Below are positions 1 through 64,000 of a stretch of 64,000 nucleotides of DNA, one piece after another. Location: assembly GCA_030264375.1 (NCBI GenBank), contig JASCQW010000132.1:70025120-70089119 (forward strand), given 5' to 3'. Below the pieces are notes generated by a model that saw nothing but the letters and a program-made list of their open reading frames with translations, was not told where the DNA came from and made no database searches. Made by a program: the position numbers and the translations under genes. This DNA is from Carcharhinus longimanus (taxonomy: Eukaryota). Positions within the stretch are counted from its first letter, which is position 1. Every line of letters starts with the position of its first letter.

Positions 1-569
1 GTGAGGCTCATTTAGTCTTCAATGCGAAGACATGCTGAATTTAAACACAAGGATGTCTATTGTTAAATAGACAGATCTCAGACATAAATGTGTAATCCTC
101 CGAGTATTTCTAAGCTACAATACCTAACAATGACGCAAAGCTACAATGTCAGTATGACATTCCTGTATTCGAAGCATGTTGCCCGGAAATGAAGAGCTTT
201 TAAAGACAACTTTTTGAGCTCTTTTACATTTCTTTGGAACACATACTTTACAGCGTCTGTTTCAGATGAACAATACAGAAATATAGACTTATTCAAATTG
301 AATAAGTCGTATTCAAAGCGTGTAACTGTGAAAGAAAATAAAATCCTTGACAATAGAATAAATTGGAAAACTGTAATACTGAAAGGGACGGGTAGTTNNN
401 NNNNNNNNNNNNNNNNNNNNNNNNNNNNNNNNNNNNNNNNNNNNNNNNNNNNNNNNNNNNNNNNNNNNNNNNNNNNNNNNNNNNNNNNNNNNNNNNNGAC
501 AATAGAATAAATTGGAAAACTGGAATACTGAAAGGGACGGGTAGTTTTCTTTCACAGATAGCAGATCCG

Positions 570-670
570 ACCCCCCTCCCCATCTCACCTCCCCACCCAC
601 AACCTCACCTCCCCCCATAACAATCTCATCTCCCTCCCAACAACCTCGCCTTCCTCCTCCCCCCTCTTCC
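570..670. repeat. C-rich degenerate tandem repeat (~19-20 bp unit, ACAACCTCACCTCCCC...)
   Basis: About 4 imperfect copies: catctcacctccccacccac / aacctcacctcccccataac / aatctcatctccctcccaac / aacctcgcc. Confidence 0.7.
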
Positions 671-2298
671 TTCCATCACTCCAGCTTCGGAGTTGGACTT
701 CGATTTGCCCTGAATCCCAGGGCGAGAAATCTCTTTCACAAGCTATCTGCAGTCTTTGAAAGAAGCATTCCTGGACATTAGCCAAACACCCGATAGACCG
801 AAGCCTCGGGCAGGGGAGGAATGTTGAAGCAATGGCCAGCTGTTTTACAAAGGGAAGAAGACAATCAGCTGGGAAGTGACGGCAACATATGGCACACGCC
901 TAGCTATCGGAATGGACAGAAGCTCAGGGCCATTCCTTCAGCAAGGGTCAAGCTAGGATGCAAGGTGTGCGAAGGATTTCCTTCACATGGAGATGGGGGA
1001 GGACATTGTATAGATCAACAATATAAAGTACAAACAAACAAAAAATAGCGGGATGCCCACAGAAATGCTTTGTTGGTAATAACCAATGGCCTTTTCAGTA
1101 TTGTACAGATCAGGGATAAATCTAAGTATCAATAATTCTGATGCCAAGAAGGACAATTGAAGTCGTTCTGTATCATTGTCGAAATTTCTCATACATTTCG
1201 CAGGTATATAAAGGCCGTGTCGGATTTGGTTTGATCACGGTTGAAGACTATTTAATTACACTGCCCTACAGTAAATGGCACAACTCCCTTGGTGGATGTT
1301 TTCCAAATTTTCAGTGATTTTGATGGCTCCGTGGCTTATTACCACCCTCCTGGAATAGTCCTGCATGCATTCGGCTACATTTATGACAACATTAATGGAG
1401 CGTTTCGTTATGTGCTAATTGCCAACAGGTACATCCCATAAGTACATAACTGAAACCTTCATTTTCCAAAGTTGTAAAAAAACAATTGTTGAGGTACCTG
1501 CAGGACATCGACTATCGCGTGGTTAGAATAATTTACCCCCATCAACTTCTCTTCAGACTTTTATCATCAGTCCACTGGTAACGGATTAGGTATATTTTTA
1601 ATTCACTCTAATTTTTAGTGAGGGGAATTGTAATTTATTCGATTTTGTAGCCCTTTTACATTAGTACATTTATCTTTTTTTTGGCTTGGTCAGCGTGCCC
1701 GGGGAATGAAGTAACTCCTCGCTATTTGGCCAGTGGTTGGCGCTGTGAAGTGTTTCCCCCCTGGCTAACCAAGTCTGCAGCCCAATCTTAACTGGAACCA
1801 CAGTCTACAGTGCTGTTTCCAATAATGGAAATGCCTACATAACAATCTGTGGATTTGAATGTAAATGTATTCGCGATGATGAGGCCCATATCTATACATG
1901 TGTGTATATTAGACAGGTGTCCCAGTGGTATTCAATACTCCTTTACTCTCAGTGCTTCCAATGCCATTTGCATTCCTGTTAGCTAGCTTATTTAATAGGA
2001 AGGGAGTATTCATGTATTTGATTCTCTTGGAATTCTATGTAGCTCGGTTGTAATCATCAATGTTTTGAGGAGCTGCAGGATTTCTCCACTCTTGTGAAAA
2101 CATAGCTGAGATATTGGCTGTAAAATTATATGTGTGTGCGGCGTGGGAGGGGGGGGGGGGTGGTGGTGGAGAGAAGGGAGGTGCATGAATAAGTTAGATA
2201 TTTCATTGCAATAAAACAATAAATGGCATTGAGGAAACGATTTCAGTTATTTTTCCATTACTTTCTCTCTAAAACTACGTTATTTGGGGTTCAGGGCG

Positions 2299-2315
2299 TA
2301 CACAGAGGGCGCCGC
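2299..2315 (+). promoter_or_regulatory. Candidate CTCF site
   Basis: tacacagagggcgccgc matches the CTCF core CCASYAGRKGGCRS apart from its 5' bases; motif match only. Confidence 0.3.
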
Positions 2316-2639
2316 AAGTTAAACAAATAGATTTGATTAAGGTACCCCCAAGAAATCGAAATATTAGACAATTATTACCATGGGCTAAGTTCTGTACTTT
2401 TCTGGGATTCGCGCGTTTCAAAGTACAGAGGCGGTTTCATTCCTGGCGAATGCGAGCAGGAATATTGGAAGCCGCTCTCTTTTACGGAAATGACTACCGA
2501 ACCTTTCGAAGCAGAATGATCCCTGCATGCCGAACTCCCTCTCTGACCCAGCCACTGGCACGCAGAAAGCAAAAATAAAAGCATTCCTGTGTACAATGCA
2601 AGATTACCCCGCTCCTCTGTAAGCTAAACTCAAAACAAC

Positions 2640-3800
2640 TGCTCTATCACACAGTTGTAGACATTTTCTATACAGCAAAGAGTCATGTTGATCAGCTGCA
2701 TTTTATCAAAGTGGCAATAAAGTGAAATAAAAATATTTAGCTTTTCGTCAGCAAAAAAGGAGCTTCGGTTGTAAGGATGTCATTTAATTCAGCTTGAAAG
2801 TCAAATGAATTACGTTTAATGAAAGTGCTCCCAAGATGAATATTAGCAGCGATTTCCTCTGTTGCTCTGGCACACACACTCCAAGGATATCTGATGCATT
2901 TAATAGAAGATAAGGAAAACTGGTTGAAAGAACACGTCTTTAAAAAATAACTCTTCCAAGTGAATTAGCAAACTAGAGATATTTGAATACGAACCAAATT
3001 TAAGGATTATAGGATTGAATGATGGAGAGACATGGATCCAAATTAATATAATATTTCGGAGTGCATATTAATCGGAGATTTGCCAGGAACCATTTGTTGA
3101 TAAGATAATAACTGCAACATTCAGACAACACAATCGTCTTAGTGTACAAGTTAGATCTCGGCCATTTGTTAGGTGCTGGGTGGCATTACAGGCCAGTTAA
3201 GCTTGGGTAATCTCACCGTTGGCAGGAATTGCAGTCAGTCCCACTTTCCCGTGTTGTTAATTAAAGATTTGCCATCACATTCCATTAAAATACATCACTT
3301 TATCTCTAGCCCGAAGCAGTAAAATTCCATCCGGGAAACAACGGAGCATGATATTCAATAGATAGCAAATGCCGAGGGGCTTTCCATCACCCTTTCTGTG
3401 GCCATTTTATTATTGCCAGTTGCTCCAGCACATTCACATGTATACAAAGTCAAATGTGAATTTGAGTTCCCCGTTTCAATGTCTGCAACAAACAAGTGAC
3501 AACCATGTAAAAGCTTCACCTATTTAACGCCGATTTAAAATGCAATAGTGGAGTGGATGCTTACTGTACCATTCGCATTACATACTTACTTAATGGATAT
3601 TAATTACAGCTACTTGCGCTGGAATAGACAAAATGATAGATGTCGCTTCTGGATTTACGATTGAAGCGAATGGTCATTTTGTAATTTCTTTGATTTACTA
3701 GGTGTCCCAGCGATGCAATCATCTTTGCATATGAAGCAACAATTTTCCCTGGTAGCTTTTTGATGCAAAGAAGGTTAGCAGGAGAGGGATAAGTATTCCA
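2640..3800. promoter_or_regulatory. Putative conserved non-coding / enhancer block(s)
   Basis: Unique, TE-free, CpG-retaining sequence with no credible ORF; TCF/LEF site ATCAAAG at 2705 and many TAAT/ATTA cores (gttaattaaag, ggatattaattac). Conservation not tested. Confidence 0.4.
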
Positions 3801-4540
3801 TTGGCGTCTTATCTAGGCCGGAAAATGCACACTCCATTCAAAAAGAGACGCGGTGCATCTTTTCACATGAGAACATGCCGCCGCCCGACACACTGCGACA
3901 TCTTTTTTTTTAATTCTCAATCTCTGTTGAACTCTGTAACACAATAAAAGCGCATTTCACCCTTTGAAATTTTACAGAACTACGTCCCTCTATAAAGATA
4001 CGCAGAACCTTGCTTGTGTTCCCCACTCAGAGGGGTAAGCACTGGCCTGAATTGGATCAAATTGGTTTGAAGCTACCAAAACGTAAACGCTGCTAAAGTT
4101 TTACATTGCGCGTTTTATTTGTTGCGATTTGCCTGAAAGACTTATTTCAACCGTGAATGGGTTTCAGTTGTTACATTAAGGGGTATGTTGTGTCGGGGGA
4201 AAAAATACATTCGCCCACCCTCAAAACAAAATGACCGAATTGGTTTTGACACTCAGATAAAATCTTGAAGTATTTTAATTCCGATTATCGAGACTCAGAG
4301 GCTTGGGAAAGTAATGAGAGAAAGAGATAGGCTCCTATCGGGCCCTGCCATCAGGAACATATTTGCAAAGCCCTGGGCAATGCAGCAGAGCACAAAAAGA
4401 CAACACGCAAACACACCGTCATGACAAAGCAAACCACATTCCCAGATCAGTCATTATTTTTGAACCCATTTCTTGGTGGAGAATGGTGCTTTGGAAAGTT
4501 GCTGCATGTGTACAGCTACGATAACACGCTTCTTGCTACA

Positions 4541-4556
4541 GCTCCAGATGGCAGTC
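4541..4556 (+). promoter_or_regulatory. Candidate CTCF site
   Basis: gctccagatggcagtc resembles the CTCF core CCACCAGATGGCAG; motif match only. Confidence 0.3.
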
Positions 4557-6569
4557 TGGACCTGGCAGCACCAGTGCAATGGGAATAATATTATAAATTT
4601 GGCCCTTTTCTTTCAAATGAACAAACAATAAAATAAAAGACTGCATAAAAATACAACTGCCGTTAAGTAATAATGTTGCGGCGGATGGCGATTTGCACTG
4701 CTATTCTTGCATTAGAATGTGATATATTTTTCACATTATATAAACGATTTGCCCTAGTCAAATATCCAGATTGTATTTGCTACTGTGACATTTGATGACA
4801 CGGAAGTGAGGACTTTTGTGTGTGCTTATATTTCACTAGCTATAGCAAAACATAATTACTCCTTGATGGACGCTGGCGATTCTTCTAACTGGATGGTGGA
4901 GTGGCCTCACTCATCTTTTATGAAGTTCGGAAAAATGTTCACCGACTGTGTTTTGATATTGGAATCAAATCTAACCAGAGACTGTCAATGAAAACAAATT
5001 AAATCTGAAGGAATAAAGTCCCACGATTTGTTTTTAACTATAGCAATCTGTTCTGTCTTTTATCGCGCATCATTTCCCGTTTAGTGCACTACACCTTACA
5101 GTATAAGAGCCAGTTCTATGCTTACTTCAGTTGTGCAATTGGAAGATGACCCGAGTGCTTTACCACCGCAGTACTAAAGAGTGGGTTTTCTTGGGGTATG
5201 GGCGGGATGGGGTGGGGGTGGGGGAGAGGATGGCAATATTGACTCGTTCTCAATATTAACCGTTCTTACCACGTAATATGGCCAGTACAGTTATAACCAA
5301 TGGATAGACTACTTCGTATCGTTGAACGATTACTACAGCAGTTTATCGTAATCTTTGCTGCTCGAAAATGTACACTTTTCCATCTGATTCTTCCTAGACA
5401 TGTTACATTTCACCGCATTGTTGTTCGTTTTGATAAAGAAATTACTTACATTTTCAATGTTATCTCAAACTCGCTACAACTTGTAAACTACACTATTAAC
5501 TCATTCTCACAGAACGATACTTACAAACAACAGCGATTGTCCCTTGGAAAGCAACTCAAATTGTAAAACATTGTAAACACTTGAGAATCTGATCACCAAA
5601 CTCTGTCTAAACGGACACTCCAATTGCTTAAGGATTGCCTGACATGAACTGGGCACTTTTGTCATCTGCATTAATTTTCTTGGCCCATCATTCTCTCCCA
5701 TACACCAAGCGCATTCCACATTTTGTTCACAAAGTAAATCTGTTAAAAATGCAGAACATGACCTCCCAAATGTGTGTTTTGCTTCAACTCTTAATGTGTA
5801 GTCCACAAAATTGCATTCTGGGCGCCGCTAAGTGTTGATCCATAACACTTGATCCAAAACAGACTAATCAAAACACAGAGCTACTTTTGTCCAAGAAAAC
5901 ACAAGATTGACGAACAGTTGAAATGACTAACTTCACAAAGGCTCCCACATTGATGTAAAGGCGAAGGCTAAATAATACTCTAAAATCAGTTGTGTGATAT
6001 TACCTTATAAGATATAAGTATATGTCTCCTGACTAAAATGCAAATTACCTGTACTCATCACAGCCTTGCTGACTTACCCACCCTCACAAAAGTTTGTCCA
6101 CTATGTGTGAACTGTAATTCCAATCAACTTCTTATAAAAACCAAATACCTGAAAGCATCTAAGATTCTGTCTAGAATTTACAGTGTGGACCATGAGTAGT
6201 CTCAATCCGGTTGCAGCATGAATTGATAATTTGTTGAATGGTGCACACTTTAGGATGATGGCACGATGCAATAAGATTTAGCAGCAATCAATCAACCCAG
6301 TCATAGAATCTCCTTTGTCTTGGGCTATTGACCCAGCAAATGCTAGATGAGGCAGTTCCACACCTCCCCCACCACGCCCCTCGCCCCCGCGCCCACCTCC
6401 TCTCTGATCCAGGTCCTCATGTAAAAAGTGGATGGTAGTCTTGGAAAATAGCAAACTTCAGCTGTGGTGATCAAAAATCATTGTAGCTACTGACTTCACC
6501 TGCAAGAGTAACGAGACACATTACACGCATATATACGTAGTTATTCAGTGATGAGCAATTGGCCAATGT

Positions 6570-6642
6570 TTTTAAAGGTCTGGCAGCATCTATGAAGAGA
6601 GAAACAGAGTTAACCTTTTCCATCCAATACGATTCTCCATTC
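6570..6642. mobile_element. Penelope-type terminal repeat fragment (runs into gap)
   Basis: aggtctggcagcatctatgaagagagaaacagagttaac matches the abundant shark Penelope-associated terminus; related copy at 37570-37660. Confidence 0.55.
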
Positions 6643-8119
6643 NNNNNNNNNNNNNNNNNNNNNNNNNNNNNNNNNNNNNNNNNNNNNNNNNNNNNNNNNN
6701 NNNNNNNNNNNNNNNNNNNNNNNNNNNNNNNNNNNNNNNNNNNNNNNNNNNNNNNNNNNNNNNNNNNNNNNNNNNNNNNNNNNNNNNNNNNNNNNNNNNN
6801 NTCCCGCATCGGCAGTCTTGTGTAGTGAGTGTGGTACTTTTGCAGCTTTCAGCCACGGATAGTATTTTCAGATCTATTGATGGGTAGAACAGGCTGATCC
6901 ATCGCTGCAATCTGAAACTGGACCAGCTTCCCAATTTGGAACAAAGTGGGAACTGAACAAGGCCAGGAAAAAAAGAGTGCTTGTGGGAGGGCCTATCCTG
7001 ATCCTACTTCCCAATGCGTATGTCGTTGAAATGAAGGTCTAGTACAGTTATTTGAAACAGAAAGATTTGCTGCTCTTGGGAAGTTCTTTGTAGACCATAG
7101 CATTTCAAGTGTAGATCTAATTAAAGAATGCGATGAGGGTTTTTGCCTTTACCAGCCTTTCAGGCAGTAAGTTTCTGATTGGAACATAATAGTAGGAGCC
7201 TTTGCTTAGCAGTATAGGACATATTTCACCTGGGCCTGGTGGTTTAGCCACTTTCAAGAATACTGAATGCTTTGCTATTTCCCTTCTCATTATGTTTATT
7301 CCATCCAATATTTCACAACCGTCTCCTTAACTTCAATGTTCGCACTGTCATTTTGGAAGACAGATGCAAAGTCTACATCATGAAACATGCTCACATCTTC
7401 CATCTCCACACACTTGCCTTTTGTTCTCCAATNNNNNNNNNNNNNNNNNNNNNNNNNNNNNNNNNNNNNNNNNNNNNNNNNNNNNNNNNNNNNNNNNNNN
7501 NNNNNNNNNNNNNNNNNNNNNNNNNNNNNNNNTTGCCCCTACTCTTTTCCCAGCTACCCATTTTTAAATACTTTTTATTACATCGCTGTATTTATCTTGA
7601 TTTTACCAGCTGATATTTTTCATGCCCTCGCTTCACTTTCCTCATTTCCTATATGGGTTCACTCCTGCCATTTTTATATTATTCTAGACTTGCGGCCGTA
7701 TGTGACATCTGACACACACTTTTGTTTTAAAATTCTTCTCCATGTGCTCTTTGACATGGCTGGCGGGACATTTTAAGATTTGTGAGTTCGGGTTGCACCT
7801 CTTGGCATTACACTGGAGTATTGGCCACACTGCCCATGCACATATCGCTGAGCACAAGGCTTTCAGAAGTGTTGACAAGATAGAAAGTCTAAGCATAGCA
7901 TCAGTACCCAAAATCAAAAAAGGTAATCTACCAGAGATATTTTGCCATCGTTTTCTGCCAGAACGATCAGCGCATTCTTATTAGCACAAAGCACAATTAT
8001 AACACAGGTCAAGTTTACAGCGTATTGCAAAGTCATTTAGTTCTGGACTCAGACCGAATCCCTAATGTTGGAACAGTTACACAGAAATCGGAAATGATTG
8101 GGAATTGTCTGCTGCTTCG

Positions 8120-8480
8120 ACAACAACAACTTGCATTGATACAGCACCGTGTATGTAACGAAACAACCCAAGTCACTTAATGTCAGCTCAGTCAAAAAAA
8201 TAAGTTGGCATAAAGCCAGAGAGATTTTAGGGTAACTGGCTAAACTTGATCAAAAATGTCGGTCTCAAGGTGCAATTTTCATGGCGGATACAGAAATGGG
8301 AAGGTTTGAAGGAGGAACGCCACTGTTTAAGGCCTAGGCAGCTGAAACCGCTGCCAACGTGGGCCAATGAAAATAGAGGATGCTGAAAAAGGCCAAAGTT
8401 GGAGGAGTGCAGAGATATCGACGCAATCTGGCTCGCATGGAAGGATTCCATTGCAACCTTTCTCGGGCCTTGGTATTTTT
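8120..8480 (-). mobile_element. L2 LINE 3' end, degenerate
   Basis: Starts aacaacaacttgcattgatacagcacc (reverse of L2 tail) and contains aggcctaggcagctgaa, the reverse complement of the motif in the L2 end at 56575-56810. Confidence 0.65.
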
Positions 8481-10439
8481 GAAGACTGACTAACATCATG
8501 GTGCAAAGGCCCATTCAAATAAAGTCTTATAACAATATTAATACAGCTCGTCTCTAATCTCATGACGGTGAACGATGGAAACCAAGGCGTCTGACGTCTT
8601 TACAAAAGGAATGACTGATGGAAGGCGGAGGTAAGAAATTTCAGGATAGTGTCCTTTTCCCATCAGTGTTCTGAGGATATGTAGCCACAAAACCCGAAAA
8701 GGCAAGACAGAAAGCAGAGGAGCTGCATTTACCTGAATATTAGCAATTCCATCAGCTTCTCAGCTCATCAGAATTGAAATAATAAATCAGGCCTATCTAA
8801 ATTCATCCTGCTTGTGACGACTACTGCTTTGCCTGTATCCTTTTGAGATGAGTACAACCCACTTTACGAGAAGCGCAGTGTAGGTCTCCTGGAGCGATGC
8901 CCGTGCTGTGTTGTAAGTATTCAACATGCAAGGGATATTCCTTCCCCGCAGAACAGTTGATGGTTTTGATTCTGGGCCAACAAACCAAACTGATAACTAG
9001 AGGGCAGTTACCATGTGGGAATAGTTTCAGGGGGTAAGAATGATTCTGAAAAAAAAACCTACCTCGACTGCAGCTTTGATTGGTGAATGGCTTCTCAACC
9101 ACCAGAGTAAACACAGAATAAAAACAGAACTGATNNNNNNNNNNNNNNNNNNNNNNNNNNNNNNNNNNNNNNNNNNNNNNNNNNNNNNNNNNNNNNNNNN
9201 NNNNNNNNNNNNNNNNNNNNNNNNNNNNNNNNNNAACAGAACTGATAAGAATCAAGAATTTTTTGAGACTGCAGAAATAAAAGGATTTTATGTAATTGTC
9301 GAACACACTTCCCGTGAGAGCAGGTACAGGAGATAGTCTCCGAAGCAATGTACTTGCTGCGCACATTGAGCAGTGAAGTGACGTTTCCAGTTCCTGTAAC
9401 ATTGACCCACTTTCCCAGATCCTGTCGATTTTAACACTGTTGACAATAATCTTTGTAAACTGTCACATGCCTGTTTCTGTAAATGAATGAAAAACAACCT
9501 AATGCAAAAACCACCTGACCTTTAATAACTTCAGGAAACCACTAAAGGTCTTGGCGATAGTGAGGACCTTCTAAGCCTGTTCCAATGGCGTCTAACGAGG
9601 AGGCTGAGGAGTTATGGGTTCAGTTTACTGCGATCACCTTCACGTAGAATTGCATTGCTAGATAACGCCAATTTTCCAGATCGTACAAGTCCTTTTTTCG
9701 ACTCCCTCGACACATTAACCCTAAATTAATTGCTATACTGCCTCGTTTCCAATGGGAAAATGGTTGTTAAATAGAACGGGAAGCTTAGGACCTTGCCTCC
9801 CAGCATTGCCTGAGCTTTCACGGCCCATCCAACATCCCACAACCATTACACTGGCCTCCAACATATTTTAAATGTGCAGTGCATTTATTGTTCTGCAGAA
9901 ATTAGGTGCTTCTAAGGTTATAATAAACACTGAATACATTCTGCTAAACTGCACCTGAATTATCCAGGAAGTTTGTCAATAAGCACTAATGCACATTGGT
10001 GCATTGAAAACATTATCATTACAATATGGATGTCTGAATAATTTTACAGGGACGGTTACGCGATTTGTTTTCATAATTGTATCTTACTTTTGCAGTTCTC
10101 TGGGTTTATTTTTTCGTTCACCGTTCTGTTACCTACATGACACAAAGGGTAATTAGTAGTAACCCATTTAGAGGCTGTTTCTAATTGGTATCAGTAGGCA
10201 AATTCTCTCCCCGGATTTCTTTTTCAGATGCACAGTAATGTAACTGCGTATCCCAGAACAGTTGGCTAACGACTGCTTCTCTGCTATAATGAGGTTTTTA
10301 ACTGAAACATTAACAATTTACTCTCATGATTTCACAATAAGTTTCACCACATTTGCAGGATTTGGATTTGCGTCTCACGAAGACTCGAACCTACATGGAT
10401 TCGCAAACTCTACATCTATCTTTTCCGATGAGCGGTTAA

Positions 10440-11110
10440 TTAGCTCTTGCGATTTATAGTTCCATAAATCTACAATGCAATAATTAAGTCGCTGCTGTAG
10501 GTAATAAGATGTCTGAGTATTTGGGTTATAAGAGCAGAGATAGCAATGACCAAGAACAGGTCACAAATCCACAAACTGCCCAAGAACGCCACCTTTATTA
10601 AGCTAGTCCATAATGTCCGTGTAATACATGCTATACAGCGTACATTCTTAGGAGGCTGTTGCATTTTTCGCAGCAGGTGAAACCATAAAATTGGTTTGCC
10701 TTCGTATGATCTAGGAATAATACCTCCCCCTCCTCGAAAAGGCTTTCCGAGCAGCCTCTTATTAGTTAATTCCAAAGAGCTGGTCAGTGACAGGCCGACT
10801 GATAGATAACCTGCCAAATGCAATCCTTTCAAAAGGATCAGCACTCAAGCGCAGTGATCATACACACTGCTAGACACTAGGCGACTCTTGTTGCAGTCTT
10901 CTCTATTTGAAAATAAGAGGCGATCCAAGGTAATTTACCACAATCCTATGAACACTAATCTTCTAGTGACATTCCGCACCTCCAGAGAGCGAGCAGTTGA
11001 CGAGGATCTGTCATTGAATGCACTGTTATTGACAGACCAGGCTGTGATTCATGGTGCTTTTGATCAATGAAACGTAATTGTAATTGAGTATATTGTGAAA
11101 ATAATATAGA
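10440..11110. promoter_or_regulatory. Putative conserved non-coding / enhancer block
   Basis: Unique CpG-retaining sequence; inverted Hox/Pbx-like pair gatttatagttccataaatc (10451-10470), TAATTA, attagttaat, TGACAG, ctttgatca-like site; no credible ORF. Confidence 0.45.
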
Positions 11111-11639
11111 GGCTTTTCTGGCAACACGTTGTTATTTTGCTCCATTCAACATCCTAGAGCGATACGAATCCACATAAGCACGCGTTATTTACATCATTTA
11201 TAGAATTTTCACATTTCTTATTATACTATGGACCCACTGTGCATGTCTTGGCAACCACAGGGTTATTATTACCACCAGCGATTCGGATTAGTATTTTTCT
11301 ATGAGATTGTATCGATGAGTAAGGATTGTCGTCTCAGAGATAACCTTGTTCACATCCGCAATACGCAGCCTTTATTAACATAATTCTATACACGCTGGAT
11401 TCATGCATGCCACTCAACGGGGATTTTCTGAGATTCCAGTCAAATTATGTTTTGGGATGGTGGATTTTCCACTCGCACTGTTTGAGTGCAGCATCGGATT
11501 CTACCACAAAGTGATCGTCCGTCTCTTCCTGCTTACAGTCAGGATGCTGCTGGGCTCAGTCCAGCTTCGACCCTTCTCTCTCCTTCCTCCCATTCAGTAA
11601 CAGCCGGGGGAGGATATGGATTATCCTTCCTGAGTAGTA

Positions 11640-11725
11640 GGTGGGTGGGCGGGGGTGGAGGGGGGAGGGAGGATGTTGGTGGTGGGGGTGGAATGACAAC
11701 CACTGGGTGGGGGTGGGGCAGGGAA
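11640..11725 (+). other. G-run cluster with G-quadruplex potential
   Basis: More than 8 runs of GGG or longer within 85 bp. Confidence 0.55.
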
Positions 11726-11754
11726 CGTCTTTAATTTGTCTAAAAGTGGTTTGC

Positions 11755-11960
11755 AACGTGGACGCTGTCAAGCATTGCACACACACACAAAAACCCGGCA
11801 AAATTTAATTGGACTGTCAAATATCTCCGCACTCTTGTCACAGCGAAGTTCTATAATTCGCTGTCAAAAGACCAAGTAGTTCATTCGAGGAGGTGGAACC
11901 TAATTAAAGGACCGCCTGCTGTGCTGACCCGTGGCTGGATCAGTTCAATCCTATTTTGTG
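11755..11960. promoter_or_regulatory. Putative enhancer with clustered TALE (Meis/Prep) cores
   Basis: CTGTCA x3 (~11765, ~11814, 11861) plus TTGTCA (~11835), tttaattgg and ctaattaa within 150 bp. Confidence 0.35.
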
Positions 11961-12333
11961 CAAGGATTTCTTCTCTCTCTAGAATAAAGATCTGTATTTA
12001 TATTGTGTCTATTCTAATCTCGGATCATTCCAAAACACTTGCAGCCAGTGAAGTACGTGTATTTTTTTGAATTGTGGGGAGACACAGTAATGCCTCACGT
12101 TGATGTTGGTTTTTCTGGATCGGAAATTAGCATTTGAGTGCGTGTTAATAATTCGCCAATGTTAGAGCTACCTGTTTCAAGTGGTATCTGACTCATAGGA
12201 AACTTCGATCTACTTTGCAGCCTAAACGGGAACTACATATCCTGCCTGGCTGCACACGCAGCTGTACCTGGCTGCCACACACTTTTAGGATCGACATTGC
12301 AGACTCTGCATCTGGCTAATGCTCATTACCTCA

Positions 12334-12522
12334 GGTGCAGGTTAGGTGGATTGGCCATGCTAAATGGTCCTTTAATGTTTCAAGGTGTGTAGGTTAGGGG
12401 GATTAGCGGGACAAATAAGTGGGGTTACAGGGATTGTGTCTGAGTGGGATGCTCTGTTGGAGAATCTGTGCGGACTCGATGGGTCGAGTCCGCACAGATT
12501 CTGCAGTATAGGAATTTAATGA
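12334..12522 (+). mobile_element. HE1-type V-SINE, 3' half
   Basis: gtgcaggttaggtggattggccatgctaaat...gactcgatggg matches the other V-SINE copies in the window. Confidence 0.85.
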
Positions 12523-12751
12523 TACACACCATAGAGTCGGAGACCTGTTTTGTTTCCACCCACTCTTAGTGCAACCTGGTTAGCACCACACACGTGTGGT
12601 GAACGTGGCATTTCTGGTTCCCAGCCTTGCCTTCTGCCAGATCACTAGCTATGCTTTGGCACTAAGACCACCATGGCAGAGGCTCCTGGAGGTACAAGAG
12701 GAGATATTTTTGAGTACATTAAAATCCCCTTCTCTCCCTGGGGTATTAATC

Positions 12752-13759
12752 TGTTAGGACCCTGTCTCTGTAGCAACTGATCGCTTGTGAGAAATAAATT
12801 CGACTTTCCTGTTAAAAGCAGAAAAGAATAACAAGACAGGATTTCACATTTTAAGATGTTTACTGTAACAATATACTAAAAACAGGATTGACTAAACACT
12901 ACCTTTTTAAGCAATCCATACTTTAAACCACAGAATAGAATATTCCCTTGTTATTTTCACCAGAATGGAGAAAACATAAGTTACAATGTCCTTTAAGTAG
13001 ACGCTCAGTTCTCCCAAAATCAATTCCAAAATTATTCTTAGCTTTCAAAGATTTACTTCTGTTCTTTTCCTTTCACAGCCTGGTAACTTCTAGCCAGAGG
13101 ACTGTCCTTCACCACAAGAGTATTTCTGAGGATTTCCTCTTTAGCTCATGCTGGCTAATCTTCCACGTTCATTTTAACTCTTCACAAACTTGATTTTTTT
13201 CCTTCTGACTATTAATTTACACCCACATTCAGGCCAGTGAACCATGGAAGCTTTAGTCTCAAGTTGTTTTCTCTCTCACCCAGATTCTAGCAGAATAACC
13301 CACTTGTCTGTGATATTCAGTCTTAAGAAAATCTGTAAGCTAATATTGCAATGACTTCCCCTATACCTTTCCCATCTTAAAAGCCATCACCATGGCAATT
13401 TCACTCACAAGTAGGATTAGGTGAAATCGGTAGAAATGCTGATTAGCAATCCTTGGAATCCCAGTGCTCTGGAAGTAAATATACAGTTTGAAGCACAATT
13501 GTTTGCAACTTGACATTCTCAAATCATTTCTGGGACTTTGGAGATATTGATAGCGCACAAGCTTCTGTCATTGTCTCCAAGCATAAATACCTTGCACATT
13601 CGCAATCTGGACCCCCCTTAAATCTCCCAATAAACAAACCAGCTAGGCTTGCTGTCAGACAGACACATAGATGAACAGGTTGCATAACCTCTTCACTTTC
13701 CCTAAATTACAGATATAGCCCCCATACATCAGAATCTTTTAAAACTCATAACTGTGACA
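12752..13759. mobile_element. Probable solo LTR (~1 kb)
   Basis: Begins TGTTAGGA, ends CTGTGACA (TG...CA); flanks aatc/aata resemble a 4-bp TSD; no ORF. Confidence 0.5.
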
Positions 13760-14139
13760 AATATCAAATTGGGATTTTCTGGCTAATCCTCATGAATAGT
13801 CAAAAGATTTTGATCGCGCATGCTGAACATTCAACTTTAGGCTTCACGGTCAGATACAATGCTTTACTTTCTTGCCCCTTCCATCAGTCTGTGCCCCTAT
13901 GCGAAGGGTGACCATGGCCATGTTAATCACTGGATAGAAAATCCTGGCATTCCCAGGCTAGAACAAAAGAAGTAAAATCTACTTCAAGTTCAGAGAGTTC
14001 CTGTAAGAGTGACATTTCGTGCAAAGTTTTAAAAGCTTACAGGAAATATATAATTGTACTCTGGTCATATGTTTTACAACAGGATATGAGATAATCCCCA
14101 AACAGGCGCTCACAAGCTTTGACTTTAATGGATTTGGTT

Positions 14140-14350
14140 ATAGATTGGCACGTACACCGGATTTATTGGTGTAAAAGTAATCACATGACTGCAGTTTCAA
14201 ACCCTAAAGTTGTAAGCAAAATCCTCGCGATTCGTGAAGCATTTAATTATCCATGGTATTTGGTGGCAACATGTTTTGCAAATGAAATGGCAATAGAGAG
14301 ACGAAGGAATCATTATCTTAAATATAGAGGTAAGCTATTAATTTGACAAT
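14140..14350. promoter_or_regulatory. Putative conserved non-coding element
   Basis: Unique block with retained CpGs and gatttattg, tttaattat, gtggcaac (RFX half-site), ttgcaaat (POU-like). Confidence 0.3.
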
Positions 14351-15485
14351 TTTAGAACCTGTATGTATAGTATTAGATGCCTAGTTTACATTCATTGCTT
14401 GAATCTCAAATATTACAAAAGCTTTTATTCCTCTCTATCCATAATGTTTTTTAATGATACATCCTATGATCATAATAAAATTAAAACATTGGTAATGAAA
14501 ACTAAAAGCAATTAAAATTACATTGATTTATGTTTGCAAGGCTATTGTGAAGCAATTATAGGCCAATGTAACCTTTGATTCACGGAATGTTATAAAAATA
14601 CATTTTTATAACTATGAAACAGAAGTTAAAAAGTAGCAAGTAGAGTGCAATATTTTCTGGAAAAAAATTACTTATTGACTCCAGTAATACTTCTAGTTGT
14701 CACAGATTGTAGTGAGTTATGGTAACGATGAAATAAGTGGTGCATTTACTGTAAATCATCAATTGTTGATGTGCTCTATTTATGCAATGTCTACTATCAA
14801 TTCCAAGAGATCTTATTGAGTATTTGAATACAATTTTTATTTAAATTACTATGCTTCACCAGTGCGGTTTTCATTTTGACTGCAATGTGATGGTCTCTTG
14901 AGTGATCCTGCAGGATTTTCTAATGCTCTGCTCTGGATGGCCAATTTGAGGCTAAGACATGGGGAGCAACATGACAGTATAGCACAGTTGTGAAGAAACA
15001 ATGAGAATGACGTAAGCTTATGGATTGAATTTGAAGCAACTAATGTTGTTATGAACTACTGAGATTTTGTTAAGATGCTAATGGTATTCTCTTGTAGCTA
15101 GGGGAAGTCACATGTCCTCTTGTATACTCCTAACTCAAAGGTTCAGCCTGGTATTGGAAGTAGTATATCGGCATGGATAGAGAATTGGTTAATGGGCAGG
15201 AAACAACAAGTGGGGATGAGAGGTTCTTTTTCAGCTTTGTGACCTGTAACCACAAGGTACTTCTGAGGATCTCCTCTCTAGCTCATGCTGCCTAATCTTC
15301 CAGCTTCATTTTAACTCTTCACGGTAGGGTTTCACAGGGGTCAGTGCTGGAAGCACAACTGTTTGCAATATGTACTCATGACTTAGAGGATGGAAGCGAA
15401 TGTACTGTAGCCAAATTTGCAGACAACACTAAAATGTGTGGAAAGGCTAATTGTGAGAGGGATATGAACAGTTTACAAAGAGATA

Positions 15486-15612
15486 GGTGCTGGAATTTTA
15501 CTGCCTCGCCCACCTGAGCTCGTAAGATCCTGCCTGAGGCCAACGGAGAATTCTGTTCTGTGAGCTGTGCCAGCCCTGATTCTGGGGCAGGCACGGCGGT
15601 AAAAATTCGGGT
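15486..15612. mobile_element. ~125 bp Harbinger-like MITE
   Basis: Ends gctggaattttact ... ggtaaaaattcggg, same architecture as 25649-25775. Confidence 0.6.
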
Positions 15613-16713
15613 GGGGCACGATTCTTCCATCCCGCTGCACTGAATTTTTAGCACAGCGGGTTGGGAGATTTAAGCAGCACCCGATCCTTGGGATTCGCAC
15701 TAGGCGTCCAGACCTGAGCACATCTCCCATTGATGTGAGCTGCACTAGATATGCAGGGGGCAATTTGAATGTAATTTAAATGGCATTAGCGGGTCTGGGA
15801 CTGAATTCTTTGGGTCTGCTAGCTTCTTCCCCTGCCAGGAGTATTTCACTCCATCAGGGTTTACAGTAGCTCACCACTTGCAGAGAGCTGGTGGCTCATC
15901 CCCAATAGAGTGAAGGGGGACAATCGAAGTTCCCCCAGAGGGCCTGGGGTGTGACCCTGGGCTTTGGAACCATGGCACTGCCAGCCTGGGCTCCCTGGTT
16001 CTGTCCATGGGGCAAAGTAAATGGGGATGGGGCATAATGAGGCAGGGTCTGATGGTGGGATGGTGATTGATGAGTTGGGGGGGGTTCTTACTGCCACTCT
16101 GCAGTCGGTTTCGGTCAGGGATGGAACCAGCGATGTCCGGGTCAGTGTGGGATGAAGAGGCCAGGAGGCTAGCTATGTCTGGATCACTGGGGAATGGGGA
16201 GTACAATGATATTTGGGTCACTGGGGAATGGGGAGGCTGGGAGGCGAGTGATGTCTGGGTCTGTGAGAGATGGGGAGGCGATATCTGAATCACTGGGGGA
16301 TGGGGAAGCCAGCAGTGTTTGTGGGGGGCATGGTGTGAGACCAACAATCAGCCCAGTGATATCCTTGGGGAAGGAGGGTGGTGAGACCCCAGCACTCAGG
16401 TCAGCAATGTGCTTGGGGGAAGTGAGAGGCCAGCAATGTCTATGAGGTGTTGAGGCCAGTGATGTTTTTGCTGGGAGGACTTGTTTAGCAGTCTCCCAGA
16501 GTTGTGCGCATGTGCAGGGTCCCTCACAGGGAGCTGATTTCAGCCTCTTCGGCAGGAATAGGCCCTGCCTCCGAACTTCTGGACTGATTCATGCTAGTGA
16601 TCTGTGCAGCGCACAGAATGTGGGAGATTCATTTTGAAAGCCCCACTGAAAAAAAAAACAATGCTATTTACTCCAATTTGACCCTTAGAATTTTTTTGGG
16701 AGAATCCTGGCCC
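15613..16713. mobile_element. 1.1 kb non-autonomous TIR element with internal G-rich minisatellite
   Basis: TIRs gggcacgattcttcc / ggagaatcctggccc; ~30-35 bp degenerate unit gatgtctggatcactggggaatggggag at ~16130-16460; CR1 RT resumes right after 16713. Confidence 0.65.
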
Positions 16714-17146
16714 TTGATAGGTTAAGTAAATGAATGGACAAAACTTTTGCAAATGGAGTATAATGTGGGAAAATCATTTTGGAAGAGAGGGCAAAGAACA
16801 GAGTATTATTTAAATAGGAAAAACTACAGAAAGCTGCATCTCAAAGGAGATTAGGATACTTGTGCATGAAACACAGAAAGCTAGCACACAGGTGCAGCAG
16901 GTAGTCAGGAAGGTTAATGGAATGTTGGTCCATATTTCAAAGTGGTTGGAAATTAGAGTAGGGAAGTCTTGCTGCAACTGTACAAGGTATTGGTGCGACC
17001 ACAGAGGACCACTGTGTTTAACTTTGGTCTTCTTATTTAAGGAAGGGTATTTTCTTGGAGGCACTTTAGCAAAGGTTCACTAGGATGGAGGGATTTTTTA
17101 ATGAGGAAAGCTTAAACAGGTTGGGACTCTACTCATTGTTCGTAGA

Positions 17147-17467
17147 CATAGAATAGAATCCTACAGTGCAGGAAGAGGCCCTTCAGCCCATCGAGTCTGC
17201 ACTGAACACAATCCCACCCAGGCCCTACCCCCATATCCCTATATATTTTACCCACTAATCCCTCTAACCTACACATCCCTGGACNNNNNNNNNNNNNNNN
17301 NNNNNNNNNNNNNNNNNNNNNNNNNNNNNNNNNNNNNNNNNNNNNNNNNNNNNNNNNNNNNNNNNNNNNNNNNNNNTCCACACAGACAGTGACCCGAGCC
17401 AGGAATTGAACCCAGGACCCTGGAGCTATGAAGCAGCAGTGCTAACCACTGTGCTACCATGCCGCCC
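17147..17467 (-). mobile_element. HE1-type V-SINE (full length, internal gap)
   Basis: Minus strand starts gggcggcatggtagcacagtggttagcactgctgc (tRNA-like A box), B box gggttcaattcc, tail ctgcactgtaggattctattctatg. Confidence 0.9.
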
Positions 17468-17735
17468 ATTGGAATTTTGGAAGAATGAGAGGACATCTCA
17501 TTGAAACATATCAGATTCTTAAGGACTTGACAGGATAAATACTGAGAGGATGCTCCCCCTCATGGGAGAGTCTAGAACCAGAAGGTATAGTCTCAGAATA
17601 ATGGAGCACCAATTTAAAACTGAAATGAAGAGGAATTTCTTCTCTCAGAGGGTTGTGAGTCTTTGGAACTCCCTGCCACAGAAATGTGGGTGTAGAGTCC
17701 TTGTCTACATTTAAGGTTGAGATATATAGATTTTC

Positions 17736-18053
17736 ATATAATTGTGGAATCCCTACAGTGTAGAAAGAAGCAATTGAGTCTGCACTGACAACAATCTCAC
17801 CCAGGCCCTAATCCCATAACCCTAAACATTTACCCTGCTGATCCCCTGACACTAAGGGTTGATTTAGTATGGCCAATCAATCTAACTTGCAATCTTCATA
17901 GCGTGGGAGGAAACTGGAGCACTGAAAGGAAACTTATGCAGACATGGGGAGAATGTGCAAACTCCACACAGACAGTCACCCAAGGCCAGAATTGAACCCA
18001 GGTTCCTGGTGTTGTAAGGCAGAAGTGCTAACCACTGTGCCACCGTCCTGCCC
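17736..18053 (-). mobile_element. HE1-type V-SINE (full length)
   Basis: tRNA head, V-domain gtgtggagtttgcacattctccccc and CR1-like tail on minus strand. Confidence 0.9.
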
Positions 18054-18616
18054 TATTTTTGATCAAGTAAGGGAATCAAGGGTTCTAGGGATAGGGCAGG
18101 AAAGTGGATGTGAAGAATTTTGGATCAGTTATGATCCTATAGAATGGTGGAGCAGGCTCGAGAGGTCGAATGGCCTACTTTTGTTCTTATTACTTGTGGT
18201 CTTATTATGGCCTTGATCTTTGAAGAGTTGCTGTTTCTAAAATGTTGCTGCACTGTTACTGCTGTTCCTCAAGCTTATTTGTACCATTTCATTTCAAGCA
18301 ATCATCTTATTCAAGTTCTTTTCTGAGAAAGTCCAAACTGAACAGTACTGCTCCTGCTGTTTCTGCTCCCCCTCTTCTTGCTGAACACAGGTTTCTTATA
18401 AGTACCAAATATCACCCCCATGACAATGTTCACTGCCAAAACCACCTCAAAATTGTACTTACTTACATATTGCAACTATCTCATAGCCCATTAATATATG
18501 AAGATGTTTTGATGAGGAAATCCTGGTTACCACATCATCAGGTTTCATTCTAATTAAACAGTTTTTTGGGATTGGATTTCCAAGGGATGTGGGAACACAT
18601 TTAGACACATTGTGAG

Positions 18617-18986
18617 GGGAGAGCTATTTTCTGGCCTCTTGTGGTGTACTTCTTGTGGCAGAGGCTGGCATGTCGATTGCTGGCGATGGGATCTTCTGGT
18701 CCTGCCGCTGTCAATGGGATTTCCTATTGAATGGACTCCACATTGCCAGGAAACCCACAGTGGGGATATGCTGGTGCGAACAGCTGGAAAGTCCCAGACA
18801 CTTTGTGAAATTTTACAGCCCTTCTTGCTGGGTGGACCTTCCAATCCCACTGAAGATGACCTCCCTGGCAGGTTCTCCAGTGACGAGATAAGTAAGCCAT
18901 GCAAAATGATGTAGACATTGGTATCATTGGAAGATCCGGCTCATTGGAAAACATGCTGCAGGAGGGGAAATCTGGAAAATCTGCCC
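18617..18986. mobile_element. Two adjacent ~190 bp TIR/MITE-like elements
   Basis: First shares tgggatcttc..gtcc...tgtcaatgggatttcctattgaat with 33769-33969; second ends ggaaaatctgccc like other family members. Confidence 0.55.
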
Positions 18987-21179
18987 AGTGGCTCCATGTA
19001 GGTCATTAGCCTGAAAGCATTATTTATAGTTCTATAATTTGACAATAAAAGATCAATGGCCAGGACAAATTGTTTAACTGGATAGATGAATGCCCATTAT
19101 GTCGTTGGATGGCGTTGCCATCTCTTGATTAGTGTCAAGAGTTTTTTAAGGCCAATTACAAGGTTCCGTGGAATGCTGGGAGGCACAGTTTGGTCAAATT
19201 CTGAATACAAACAGCCTTTTTGCTTTCCTTTCTTTGGGATTTCAAATATTTGCTTTTTTTCAGTTGAATGTATCCTTACTGAAGGACTGGCTGCATGACT
19301 CAACCCACAGGTGATCGATCTTCTGACTCCTCACTGTATCAGTCACTTTTAAACAAATTTCTCCTGTTCTTACTGAGCCAAGAACTCACACATTAATTTC
19401 ACCATCTGTTAACTTCTTTTAAATTGAATGCATTCTTGCTGAAGGCCTGGCTAAACTTTTGAATAACAATAGATGTGATTGTTTGCATGATGTGACATTT
19501 ACTTTTTATTTGGTATATAAACTCTATTAAGGCTGATTGTGTTTCTGGGGTGGTTTAATCTTACTTGCCCATTTGGTATTGATTAAAAGAGGAGTTCAGC
19601 AATTGGATTTGATAGTTTTATTAATCTTTTTCAGCATAAATTACAAGCAATGCATTAAAACAATTACAACAGTACAACCTCAAATACTCATTTGTACCTT
19701 GGATGCAAAGGTGATCAGTCTTTCTCTTATCAGTGACACCAGTGTCATGAATCAGCCCAGGAACTTCGTCTAACTGGCATGTTTGGCTTCTCTTATGTTG
19801 AGTTTTGCTGCATTTTCTGCACAATAACCATCCCCCTTTTTGGGCCCAATACATTATTATCTTTAAGGATGGAGAAGTTTGTTTCAATATTTATCTGGAA
19901 TTTTGTGTACTGGGTCTGGATTTATGATGATCTCACCCATGATATCAGTGGATCCTCACATTCACAGGGCCTGTTTGTTATAAAGTGTTAAATTGATTTA
20001 AATTATAAGGAACAAAAGCATCCCCTGTTCAATTTGGTCTTTTTACCCAGAGTATGCTGGATAAAGGCACTGGATTCCTGTCTTACAACATTATGCACTG
20101 AGGGTCATAGTGGCAACAAAACAACCCAGCCCTTTGTGTGATTTTAATTTTTTTTCTTCCTAAAAATTTACCTGTACTGTTGATGTGGCCATGTGCTGAC
20201 TATGTTTAGTATGTGTCATATTTACCCTTTGTGCTTTTGGTAGCTCTTATTGTACCTATATTGTAGCATGGGGAAAATTAAGCGGAAACTTAAATGTTAC
20301 AATAAATGCTCTTTTGTGCAATATACATCCTTTACAGATATTATAGATAGAACCCTGGACAGCAGCAAATAAGTTAATTTACTATAGGACAAGGGTGTCC
20401 TGCTCTTCAGTGGCCTGCTCATATCATGGCGTTGCATGCACTATATTTAAAGCCACATTTTTAAATCAAGCTATCAATATTCCTATTATTTTTCATATGT
20501 AAAGCTACAGATGCTAATGGACTCTGGTACTCTGATTTAGGAAAACCCATAACCCATTATTTCAGGCAATAGTGATACTAATAGCTATTTACAGTCAAAT
20601 ACACTTCAAATTAAAGTAGATACAAATCTGCAAGTAAGAAATATAAGTTCACATCAAACCAAGTTGCCTGGTTTTTGTGAATGGATTGCTGGGGTCAATA
20701 GGTTGCACGTGGCATATGGCTCCTATTCTAAATCTTTGTGAATAACCTGTAGGTGTCAACAAATCCTAATGTTATATTACAGCTTTATAACTCATACCTA
20801 ACTTTTTTTTATATTAAGACATATTATAATCCCAAATTAAAGTTGATTTGATGGTAATGAGAATATTACTAACAAAACATTGACCGAGGACTACAAGAAA
20901 ACCTTATAATCTTGCCCCTTGCAATAATGCTGTCAAATTGTTCAATGAAGAATTTATACTTGCGCTGAATTTTTATTCAACCGTCGACCTTTTGCACCTC
21001 TTATCTAGATTCCCACCTCCTTTTCAGAAGAATCTGGTTCTGAGGTACCGTACTCTTTGCATTGCTCACCTTCCGGTACTACACCCAACTTCATGTTTTT
21101 CACAAGTAAGACTGAACAGGGAGAGTTGCAGGTTATTCAGCTTTGGCTGAGCTCAATGTTCTCATTGAATGCTGACATG

Positions 21180-21700
21180 TTTTGATTTGATTTATTTGAT
21201 CTGATTTGATTTATTATTGTCCCATGCATTAGTATACAGTGAAAAGTACTGTTTCTTGCACACTATACAGACAAAGCATACTGTTCATAGAAAAGAAAAG
21301 GGGAGAGTGCAAAGAGCAGGAGCCATACCAAGCTGAGATACAACCACATACAACCAATGCTTTCCATGGTGCATCTGTAAAAGTTGATGAGAGTTGTAGC
21401 TGACATGCCAAATATCCTTAGTTTTCTGAGGAAATAGAGGCATTGGTGGGCTTTTCTTAACTATGGTGTCGGCATGGCATCCAGGACAGATTGTTGGTGA
21501 TCTGGACACCTAAAAATGTGAAGCTGCTGACCATTTCTACTTTGTTTGCATTGATGTAGACAGGGGCATATTCTCCACTATGCTTCCTGAAGTTAATGAC
21601 GGTCTCCTTCGTTTTGTTGACATTATTGTTTGTTTTTGTTGAGGGAGAGATTATTGTCGCCGCATCAGTTCACCAGATTCTCTATCTCATTTCTGTACAT
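21180..21700 (-). mobile_element. Rex1/Babar LINE 3' fragment with (TTTGA)n tail
   Basis: Minus translation [15 protein letters not shown]...PVYIN..VEMVSSFTFLGVQITNNLSW...IVKK..LYFLRKL...FYRCTMES...ISAWYGSCS. Confidence 0.85.
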
Positions 21701-21709
21701 TTTATCCAG

Positions 21710-22475
21710 TTTTTATGAAATGTTGCAATTATACAGGACATTGGTGAGGCCACACCTAGAGTATTGTGCACAGTTTTGGTTTCCTTTTCTGAGGAAGGAT
21801 GTTCTTGCTCTCGAGGGAGTGCAGTGAAGGTTTACCAGGCTGATTCATAAGAACATAAAAACTAGGGGCAGGAGTAGGTCATCTGACCCCATGAGCCTGC
21901 TCCGCCATTCAATAAGATCATGGCTGATCTTTTCGTGGACTCAGCTCCACTCACCCTCCCACTCACCATAACTCTTAATTCCTTTACTGTTCAAAAAATT
22001 ATCTATCCTTGCCTTAAACAATTCTGGGGATGGTGGGACTGATGTATGAAGAGAGATGCTCTAGGTTAGGATTGTTTTTGCTGGAGTTCAGACGAATGAG
22101 GGGTGATCTCATAGAGTCTTATAAAATTCTAACAGGACTGGACAGTGTAGATGCAGAGAGGATATTCCTGATGGTGGGGGAGTCTGGGACCAGAGGTCAC
22201 AGTCGGAGGAGTCAGGGTAGAACATTTAGGATAAAGGTGAGGTGACATTTCTTTACCCAAAGAATGGTGAGCCTGTGGAATTCATTATCACAGGGAATAG
22301 TTGATGCCAAAGAATTGAATGTATTCAAGAGGTGGCTGGTATTGCTCTTGGGGCAAATGGGATCAAAGATTATGGGGAAAAAGCAGAATTAGGCGATTGA
22401 GTTGGATGGATCTTAATGAATGGCAGAGCAGGTTCAAAGGGCCAAATGACCTCCTCCTGCTCTTCTATGTTTCTT
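21710..22475 (+). mobile_element. CR1/HER1-type LINE 3' end, with an inverted CR1 tail inserted at ~21847-22020
   Basis: [47 protein letters not shown]; insert begins cataagaacataaaaactagg (minus-strand tail). Confidence 0.9.
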
Positions 22476-22779
22476 TGTTTTTATGAAATGTTATCATTTA
22501 ATATAACCAGGAGTGGAATATCTGTAATACAGAGGCTCTGAGGTCAATCTTTACTAACACCTAAGCTGATGTTAGTACAGACAGGAACAAAATACTGGGA
22601 CGTTCCTGCGATTGATACCATTAGTGGTGGAAGGCTATTTCCAGTATCAAAGCAAAATTATAAGGGGATTAAGAACCCAGTTTTAATTAAATTCATCTGT
22701 AATGTAGGTATGTATCATAGGTACCAAAATGTTACAGTGGGATGCTATGATAGTGGATAGATTTTACATAATGAATACT

Positions 22780-23560
22780 TCAGCTTTATAGCGGAGCAGG
22801 GGGACAGCTAGATGATTAAAAATGAAGCACAGCCGTGTGCTTTAATCAGTTCAAGTTCTTTTGTTCCATCATAAAACATGCTGAAACTTTCAATATTGCC
22901 ATTAGTAGATAACAGTAATTTAATGAATAAAGGCTTTTACCATTGGCCAATCAGATTGCCACATTCATGAATTGTATCTACCATCACAGTTCATCAAAGT
23001 GGCAAAATCAGTACTGTCTCTGAACAGAAAGAAGATTATTGAAGAGATAAATAATCTGCTTTGCAGTTTAAAAGGAACCTGTAATTCAAGTACGTTTCAT
23101 AGATATCCTATTTTATTATCATATGTAGTTTCTATTTTTTCACTAAACCTATTATTTATTGTACAATTGTCAGATGTCACATTAGAGTGGGTACCATTAT
23201 TAAATAGATCTTGCCTAAATTATTTTTCTCTGCATGGACATTGAAATATGAATTTATAGGTGGCAGAAAATTAGGTATATGCTGCACTCATATATCAAAC
23301 TCTTAATACACAAATTTGGTGAGCAAATGCATTGATTTCATGAAACAGAAAATAGTTGTGCGTGCATTTTTCATGTTCTTTTCTCTCACGAAATCTGTTA
23401 CAATGCATCCCTCTCCAGAGAAGAGATTTGAAATTTCCTGCCAGACCCTTCATCAATTTCATTTCATAACTGGATCTTGCAAAGCCTGAGATGACTAGCT
23501 TTCAATTTTTTCTTCTCCCTGTTGGGATGCATTTTAACACTTCATTGGTGATATATTTCA
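22780..23560. promoter_or_regulatory. Putative conserved non-coding blocks
   Basis: Unique sequence with gatgattaaa/tttaatca, Sox-like cttttgtt, cataaaa, gtaatttaatg, CCAAT palindrome attggccaat, TCF ATCAAAG (22993). Confidence 0.45.
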
Positions 23561-23609
23561 GATTGTAAATACACTGTGCAGAATCACATACATGAGTCTA
23601 ATGTGTGCC

Positions 23610-23850
23610 AACTTGTCACTTAGTGGTATTTTCACCTATAGGTCAAAACTGTTGTGAATTCAAGACCACATTAGATATTTCAGCTCACAATCCAAGCTGA
23701 CACTCCAGCGTAGTGTTGATAGGTGATTTGTCAAAGGTGTCATCCTTTCAATGAGATGCTAAACTAATTCCTGTCTGCCTGTACCAGCAGATCTAAAAGA
23801 TCCCATGACACTATTTAAAGTAAGTAGATGTCCTAATTAATATTCTTCAA
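23610..23850 (+). mobile_element. Deu-SINE (SacSINE1/AmnSINE1-like), degenerate
   Basis: gctgacactccag...ctttcaatgagatgctaaac...taaaagatcccatgacactattt matches the Deu-domain consensus. Confidence 0.7.
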
Positions 23851-24847
23851 GTAAGCTCAAAAAGTCTAATTGAGGAGTTTCTTGTTTCACAATGGCTGTG
23901 TATAATCTCTACTAGTAACACATTTTCTAAACATCATAATTTTAAGTGGAATAAGTGAAGTAAAATACACCATAAACAATTCAACCTTGCCCAATTACAG
24001 TACTGGTGCACAGCAATAATCTTGTGACTGATTGTTGAGGTTTCTAATAGAGTTGCAAAATTCACAATTGGTAGGGTAATTGGTACAGTAATAACTTAAT
24101 TAAATATTATATGGCACATTGGCATTGGGCTATGTGTGCTTGATTAATCATAGCTGAATTTTTAATCACAGCTGCACAACCCTGGGAAAATATCGCATCA
24201 TCATGGAACAATCATGCCTGTTGGACTGTCACTCATATTCTTGCAACTGGTTCAGAGCAGCAAGTGTAGAGGCTTGGAACAGATTAGTCATTCATGGTAT
24301 TGGCTGTCGATGCTGCTTTACCCATGCACGACAAACACTGAGGAGAAAAAAACAAATGGATGTGACATCTTAACAAAATAGGAGGGATAAATATTTTAAA
24401 AATATTTGTATGTTGTGCTATAGCAAATCGTTTTTGAATGTTGGTACATTTTTGAATGGAATCTACCAGTATCTTCTTACTGGTGTGAGTATGAGCCTCT
24501 GTGCAATATACCTAGTGTTGAAGTAGGCAGTTATAATCATGTACAGCATGTATTAGATATTCCAGCTTCCTTGGAAACTTGGTGCACCAGTGTGTATGTG
24601 GAAGCAATAAACAGTATAATACATGTACTTGTATATGTGACACTGTGGAATTTGGAGGAGGTTGGACTGTCAAATATGTATAATTACTATAACCATATCA
24701 TCACAAGTATGATCACATGGTTCAGTATATCTGGCCACGCTGCAGTAGAGTTGTTAGATTGAAGAAGCATCAACAAACACATAGGGCAGACTTTTATGTT
24801 TTCTCCACGATGGGTTCTGAAGCGCGAAGGAGTGTAAAATTGAATGA

Positions 24848-25457
24848 ACAGGATTCTCTTTGGAAACTTGCCACCCAAACCCAGATGCAATATCACACTT
24901 GGGCAGGCAGGTCTTCAGGCAGGAAGCCCACTCATTCACCTATTTATACCATTTATCCCACCCAGCCTCAATTTTTAGGCTGGCGGGAGTGAGTGTGCAT
25001 AAGGTGGGGAAACTTTTCCCTATCTCAGTTGGGAAGGGGAGGGTGCCTCACTCTGAAGATCCCTTCAGATTTGGGGTGCCCTCATCCCCAGAAGATGGGA
25101 GCTCTGGGGCACCCTCCCTGCTTATCCCACACATCCCCCCGTCCCTCATGTTGACCTCTGCTCTGGCCCCTCAGGGCATCCCCTACTGTCCTGCGTCCAG
25201 TACCCCTGGGACTTAACTTTTCAAAGGTCCCAGGACTTTGTACCACTTCTGGTCACTGTGGTGCTGTGTCTGACTGGGCTGAATTGCTGTCAGCCAATCT
25301 GATTGGCTGACAACTCTCAAAAGTGGGGCTTGCTTCCTGGGGAAGACAGAAGCCCCATCCACTGCCAAACAATGCTCCAGTAAGCATTAAGCAGCAATGG
25401 GAGTTTGACTCTCGGAATGGTGAGTGGCAATTGCTCACCATCCTTAAAATTCTACCC
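24848..25457. mobile_element. ~600 bp non-autonomous TIR element
   Basis: Left end acaggattctct, right end aaaattctaccc; GC-richer than its flanks. Confidence 0.45.
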
Positions 25458-25648
25458 ATAGTATATGCTATGTTTTAGGCAACACTATATATATCTATGG
25501 ATATGTCTATGCTGAAGACACTTGCTAGAATTTAAGAACAAATTCTGATGGTCACAATTTGTGTGCTTTTTACTTCGAAAGACAATTAGAATTATTTTTC
25601 TCTATTATAAATGGATGTTCCATTACACTGTTCAAGGTAGTTTGGAGT

Positions 25649-25775
25649 GGGTGGAATTTTACGGCCTCTCCCACTGGTGTGATCTTTTGTTCCCGCCAAA
25701 GTCAATGGAGCTTTGAATGGCTCGCTGCATTTTACAACCTGATTCCTGCTGCGATGGGGCAGTAAAATTCCACCC
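25649..25775. mobile_element. 127 bp Harbinger-like MITE
   Basis: Perfect 14-bp TIR gggtggaattttac / gtaaaattccaccc. Confidence 0.75.
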
Positions 25776-26139
25776 ATAGAGCTTGATAAGGAGAGAAGCA
25801 CTATGCCTTACTATGCATAATACATTACCTCACAATTCCATGGATCACATATGCAGGAAGTTTAAGTTGATTGTAACTGGTGTTGCTGATAGGAACTTAA
25901 ACTGAAGTTTCCTGCAGAGCCTATTTGCTTTTGCTGTAAGGTAAAACTAGTGCAAAAGCAGTATCATTAATTAGGTAACAGTGAGTGGGCTGCTCTTTAT
26001 TTCAGAGACTCTTGTGCCTTCTCCTCTTCCTTTACCATTATTGCACAGAACAAATGTATCCTTCACTATGAAGACAATTCCAGCTGCTTAGTTCCTCTGA
26101 TCTTGTGGGGTGGCAGTGCAAAACAAATTGGATGCACTA

Positions 26140-26600
26140 AGATGCTTACATACGATGCAAATCTTAGTAACAAAAATGAACAAAAACAAAATCATTTTCA
26201 AAACCTGCAATCTCAGTCGCATTGCAATTAGGTAATTTCAGGCTGTGCTGGGTCTAAATGTTTGGGTGAATTTTTACAGCATTGCTAAATGCAGGAACGT
26301 TATGTGAGAGCTGCCCTTTTGCATATGGGCAAAGCTGAGTGAATGAGCAGCAGAGGGTTTCAGCAGGTGTATCTAAGAAATGGTGCATACGATTGAGGAA
26401 ATTCATATGCATCGAATTTTCAGCATTAAACTGCACCAGTAATCTTTGTGTGAATGTCCGTTGGAAAAAAGTGGTTGCACATGAGCTACACAGAAAGGTT
26501 CCAAGAAATCCTAGAGCATTATTCTGAAACAAAATACAGTTGTGTGTAATATAATCCCTCATAACTAACTGTCCTTAAAAGCCGCAAATGCCAATATTTT
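26140..26600. promoter_or_regulatory. Putative conserved non-coding block
   Basis: Unique sequence with octamer ATGCAAAT (26155), Sox-like aacaaa repeats, gcaattaggtaatttc, E-box caggtg. Confidence 0.35.
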
Positions 26601-26830
26601 TTCCCCATCTGTTACATAGCAATATAAGAACAATTTTCAGGAAGGAATAGGCTAGAGGTTCATCAAATCTGCCCACCAATGCCCCACAAGATTACCTTGA
26701 TGCAATTCTGAATATACTAACCCCTGAATCTTGTTTACTGATCGGAACTATTTTAGTATTTTCTGGCTCTGTCATCTTTTCTAGTTTCACTACCCTTACT
26801 AATTTGTATAATTTTTATTGAAAACACATT

Positions 26831-26965
26831 GGACGGATTCTCTGGCTGTTCACACCAGTGGGATTTTCTTGTCCCACTGCAGTGAATGGAGATTTGGCTG
26901 AGTGCCAAATTCTCTGGCCTCGCTGGCAGTGGTGGTGCAGTGTGAATGACTGGAGAATTCCAACC
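26831..26965. mobile_element. 135 bp Harbinger-like MITE
   Basis: TIRs ggacggattctc / gagaattccaacc, 3-bp TSD ATT/ATT; inverted partial copy at ~29547-29660. Confidence 0.7.
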
Positions 26966-28460
26966 ATTATCTCCATTTCCTATTTTGTTTTGAAACTATG
27001 ACTACCTCATATTCAGCAATTTGGTTCCTGGCAGAATAATTTATTTGAATCCGGATTCTCCAAATCTTTTACAATCTTAAACACCACTGTCAAATCACTC
27101 CTCAGGCTTGTAAAATGTGCAATGTTCCAGAGTAGTCAACCTCACCTAGTAGCTCTGTTAGTTCTATTATTAATTGAATAACACTCTTTTGGCATTCTTT
27201 TAAAACATGAGCTAAAACAGAGAAAGTCCTATGCAGTTCATCAGATGTGCTCAGATATAATTTTAGAATTATCCCTCTTAACTGTATTGCTTCAGTGTGA
27301 TTTGAACAATAGAGGGTATTTTCTATTATGACAGGAGCCCTTCTATACATCAAAGCTAAGCATCCTTCTAATCTCCTTTACTAAGCATGACACAGAAACA
27401 TACATGTGTGAAAATGTGGCATCCAAATAGTGATGCGCATACATTTTGGTGAATCATCCATTGCTTATGCTGAGTTGAAGGATAGGTATTTTATAACCTA
27501 GTGGATGTGCTATGTAAACATGTTGTAACAGGACCAATGATTTACAATGACTAAAGGATTCAAATTGTATTTTTATCACACAGTATTGTGGAAAGTTTGG
27601 CAGTGTATTCGGCATACAATTCTGAAATTTCTCCTGTTTTTTCCATAAATATTGTGATTGGTATATGTTACTTTACCTATTCGCTTTATCTCTTAACCTT
27701 TTTAAAAGCTAGTGCACACAGAAAGATGATAAACAANNNNNNNNNNTTGAAGATAGGTAAAAAGATTTAACAAATATGATATTTAACGTGTCTTGAACGG
27801 TAGTCTGGGAACTTGATAGTTGGGAACAGGCTAGAGATGGTTAAAGAGATAGGCAGAATTGACAGTTGTGAAGAACTTAGGCTTGGAGTTGACAGCTGAG
27901 TACAGATCAGCTGGAGTTGCAATTAAATATGGGGAGGGAACACCCTAGAAGAGTAGCAACTGGGAGGAAGTCACAATAGATCACAGTCCCTTTTTCATTC
28001 TCTCATTTTGCCTTATTCTCAATGCTTCTCTTTATCTTTCACTTTTACTCATTCTGTCCTTTCTTCCTCTCGTTTGCACGCACAACTCTCCATGCTATTT
28101 GCAACGAAAAAATGCACAGGGGGAACATTTGTTCCAATGTTGCAGTTTGTATAGATTTCTTCAGACAGATTGATGCGGTAATGGCCCATGGTGGTGTCTG
28201 GCCATGGAGAATCAACATAAGTTCGCACAGTGCCACTTCCTGAACAAATATATCCTCATAGTTACTGTAAGTGTGACACAGAAATATATGTATATGAAAA
28301 TGTGGCATTCCTCAGTAGTAATTTTCTCATTTGTGCTGTAGTTTTTCTTTAATTAATTCTAAATATAAATGATCAAATAGATTGGATGCATCTGAGGTAA
28401 CCACATGGACTGCACAATCCAAATTCAGTTCACGGTGTTGTAAGCCTGGGCAAAAATATT

Positions 28461-29137
28461 GGCACAGATTTTGCGATCAGTGGTGAAGCTGCTGACTTCG
28501 AAGTACACTGTGCCGAGAGATCTAGTGATCTTAGTGGTGAGAACATTATCCTTTTGCCATGTAATTAATTACAACATAGTTTAGTAAGAATTCCATGCAT
28601 CCAGATGCCTTTAGACCTCTTCAAGAATCTTCAGAGGCAGCCACCCAGGAAATGAAATGCACCAATATTCAAATCACTTCTTAAAAAAACTTACAGAATG
28701 ATATAAAGATTGAGATAAACACATGGGTTTAATGTAGAAGCTGAAATACCATGGACTTTTTTTTGTAAAGAAAAGCAAATAATAAATCATAATGGATATA
28801 TTTAATGACATTCCAAAACTCAAAACAATGTTTGTTCAGGGCCAGGTCAGTTGTTCAGCGATAAGATTCCCATTAAAAACCCAGTGACATCTCATAGAGC
28901 AAGATATGACATTGTATGGAGTGACAAGAGGGCAAAAAAGAGGGCATTTATACCAAATCAATTGATCTTGCTGATTTCTTGCTCTGGGAGATTCACAGCG
29001 AAACCTATGGCAGAGCAGTGAATGCCAAGCCACAAATTCAAGATTTCTGTTTGATGCTAATTCCTGATGCTGCTGTCCGATTCAAAGATGGTACATGCTG
29101 ACATACCACTGTCAAAAATACTCTGAAATTTTGGGTC
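28461..29137. mobile_element. ~680 bp non-autonomous TIR element, degenerate
   Basis: Ends ggcacagatttt / aaattttgggtc with ATT on both flanks. Confidence 0.45.
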
Positions 29138-29787
29138 ATTAAGTCCAACCCTTGGTTTTGTGGAGAGATTGCGGGCTTCAGCTAAAAATGCAAGCATTAA
29201 AACAACATTTATGTGATGTTTTTCATGTGGAAAAGCATCCCAATATGCTTCACTGAGGAAGTTGACAGTTTTTGTGATGGAGAGGATATAAGATTGGAAA
29301 CTTCACTCAGCGTCAAAATATAATGCAAACAGTCTGGAACAGCTTGAGACAATAGTTGAGAAGAGGCATGGAACCTGTGGCAAGGGTAATATGTTTCTAA
29401 CAAGGACTGAAGATGATTCCTTTGGCCTTTGCAATGTTTAGCTGGAGGAAATTGTAGCTCAACCAAAATTAGGTGATGAACAAACAGCCTAATAAAACAG
29501 AGGCAATGGAAAAATTGAAAGGGGTGGTAGTGGAATGGACAGAAAAGCCAGAATCCTCCAGCCATTCAAGCTCTGCCATCGCTGCCAATAAGAACTGAGA
29601 ATGCGGCACTCAGCCAAATCTCTGTTCGCTACAGCAAGACTGGATAATCCCAGCTGTGCCTCTGCTTTAAAAGTGTAATTTTTGGTTGTTTTATTTTCTT
29701 TACTCTCTTATTTTTGGATATACAGAAATGTCAGCTACTGAGGAAAAGGTTAGCCAATGAAATAATATTCAGGAAGCCTTTTCTACT

Positions 29788-29910
29788 TAGGGGGATTAGT
29801 GGGGTGGATGTGTGGGGTTGCGGGATTAGGGCCAGGGTGAGATTGTGGTCGGCGCAGGCTCGATAGGCTGAATGGCCTCCATCTGCATTGTAGGGATTCA
29901 ATAATTTTAT
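29788..29910 (+). mobile_element. V-SINE / HER1 3' tail fragment
   Basis: gagattgtggtcggcgcaggctcgataggctgaatggcctccatctgcattgtaggg. Confidence 0.8.
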
Positions 29911-29977
29911 GATACTGTGAGTGTTTTGTGGCATTTGGCAACCAATTGTCACTCTATTTAGACAGAGATAAAACGCT

Positions 29978-31280
29978 GGGTGAAATCTCTCATCGTGCCT
30001 ATGGCCAGTTTGGTGGTAGGCGGAAGCAGAGAATATACCAAAAAAATCAGAAATTCTCCCAATGGTTGGTTAATGCCGGATTGTTCTTCCCACTGGTTGC
30101 TGCTGTGAGTGTCATTTGCATCACATGAATTCTCATTAAGACAACATCCTGCTGGTGTTCCATCGGGCCTTCCAATCTTGTATCACACTCATGGGAAATC
30201 ACATTGACATCAATTCCTAAAAAGTGGCATGCACAAGGTGGTACCCAATTCATCGGACTCCTTGAGGTGAGTGTAACAGAACCTTTCTGCCATAGTGCTG
30301 TGCTGCTTCTGGTGCGCTGTTCACCATTCTGCTGATGCAGACTCGTTCCTGCCTCCATCCCCATGCTGACTGGTCTGCATGGACAGCATCGTGCTGCTGG
30401 ATTCTTGCACCCTCCTGTGTCACCATCTCAGATCAGTACAGTGCCTGGGGCTGGGGGCTGGGGCGAGGGCGGTATAGGGTTCTCCTTCACTCAGGTGCCA
30501 TGGACAGCACTGTGCTACGGGACTTAGTAAAAAGTCTGACAACACCAGGTTTCAGTCCAACCAATTTATTTGATAGTAAACGCACAAGCTTTCGGGTTAG
30601 TCCCTTCGTCAGGTGAATGNNNNNNNNNNNNNNNNNNNNNNNNNNNAGTAAGGAAGTGAGAAGGCGGGGGGGGGTAAGGTGAGAGCTCAACATGGCAGGC
30701 AGAGGGGCAATGAGGTAGATAAAGAAAATGAACAATTATTGGCAGAGGAAAAGACCAAGGGGACCGAAGGGGGACTCTGACAAGGTTGCAAGGAAAGCTC
30801 ACAAACAAAAGGGTCAAATGGTTACCACATTGTTTACTGGAAGGGGATGGATGAAGACTCCAGATGCAGTGGGTGAATGTCCAAGGGGGTATGGTGCTTT
30901 GCAGGTGAAGAGCTTGGGGGAGGGTAGTTGAATCAAGGAACAGACTTCCTCTTGAGGCTGCTGACCTTTTGCCTCTGGGTTGCTGACATCCTGCACAGCC
31001 TGGTGAAGATGGGTGGGTAAGTGATACAAGTGTCCTGGACTGGTATTTAAATGTGGTGGTGGCACCTTGGGACCTGTCAGCTGAGCAGGGCTGAGGGGAT
31101 GGGGGAGTGGATGAATCAGCTGCCAGCTCACTGAGAGAGTCAAAATGAACGCACCTGTGCACAAATAATAAGGATCCTGTGCTGAATCTAATGCGGGATC
31201 CTACCATTCGGGCCAGTGGGACAGGCACCACTAGAATCACCCACCACAGCACTTTGTCTCAAAATGAGAGAATTCCACCC
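29978..31280. mobile_element. 1.3 kb Harbinger-like TIR element with a nested Penelope-type terminus (~30520-30620)
   Basis: TIRs gggtgaaatctctca / tgagagaattccaccc; nested aagtctgacaacaccaggtttcagtccaacc...tttattt; weak minus-strand RMSATQRQKVSSLKRK (~30945-30993) reminiscent of a Myb helix 3. Confidence 0.55.
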
Positions 31281-31327
31281 TTCTAAATGAGGACAAACAA
31301 AATTATAAAGGTCAAGGTTGCCACAGA

Positions 31328-31971
31328 GACATGATTTTCCATCTTGTGTTGGAACACAGACATTGGGACCAAATGCGGGTTCCAATCCTGCACTGTGTTG
31401 GGAGCAGTCACCCAAAGTAAATTTGCCTGGATTGGACAATTAGTGGCCAGAGGGCATACTAACTGTCCAATTATAGACAGTGGATGGGCTCTCTAAGCTG
31501 AAGGATTAATAAGAGGGTCTCTAGCATGGGAATAGCTGTGACCTGCCATTTCAGGCAGGGGAGAGGGAGGGCAGCTCTACCTTGAGGTATCCATGCAGCA
31601 TTTTTAAAAGGTTTGAAATAGAAAATGGCTACAACTGTCGGACTGCAATTGCGGAAGGTGCACAAGTTGCTGCGGTTGTGGCCAGGTAAGTAGAGGGAGA
31701 CCCCGAATCTTCCTGGATCATTGCCTCCAACCCATTCCCACTGGTCTGCCACAGAATGGTCGCTTCCAGGCAACTTTTATGTTCTGGTTCTGCCAACTAT
31801 GCATCAAACTACCTGCTTAGTAAGCGACTAGCCGTTCTGTTCCTGATCCAGCCTCCTGAAAATGGTGCAGGGATGGGATAGTGCCAGCAAGCTCACATGC
31901 TGGCCAGCAGTGTGAAATTGTGTCCTCCCCCACCTCTTATCAGCTCTCATTGGCCTCTGAAAATTCCAGCC
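31328..31971. mobile_element. ~640 bp non-autonomous TIR-like element
   Basis: Left gacatgattttcc, right gaaaattccagcc; GC-richer than its flanks. Confidence 0.4.
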
Positions 31972-31999
31972 AGCAAGTCTGACTAAACTGATACTAAGA

Positions 32000-32600
32000 A
32001 CTCAAGTCATGCAGACAAAAATTGCACAAAGATGTAAAGCTCTTACTGATATAAATGAAACAGTATTGTGGCATAAATGGATCAAATTGTGAAAGAAAAA
32101 AGAAAATTGTGCACCTCAGACCAAACATAGTGTCAGGCACCACGTAAATTAGTAACCCTCTTACCATTCTGTTCAATCTCATCTTGCATAAATGTTTGCT
32201 TGATCATGAGACTGTGTCTCACTTCAGCATTGTTGGTATAAATGAAACAAGGGAGAGATTTTCACTGTGCTTATTGAAAATCAGAGTAGCAGATTTGGGT
32301 ATAAGAAATGAGTGTATCATGCAGGCTTGTAATGGGTACTGCATTAAATCATAACTCAGGAGCAAACCATTTATCTGTCGGTTCAGCCAACCACAGGTGA
32401 ATAAATTATGTTAACAAGAACATTTCAATTACTAAAAATACCTATTCATCATGATGGAATTAGTGACAATTATGTTCAAAATTTCAGACAGAGATTTATA
32501 ATGCGGACACTTGCCTAATGGTCCATAGTTTCAATCTATTCAGTCTCATTTTATTTCAACCTAATGCAAATCAGGAGATGGGAACCCATTCTACAGTCTG
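32000..32600. promoter_or_regulatory. Putative conserved non-coding block
   Basis: Unique AT-rich block with four ATAAAT(G) posterior-Hox/Cdx-like motifs (gatataaatgaaaca, gcataaatgg, gcataaatgt, gtataaatgaaaca), cacaaag, gtaaattag. Confidence 0.4.
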
Positions 32601-32732
32601 GCCAATATCTCAAAAGTAAAATGCATTTGGAGAAAAACTTTTCTACAGAGAAAAACATTTAGTGTTCAATATGTAATAATTATTGAAAACATGGATCAAT
32701 TTGGATTGTGGTTGTTGCTCTATGTGTACATA

Positions 32733-33225
32733 CAGTGAAGGTTTACCAGGCTGATTCCTGGTATGGCAAGTTTGTCATATGAGGAGAGACTAAGTCTGTT
32801 AGGATTGTATTCATTGGAGTTTAGAAGAATGAGAGGAGATCTCATAGAAACTTATAAAATTCTGATAGGGTTAGACAGGGTAGATTCAGAAAGAATGTTC
32901 CCAATGGTGGGGGAGTCCAGAACTAGGGATGAGAGTTTGAGGATAACAGGTAAATCTTTTAGAACTGAGGTGAGGAGAAATTTCTTCACCCAGAGGGTGG
33001 TAAATGTGTGGAATTCACTATGCACAATGTAGTTGAGGCGAAAAAGTTGCCTGATTTCAAGAAGAAATTAGATATAGCTCTTGGGGCTAAAGGGATCAAG
33101 GGATATGGGAGGAAGGGGGGTTCAGGATATTGAATTCGATGATCAGCCATGATTAAAATGAATGGTGGAGGAGGCTCGAAGGGCCAAATGGCCTACTTTT
33201 GCTTCTAGTTTCAATGTTTCTATTT
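32733..33225 (+). mobile_element. CR1/HER1-type LINE 3' end
   Basis: LSYEERLSLLGLYSLEFRRMRGDLIETYKILIGLDRVD...FFTQRVVNVWNSL plus tail ggctcgaagggccaaatggcctact. Confidence 0.92.
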
Positions 33226-33768
33226 ATCCTAGATTATCTCACTAACTGTTGTCAAAATTCTCCAAAATAGCCAGTAGCAACATGCCAAAATTTTGTTTGG
33301 TGTGCAATCTGATGTTATATCTCTGAAAATTACTTTAAAAAGTGACACTGAACCATTTATTAGTTTCATTAGCGCACACAGGCTAGTTTCTTACTAAATT
33401 ATCTTGAAATATTTAAAATGTTTTTAAAATATGCCCACTAGCGCCTGTGCAGCTAAAAATGCGCTTCATTTGAAGGCTCTCCAGGAAGGTTCACAAGTGA
33501 GCTCAATCAACAGAAACTCAGCTGCTCATTATTTCAATTTGGCAGCATGACCTGTTTTGTCTGTGGAGCTAGCTTCCAGTGCAATGTTTTAAATCAGCAA
33601 AAGATAGAGGAAACATTATATAAGCTGAATATAACTCACTTTTAAAGTGACATGATCTTGTTCACAAGTTTTCTTAATTTCAGATGAATTCCAATGGAAA
33701 CCCTCATTTTGGAAAAGGAATCCTGAGATGAAATTACTTTCAAAATGAAATTCAGGTTTCAAAAAAAA

Positions 33769-33969
33769 GGGCTGGATTTACTGTGCAACCCACCAGCAAG
33801 TGTTTCAAGGCAGTGGGAGGCAGCCAGCCACTGGGATCTTCCAGTCCCTCTGTTGTCAATGGGGTTTCCCATTGAATGCACGCCTCACTGCCGTGAAACC
33901 CATGACAGGGGTACGTTGTCAGCAAGAGCGGAAGATTCTGCCAGCATGAATGGCCAGAAAGTTGTGGCC
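33769..33969. mobile_element. ~200 bp MITE-like element
   Basis: Starts gggctggattt, ends agaaagttgtggcc; internal similarity to 18617-18800. Confidence 0.6.
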
Positions 33970-34002
33970 ATAGAATCAAAAAATGTTTTGTGATCATATT
34001 TT

Positions 34003-34160
34003 TTAAAAAATTCATTCATGGGATACATGTAGGTCAGACCAGGTAAGGATGGCAGATTTCCTTCCCTAAAGGACATTAGTGAACCAGATGGGTTTTTAAT
34101 GACAATGGTTTTGTGGCTTTTAATTGCACCATCTGTTTTGGTGGGATTTGAACCTCATAA
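34003..34160 (-). mobile_element. tRNA-derived SINE, deleted copy of the 37951-38311 family
   Basis: ggcagatttccttccctaaaggacattagtgaaccagat is the reverse complement of the core at ~38132-38172. Confidence 0.75.
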
Positions 34161-35540
34161 AATTTCACCAGTGATTTTCCCCTTCCCTAGCCACGTCCCA
34201 ATGAGCTGGTCACAATTTNNNNNNNNNNNNNNNNNNNNNNNNNNNNNNNNNNNNNNNNNNNNNNNNNNNNNNNNNNNNNNNNNNNNNNNNNNNNNNNNNN
34301 NNNNNNNNNNNNNNNNNNNNNNNNNNNNNNNNNNNNNNNNNNNNNNNNNNNNNNNNNNNNNNNNNNNNNNNNNNNNNNNNNNNNNNNNNNNNNNNNNNNN
34401 NNNNNNNNNNNNCCCTCCAGTTTCTGGAACACAGCCCCAACTCCCTTGCTTCATCCCCCCAACTCCATTGTCTGATTATTAACCACAGTTGACGTCCTCC
34501 AGTCATTTTCGAGAGTCTAGCAATTTACATATGTTACATATCGAGCTGCTCTGATTCTCCTCCTTCTGTTTGAGGAATACGTATGCATTTGTTGTCTAGT
34601 TATTCACTCATAGGTGAACTATTAACACAGAAGAAGTTGGTAGATTTGAAATAAATTACCAAATTACATGATTGGTTGATTTACTGAGAAGTTTAATATA
34701 ATTAGACAGATGATTTATTATTTTCAGCTCATGTTACACCTATGGGAAACAATTAATGCAAATTGGTAATTGCCAAAAGTGTTGATCAGGTATAACCCAT
34801 TAAATAGAAGCAGCTGATGTAAGAATTCTTGGAGATTCTAAACACCTTAATTTATGCAAACTAAATACTGGCACTTTATGAAAACCTTTCTGTCTAATCC
34901 CAGTGGACAACTTAAAATGATGATCAGATGCTTGAAAGCTGGTCATTGCTCAACTATAGAAAATATTTTTTGGGAGCAAATTATCTTGACTTTTTCCCCT
35001 CCCTTTTTGTGGGGACTTGGCATAGCATTCCTCCACTCCAGCTGGGAATGTTGATAAGAAATTTGCTTGTGTAGTCTTTAGCTGGCTTGTAAGTAGTCAC
35101 CACAAATTTCTTTTGCTGTCAGTGAGGAAAAACAGATACGTCAGGGAATGTGTCTGGGGCATTCAGATCCTAACATGCTGATACAGGGTATTCAAGAATG
35201 ACGCACTATTTTCTGAAGGTCAAAGTTTAAGCAGTTCAAGCGCATTATTTGATTAAGTAAATGTTTTTGACACTGACTGTGATTTAAAACTAGAGATCAT
35301 GAGGGAGATCTTACCACAACTTGGCAAAGTGTTGGTTCCAGTAGGAAAAATGGTGCTAGTCACACAGAACTTTGAGCCTCATTGACAACATTTTTCCCCC
35401 GACATGATTCATGCCATGCTCATGGTGTCCTCTCTCTGATTCGCTTGCCCTGAGTCAACTTAATCTTTGCAATCAGTGGGGAGCGCCAAATAATTGCCTC
35501 CCATCACTCCTGAGCGCTTGTTCCTGATCCATGTGAGGGG

Positions 35541-35765
35541 ACGGCTGCCAGGAAGCCAGCATTACATTTCTTGGAGGGAGTCTTGACCAAACTCCTGGAT
35601 GGTGTGCAGCAGAACTGGGATATCCTGTGTCCATGATTGTGCAGACATCTTTCCAGCAAGGAAGGCTGGGAGGCTATGGCACTCTAAGTGAGAGCCAGCT
35701 CACTACAGAAGAGGATGGGATAGTAGTGCTGCTAAAAGATGAACGATCTTCATCGTATGGCCCGG
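35541..35765 (+). pseudogene. Decayed Myb/SANT-like (Myb_DNA-bind_5-type) exon of Harbinger ORF2
   Basis: One frame: TAARKPALHFLEGVLTKLLDGVQQNWDILCP*LCRHLSSKEGWEAMAL*VRASSLQKRMG**CC*KMNDLHRMAR, then GTAAG donor; fits the F..E...L...V......L...W..V......R...QC.KK.NDL pattern. Confidence 0.75.
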
Positions 35766-36440
35766 GTAAGAAGGGACGTAATGTGGTTCTGGAAACTAGC
35801 TTGTTTTTATTGCTGACAAGGCACCGCTGATTCATGAGAAGACTGCAATTAGCACGTCAAGCATATTCCTGGAGGGCACCCTCATTCTCCCAGGTCACAA
35901 GGGCTATAGATTTGACCTGCTTTCCATCAGCCACAGCCATGCACACCAAGACTTACTCCTGACAGTCAAACTTCCCTGAGAAGTGGATTTGAACTTCCAT
36001 GTAGCCAAACCTCTTTGGGGTCACACTGTTGCCTGAGTGTGGGGTTCAACACACACTGCAATTGCCCTCCCACATGAGAGGGTCTCATGCCTCAGGAAGC
36101 AGGGAAGCATCTCATTCCTGAGATCGCCACTCTACCACTGCAGCCTGGCCTCTCACAGAACCACACCCAGGGATCTCTTAGTGGTCCCCAGTACACATCC
36201 TCCATAATAATCTTCACCCGCCCACTTCCAATCTCCCGCCAAGGAAGGACACTCGCTCAATGATGATTTAGACACAAGCCCAGCAAGAAGGACATGGGAA
36301 GCACTGCCTTCATGCCAGACCCCCTTAAAGTGCCAAGTTGTGAACAGATGGTAAGGCATGTGAGCAACCCTTCCCCCTTGGGAATGTTATAATTCAGGTC
36401 AAAAACTCCAAAGTGTTTTATGAAGTCCATCTGGATCATA

Positions 36441-37139
36441 TGTTTTGCAATTTGAATTTGGCTAAGGTAAGCACAAGCTGTTTCACTTTAGATATAACTC
36501 AAATGACCCACGAGGGAGCTTTTATCAAACAAAGTTTATTTAAGAATACAGTTAACATGTATAAAAATAAAATTAGCAATAACTTTTACCACTTACAAAC
36601 AAAAAAACAACCATGATGTTATATAAACCTTAACAGTTAATTACTGCTCCAACCAAACAAACCCCATAGACAAACAACTATCACAGATTTAGCACAGAAA
36701 ATAAGAATGCTCAAATGATATTGGAATTTAGTCCTTTGGTTGGATTCTGCAGCTTTCTTGACATTCACACAGACAAACTTGAAGTCAGAACTGCTTCCTA
36801 AAATACCAGGGAGAGAGAGACAGAACACTGCATCCAGCCTCCAGTAAAACACCTTCTAAGTAAAAACAGCAGCGAGCAGCCCAAACTAAAACTGAAAGAT
36901 CTCCTGTCACTTCACCTGTCAACCATTCTTTCTCCAATAATTCAGGGTCATAAAAATCCCAGACACTGCATGAGGCCCAGAGTAAAAATAAACAAAACCC
37001 CATTTAAACCATTTAAGCAGCAATAAAAGGACATCTAAGCAGGCAGCCAGTATTACAACAAAACCAAAAGGCTGGCTTACAGACTGCAGAGATCATGATT
37101 TAAAGAGAATACATTTTTTAAAGGTACAGTAGTGTCACA
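36441..37139 (-). mobile_element. Probable solo LTR (~700 bp) nested in the Harbinger element
   Basis: Minus strand starts TGTGACACTACTGTACCTTTAA, has AATAAA near the far end (plus tttatt ~36535), sharp composition change; related start fragment at ~39305-39345. Confidence 0.6.
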
Positions 37140-37569
37140 GGATTCCGAGACTGAACCCCACTCTTGGCCTCCAACTCATCTGGATCCCCTACATCTCTCC
37201 AGTGCCTTTTACACCCTGGAGTGTGATAGCTGCCCGGGACCTCACCTCTGACTTCCCCTCTGATTATTCAGTGAGCGGGGAAGTTGCAAAGTGAGTGCTG
37301 GCTAATGACATGCCAATTTATTTAATTGAGGTTCCTGGACTCCCATGGTATATTTCACGTTACTCTGCCAGTGACAGGAAGGTAGTAGTGGGCACTGTCC
37401 AGAGGGAATTACCTTTTCTGATTCCCACTGAACATTCTTTCAGCACTGCCATTCTCACTGACGGCTAATGCAGGGCTCAAAATCACCCCTCATTATTATT
37501 TAAATCATTAGAATACATTAGAAATACATTAGAAAATATTTAAGTAAACAGAAGTTAGTATAGAATCAG

Positions 37570-37660
37570 AAAATGCTGTAGAATCTCAGCAGATCTGACA
37601 ACATCTGTGGAGAGAGAATAGAGCCAACATTTTGAGTCTAGATGACTCTTTGTCAGAGCC
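37570..37660. mobile_element. Penelope-type terminal repeat fragment
   Basis: aaatgctg...ctcagcagatctgacaacatctgtggagagagaatagagccaacattttgagtctagatgac. Confidence 0.6.
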
Positions 37661-37950
37661 AACCTTTGGTTGTTCCAAGGCCATAACCCACCGAATGGGA
37701 GTCACAAATGATTCGAGTAGACATAAATGCTCTTGAAATGTAGATAAACTTTGTCTAATTATCATGTTCTGAAGATATTTACATTCTCCGACTTAAGCTT
37801 AAGTTGTTGGTAATTATTTTAAAAAAAACTTCTGCTGGAATGTTACAATTGACAGGCCATCTGGTGAAGATTAGAATAAAAACATATTTACGCAGTTTTA
37901 ATAGACCTTACCATTGACATTCACAAAGGGCTATTATTATGTCACCGCAC

Positions 37951-38311
37951 TGGGAGGCAATGGCCTAATTGTGTTATTGCTTAACTATTAATCCAGAAAC
38001 TCAGCTAATGTTTGGGGACCCGGGTTCGAATCCCGCCATGGCAGATGGTCCAATTTAAATTCAGTAAAAAATACCTGGAATTAAGAATCTACTGATGACC
38101 ATGAAAACATTGCTGATTGTCAGATAAAATCTATCTGGCTCACTAATGTCCTTCAGGGAAGGAAAGCTGCCATCCTTTACTGGTCTGGCTTGCATCTGAT
38201 TCGAGAGCCACAGCAATGTGGTTGACTCTCAACTTCCTTCGTGCAACTAGGGATGGGCAATAAATGCTGGTCAGCCAGTAATGTCCAGGTCCCACGAATC
38301 AATAAATAAAA
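37951..38311 (+). mobile_element. tRNA-derived SINE (second shark family)
   Basis: B box gggttcgaatccc, body cactaatgtccttcagggaagg, tail gatgggcaataaatgctgg...cccacgaatcaataaataaa. Confidence 0.8.
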
Positions 38312-38544
38312 ATGAATGCTTGACTGGCTTTCAAAAGAATCAGTTATTCATCAGGTAGATTTGAGTTTGCAGTTTGATGTACAGTTTAAAGAGGCTGTTA
38401 AAAAACTAGCTACCTTTGATGTGGGGTCTGAATAGAAGTTTATATGTTTTCTAAGAGATTAACTGGTTGAGACTTAAAAGCTTCAAATTGGTTCCATGAA
38501 TGGGAGGGAGATCTTTGGTGAGAACTGTATTAGATTGATGGAAG

Positions 38545-39150
38545 TTTATTTTTCCATGTCTCCCGAGATCTTCCCATGGTGGATTCTGGATGACGAGCTA
38601 TTGAGTTGGCATGATTGGTATGAGGGCCATAGGATGGGGGGCATGAGTTGCCATGGAGGAGGTATAGAGGTATGAAGGAGCATGGGTAATGGGTGGGCAT
38701 ATCAGTTGGAATGGAGGGACATGAGTGGCATGGGAATCATAGAATCATAGAAACCAACAGTGCAGAAAGAGGCCATTCAGCCCATCGAGTCTGCACCAAC
38801 CACAATCCCACCCAGGCCCTATCCCCATGGGATTATAAGGTGGGATGGGTGGGGGGTTGAGGGTATGTAAGAGGTGGGGGCTGGAGGATGTAACAGTTTC
38901 TAAAGCAACTGGAAATAAGTTCCAGAGAACTGAGGCAGCCCTTCTAAGCCAGCTGGCCTTGGCACTTATCTGCCCCAAGACCCTCTAGAATCTGTCTCTG
39001 GGGTTGGCGGATCCGCTGTTATTCTGCCGGTGTATACTTGGATCAAAAATTGGGTTTAACTGAGCTGTTTAAACCAACTCAGGTCTGCTGAGTCTGAACA
39101 CTTCTTCACTTGAAGAAGTGACAGGCTTCAAGTCATGAAAATCAGACATG
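38545..39150. repeat. Interspersed repeat with degenerate (GGCATG)-rich interior, split by a V-SINE tail (38735-38826, minus)
   Basis: Recurrent ggcatga/ggcatgg units; same architecture as 55800-56430; SINE tail flanked by catggg on both sides. Confidence 0.55.
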
Positions 39151-39439
39151 TCCTGACCACAGAAAACAGGACAAATCAATTCAGCCAATTATTCCTCCAT
39201 CAGTCTATCCAATCATTGGTGAAGTGATAGAAGTCCTACTGCAATAACTTGGTAACTGATCCTGAATTTAGGTATTGGTTGGATTCAGTCCTGATTAAAC
39301 CATGGACAAAAGAATTGTGCCTTTAAGAAATGTATTCATATCATGTTTTTTGTGAAGGGTATGTTTATAAGTCAGCTCTGTTTTTATGGAGCCGATTCAT
39401 CTGCTCCAGGCAGCCTACATGCTGAGATTGATGAATGGG

Positions 39440-40570
39440 ATTGAAGGCAAATAAATCTTCAGGAACTGATAAACTTCATCCCAAAGTATTTAAGGAAGTG
39501 GCCCTAGAAATAGTAGATCCATTGGTGGCAATTTTCCAAAGTTCTTTGGAATCTGGAATGATTCCTATAGATTGGACGGTAGCTAATGTAAGCCCACTAG
39601 CTATAAACCAATGAGCCTTACACTGGTTGTAGGGAGGTTGCTAGAATCCATTAGAAGGGATTTCATAAGCAGTGGTATAATCAGCCAAAGTAAGCATGGG
39701 TTTGTGAAAGAGTAATCATGCTTGACAAATCAATTGGAATTCTTTGAGGATGTAACCAGCTGAATTAACCAGAGAGAAACAGTGGATGTGGTTTATTTTG
39801 AATTTCAGAAGGCTTTTGACAAGGTCTCACATAGCAGACTATTATGTAAAATTACATGGGTTTGTGGGTAATGTCTTAAGATGGAGAGAAAGCTGGTTAG
39901 CAGATCGGAAGCAAAGAGCTGGCATAAATGGGTTTTTTTGTGACTGGCAGTCAGTAACTATTGGGTTACCATAGGGATCTGTGCTAGGACCCCAACTGGA
40001 AAAGCAAATAATATATTACAAAGAGATTATGGATCAAGAATAACCAAGTCTAGGTGCAATTATACAGGAGCCTTCATGGCTTGCAGACTGTATATTGTTT
40101 TGAGTCTTCTTATCTAAGAAAGATACACTTGCTTTAGAAGGAGCGTAACAACATTTCACTGAACTGAACCCTGAATGAGGGAAATGTCCAAAGTGGAGAG
40201 ATTGAGTAAACTCGGCCAGGATTCCTTAGAGTGTGGATGAATATGATTGTATTGAAACAAATAAAATTCTTAAGGAGCTTTGACAGGAAAGTTTATTGAG
40301 AATGTTTCTCTTGACTGTGAAATGGAGAACATGTGGTCACAGTCTTGGAAAAAGGGGTCGGCTATTTGGAGTGGTGGTTAAATTTAATCTCGACACAGGA
40401 GTGTGAATCTTTGGAACTCTTTACCACAGATAGCTGTGGATGTTTAGATGTTGAATATATTCAAGACAGAGATTGATTGATTTTTGGATACTGGAGGAAT
40501 CGAGGGAATCTTTAAGTAAGCTGGAGTTGAGGTAGAAGATTAGCCCTTAGTAAATGCAGACTCATTAGGC
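39440..40570 (+). mobile_element. CR1-type LINE fragments, degenerate and internally deleted
   Basis: HPKVFKEVALEIVDPL, KHGFVK..SCLTN.LEFFE, FQKAFDKVSH, GSVLGP remnants, then 3' part. Confidence 0.8.
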
Positions 40571-40576
40571 TCATTA

Positions 40577-40747
40577 TGATTGTGTCTGAGCTTGTTCTCA
40601 CCTTGGAGAACAGGGCCGGTTTTGGTTTGATTGCAGTAATTAGGTCTGGTTACTGGATTTTCATCCAGATTTGTATGCAGAAATTGACAGTTTTGCTCCA
40701 AAACCAGCCCTGTTCTCTAAGGTGGAGAGCAAGGTTAAACACAATCA
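40577..40747. mobile_element. 171 bp hairpin MITE with ~48 bp TIRs, TA-flanked
   Basis: tgattgtgtctgagcttgttctcaccttggagaacagggccggttttgg / ccaaaaccagccctgttctctaaggtggagagcaaggttaaacacaatca; TA on both sides; partial copy at 41691-41809. Confidence 0.75.
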
Positions 40748-41442
40748 TAGAAGTTGGAATAATTCATTCAGCCCAATAAGTCTCCAGCTTCTATTTTCTT
40801 GGCTGGATTGTCTTTGGCAACAAAGCAATGGTGCTTACTGCTGACCTCAAAGAAAGCTGCCTGCAAAGATGTCGAGATCTCTGTGGTACAGAATTCGTCT
40901 TTTTCGATGGTAGCATGTCAGTGAGAATTCCAGGATGTCCAGTAGCTAGAAAGCAGGATGAACAGCAAATCACATTGAAGTATTCTCACAGACAACAGAC
41001 CAGGAAATTAAAAGGTCAGAACACTTCTACATTTGCAATGAGCAAAATATATGATTATGCTGGGATTAAGATAGGGGCTAAAATATTATAAGCACAGTTC
41101 AAAAACATCATTTTAAAACGTGGAACCTTTGTTTTAACGATAATGGAAAAATCTGACATTCCACAAATATAAAATGAGCTTTTCTGGGCCATTGGAGATG
41201 TTTTGCAATAGTTATGAACTGAGCATACTGCTAAAAACCCACTGCAGCTCATTTAACAACCTGTAACTTTTCAACATTTTAGTAACAAGACCAATCACGT
41301 AAAAGCTGAAGGTTTCATAGATTTACTGGTTGTTCCAGATTTTTGCTGCTGGACACCTCATCAGCTCACCCTGTGGAGGAGCATAAAGTCATTGCCAGAA
41401 ACTTCTGGATTTCCATGTTCCTTTACACCTGTACAGACTCCT

Positions 41443-41567
41443 GGAGGGAATTTTCCCATCCTGCCTGCCATGGGAATCATAGTGGACAGAGGGTGGATCA
41501 TGCAAGGTCTATTAACCTTGGTCAGGATTTTCCCTATTGGGGAAAGTGCAGCTGGAAAATCCTGCCT
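41443..41567. mobile_element. 125 bp Harbinger-like MITE
   Basis: Reverse-complement relative of 53295-53421 (ggaattttcccatc...ctggaaaatcctgcc). Confidence 0.7.
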
Positions 41568-42990
41568 TTGGAGCTGTTATCTGTTTCAGTGGAGTAACGA
41601 CAATGAAGGTTGACAGTTTTGCCATCATTACCACTGCAAAACCTGGGCTCTTATGTTTTTAAAGTCTGACTGGATGTTGTACCTGATAAATGATTGCAGC
41701 AACAATTAGGCCTGGTTACTGGATTTTCATCTAGATTTGTGTAGTAGTTGACAGTACTATTCCAAAACCAGTCCTGTTCTCCAAGGTGAGAATAAACTTA
41801 GACACAATCTTCTGCTTCTGACATATATATGGAATCTCAATCTACTTAACAACTGTTTATAGTCTACAGTTGCTACTTTGTGAAAATCTCATCTTAATGG
41901 ACAATATCTGATAAGTTGTTCAAGTTTATTTTACTTGACATTTAAAAGTCAGTGAAAATTTAGTCTTTAAGAATACTGATCCAGTGCGCCTTGCACTTCA
42001 GCTCACAACTTTAACAAGAGTGAAGCGTACACCATCTTTAGATTGTAACTTCATATTTCAGCACTGACATAAAGCCTTTTCAAAGTAGCCTTACCGCTTG
42101 ATTCAGTTGATGGGATTTCTTACTAACTGTTATGTCAGTAAAATTCTGTACAAGTTCTTAAGTTGACACACATCGTCATCATCATTGTGTTTGTTGAAAT
42201 TAGCAGGAAATCAGAAATATGTCTCTTTTGTGGAGCTTTGCAATCAGTAAAATATTTCATTTGGTGTTCAATAGTCTAGACATCATGAGCAGAGCTAACT
42301 AAAGAATATACATTGATAACATTAACCATGTTTAATTAGCTAATGTGTGAAGACATTATTAAACAAGATGATTTTTGAGCTGTTTGTATGCCCTTTTTCA
42401 TTTATTACTGCATAGTTACTTTGGTTTGATCTTAAATAAATTTATGAGTTTTGACAGTTTATTTAAAAGTGTTGATGCTTGTCAGATGGAAGGCACTGGA
42501 GAGACTTTTTGTTTCATGTTATTTGCTTTAATTGCATTAACAAATTCACTTATGTGAAGGGACTCCATGACTGTCTTAGTAGACTAAGAATGGTGCCGGA
42601 ATCAGTGACACAGGAGTGTGTTAAGACCATTGACTATAGTCAGAAATGTACAGGTACATTTCTGATCTCTCTGAAACTTTGACCCCTGCTGAGAATGGTA
42701 TTAAAACATAAGAAAAAGAACAAGAGCATGCCGTTTGGCCTCATGAGCCTGCTCCATTAGATCATTTACCTGGTCCTGGACTCTGGGACTTGGAATTTGG
42801 AGACTGCTTGTAATCCCATTCCTGTCCACTGCTGCCATTGGTATGGCTGGAAACTGCAGAACTGAGGTGGGACTTCCAATTGAGTGAGAGTAGAAGTCCT
42901 ATATTCAGCTAATTAACACCCCTCAGGCTGCTAAATGGCTGCAGGGCTGCCTGTCAATCTGGTTTCTGGTCAGAGAAACCAAGATACTAT

Positions 42991-43115
42991 GGGCAGAATT
43001 TCATGGTCCTGTCATGGTGAGATGTGGTGGTAAATTTGGCAAGCAGTTCAGAAGTCCATTGACAATTATGGGACAGGAAAATCCTGCTGGCAGGAGGGGC
43101 TGCAAAATCCCACCC
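42991..43115. mobile_element. 125 bp Harbinger-like MITE
   Basis: Ends gggcagaattt / aaaatcccaccc with TSD TAT/TAT; inverted relative of 25649-25775. Confidence 0.7.
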
Positions 43116-45020
43116 TATGTGTGCCACTTATATTAAACCTGAGTAAGACATTGTAAACTCAGCTGATTATCAAAGTGGTCTGTTGCTCACCTATTAAGGC
43201 AGGAAATTTATCTGTATTACATCTAGAGATCCTAATTGTTTGCTCAGGGAAATCAACTGGCTCAATTCACAGTTTCAGTTTTTTTCTGTGAATCCTCCTG
43301 AGTGATGCTTGATTAATTTTAGCCACTTTATTTTTAGCTCATGTACGAAAACCAATGATGATTGATGCTTACCATTTATTTATTTGAGTAACAATGTGCA
43401 TTAAATGTTGAAATTCCTTTTTGCGCATTCTTTGGCATCAGAAACTGTATCTGAAATCATGTTTGGATATAATTTGTGTTTATTGAACCTGATCTTAAAA
43501 TCAGAAGAAAATTATTTGAATTTTATTCTTCTTGTTGCTGAAAAGAAGTATCTGACAAAAGTCTTTCCATCCTGTGTTTGGTATGATGTGGTACAGAGCC
43601 AACTGAAACACTCAAACTATTGTTTCTCCATATAAGATTTGAAGAGTGCTTTTATATGCAACACTCCAAATATAAAAAAAACAGTAATTCTTATTTTCTT
43701 GTATATGTACACTATTTATTGTTCTATTTGCTTCATTCTTATCTACAGCATTGTTATCTACATAGAGATGGAACAGTCTTCCATAGCAATAAATTAAATG
43801 CTCATTTGTAAACATTTCAAGCAAAAAAATACTAACTATGAGTTAATTTCTGTGATGTATAGAACTTGGAATATGATTTGAACTATTGCCTCAAGGATTA
43901 TAAATATCTAGATTGACCAACAGATTTTCAGATGCTTGAGAAATATGTCGAGGACAGTATAGTTCAGATGATTGCATTCCTTTTAATTTACTCACTGTTG
44001 GTGCACAGGACATTGAAGGCTCTGAGTAATAATTGAATTGCAGGATTATTGAGTTGATATGCTAATTATTTTATTATAGACAAGTTTAATATTTTAATGA
44101 ACCAAGTTCTTGATATGGACCCTCACTATTTTTAGGCATTGGGAAGATACCGTGAACATCATTAACAAGCTGATTTATCCATTCATGCAATGACTAAGCC
44201 TCCTTATTGGAGCATGACATTTACTTCCAGTGTCTGGAAAGATCAGGCTATAAAAATATGTCCTTCACCACATTCTGCTGTGGATATTTACAGGGAGGTG
44301 GAAATGGGCAAATGGGGACATTTGTATTCTTGAGAAACCCCAGTGGAACAGCTTTCCCTCAGGTCTTGCCAAAGATAACAGCTGGACTTGCAAATTTTTT
44401 TGTCCCCATTTCCCAGGTTGATTGGGGGGTGGGCCTGTGGCATCGCACTGTAGTTGGGTAACAGTGAGGAGGGACAGCAGGATTGGACAGACCTAGGGTT
44501 GGAATGGATGGAGGGTGATGGTGAGGGTTGGGGGCTTGGGGTTTTGTGGGGTGGGAAATCAGAGGCTAGTAAGAATGGGATCAGAAAGGTCAATAGAGGG
44601 GGACTTTGATAGGTTCGGGGTGGGGGAGAGATCAGAGGCTATAGCCAGGGAGCATGGAGGACTGAAGGACTGCACTGGAAAAGTTGGATCTGTCAGGAGG
44701 AGATTATGGCTCAGTGGGAAACGTATGATGGAGAAGTCTGACCACATGGATGGGAGCAGGAGGAATTGTGGAAAGGCTGACTGTGGAGTGGGGTGAAGAG
44801 AGTTATCTTTGTGGGTCAGCCATTTATAGTTGTAGTTTATGACAAGGGGAGAGAGGAGAAGCTTTCCTACTGTTTCTGGCCTACTAACAGCACTGGAAAG
44901 GCACTCCATCCCTTCTCTCTTTAGCTGTCAGGTCTGAAGGTCAAGGAAAACTATCCATCCAAATACAATTTAAAATTAGATTAAATTTGAGGTACACAGT
45001 CTGGATCCCTGTGCTGTCAT

Positions 45021-47357
45021 TGTCATACTATTGGATTCTTAAAATTTGTGTATTGAAACATACAAGTTTATTGTTAATATTTAACGATTTATAAATCCCA
45101 GTTAATGTCATGCATTGAGCTACTTCTTCATGCAGGATGCTTTCACAGTGATCTATTCAGGATCTAATACTATATATCAAACCATGGGTTGTGCTATCCT
45201 CCAGTTCCACATTAACATTTGTTCTACCATGCACCTTTACATTACAATGGCATGTAGGCACATGATGAAACATCCCCTTTTCTTCTCAATAGAAACCCTC
45301 CCGCCCTTACATTATCAATTCAGGCAGTCTTCAATCTTGACAGCTCTTGATAGCTCTTCCACATTTTGGTCTATTACACTTGGAGGAATGGTAGTGGTAC
45401 TCTTTGTTATGGTACTTGGTCATCTCCACTTAATTCAATTTTTGTGCTCCAAGAACTGCGCATCTCTTTATTAACAACTCACCTGCTCTGTTTGGACACT
45501 GGATTCGTGCTCTTCCTTTCCATGGTGCCCATCATGTTTTTACTGGACGTTTGGCAAATAGAACCTTCATTTCCATTTTTTTCACAATCTCAGCCAAATA
45601 TTTGTTAACTGTTTGATTTTTCAATAACTCAATAGTTCTCAGTATTCGATCTAAGACATCTAGTTCTTTTTCTTCTTCTAGTTGCTTACTTTTTCAAGTC
45701 CTTAATTTTGGTTTCACTGTTGGCCAGATCTGTCTCCACTTATGCCTTACCTTGTTTCAGTTCCCTAATCATACTACTTATGGCTTCATTGTGTGCTTGC
45801 AGTTTGGAAAGTTCTATGGCTTTTCCTTTCAATGCCTCCTTTTCTTCATTCAGTTTCTTCGTCTGTGCCTTGTAGTTTTCGGCTTCCTCCTGGAATATTC
45901 CAGAGGAATGCACTTTGACATGACGGATTCTTGCAGTGTGCAAAGGTCTTGCTGTAGGTTTTCCTTTTCTTTGCAAAGCTTGTTTGCTTTATCTTGCATT
46001 TTTCAACAAAGTTTTCTCGAGTTTCTTCTGCTATGCTTCTATTCTGCTGTGAAAGACATCCTTCCTGTCTTCATGTTGCTGATTGGTTATGCATTCATTT
46101 TGTATTTGATCTTGAAGAACACTCAACTGTTCTTTCAACCATTTATTTCTTTGTTGAGCTCTTGGTGACTCACTCTGGATTTCAGTGCATTGTCTCATTG
46201 ATTCAGCTTCAATCTTGTGGTTCAAATCTTCAGGTTCTGCTCTGATGTGAATATTTTTCTGTATAACAGCTTCATTTACTTTTTCCATGTTTTGTTTCTT
46301 TTGTTTGTAGCTTTCCTTCATTCACAGCCATCTGCACACTCTGTACTGACACCTACTGTTGCAAATTGGGTACTGTGTTAGCATTTTCAAGAAACCTTAC
46401 TGAGCCTTTCTGCTGCTTCTCAGCCATTTCTTTCTTCTGTATTAAACTCTTTGGCTTATGCATTTCATTGCACAGACATAATCAATAATGCTCTTGTGGT
46501 GTCCTCACTCTGGGGTCTTCTGTCTCACTTTGGTGTTTTCTGGCTCCCTTGCTCTTGGGTCCTTTGTTGCTTTTTCTCTGCAGTCTCTTGTTGGCTTTCC
46601 TCTGCAGTCTTTTGATGCCATTGGTACTTTATTGGAATTTGTCCTCACTCTGGGGTTTCTTCTAATTTTTTGTAACTTATTTAAGTTCAATGCAGCAGGC
46701 CCACCATTGTTGTAATCCACTGTGCCCTTGGGACCACCACCTATTCGATGACAAGCACTGCTTCTTAATTGTAATTATTGCTCACTGTCTCATGAACCGA
46801 CCAGGTTCTTTGACTCTGCATCACTCAGGGTCTTACAATGAACTTCTACTCACTCTGGTGGTCTCCTGAGTGTCTAGGTCTGTAGTGAAGCTTCTTCAAT
46901 TGTTTCTTCAATTTTTCTTTTTGGACGCTCATCTCTTTGGTTTGACTTCAGTTGTTTATAATCTTGTATATCTTGGGATACTGCTGTGGGTTCTTCATTT
47001 AAAATGCTGCCTTTCATATCATTGCTGTTCACCATGTTGTGTTTTGATGTTGGAGCAACTGTTGTCAATCATGTCATAATAAGATATCTTTTGATGTCTT
47101 AATGATGGGATCTGGAGACTTATCTGTTTAAACATGAACTGTTGTTGTTAATCTTCAAATATGTACAGATCCAAGACATTATCATGCATGGAGCTACTTC
47201 TCTAGGCAGGGTGCTTTCAGAGTGTTCTCTCTCAGAGGCTATTACAATGTGAATCTATACATTATACCATGGGCAATGCTGTTGCCCAGTCCCACATATA
47301 CAGTTGCTCTGCTGAGTAGCTTTAAATTACAATGGCTTGCAGACACATAAGACAACA
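45021..47357 (-). mobile_element. Non-autonomous LTR element with decayed coiled-coil internal ORF
   Basis: Diverged direct repeats ~45021-45272 and ~47072-47357, both starting TGTT on minus; PPT gagaagaaaagggga before the 3' LTR; AATAAA in the LTR; K/E/Q-rich ORF fragments on minus. Confidence 0.7.
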
Positions 47358-47595
47358 GCTGCAATGCTGCCGATAGCCACCTTGCCTATTTGTGCTGGCA
47401 GCAATGAGAAGCTTCCAACCTCTAATTGGCTGGCAGCTCTTGGTAGGTGGAACTTTCACCATCAGGAACCACAATCATGGTCCAACGGCTGCTGATTAAG
47501 TGCACGAAGAGCAGTTGATACTGTCTGACTATCTCCATGGAACTGACAGGATTCTCAGCAAAGACCCTGTCAGCCTAATAAAATCCCAGTGTGTT

Positions 47596-47870
47596 CATGC
47601 AATCCCTACAGTACAGAAGTGGCCATTTGACCCATTGAGCTTGTATCGACAACAATCCCACCCAGGCTCTATTCCCATAACCCCACATAATAATCCTGCT
47701 AATCCCCCTGACACTAAGTGATAATTTAGCATGGCCAATCAACCTAATCTGCACATCATTGGAGTGTGGGAGGAAACTGGAGCACCTGAAGGAAACCCAT
47801 GCAGATACGGGGTGAATGTTCAAAGTCCACACAGACAGTCACCTGAGGCTGGAATTGAATCTGTGTCTCT
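47596..47870 (-). mobile_element. HE1-type V-SINE (5' truncated)
   Basis: aatttagcatggccaatcaacctaatctgcacatc...ggaggaaactggagcac...cacacagacagtcacc. Confidence 0.88.
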
Positions 47871-47894
47871 CTTCATATGACAGATCCGCAATCT

Positions 47895-49586
47895 GAGGAA
47901 TCAGTCTGATAAACCTTCGCTATTTTCCTCTATAGCAAGGACATCCTTCCTCAGAGAAGGATACCAAAACTGCCACAATATTTCAAATGTGGTGACCCCA
48001 ACGCTCTCCCTATACAGTTGCAGCAAAACATCCGTATACCCATATGCAAATCCTCTTGCTATGAAGGCCAACATACCATTTGCCTTCTTTACTGATTGCT
48101 GAACCTGCAAGCTAACTTTCAGTGACTGATGCACGAGGACTCCCAGGTCTCATTGAGTATCCATTTCTCTCAATTTACACCCACTTGAATAATAATCTGC
48201 CTTCCTATTATTGCTACCAAAGTGGGCAACCTCACATTTATCCACATTACATTGCATCTGCCATGCAGATGCCCAGACACCCAGCCTGTCCAATGCACAC
48301 TGAAGCATCTCTTCGTCCTCCTAACAGCTCGCCCTCCTACCCAACTTTGCATCATCTGCAAATTTGGAGATTATACATTCAGTTCCCTCTTCCAAATTAT
48401 TAATATATAATGTGAACAGTTGGGGTCCTAGCATAGATCCATGCAGAGCCCTGCTAGTCATTGACTGCTAATCAGCAAAAGACCCATTTATGCCACTTCT
48501 TTGCTTCCTATCTTCTAACCAGCTTTCTTTCCATCTCAAGACATTACTTGCAATCCCATGTGCTCTAACTTTTCATAGTAGTCTGCTATGTGAAAGCCTT
48601 CTGAAAGACTAAATAAACCATATCCACTGGTTCTCCTCAGTCAACTCTACTAGTTACATCCTCAAAGAATTCCAATAGATTTGTCAAGCAGGATTTCCCT
48701 TTTGTAAATTCATGCTGACTTTGTCTGATTATACAATTGCCTTCCAAATGCTGAGTTATGAAATCCTTGATAATAGACACTAGCAATTCCCTAATACCGA
48801 CGTTAAGCTCACTACTCTATATTTCCCTGTTTTCTCTCCACCTCCCTTTTTGAACAGCGGGATTACATCAGCTACCCTCCAATCTTAAGGAACTAGTTCA
48901 GAGTCAAAAGAATTTTGGAAAATAACCAACAACGGATCCACTATTTCTAGGGCCACTTCCTTAAGTACTCTGGGATGAAGATTATCAGGATTTGTATATT
49001 TATCCACCTTCAATCCCATCAATTACTCCAAAGCCATTTCTCTACTAATGCTGATTTCCTTCAACTCCTCACTAAAACATGTTTCTCTTAGCACCTCTGG
49101 TGCATTATTCATGTCTCCCTTTGTGATGACTGAAGCACAGTACAAATTTAATTATTCAACCATTTTGTTTATTCTCTGTTATGGATTCTACCGTTTCTGA
49201 CTTAAAGGGGCCTACATTTGTTTTTGTCAATCTTCTTCTGTTTACGTATCTATAGTAGCTTTTGTAGTCAGTTTTTATATTCCCCACTAGCTTTCTTTCA
49301 TACTATATTTCCCTTCTTAATCAATCCCTTGATCCTCCTTTGCTGAATTTTAAACTGCTCCTGATCCTCAGGCCTATTGCTTTTTCTTGTCAATTTGTAT
49401 GCTTCTTCTTTCAATCTGATACTATCTCTAATTTCCCTTTTAAGCCATTTGTCCATAATTTCTTTACACATCTTGCGCCAAACAGGAATAAGTAACTTCT
49501 GGAGTTCGCCTATTCATTCTTTAAATGCCTGCCATTGCCTGTCCACTGTCTTTCCTTTCAGTAATGTTTCCCAGTCCATCATGGCC
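47895..49586 (-). mobile_element. CR1-type LINE ORF2 fragment (linker + RT), degenerate
   Basis: Minus strand DWETLLKGKTVDRQWQAFKE, HPRVLKEVALEIVDPL, SKFADD, KKANGMLAFIARG. Confidence 0.88.
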
Positions 49587-50044
49587 NNNNNNNNNNNNNN
49601 NNNNNNNNNNNNNNNNNNNNNNNNNNNNNNNNNNNNNNNNNNNNNNNNNNNNNNNNNNNNNNNNNNNNNNNNNNNNNNNNNNNNNNNNNNNNNNNNNNNN
49701 NNNNNNNNNNNNNNNNNNNNNNNNNNNNNNNNNNNNNNNNNNNNNNNNNNNNNNNNNNNNNNNNNNNNNNNNNNNNNNNNNNNNNNNNNNNNNNNNNNNN
49801 NNNNNNNNNNNNNNNNNNNNNNNNNNNNNNNNNNNNNNNNNNNNNNNNNNNNNNNNNNNNNNNNNNNNNNNNNNNNNNNNNNNNNNNNNNNNNNNNNNNN
49901 NNNNNNNNNNNNNNNNNNNNNNNNNNNNNNNNNNNNNNNNNNNNNNNNNNNNNNNNNNNNNNNNNNNNNNNNNNNNNNNNNNNNNNNNNNNNNNNNNNNN
50001 NNNNNNNNNNNNNNNNNNNNNNNNNNNNNNNNNNNNNNNNNNNN

Positions 50045-50255
50045 CTGCTTGGGTTTCCGTCGGGTGCTCCGGTTTCCTCCCACAGTCCAAACATATGTGG
50101 GTTAGGTGATTTGGCCATGGTAAATTGCTTCTCAGTGTCAGGGAACTAGCTAGGGTAAATGAATGGGGTTATGGGGATAAGGCCCGGGTGGGATTGTGGT
50201 CAGTATAGATGTGATGGGCCAAATGGCTTCCTTCTGCACTGTATGAAATTCGATG
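50045..50255 (+). mobile_element. HE1-type V-SINE (5' part in gap)
   Basis: gggtgctccggtttcctcccacagtcc...gggtgggattgtggtc...ccttctgcactgta. Confidence 0.88.
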
Positions 50256-51642
50256 AAACTTCTAGAAGTTCTTTCATTTCAGGGCGTAGAAAATAATAAC
50301 CAAGAGGTCACAAATAAAATAAAGATCAAAATAAAACATTGGCTGACAAATTGAGTGCTTTTTGTTACAGCGACACCATAAGTCCGTAAAATATAGGCCA
50401 TTTACTCAGCAAGTCTGTTCCACTGTTCAATGTGATCAAGTCTGATCTGACATGATAATCCTCAACTTCATTTTCCCACCTTATCTCCATAACCCTTACT
50501 GATTACAAATCTGTCTATCTTAGTCTAGAAGAAAAATATTATGCAATACGATGGAAATGTTTAAAAAATCATGAAAGGATGCAACATGGTTCAGAGAAAC
50601 AAACTTTTTTTTAATAAAATTGAGAGGCCTAGTTCAAGGAGCCATGGAAACAATGCTGGATGTAAGAGATTTAGGACTGAGAAATGTCTTATGAGGCTGT
50701 GGATTCATTTCCAGGATTTGTGGCTGAGACAGGAACAATGTGAACAATCAAAATTAGACTGGTGGAGGGCAAAGGGATCAAGGAATGTGGGATTAGGGCT
50801 GTGAATNNNNNNNNNNATTAACACAGACAAGGAGTGGCTATGTTAAATGGTGTGCGTCAATGTTGTAACTTCTAGATGTGCATTGATGTGACTAACTATG
50901 ATTCAGCAAATTATTTACTTTAACACTTAAGGCACATCTTTATACCTCAAGCACCTAAACTATAGAACTCACCATCCACTATCTCCACTTGCAAGCTTCA
51001 GTCTTTTTTCCAGAAGAGCCTGCTGATCTTCCAGATATATAACCGTTTCCAAGACTCTTGTTCCAAACTTTGTGCTGTCTTACACCATCATTTTCATCTC
51101 ATCACTCTCAAGTATTAATTGAGAATTTTTATATGCTTACTATATAAATCTACGATGTAATTGATGATTTTATCCTGGCATGGAGTTTAGGAATTTGCAA
51201 TCCTTTCAGACACCACTGCAAATAAAGCTGATTTCCTTAAGAAGACCAGTTATTTACTTTACTTCGCCACCACCTCTCTTGATTCCTCCACTGTTGCAAC
51301 ATTATCAGATGCCTAATATGACATCCAGCAGGCATTTCCTTCAGTTAGATACTGGGAAAACTAAAGCCATTTATTTCTATTTCAGCTCCAAACTCCATTC
51401 CTTTATTCCTTTCCTTGTTCTCTATTCCTTCCCCTGGTAACAAACTAAGGTGAAGCTAGTCTGTTAGCCACCTTTCAACCTCAAATTCATGTCAACACAA
51501 TGACCACGTATATCCACCTCCATGACTTCACTCAGCTTCACCCCTATCGCAACTGATGAAACCCTTGTTTATGCTTTGTTCCCTCGGGACTTGACAATTT
51601 GAATGGACTTCTGCCTGCTCTCTCTCATTTTACCTACCTTAT

Positions 51643-51935
51643 ATAGAAACATAGAAGATAGAAGTAGGAGGAGGCCATTTGGCTCTTCGAGCCTGCACTG
51701 CCATTCAATATGATCATGGCTGATCGTTCAATTCAATAACTTAATCCTGCCTTTTCCCCATAACCTTTGATCTCATTTGCCCCAAGTGCTTTCTCTAATC
51801 GCCTCTAGAATACATTCAATGTTTTGGCATCTATTACTTCCTGTGGTAATGAATTCCATAGGCTCAACACTCTCTGGACAAAGAAATGTCACCTCACCTC
51901 CGTCCTAAATGGTCTATCCTGAATCTTCAAACTGT
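51643..51935 (-). mobile_element. CR1-type 3' end inserted in L2
   Basis: catagaagatagaagtaggaggaggccatttggctcttcgagcc...gaattccataggctcaacactctctgg. Confidence 0.85.
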
Positions 51936-52200
51936 GATCTTAAAATTTTCCAAAACTCTGCTCTCTGTGTCTTTGCTCACGGCAAGTCCGGTTCCCCAAT
52001 CACACCTATGTTCACTTACCTCTTTGGCAACCAGGTAAACAATGTCTCCTTTTTAAACTTCTCACACTTGTTTTCAAATTTCTCCATGGTCTTGCCCCTC
52101 CTATCTCTAGCATCTCTGCTGGCTCTACAACCCTCCAAGATACCTAATTTTGGCCTTTTCTGCACCCAATTTTAATTATTCCACCCTTTGGTGGCTATTT

Positions 52201-55200
52201 TGTCTCTCCAATGTAAATGTACTCATCATATGATTGGATTACTTAAAACAATAAGGTGTGTTCTTTATTTGAAGATTAGACAATATACAAATATAGTTAA
52301 TGGGGAGAGAATGTAGTTCATCTGACTCCTATTCCTGCTGTTTGTAAACTGAATACAAGTCATGGGACTAATACATCACAAACTGTGAAGATGACAAAGA
52401 TTGACTGCAATAAGATACACATCCTCAAAGGTACACATGCCTCGTATCACATCTTTTTTTTTCTAAACTAATGATTTACCTTTGAGTAATCATACAGTTT
52501 CTATGGCAGCAAAGGAAAATAAAATTTTGTCTAAATAAATCATTATACAAAACAATACATTTCCTAGTCTCCGAAATGTTTCAGCAGTTTGCTCATTTGT
52601 TCAGACCTAGTCACAGTGACCTTTATTGGAGGCTGCTGTACATTTTCAGAATACTTGTTAGGGATGCTATGTTTATGCTGCATCTTAGACCATATTTTAG
52701 TCACAACAGGATTACTTGGTATTTCTGGTTGCAGTATTGCTCTGATTTGGCCTCTTTTTCATGCTGCTTGTTATTCATACATGATACATCCTCAGTTCTG
52801 AGCCTATGCTGATGATTTCTGATGATTTATATATGCCATCAGTTGGGTATAGTACCCAAACTTTCTGTTCGATGTTTAGATTGGATAATTCATTACTCAC
52901 ATACTGGTCACAGGCATCTTTCATCCTCCCTTATTTTTCGAGTAATGCATCACATATTCCTGGGAGCATTGGTGAGTGATGACTGAGGAGATTTGTCCAC
53001 ACTTGCCTGCCAAATAATAATTCTGCATTGGTTCCACAGTATGATGAGGCATGTAGGTTTGAAATGGGTACACATATTCAGCTCAACTTGTGCCAATCAG
53101 TCTAGTTGATCACCTGCATTGCAGAATGAGCTTCTTTTCTCCCAGCATAGGCATTTGGTTCCCAGTGGTGCTTCTTCTAGTCTGTGATGTTCACCATTGT
53201 CTTGGTGAGACCATGAGTAGTACCAAGGACGGGTTCTTGCATGTTGAATGGCTTATAATCACTGGACCAGTGGTGTCGAAAACATAAAATATTTGGGCAG
53301 GATTTTCCAGCCGCACACGCCCCAAAACTTGAAAATCCTATCCAAGGTCAATGGATCTTTACATGGTCCATGTCCTGCCTGTCACGGGAATTGTAGCAGG
53401 TGGGATGGGAAAATTCCACCCTGGGATGGGTTTTTCAGCATCACTTGAGTGTAATGGATACCAGGGATTGAATCTCTGATCCAATGTAGGTGGTGAGTTT
53501 GCATTGGTCGGTTAAACCATCACATGCCGCTTCTGTACATATCAGTGTGTGAAATAGAAAAATGTTTGCACTTGCACTGGTATCCACTTTTCCATATATG
53601 TCGTGCTGACCCCACATTTGTGGGAATATCATTTTGATGGTGCCAAAGGCTCCTACTTGGTACCACAATGCCAATTTTGGTGTTCACCATGCTGAATACT
53701 GGCTTATTTTGTGTGTCGATGGTCTCGTCATTCTCATCATCTGACTATGTAGTTTGGCTAAACATTCCATGGATCTTGTTTTGATGCTGTTTACACACAC
53801 TCTCAGCTGACTGGAATGTTGTAGTTGTCTAGCATTTGGTTGTGGCTTTTCATGATGTTGAACCACTTGTTCTGGGCTTTGTTTTCTATACTCGTGCTTC
53901 CAATGTCCTCTGATGCCACATGCTTCGAAGCAGGGCAATTTCTGGGTGCATATATAAAGCCATACTGCCCACTTTGCTTATTAAGCTCACCTGTATTGGT
54001 TATTATGCCAGTGGTAGATAAATTATGAAAGCCCGTGGATTCTAAAAGCCCATTAGTAGAGCTTGACTTGCATTTCTTTGTAATATTGCTTCTATGGTGT
54101 AACCTTTGGCTTGGTTCAATGTATCTTTTTGAATACTTATATTGGGGTGGATGGTAAAACAAGCTTGATTATTCTGTAGACTAGCTCTGCCATGGTAAAC
54201 TTGCAATCATGCCTGTTGTCGCTGCATCTACTTATGAATTGGTCAGTGGTCTCTGTAGGTCATTATCAAAAGGATATGGATTCTAGGTGGTGTGCTCTGA
54301 AGACTTGTAACCTGCCTTCGAATGTTGACCATATTTGATTTGGATTTTTAAGATGGCCGTTGGATAGAGCCAAGACATACAGTCTGTGGAGGCCATCATT
54401 GCCTACAGCAATTTAATTTTTATGACCTCTTTATCTGGTTCAGAAATATTGAGGTCCAGAAAACGCGGCTCCATGCATTGCTGGAGTCAAAATAAACTCA
54501 GTTAAAAGATCCATTGTCTTCCAATGGAATGATGGATATTTTGTAATTAGCTTTTAGCTTAATCTGGACCATTGACAGCTGCTCCAGCTGTTTTTATGGC
54601 TCAAAGTTAATTTAGCCCTGACTTATAGTACCTTTAGTGGCCACTGCATTAGATAGTCATAAGTTATTGCAAAGATGCTGTGATTGAGCTCTTTCTTTTC
54701 CCCTGGGTTACTGAAGCTCCTCTCGCAAAGAAATGAGTTTTACAGGCTTCAGAAGTGAAATAAAATCAAAACTAACAAAAAAACATGTTTCTTCTAGCTT
54801 CCCAGCCCAGCTTGCAGTGTTTTAACTGCCCTGCCTCTCTGTTCCATAGCAGTAATGGAGTCTGTCCTGTTTGAGAGTTCAGTTAAAGTTAGATTTTCCA
54901 GATCCAATTATTTAATTACCTTTCCTTCTTAGGCTTCACTGCAGATAGACTTATATTGCTTAAATTCTCCAAAATTAGAACAATATTACTGGGACCTGGT
55001 GACTGTTAGCTGGAGTGAGGTGTGACAGAATCCCAGAATGATAGTTGAGAGTGTACAATTTCTATAAGGCTACAGAATCACTTACACACAGTGAGACTTG
55101 ATGGTTGTTTCGCTTTCACATCAGTTCTTTTCTCCTGAGGTCACATACACTTTGTTGGAATGAAGGTACTCTTTGGGAGAGGTAATGTATTCTTTGGGAG

Positions 55201-56572
55201 TGGTCAGATGTTCTTTGGGATTGTTAAAGGGCAACTTGTTTCAAAAGTACACAAATTCTTTGGAACTATTAAAGTTATCACAGAACCATTAAAGCTGTAA
55301 AAAAAAAACTGTCAAAGAACTGTCAAAACTCATTGAAACTCCAAAAACACTTTAGAACTGTTAAAGCTACCATAGGGGTTTAATGCTGCTATGTTTGAAA
55401 TTTTTAAAAAAGTGTAGGGTTAAAGTAAAACCATGTTAGCCCTTTCACTTTATTGACAGAAGCCTGAGGTTTATCATTATAGAATTTGTACTGCGTGATT
55501 AACTTTCCAACCTAACATTCTCACAGTGGGGTGCCTGTTGAGTGAGTAGTTTGATTAACAAATACAAATGGTTATATATTAGAGATGTTTGTTTTCATAA
55601 AAGATTAGATACTTAAGGAAAATGTTTATTTTCATTAGGATAGGGATTATGTATTTAAGTGAATTTTTGTTTTCATTTGAGATGAGTTGAACAGTTTCAA
55701 TATATTGGATGTTACTTTTATCAGTGGGACTTCTGTTTTCGAATAGTGATGCCATCAGTCGATGCATGACTTTATTTTTTGTCAGCTTGACTTCTGAAGT
55801 TTGCCCATCATGGATACTAGCTGAATTGGCATGAAGGGGATAATGGCAAAGGGTGTTTGGGGGTAGGGTGGGGAGGGGGGAAGCATGTGTTGACACTAAA
55901 TTGCCTAAAGGCTTTGAAGAACTATGAAGATCTGAGAGGCATGTGTTGACATAGATAAATGAAGGGCTGAAGGGGTGAGTGGAGTGGCTAGTGGGGCATA
56001 GTGGGTATGAGAGACCTTGCAGTATGATTAATGAGTCATAAGGTGGTCTAGATGATTTGAGGCACCATGGGACCAAGTACAGGGGCATAGGTTTGCATGA
56101 AGGGCACAGGGATTCGTGGGGAAGTGACAGGAACATGGCTGGGGCATGAAGAGTGTATTTGGGAGTGAGGGCTAAACACTGGAGTGATGTTTTATTGGTT
56201 TTTGCAATCTTTCACAGTGACAGAACACAGAGACAGACCTTCTGGCCAACCTGCCTCCATACCCAGCAGCCTCCATAATTATTCAGGAACAATGGGCTCG
56301 ACCTCTAATTCAGCCACTCTGCTCAGATTAAAATTCCCTATCTCCAGGCCTCTTTTTTTCTCGGGTCAAGTTGATGGGGCCAGGGAATATCCTGACTCTG
56401 CATTCCCAGACTAGGAGTGAAAATCCTGTATATAGTACATCTGCCTCCTATTACTGCTGTCTGTAGACTGAAAACTAGTCATGGGGTGCATGCATCATAT
56501 CATGTTGGGGTAGCAGAGATTGCCAGCAGTTTAAAATTGACCTCCTTAAAGGTACATGTACCTCATACTACA
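52201..56572 (-). mobile_element. Gypsy/Ty3 LTR retrotransposon, decayed, RT/RNaseH/IN core deleted
   Basis: Gag (YPSFHW..DLLTEF; IWSTFEGRL; ETTDQFISRC; knuckle PRNCPA/CFEACGIRGHWKHE), protease KVDTSASANI...FYVFDTTGP, IN C-terminus AELLFGRQVWTNL...VTRSE; PPT agaaaaaaaaaga; LTR similarity between 52310-52451 and 56430-56572. Confidence 0.85.
53295..53421. mobile_element. 127 bp Harbinger-like MITE inserted in the Gypsy protease
   Basis: TIRs gggcaggattttcc / ggaaaattccaccc; protease motifs lie on both sides. Confidence 0.75.
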
Positions 56573-56859
56573 ACAGCGATGCCTTCAGTTACCTAGGCTC
56601 CAAGCTCTGGAATTCTTTTCCTCCACCTCCCTGCCTCACCCCCTCTACTTCTTTGTTTCTTAATAGACAATCCTTAAATCCAATTTCTTTGTTTAAGCTT
56701 TTGGTGATCTCAGCTTATATCCCCTTTTGTGGCTCAGTGTCACGTTTTGTTTCACAATGCTTGGGATATTTCATTATGTTATTGATGCTACATAAATATA
56801 ACTTGTTGCTGCATTTTACAAACACATTGTATCATCAGTAACTGTAAAGCACAGGCAAC

Positions 56860-57300
56860 GAGGTAAGTTGGCAGCACTCTGCAAATATTACAGCCTTCTC
56901 CTTTCAAAAATGTCTGTAAGTTAGTCCGCATCCCTATGTATCACATAATTACCAACAGCTATGTCTGGCATCTGCTGCTAACAAAATAGACTTTGAAAGA
57001 TCTCTTCACTCTCCGCTGTTTATTACTAGTGTTGGAACCTTGCCCTGATGATTGCCGCGTTGATCCCCAGTAGTGTGTGGTAACGTGTGAGACTGGGTTG
57101 CAAATACATTGTCGATAATGACAGTTCAAGTGGGGCAGACTGTGCTTGACTTGTCAACATTCCTACATTTGTTTCCTTCTCATTAATTACAGAGCACGCA
57201 CAGCATCTTTGTGCTTGTCTGTCATAATTAGCGTACTCTTAGCAGGAGCATTTCCATCATATCACAAGTTACTTAAACACATTGTGCAATCTAAACAGAT
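56860..57300. promoter_or_regulatory. Putative conserved non-coding block
   Basis: Unique, CpG-retaining; cataattac, aacaaaa, ctttgaa (TCF), tgtttat (Fox), TGACAG, cattaattac, ctgtcataattag. Confidence 0.45.
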
Positions 57301-57425
57301 TACACTATACATCATGCACATACACAGTATGGTGGAGCCAACATCAATGCCCAATATTTCACAGCCACTTAGAGCTAGCAGGCTTTTCTCCTGTGGCAGA
57401 ACAGCCTATTGCCTATATTTGACTT

Positions 57426-58272
57426 GACAGTGCGGAAGGATGTTGCAGGTTACACAGGGACATAGATAAGCTGCAGAGCTGAGCTGATAGGTGGCAAATG
57501 GAGTTTGATGTGGAAAAGTGTGAAGTGATTCACTTTGGAAGAAGTAACAAAAATACAGAGTATTGGGCTAATGGTAGGTTACTTGGTAGTGTGGTTGAGC
57601 AGAGAGATCTCAGTGTCCATGTTCATAGATCCTTGAAAGTCGGCACCCAGACTGATAGGGTTGTTGAGAAGGTATACGGTGTATTAGCTTTTATTGGTCG
57701 AGGGATTGAGTTTAGGAGCCACGAGGTCGTGTTGCGGTTGTACAAAACTCTGGTGCGGCCGCACTTGGGAGTATTGCATTCAGTTCTGGTCGCCGCGTTA
57801 TAGGAAGGATATGGAAGCACTGGAAAGGCTGCAGAGGAGATTTACCAGGATGTTGCCTGGTATGGTGGGAAAGTCTTATAAGGAAAGGTTGAGGGGTTTG
57901 AGGCTGTTTCCATTAGAGAGAAGGAAAAGACAGGACTTAACAGAGGCATATAAGATAATCAGAGGATTAGATAGGGTGGACAGTGACAGCCTTTTTTTCC
58001 CCTCGAATGGAGATGGCTAGCACGAGGGGACATAGCTTTAAATTGAGTCGTCATAGATATAGGACAGATATCAGAGGTACGTTTTTTTACTCAGAGTAGT
58101 AAGAGCGTGGAATGCCCTGCCTGCCACAGCAGTGGATTCGCCAACATTAAGGGTATTTAAATAATCATTGGATAAACATATGGATGATATTGGAATAGTG
58201 TAGGTTAGATGGCCTTTAGATTGGTTTCACAGGCTGAAGGGCCTGTACTGCGCTGTAATGTTCTATACGTTC
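57426..58272 (+). mobile_element. CR1/HER1-type LINE 3' end (younger subfamily)
   Basis: [52 protein letters not shown]; many CpGs retained; tail gcgctgtaatgttcta. Confidence 0.92.
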
Positions 58273-58307
58273 TGTTTGAAGGCATGCTACGAATTGCTCC
58301 AGAGCGG

Positions 58308-58370
58308 ACATAAATCTACAACCTTCAGATTCAGAGGTGAAAGTGCTCCCAACTGAACCACAACACACAG
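58308..58370 (-). mobile_element. Deu-SINE 5' tRNA-like head fragment
   Basis: Minus strand ggttcagttgggagcactttcacctctgaatctgaaggttgtagattta. Confidence 0.5.
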
Positions 58371-59791
58371 CAATGACACCAACATCCTTTGGCATAGAAT
58401 GTGTTTTACCCTCTAACATGAGACAGGCCTGAAATAAAACAGGAACTTGACTCTAAAGCACTTCAGCAAAGCATTAATAAATTGTAAGCTCCTACAATCC
58501 TTCAACGGATAACTTTAAGGATGTCATTAAATAACCTGCCGACTGAATCCTGGAAGTGGGAGTGTAGTGACTACTATCCTAACCTTTCAGTATCCTGTTT
58601 GCTTGCAAGATGTTGACAAAAACAAAGGATGTTGTCCAGCATGAATGCTCAACATGCTTTCTGCTAGTTCAGTTATTCTATGTTATAAATACTGGAATCA
58701 GTCAGTAGGGTTTTTAGATTTCATGAATTCACCCAGTGGATCACAACATGAAAGCAGACTTGGTTCAGTAATGACAGTTTTCCTTTTCATTGGGATAAAG
58801 GTATCTTGCTGGTCTTGGTAACTTTCTACTTGAGAATTTAAAGCAAGTACTATTTTAAATAATGATGGATATCTTAAATATATCTCTGTAGCATTAATAC
58901 AATTCTCTATTACAACCAGATCATACTTTCTTTTCCTAGAACTATCAATGTTACAATTAGCATTAAAGAGAATTGCAATTTTTGTTCTTTAATAAAGTTT
59001 CATATCATTTAGAAAGCATCTTCTGCACCCAAACTCAAGAACTCATCTCTTCAATAGAGAGATACATTATTGAGGAAAGATGTCTGGAGCCAGTTGGTAG
59101 AATACAGCTAAAATATGTTAAAAAGGCTTCTGGGGGATAGTAATATTCTCTGGTGCTTCCTTTCCTTCAGGGAGATCAGTTCTTCAAACCCATTTAATTA
59201 TATCTGGGGCATGTCTTTTTCAAGCTTAAGTGAGAGTGATCATCTGAGGAGAACCCCTGATCCAGAGTAGTCCCAAAGAAGGGCTAAGATCATAATTCAC
59301 TTCAGAGCGGGAGGCAGAGGGAACGAGTTTCAATCAAGTTCAATACCAGACAATACCGTTTGAGGAAATGCAGGTTATTTTTCAATTACTCAACACCGAG
59401 TTCAATAGTGGCGGACCCAAACATCTACCGTATTTTTATTTCCCTTTTCTGCTTTTTTCTTCTTTTCCCCTTTCTCTGTTTCAGTAACAGCTGTTCGTGA
59501 TTCTATCAATGATATCTCCTTGTTCCATTAACCCTCCCTTTTGCCTTACACCAATGCTTCTGTCACTTAATGCCTCACGTTTTCTACTTCATCACACATG
59601 CACGCAGATAAAACACTACTGTTTGGCAGCCTGAAACAATCCCATACGAATCAAACAATTCCCCAAAATTATGAGCTGGGGAGAGATAAAGCCGTTCCCC
59701 AAAAACATCACGTTCAATCAGTACCACTGTTAAACGGCTTTCACCTTCTGGCTTAGGAGGTAGCTGAAGCCCGAGGACATTGCTACATGAG

Positions 59792-59916
59792 TTAGAACAT
59801 TACAGCGCAGTACAGGCCTTTTGGCCCTCAATGTTGCGCCGACCTGTGAAACGAATCTAAAGCCCGTCTAACCTACACTATTCCAATATCATCCACGTGC
59901 TTATCCAATGACCCTT
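59792..59916 (-). mobile_element. CR1 3' tail, same subfamily as 57426-58272
   Basis: Reverse complement aligns to 58165-58265. Confidence 0.85.
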
Positions 59917-60016
59917 NNNNNNNNNNNNNNNNNNNNNNNNNNNNNNNNNNNNNNNNNNNNNNNNNNNNNNNNNNNNNNNNNNNNNNNNNNNNNNNNNNNN
60001 NNNNNNNNNNNNNNNN

Positions 60017-60097
60017 AGGGCCTAGGTGGGATTGTGGTCGGTGCAGACTCAATGGGCCAAATGGCCTCTTTCTGCACTGTAAGGTTTCAATGATTCT
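60017..60097 (+). mobile_element. V-SINE 3' tail
   Basis: gggattgtggtcggtgcagactcaatgggccaaatggcctctttctgcactgtaagg. Confidence 0.85.
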
Positions 60098-61003
60098 CCT
60101 ATGATAAACAATGGCTGGGCCAAACTGTGTGAACTCAGCAGCAGATTCTCTCAAGTCAGCTATCAGTCACAAGCAGAGTAGAAAAGTTCTGCTTTAAAAG
60201 CATATACTGTGAGGGAGGTCAGTCATCAGAAATTGTGATTAGTAAAATGGTAAAAGGTGAATAACTTGAGCAAATGTAACATAAAGCTATAAACTGACCA
60301 CCCATCTGTCTCTAAAACCTTTTAGTGTTGCTTTGTTGGAGTAATTGTAAGGGAGCAAGATTTTGAAGAGAGCGTGACTTTAATTATTTGTAGAACATGA
60401 TACAAAATGATTTGCTGAGTCAGAGCTTTGGTCATTGTCCATCTACTGCAAATTGAAGTTCAGCCAATTTTCTATTTTAAACGCTATCACTGCTGGAAAG
60501 CTATTCTTTCATTTCTAGGACAGCTTCCAAAACTTGCTCCATAGCTCAGTTATAACATGGATTTTATAGATTGTATGTGCTGCTCTATCATCTGGAATGC
60601 TCCAAATCTCTGCACTGCACAGCTGTTGCTGTGACCTTCTTGTTCTAACAACACTTAGGTGGCTCATCAGCTACTTGAGTAGAGCAGTTGACATTTTTGC
60701 AGATGATCTGATCAGTTTCTGATCCAAAGAACTATTTATTTCTGTTTGATGGATCTGGAAAGCACAAGGGGGTCCTCAGGTTCTTCTTTAAAATGTGGGA
60801 GTTTCACCTCATACTTTCTGACCATAGAAAACAATCCCATGCTGTGTACTCAACAGATAAATGAATCCTTAAAAAGAAGGGAAGTTGTGGAACAAGAGCT
60901 GGTATTTATTTGTCTGACATGTAACGAGTATATATTAATTTCCATATAGATAACAGTTATTCCTGTGCGCTTGGTTTACAGCTTTTTATTAGTTTTTTAC
61001 ATT

Positions 61004-61384
61004 TTTATTAGTGTCACACATAGGCTTATTTTAACATCGTAATGAAGTTACTATGAAAATCCCCTAGTCGCTGCACTCTGGCGCCTGTTTGGGTACACTG
61101 AGGGAGAATTTAGCATGGTCAATACACCTAACTAGCACATCTTTCAGACTGTGGGAGGANNNNNNNNNNNNNNNNNNNNNNNNNNNNNNNNNNNNNNNNN
61201 NNNNNNNNNNNNNNNNNNNNNNNNNNNNNNNNNNNNNNNNNNNNNNNNNNNNNNNNNNNAAGAAACCGGAGAACCTGGAGGAAACTCATGCAAACAAGGG
61301 AGAATGTGCAGAGAGTGGCCCAAGCTGGGAATTGAACCCTGATCTCTGGTGCTGTGAGACAGCAGTACTAACCACTGTGCCACC
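61004..61384 (-). mobile_element. V-SINE variant with an alternative 3' tail
   Basis: Same tRNA head and V-domain as HE1 but tail ...ccctcagtgtaccc...cgactaggggattttcatagtaacttcatt...gtgacactaataaa. Confidence 0.8.
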
Positions 61385-61421
61385 TAAAGAAGAGGCCTTT
61401 CTTGAGAGGAAACTTGAGCAC

Positions 61422-61497
61422 TGACAAGAATGGGATTTAAACCCAAGTATGCAGAGCACAATGGATTAGCAATCCATCACCTTAACCTCACCTCATC
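61422..61497 (-). pseudogene. tRNA-Ser(GCT) pseudogene
   Basis: Minus strand gatgaggtg-aggttaaggtgatggattGCTaatccattgtgctctgcatacttgggtttaaatcccattcttgtca versus vertebrate tRNA-Ser-GCT GACGAGGTGGCCGAGTGGTTAAGGCGATGGACTGCTAATCCATTGTGCTCTGCACGCGTGGGTTCGAATCCCATCCTCGTCG; D-arm deletion, CpG decay, broken B box. Confidence 0.85.
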
Positions 61498-61934
61498 CTG
61501 ATAATGTGTGTGCCAAAATTTTGTTCGGTGCTGTGTGTAGTGTCATTTAATGCACCTTTTTCAGAAGGCTTTGGTACCACTCCCCATTTTAGATTCTTGC
61601 TGAGATATTCCTTCCCTGACCTTGACAAGAAATCAGGTCTATACACTGCCATGAGCAGAGTCTCTCAGAATTTGCTATGGGTTTAGTTTAGTATGCTTTG
61701 TCACAAGTAAAGTCTGAATGAAAGGGAAAGCTATGCAGAAGAATGCAAATTGTTTAAAACTAAAATAATGTCAATCCCATATTTATCGAAGAACCTTATC
61801 TTCAACATCCTATTAAAATGATAGAAGTATGACTATTATTACAAATTTATTGTTTATCTCTTTATTACTGCTGTGTTTAAAAAAATGCATTTCACTGTGC
61901 ATATGCTACAAAGATATGTAGTTCTTATTTTTGT

Positions 61935-62290
61935 TCTTTGGTCAGTGCTGAATTAATTAGGGCACTGTATCTCAGCTGTATCTTTATCTCAGCTGGTTGG
62001 AGAGGGGGAAAATCAGTCAGGATGCTGCTGTCTTGTACTAATCATTATTAGTACAAGTGGGCGTGTTAATACAGGACTCTTTTTTTTAAAAATGGCGCAA
62101 ATATACCCCCACCCACATATACATATACACACACTCTCACTCAACACATGGTAGATAATGTTGCAACATTTCACCTCACATCTAGGGAATTGTAACTTGA
62201 ATGAGGTACAGGAGAGTTAGAACTGCATGTGGAGTGCTTGGTATGGGATAGCACTTAGAAAGGGGAGGAGAAGAGGAGAGGATACGGATG
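61935..62290 (+). mobile_element. Ancient SINE-like repeat, highly degenerate
   Basis: ggtcagtgctgaatta...gagggggaaaatcagtcagg...acttgaatgaggtacaggag recalls an old shark SINE; recognised from memory only. Confidence 0.35.
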
Positions 62291-62799
62291 GCGAAATTTG
62301 GAAAACAAAATTTGTTTAAGTTATCAGGTCAATGATAGTAGAAGAACCAACTAATAGAAATTGCTGAATTCAGCAACAAAACAGAATTGAATTAATGTAC
62401 ACTGAATGACAAGACTTTAGATATTTCCTGGGTTTGTGACTTTCTGTACTAATGTTAATTCAGCATCCTCAATTTTCTGATTTCTCATGATTAGTTTGCT
62501 TGATATCACTGGAGTTCATTTATCCAAATGTGTAATTTTTTTTACATTGACCAACATAGTCAGTTGAAACCTCACAAATGATTGATTAGTGAGGTCTTTA
62601 ACTAATCTTAACCTATACATTTCAATATTGTTAAAATTACAATTTGGCCTCCTGATCTCATAATATTTAATTTAGACAATTCCCCACTGCCCACTGATGT
62701 TTTGATTCACGCTGCAATCTTTTAGTTGAGGGAATGAGTTACCGCTTTCCACCAGCTCTTTTGGTGGTAAATTGATAACATATCATACATTATTCATAT

Positions 62800-63190
62800 T
62801 TTACAATTACTTTTGAATTAATTAAGGCATTTAAAATGACAACTAATTCAATAGGGTAGGTACAGAGAAATTATTTCCTCTAACTGGGGATTCCAGAACA
62901 AGGGAGCATAATCCGAATAACAGAGTTTGGCCATTTAAATGTGAAATCAATAAGCAATTTTTCACACAAAGTTTTGAGGAAATATGGAGCTTATTGCTAT
63001 AAAAGGTTGTGGCTGCTAGGCTAATTTAAATTTTCAAGGTTCAGACTGATAGATTTTTGATTGGTAAGGTTGTGAAAGGATCTGGATTAAAGGCAGGAAA
63101 TTGGAATTGAGGTATAGATCAGGGATGATCTATTTGAATGGAGGAACTGGCTCCGGGATTGGATGGTTTACTCATATTCTTCTGTTCCTA
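62800..63190 (+). mobile_element. Old CR1 3' end
   Basis: atagggtaggtacagagaaattatttcct...tccagaacaagggagcataat...gatagatttttg...gatctatttgaatgg. Confidence 0.7.
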
Positions 63191-64000
63191 ATTGCATTGT
63201 GACGGAGTACAGCTCACAAACAGAGATTGGTTAATTGTTATTTTGAATTAATAAAATTGAAATAGTGTTGACATGACACTTGTTGGAAACAGAAAATTCA
63301 AGGCCTAACTATGAGAGGAAAACAATATCTGCACTGATTGTTGCACCACATTTACAACTATTTTACAAATACATTTTATTTATTTTAGACAGAACCACAA
63401 ACTGCAAAAAATAAAAATCATGTGCAAACTGAAATTGGCACATAGCCAATCATACACAAAATTGTTGTCTTAAAATATGATACACAGATTCTCATATGAT
63501 TATAATTGGACCCTTCCAGCTCTATTTTAACAGTTCAATAATCAAAAGTTGCGAGTGTTGCACTCTTTATTGAGCCCAGTCAAAACAGCTCCCTAATATA
63601 CCCTTGTCAGCAAGAAGAGAATTAAGTCCTAAACTAATATGCAGGAGGGAGTCTTAACTGCACTATTGAAGCTCCCAATCTCTTTACTCCAAAAAAACAT
63701 CCTTTTCCCTACACAGATTTGTTGGTATCAAATGCAAGTCTCTTTAGTCCTCTTTGGGGACTGCATTTATCCAGTGTGAATATAGAAATAGCTCTAAGTT
63801 AATGAGTTTGCTACTAGCAGTGTTGGGAAAACAATTCTGCGTGAACATTAATAAACATAGCATCAAGAAATTTGAAGCACAAAGGGAGCCATTTGGTCCA
63901 TTGAACACCTGTTCATAAAAGTTCTCCAAATAACCCCATTCTGATCTCATACCTTGTGATCAGCATTGATGGCTTGCTTCATCTCTTTTGATAACCTCAT

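What the first reader, a model, noticed from the sequence alone, without database searches (positions are those of the whole stretch)
45021..47357. LTR-bounded element carrying a coiled-coil cargo instead of gag-pol
Seen: two diverged ~260-285 bp direct repeats (tcatgcattgagctacttct.../tcatgcatggagctacttct...; attacaatggcatgtaggcaca/attacaatggcttgcagacaca). On minus there are TG starts, a PPT, AATAAA and a weak PBS-like tgattgacaacagt (possibly decayed tRNA-Leu TGGTGGCAGCGGT). The ~1.8 kb interior gives successive minus-strand K/E/Q-rich fragments (NKWLKEQLSVLQDQIQNE; EEAENYKAQTKKLNEEKEALKGKAIELSKLQAHNEAISSMIRELKQ) and an in-frame 24-bp repeat (DCRGKPTR/DCREKATK), ending in a CGRAIK motif like a Gypsy pol terminus. 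I see no zinc knuckle, protease, RT or integrase core. Inference: a non-autonomous Gypsy-related family with an atypical or captured coiled-coil gene; the best candidate here for something undescribed.
Basis: partly seen in the sequence, partly recalled or inferred. Interest (0 to 1): 0.7.

Follow-up and report, generated by a model that had tools for sequence, protein, structure and literature searches.

The report
Shark retrotransposon carrying three host genes
This is a dead copy of an old shark jumping-gene family that carries, instead of its own enzymes, coiled-coil pieces of three host genes (UACA, TPR and a third that is likely ninein), mostly joined in one reading frame and spread to hundreds of places, likely captured from messenger RNA during copying.

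Summary
Window 45021-47357 is a minus-strand element with two LTRs (71% alike), a PPT and a decayed PBS. It belongs to a dead family with several hundred candidate sites in this 2.68-Gb shark genome. The interior is not gag. It is a chimera of three pieces of the big UACA coiled-coil exon, a piece of another large host exon (ninein-like, name recalled) and spliced TPR mRNA: long-form copies join several TPR exons with the introns gone. Eight non-splice junctions are in frame and two are unresolved; microhomology alone gives 42-71% in-frame per junction, so this only suggests selection for an open frame. Amino-acid selection is not shown, and no intact copy was found. The insertion is shared with other taxa at 93-98%, and a family piece is annotated in Scyliorhinus torazame. 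Gypsy origin is likely; no autonomous partner was found. The mechanism is known (LTR-mediated retroposition, Tan 2016; maize Bs1). I found no paper on this family; Repbase and Dfam could not be checked. Earlier notes of this scan report similar captures (CLIP1, SH3KBP1/RABEP1, mych) on other shark and ray DNA.

The parts
47072..47357 (-). 5' LTR (286 bp)
   Evidence: 40 of 40 scored genome matches among 309 candidates
47020..47071 (-). Decayed primer-binding site at 47058-47071 and a second copy of LTR end plus PBS at about 47020-47034; tRNA-Leu assignment is recalled, not tested
   Evidence: the same boundary motif occurs 16 times against 0 in the control
46620..47019 (-). 5' interior, origin unassigned (possibly decayed gag or leader); stops recur across copies in every frame, read by eye
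   Evidence: no match to sampled ERV or Gypsy loci
46564..46619 (-). 24-bp tandem repeat, variable in number among copies
46324..46480 (-). Region B, coding-like stretch before the UACA pieces, origin unassigned
   Evidence: not above shuffles against the UACA exon; best E 0.02 against held host stretches; no intact source among 150 scored
46203..46323 (-). UACA piece 1 (from the large coiled-coil exon)
   Evidence: start set from other copies
45854..46192 (-). UACA piece 2, short-form junction (426 bp of host skipped); private 85-bp deletion inside
45755..45853 (-). UACA piece 3 (450 bp of host skipped before it)
45688..45754 (-). Linker X, origin unassigned, net in frame
45612..45687 (-). 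Piece of a second large host coiled-coil exon (L391, 590-aa open frame; ninein-like by recall)
   Evidence: score 61.5 against shuffle maximum 38.5; 60 loci match this exon
45546..45618 (-). Piece of a TPR exon (last of eight TPR exons seen in the family and its sisters)
   Evidence: score 78 against shuffle maximum 37.5
45288..45545 (-). 3' tail ending in a motif like a Gypsy pol C-terminus (about 45337-45366; likeness recalled)
   Evidence: 29-43-nt pre-PPT match to an integrase-bearing family
45273..45287 (-). Polypurine tract abutting the 3' LTR
45021..45272 (-). 3' LTR (252 bp)

Best explanation
This is a decayed copy of a non-autonomous LTR retrotransposon family, likely Gypsy-derived, whose interior is a chimera of three host coiled-coil genes (UACA, spliced TPR and likely ninein), likely gathered by repeated template switching onto co-packaged mRNAs and then copied hundreds of times in trans. 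Shown: the structure, the host sources, intron loss in TPR, shared deletions, a star-like burst and near-neutral decay after insertion. Inferred: capture in steps (TPR likely first, since sister elements hold TPR with the same two deletions but other neighbours), and mobilisation by an autonomous Gypsy partner that was not found. The cargo most likely rode as a passenger. Its frame likely stayed open through a mix of in-phase microhomology and a filter for RNAs that are translated far toward the 3' end, not because the protein kept a host function.
For: UACA: a natural copy ORF hits only two shark UACA proteins among 312 candidates (E 2.5e-34, 56%) and one intact 973-aa frame among 150 scored sites in the genome; 87 distinct copies map to one exon. 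TPR: Pfam PF25481 finds the host exon (E 1.4e-23) and 112 further matches among 150 scored. L387 and L389 join two exons across a 710-bp intron; L380, which also carries UACA, matches five exons in order and sister L382 eight; the T3|T4 splice is in frame in 8 of 9 copies. Third gene: 60 loci match the L391 exon. 23 of 137 distinct loci show all three genes. Junctions sit at short shared words (by eye). Private changes: pN/pS 1.01 below 10% frequency, 0.74-0.77 below 20%. Star tree with terminal branches of 0.19; LTR-pair K2P 0.20-0.37 in 8 of 8 pairs. 23 of 157 UACA residues invariant in three sharks are replaced in most copies.
Against: No autonomous partner among 50 rve loci, 64 further loci and 45 loci of a PBS-sharing family. 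UACA and the ninein-like piece each come from a single exon, so RNA capture is shown only for TPR. Shared changes against the host are synonymous-rich (UACA 59 synonymous to 79 other, TPR 27 to 22, ninein-like 11 to 24). That fits host-branch change plus a neutral element, but also purifying selection on the element; I could not polarise them. Eight in-frame junctions are more than a pure passenger predicts (p about 0.004-0.06). The long-form ninein|TPR junction (3 of 6 in frame) and B|UACA (14 of 31) are unresolved.
Confidence: 0.7

Rival explanations
1. The chimeric coiled-coil protein was useful to the element (for example as a scaffold, or a decoy at the nuclear basket or centrosome) and was kept by selection while the family spread.
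For: All three identified cargoes are long coiled coils in sense orientation; 8 of 10 tested non-splice junctions are in frame and 2 unresolved; the TPR frame runs on to the terminal motif in 8 of 15 copies; at most one stop among shared changes per gene; shared pN/pS 0.18-0.57.
Against: Large and different deletions were tolerated (short form lacks most of TPR and the ninein-like piece, yet is common); 23 of 157 invariant UACA residues replaced; the 1-2 sites that separate long from short forms are nonsynonymous; many copies share a stop before the terminal motif (by eye); low shared pN/pS is expected from the host branch alone.
Confidence: 0.2
2. The host pieces entered at the DNA level (repair or gene conversion into an element) or as L1-type processed pseudogenes that landed between LTRs.
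For: UACA and ninein-like pieces lie within single exons, so DNA capture cannot be excluded for them.
Against: TPR is spliced; pieces are internal, sense, and joined at short shared words; no poly(A) tail seen at the cargo's 3' junction in the translations read.
Confidence: 0.07
3. Two independent solo LTRs flank an unrelated pseudogene, or the interior is a divergent gag.
For: The LTRs are only 71% alike and this copy has no clear target-site duplication.
Against: The same order LTR-PBS-interior-PPT-LTR recurs in about ten fetched copies; 24 of 30 hits to the 3' interior have UACA upstream; the interior maps to host exons.
Confidence: 0.02

Closest known systems
LTR-mediated retrocopies of animals (Tan et al. 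2016, PMC5131818; abstract, Discussion and 12 passages read)
   Same: Partial mRNA pieces inside LTR-element sequence, short shared words at switch points, several parental genes, secondary copying as non-autonomous elements, frame often kept.
   Different: Those are young, in fly, mosquito, zebrafish, chicken and mammals; the word 'shark' does not occur in the main text. Here the chimera founded a family of hundreds of old copies with nested deletion forms, and every identified cargo is a coiled coil.
Maize Bs1 (as described in the Discussion of PMC5131818; primary papers not read)
   Same: LTR element carrying partial exons of three parental genes; copies share switch points.
   Different: Bs1 has 1-5 copies, one piece out of frame, and is described as giving a hybrid protein; this family is high-copy, vertebrate and dead in every copy scored.
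Gypsy elements with a tRNA-Leu-type PBS in this genome (L171, L178, L179, L181 and the L178 family)
   Same: Same LTR-PBS boundary motif, similar pre-PPT stretch and terminal motif; the L178 family has Integrase_H2C2 and rve pieces.
   Different: Different LTRs; no match over the 5' interior; not the direct partner.
Transducing (acutely transforming) retroviruses (recalled, no call)
   Same: Replication genes replaced by spliced host coding sequence, helper-dependent.
   Different: No env, no likeness to the ERV loci sampled, germ-line copies, no sign of a retained host activity.

Membership tests
LTR retrotransposon (non-autonomous) | Two direct LTRs with TG...CA ends | tested here: met
LTR retrotransposon (non-autonomous) | PPT abutting the 3' LTR and PBS after the 5' LTR | tested here: met
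   the tRNA itself was not found in 394 loci, its identity is recalled
LTR retrotransposon (non-autonomous) | Target-site duplication | tested here: inconclusive
   none at this copy; 5-bp matches of 4/5 to 5/5 by eye in L092, L102, L106, not in L110, L115
LTR retrotransposon (non-autonomous) | Dispersed copies with the same interior, no enzymes | tested here: met
Ty3/Gypsy | RT phylogeny and PR-RT-RH-IN order | not testable with these tools
   the family has no pol core and no partner was found
Ty3/Gypsy | PBS, pre-PPT stretch and pol terminus shared with Gypsy-type elements | tested here: inconclusive
   motif shared; 29-43-nt matches at E 2e-4 to 2e-5; profile comparison gave nothing, though that profile later proved to be mostly host-derived
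LTR-mediated retrocopy (Tan 2016) | Host coding sequence inside LTR-element sequence | tested here: met
LTR-mediated retrocopy (Tan 2016) | Introns lost | tested here: met
   TPR exons joined; not testable for the two single-exon sources
LTR-mediated retrocopy (Tan 2016) | Microsimilarity at switch points | tested here: inconclusive
   shared words of about 5-10 nt by eye at most deletion junctions; element-to-host junctions cannot be read without the partner
LTR-mediated retrocopy (Tan 2016) | Co-transcription from the LTR | not tested
   no RNA run was available to lay
Functional retrogene | An intact copy under purifying selection | tested here: not met
   no long intact family frame among 150 scored sites in each; private changes near neutral; unscored candidates remain

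The most novel reading that the evidence does not exclude
Shark non-autonomous Gypsy elements were selected to keep one long open coiled-coil frame, built by serial in-frame capture of nuclear-basket and centrosome or cytoskeleton mRNAs (TPR, ninein-like, UACA). The frame, or its protein, helped the RNA survive, be packaged or reach the nucleus. This would make coiled-coil capture a repeated replication strategy of cartilaginous-fish retroelements rather than an accident.
Probability: 0.25. Interest if true: 0.75.

Novelty: new variant of a known kind. Interest (0 to 1): 0.5.

Why it matters
It is a clear vertebrate germ-line record of serial gene capture by an LTR element, with the steps readable from long, short and sister forms. 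It makes one question testable: whether helper-dependent LTR elements are filtered for an open reading frame whatever it encodes. It also has a practical cost: hundreds of UACA, TPR and ninein-like fragments mimic genes in shark annotation (one is already a predicted Scyliorhinus torazame protein, GCB71637.1). There is no sign of a living function.

Tried and rejected
Pfam on window fragments: only weak coiled-coil hits. My guess that the 3' coding stretch was a Gypsy integrase tail was wrong: the profile comparison gave probability 0.05% and the stretch proved to be TPR. A ROCK-like origin (Rho_Binding, E 0.03) was dropped for the same reason. Region B as UACA: rejected. Search for the autonomous partner via rve (ERV-type loci), Integrase_H2C2 and the L178 family: none. 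Homologue search with alignment A2: none of 7998 candidates; with A3 only a shark RXR model carrying a Gypsy-like piece. Selection test on subfamily-diagnostic sites: no power, 1-2 sites. Atlas: no usable hit for P0003. PDB: no hit for the copy ORF or the L391 frame; Pfam none for L391, so 'ninein' stays a recalled label. Sequencing runs: no RNA holder listed. The host's own dN/dS in the UACA exon was not obtained. Paper searches listed nothing on this family (listings and abstract starts only). No supplements were opened; those of PMC5131818 list retrocopies by species and could bear on novelty only if they covered sharks.

Full report
Observation. They are 71% identical over 252 columns, K2P 0.37, far above 200 shuffles. 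On the minus strand they begin TG and end CA, a purine tract abuts the 3' LTR and a decayed PBS follows the 5' LTR. Six window fragments gave no retroelement domain in Pfam. No target-site duplication can be read at this copy; three other two-LTR copies show 5-bp matches by eye and two do not.

A family, not a one-off. The genome has 2.68 Gb. The interior gave 661 candidates (40 scored, 91 matches at 63-85%), the LTR 309 (40 scored, 40 matches) and a protein piece 758 (150 scored, 150 matches). These are lower bounds, not copy numbers. Forty fetched 8-kb loci repeat the same order of parts, about ten with both LTRs. Of 30 hits to the 3' interior, 24 have the cargo upstream. Contigs of four coded runs from other organisms hold this same insertion, three of them across a flank, at about 97-98% (two), near identity (one, patchy) and about 93% (one), so it is old, fixed and no assembly artefact.

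Cargo 1, UACA. A natural 156-aa frame of one copy hits two shark UACA proteins and nothing else among 312 candidates, and one intact 973-aa frame in the genome, the large coiled-coil exon of host UACA. Eighty-seven distinct copies, from 138 loci with a match, carry three pieces of this exon. Shared skips are 102 bp (long form), 426 bp (short form, as in the window) and 450 bp; 77 of 262 private small indels are multiples of three.

Cargo 2 and 3. After earlier notes of this scan reported two-gene chimeras in rays, I looked for more sources. Longer copies carry about 750 bp more coil. Pfam Nucleoprot-TPR found the host TPR exon and 112 further matches among 150 scored. Copies join TPR exons that are 0.7-4.8 kb apart in the host: two in L387 and L389, five in L380, eight in the sister L382. 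This shows capture from spliced mRNA. A 109-aa copy frame led to a 590-aa open host exon, L391, matched by 60 loci; I read it as ninein from memory, and no call confirms the name. The window keeps about 75 bp of each. Of 137 distinct loci, 23 show all three genes, 27 UACA and TPR, 19 UACA and the third, 52 UACA alone within the flanks held (host loci and 159 loci fetched for other LTR families were left out). Region B, linker X and the 5' interior remain unassigned.

Frame. With 30-nt anchors, modal spacings are multiples of three at eight non-splice junctions: UACA 1|2 long (10 of 13 copies in frame), 1|2 short (16 of 18), 2|3 (31 of 37), UACA|X|third gene (26 of 41), two deletions in TPR (9 of 9; 22 of 32), third gene|TPR short form (17 of 18) and its direct variant (3 copies at that spacing; 14 of 19 for the span). 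The long-form third gene|TPR junction (3 of 6) and B|UACA (14 of 31) are unresolved. A coarser count on BLAST ends was noisier: 29 of 55 for UACA 2|3, 8 of 17 from UACA 3 to TPR. The TPR frame continues to the Gypsy-like terminal motif in 8 of 15 copies, with a stop shared by many copies before it (by eye). Shared words of 3-8 nt among these coiled-coil sequences are in phase 42-71% of the time, so eight of eight has p of about 0.004 at 0.5 and 0.06 at 0.7. That is suggestive only.

Selection and age. Rare differences from the host are near neutral: pN/pS 1.01 below 10% frequency and 0.74-0.77 below 20%. Shared differences are synonymous-rich (0.18-0.57), but they mix host and element branches. 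A neutral element with a conserved host fits: 23 of 157 residues invariant in three sharks are replaced in most copies. The copy tree is a star with terminal branches of 0.19, and long and short forms differ at 1-2 sites (70 of 87 copies with enough cover), so the spread was a short burst. At 34 sites where the host alone differs from Heterodontus and Pristiophorus, copies carry the host residue at 11, the outgroup residue at 19, neither at 4. UACA was thus likely captured after this lineage left Heterodontus, about a third of the way along the branch. A Scyliorhinus torazame predicted protein is a family piece.

Superfamily. The LTR-PBS boundary motif occurs 16 times against 0 in the control, and by eye precedes gag-like or integrase pieces at several of them. 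One such family has Integrase_H2C2 and rve pieces and shares 29-43 nt before the PPT. No sampled ERV or Gypsy locus shares the LTR or interior. Gypsy origin is likely, not shown.

How it likely worked. An element RNA and host mRNAs were co-packaged; reverse transcriptase switched templates at short shared words; successive rounds added TPR, the third gene and UACA and cut them down. LTRs, PBS and PPT were kept, so a helper could copy the chimera. Template switching and secondary copying follow the model of Tan et al. 2016 (PMC5131818; abstract, Discussion and 12 passages read), which also describes maize Bs1 with three parental genes and 1-5 copies. The order of capture and the helper are inferred. 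I give 0.7 to a passenger cargo with at most a filter for an open frame, 0.2 to a selected protein.

Novelty. The mechanism is known. Eight paper searches (listings only) showed nothing on this family or on such captures in sharks; Repbase and Dfam were not available. Unchecked notes of this scan describe like captures of CLIP1, SH3KBP1, RABEP1 and mych in other sharks and rays; none matched this sequence. What is distinctive is a three-gene, all-coiled-coil, largely in-frame chimera that founded a family of hundreds of copies. Verdict: new variant of a known kind, interest 0.5.

Noticed in passing
L382, L384, L385, L386, L390: Sister elements carry spliced TPR without UACA or the ninein-like piece, with other coiled-coil-like stretches beside it; L382 matches eight TPR exons and reads through the same two internal deletions. 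No family LTR was seen within the 1.5-kb flanks.
   Followed up: partly
L178:1150-3019 and L286-L315: A second old family with the same PBS motif: short two-LTR element keeping only integrase pieces; 148 matches among 150 scored of 377 candidates.
   Followed up: partly
P0003 (GCB71637.1): A Scyliorhinus torazame 'hypothetical protein' is a piece of this family.
   Followed up: yes
P0008: A Scyliorhinus canicula RXR-gamma-like model begins with about 85 residues that match the L178 family's integrase tail; likely an exonised or mis-annotated element.
   Followed up: no
L217, L222, L235: Endogenous retrovirus loci with long open pol and env frames in this genome.
   Followed up: no
L240, L245 (small contigs C2195, C433): Gypsy elements with long open frames, one with an env-like frame, on small unplaced contigs; they may be foreign to the shark.
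   Followed up: no
window 47020-47071; L033, L045, L046, L048, L049: The LTR end plus PBS is often duplicated in tandem, also after apparent solo LTRs.
   Followed up: no
window 47640-48500: A very high-copy SINE-like stretch followed by a LINE reverse-transcriptase fragment right of the element.
   Followed up: no
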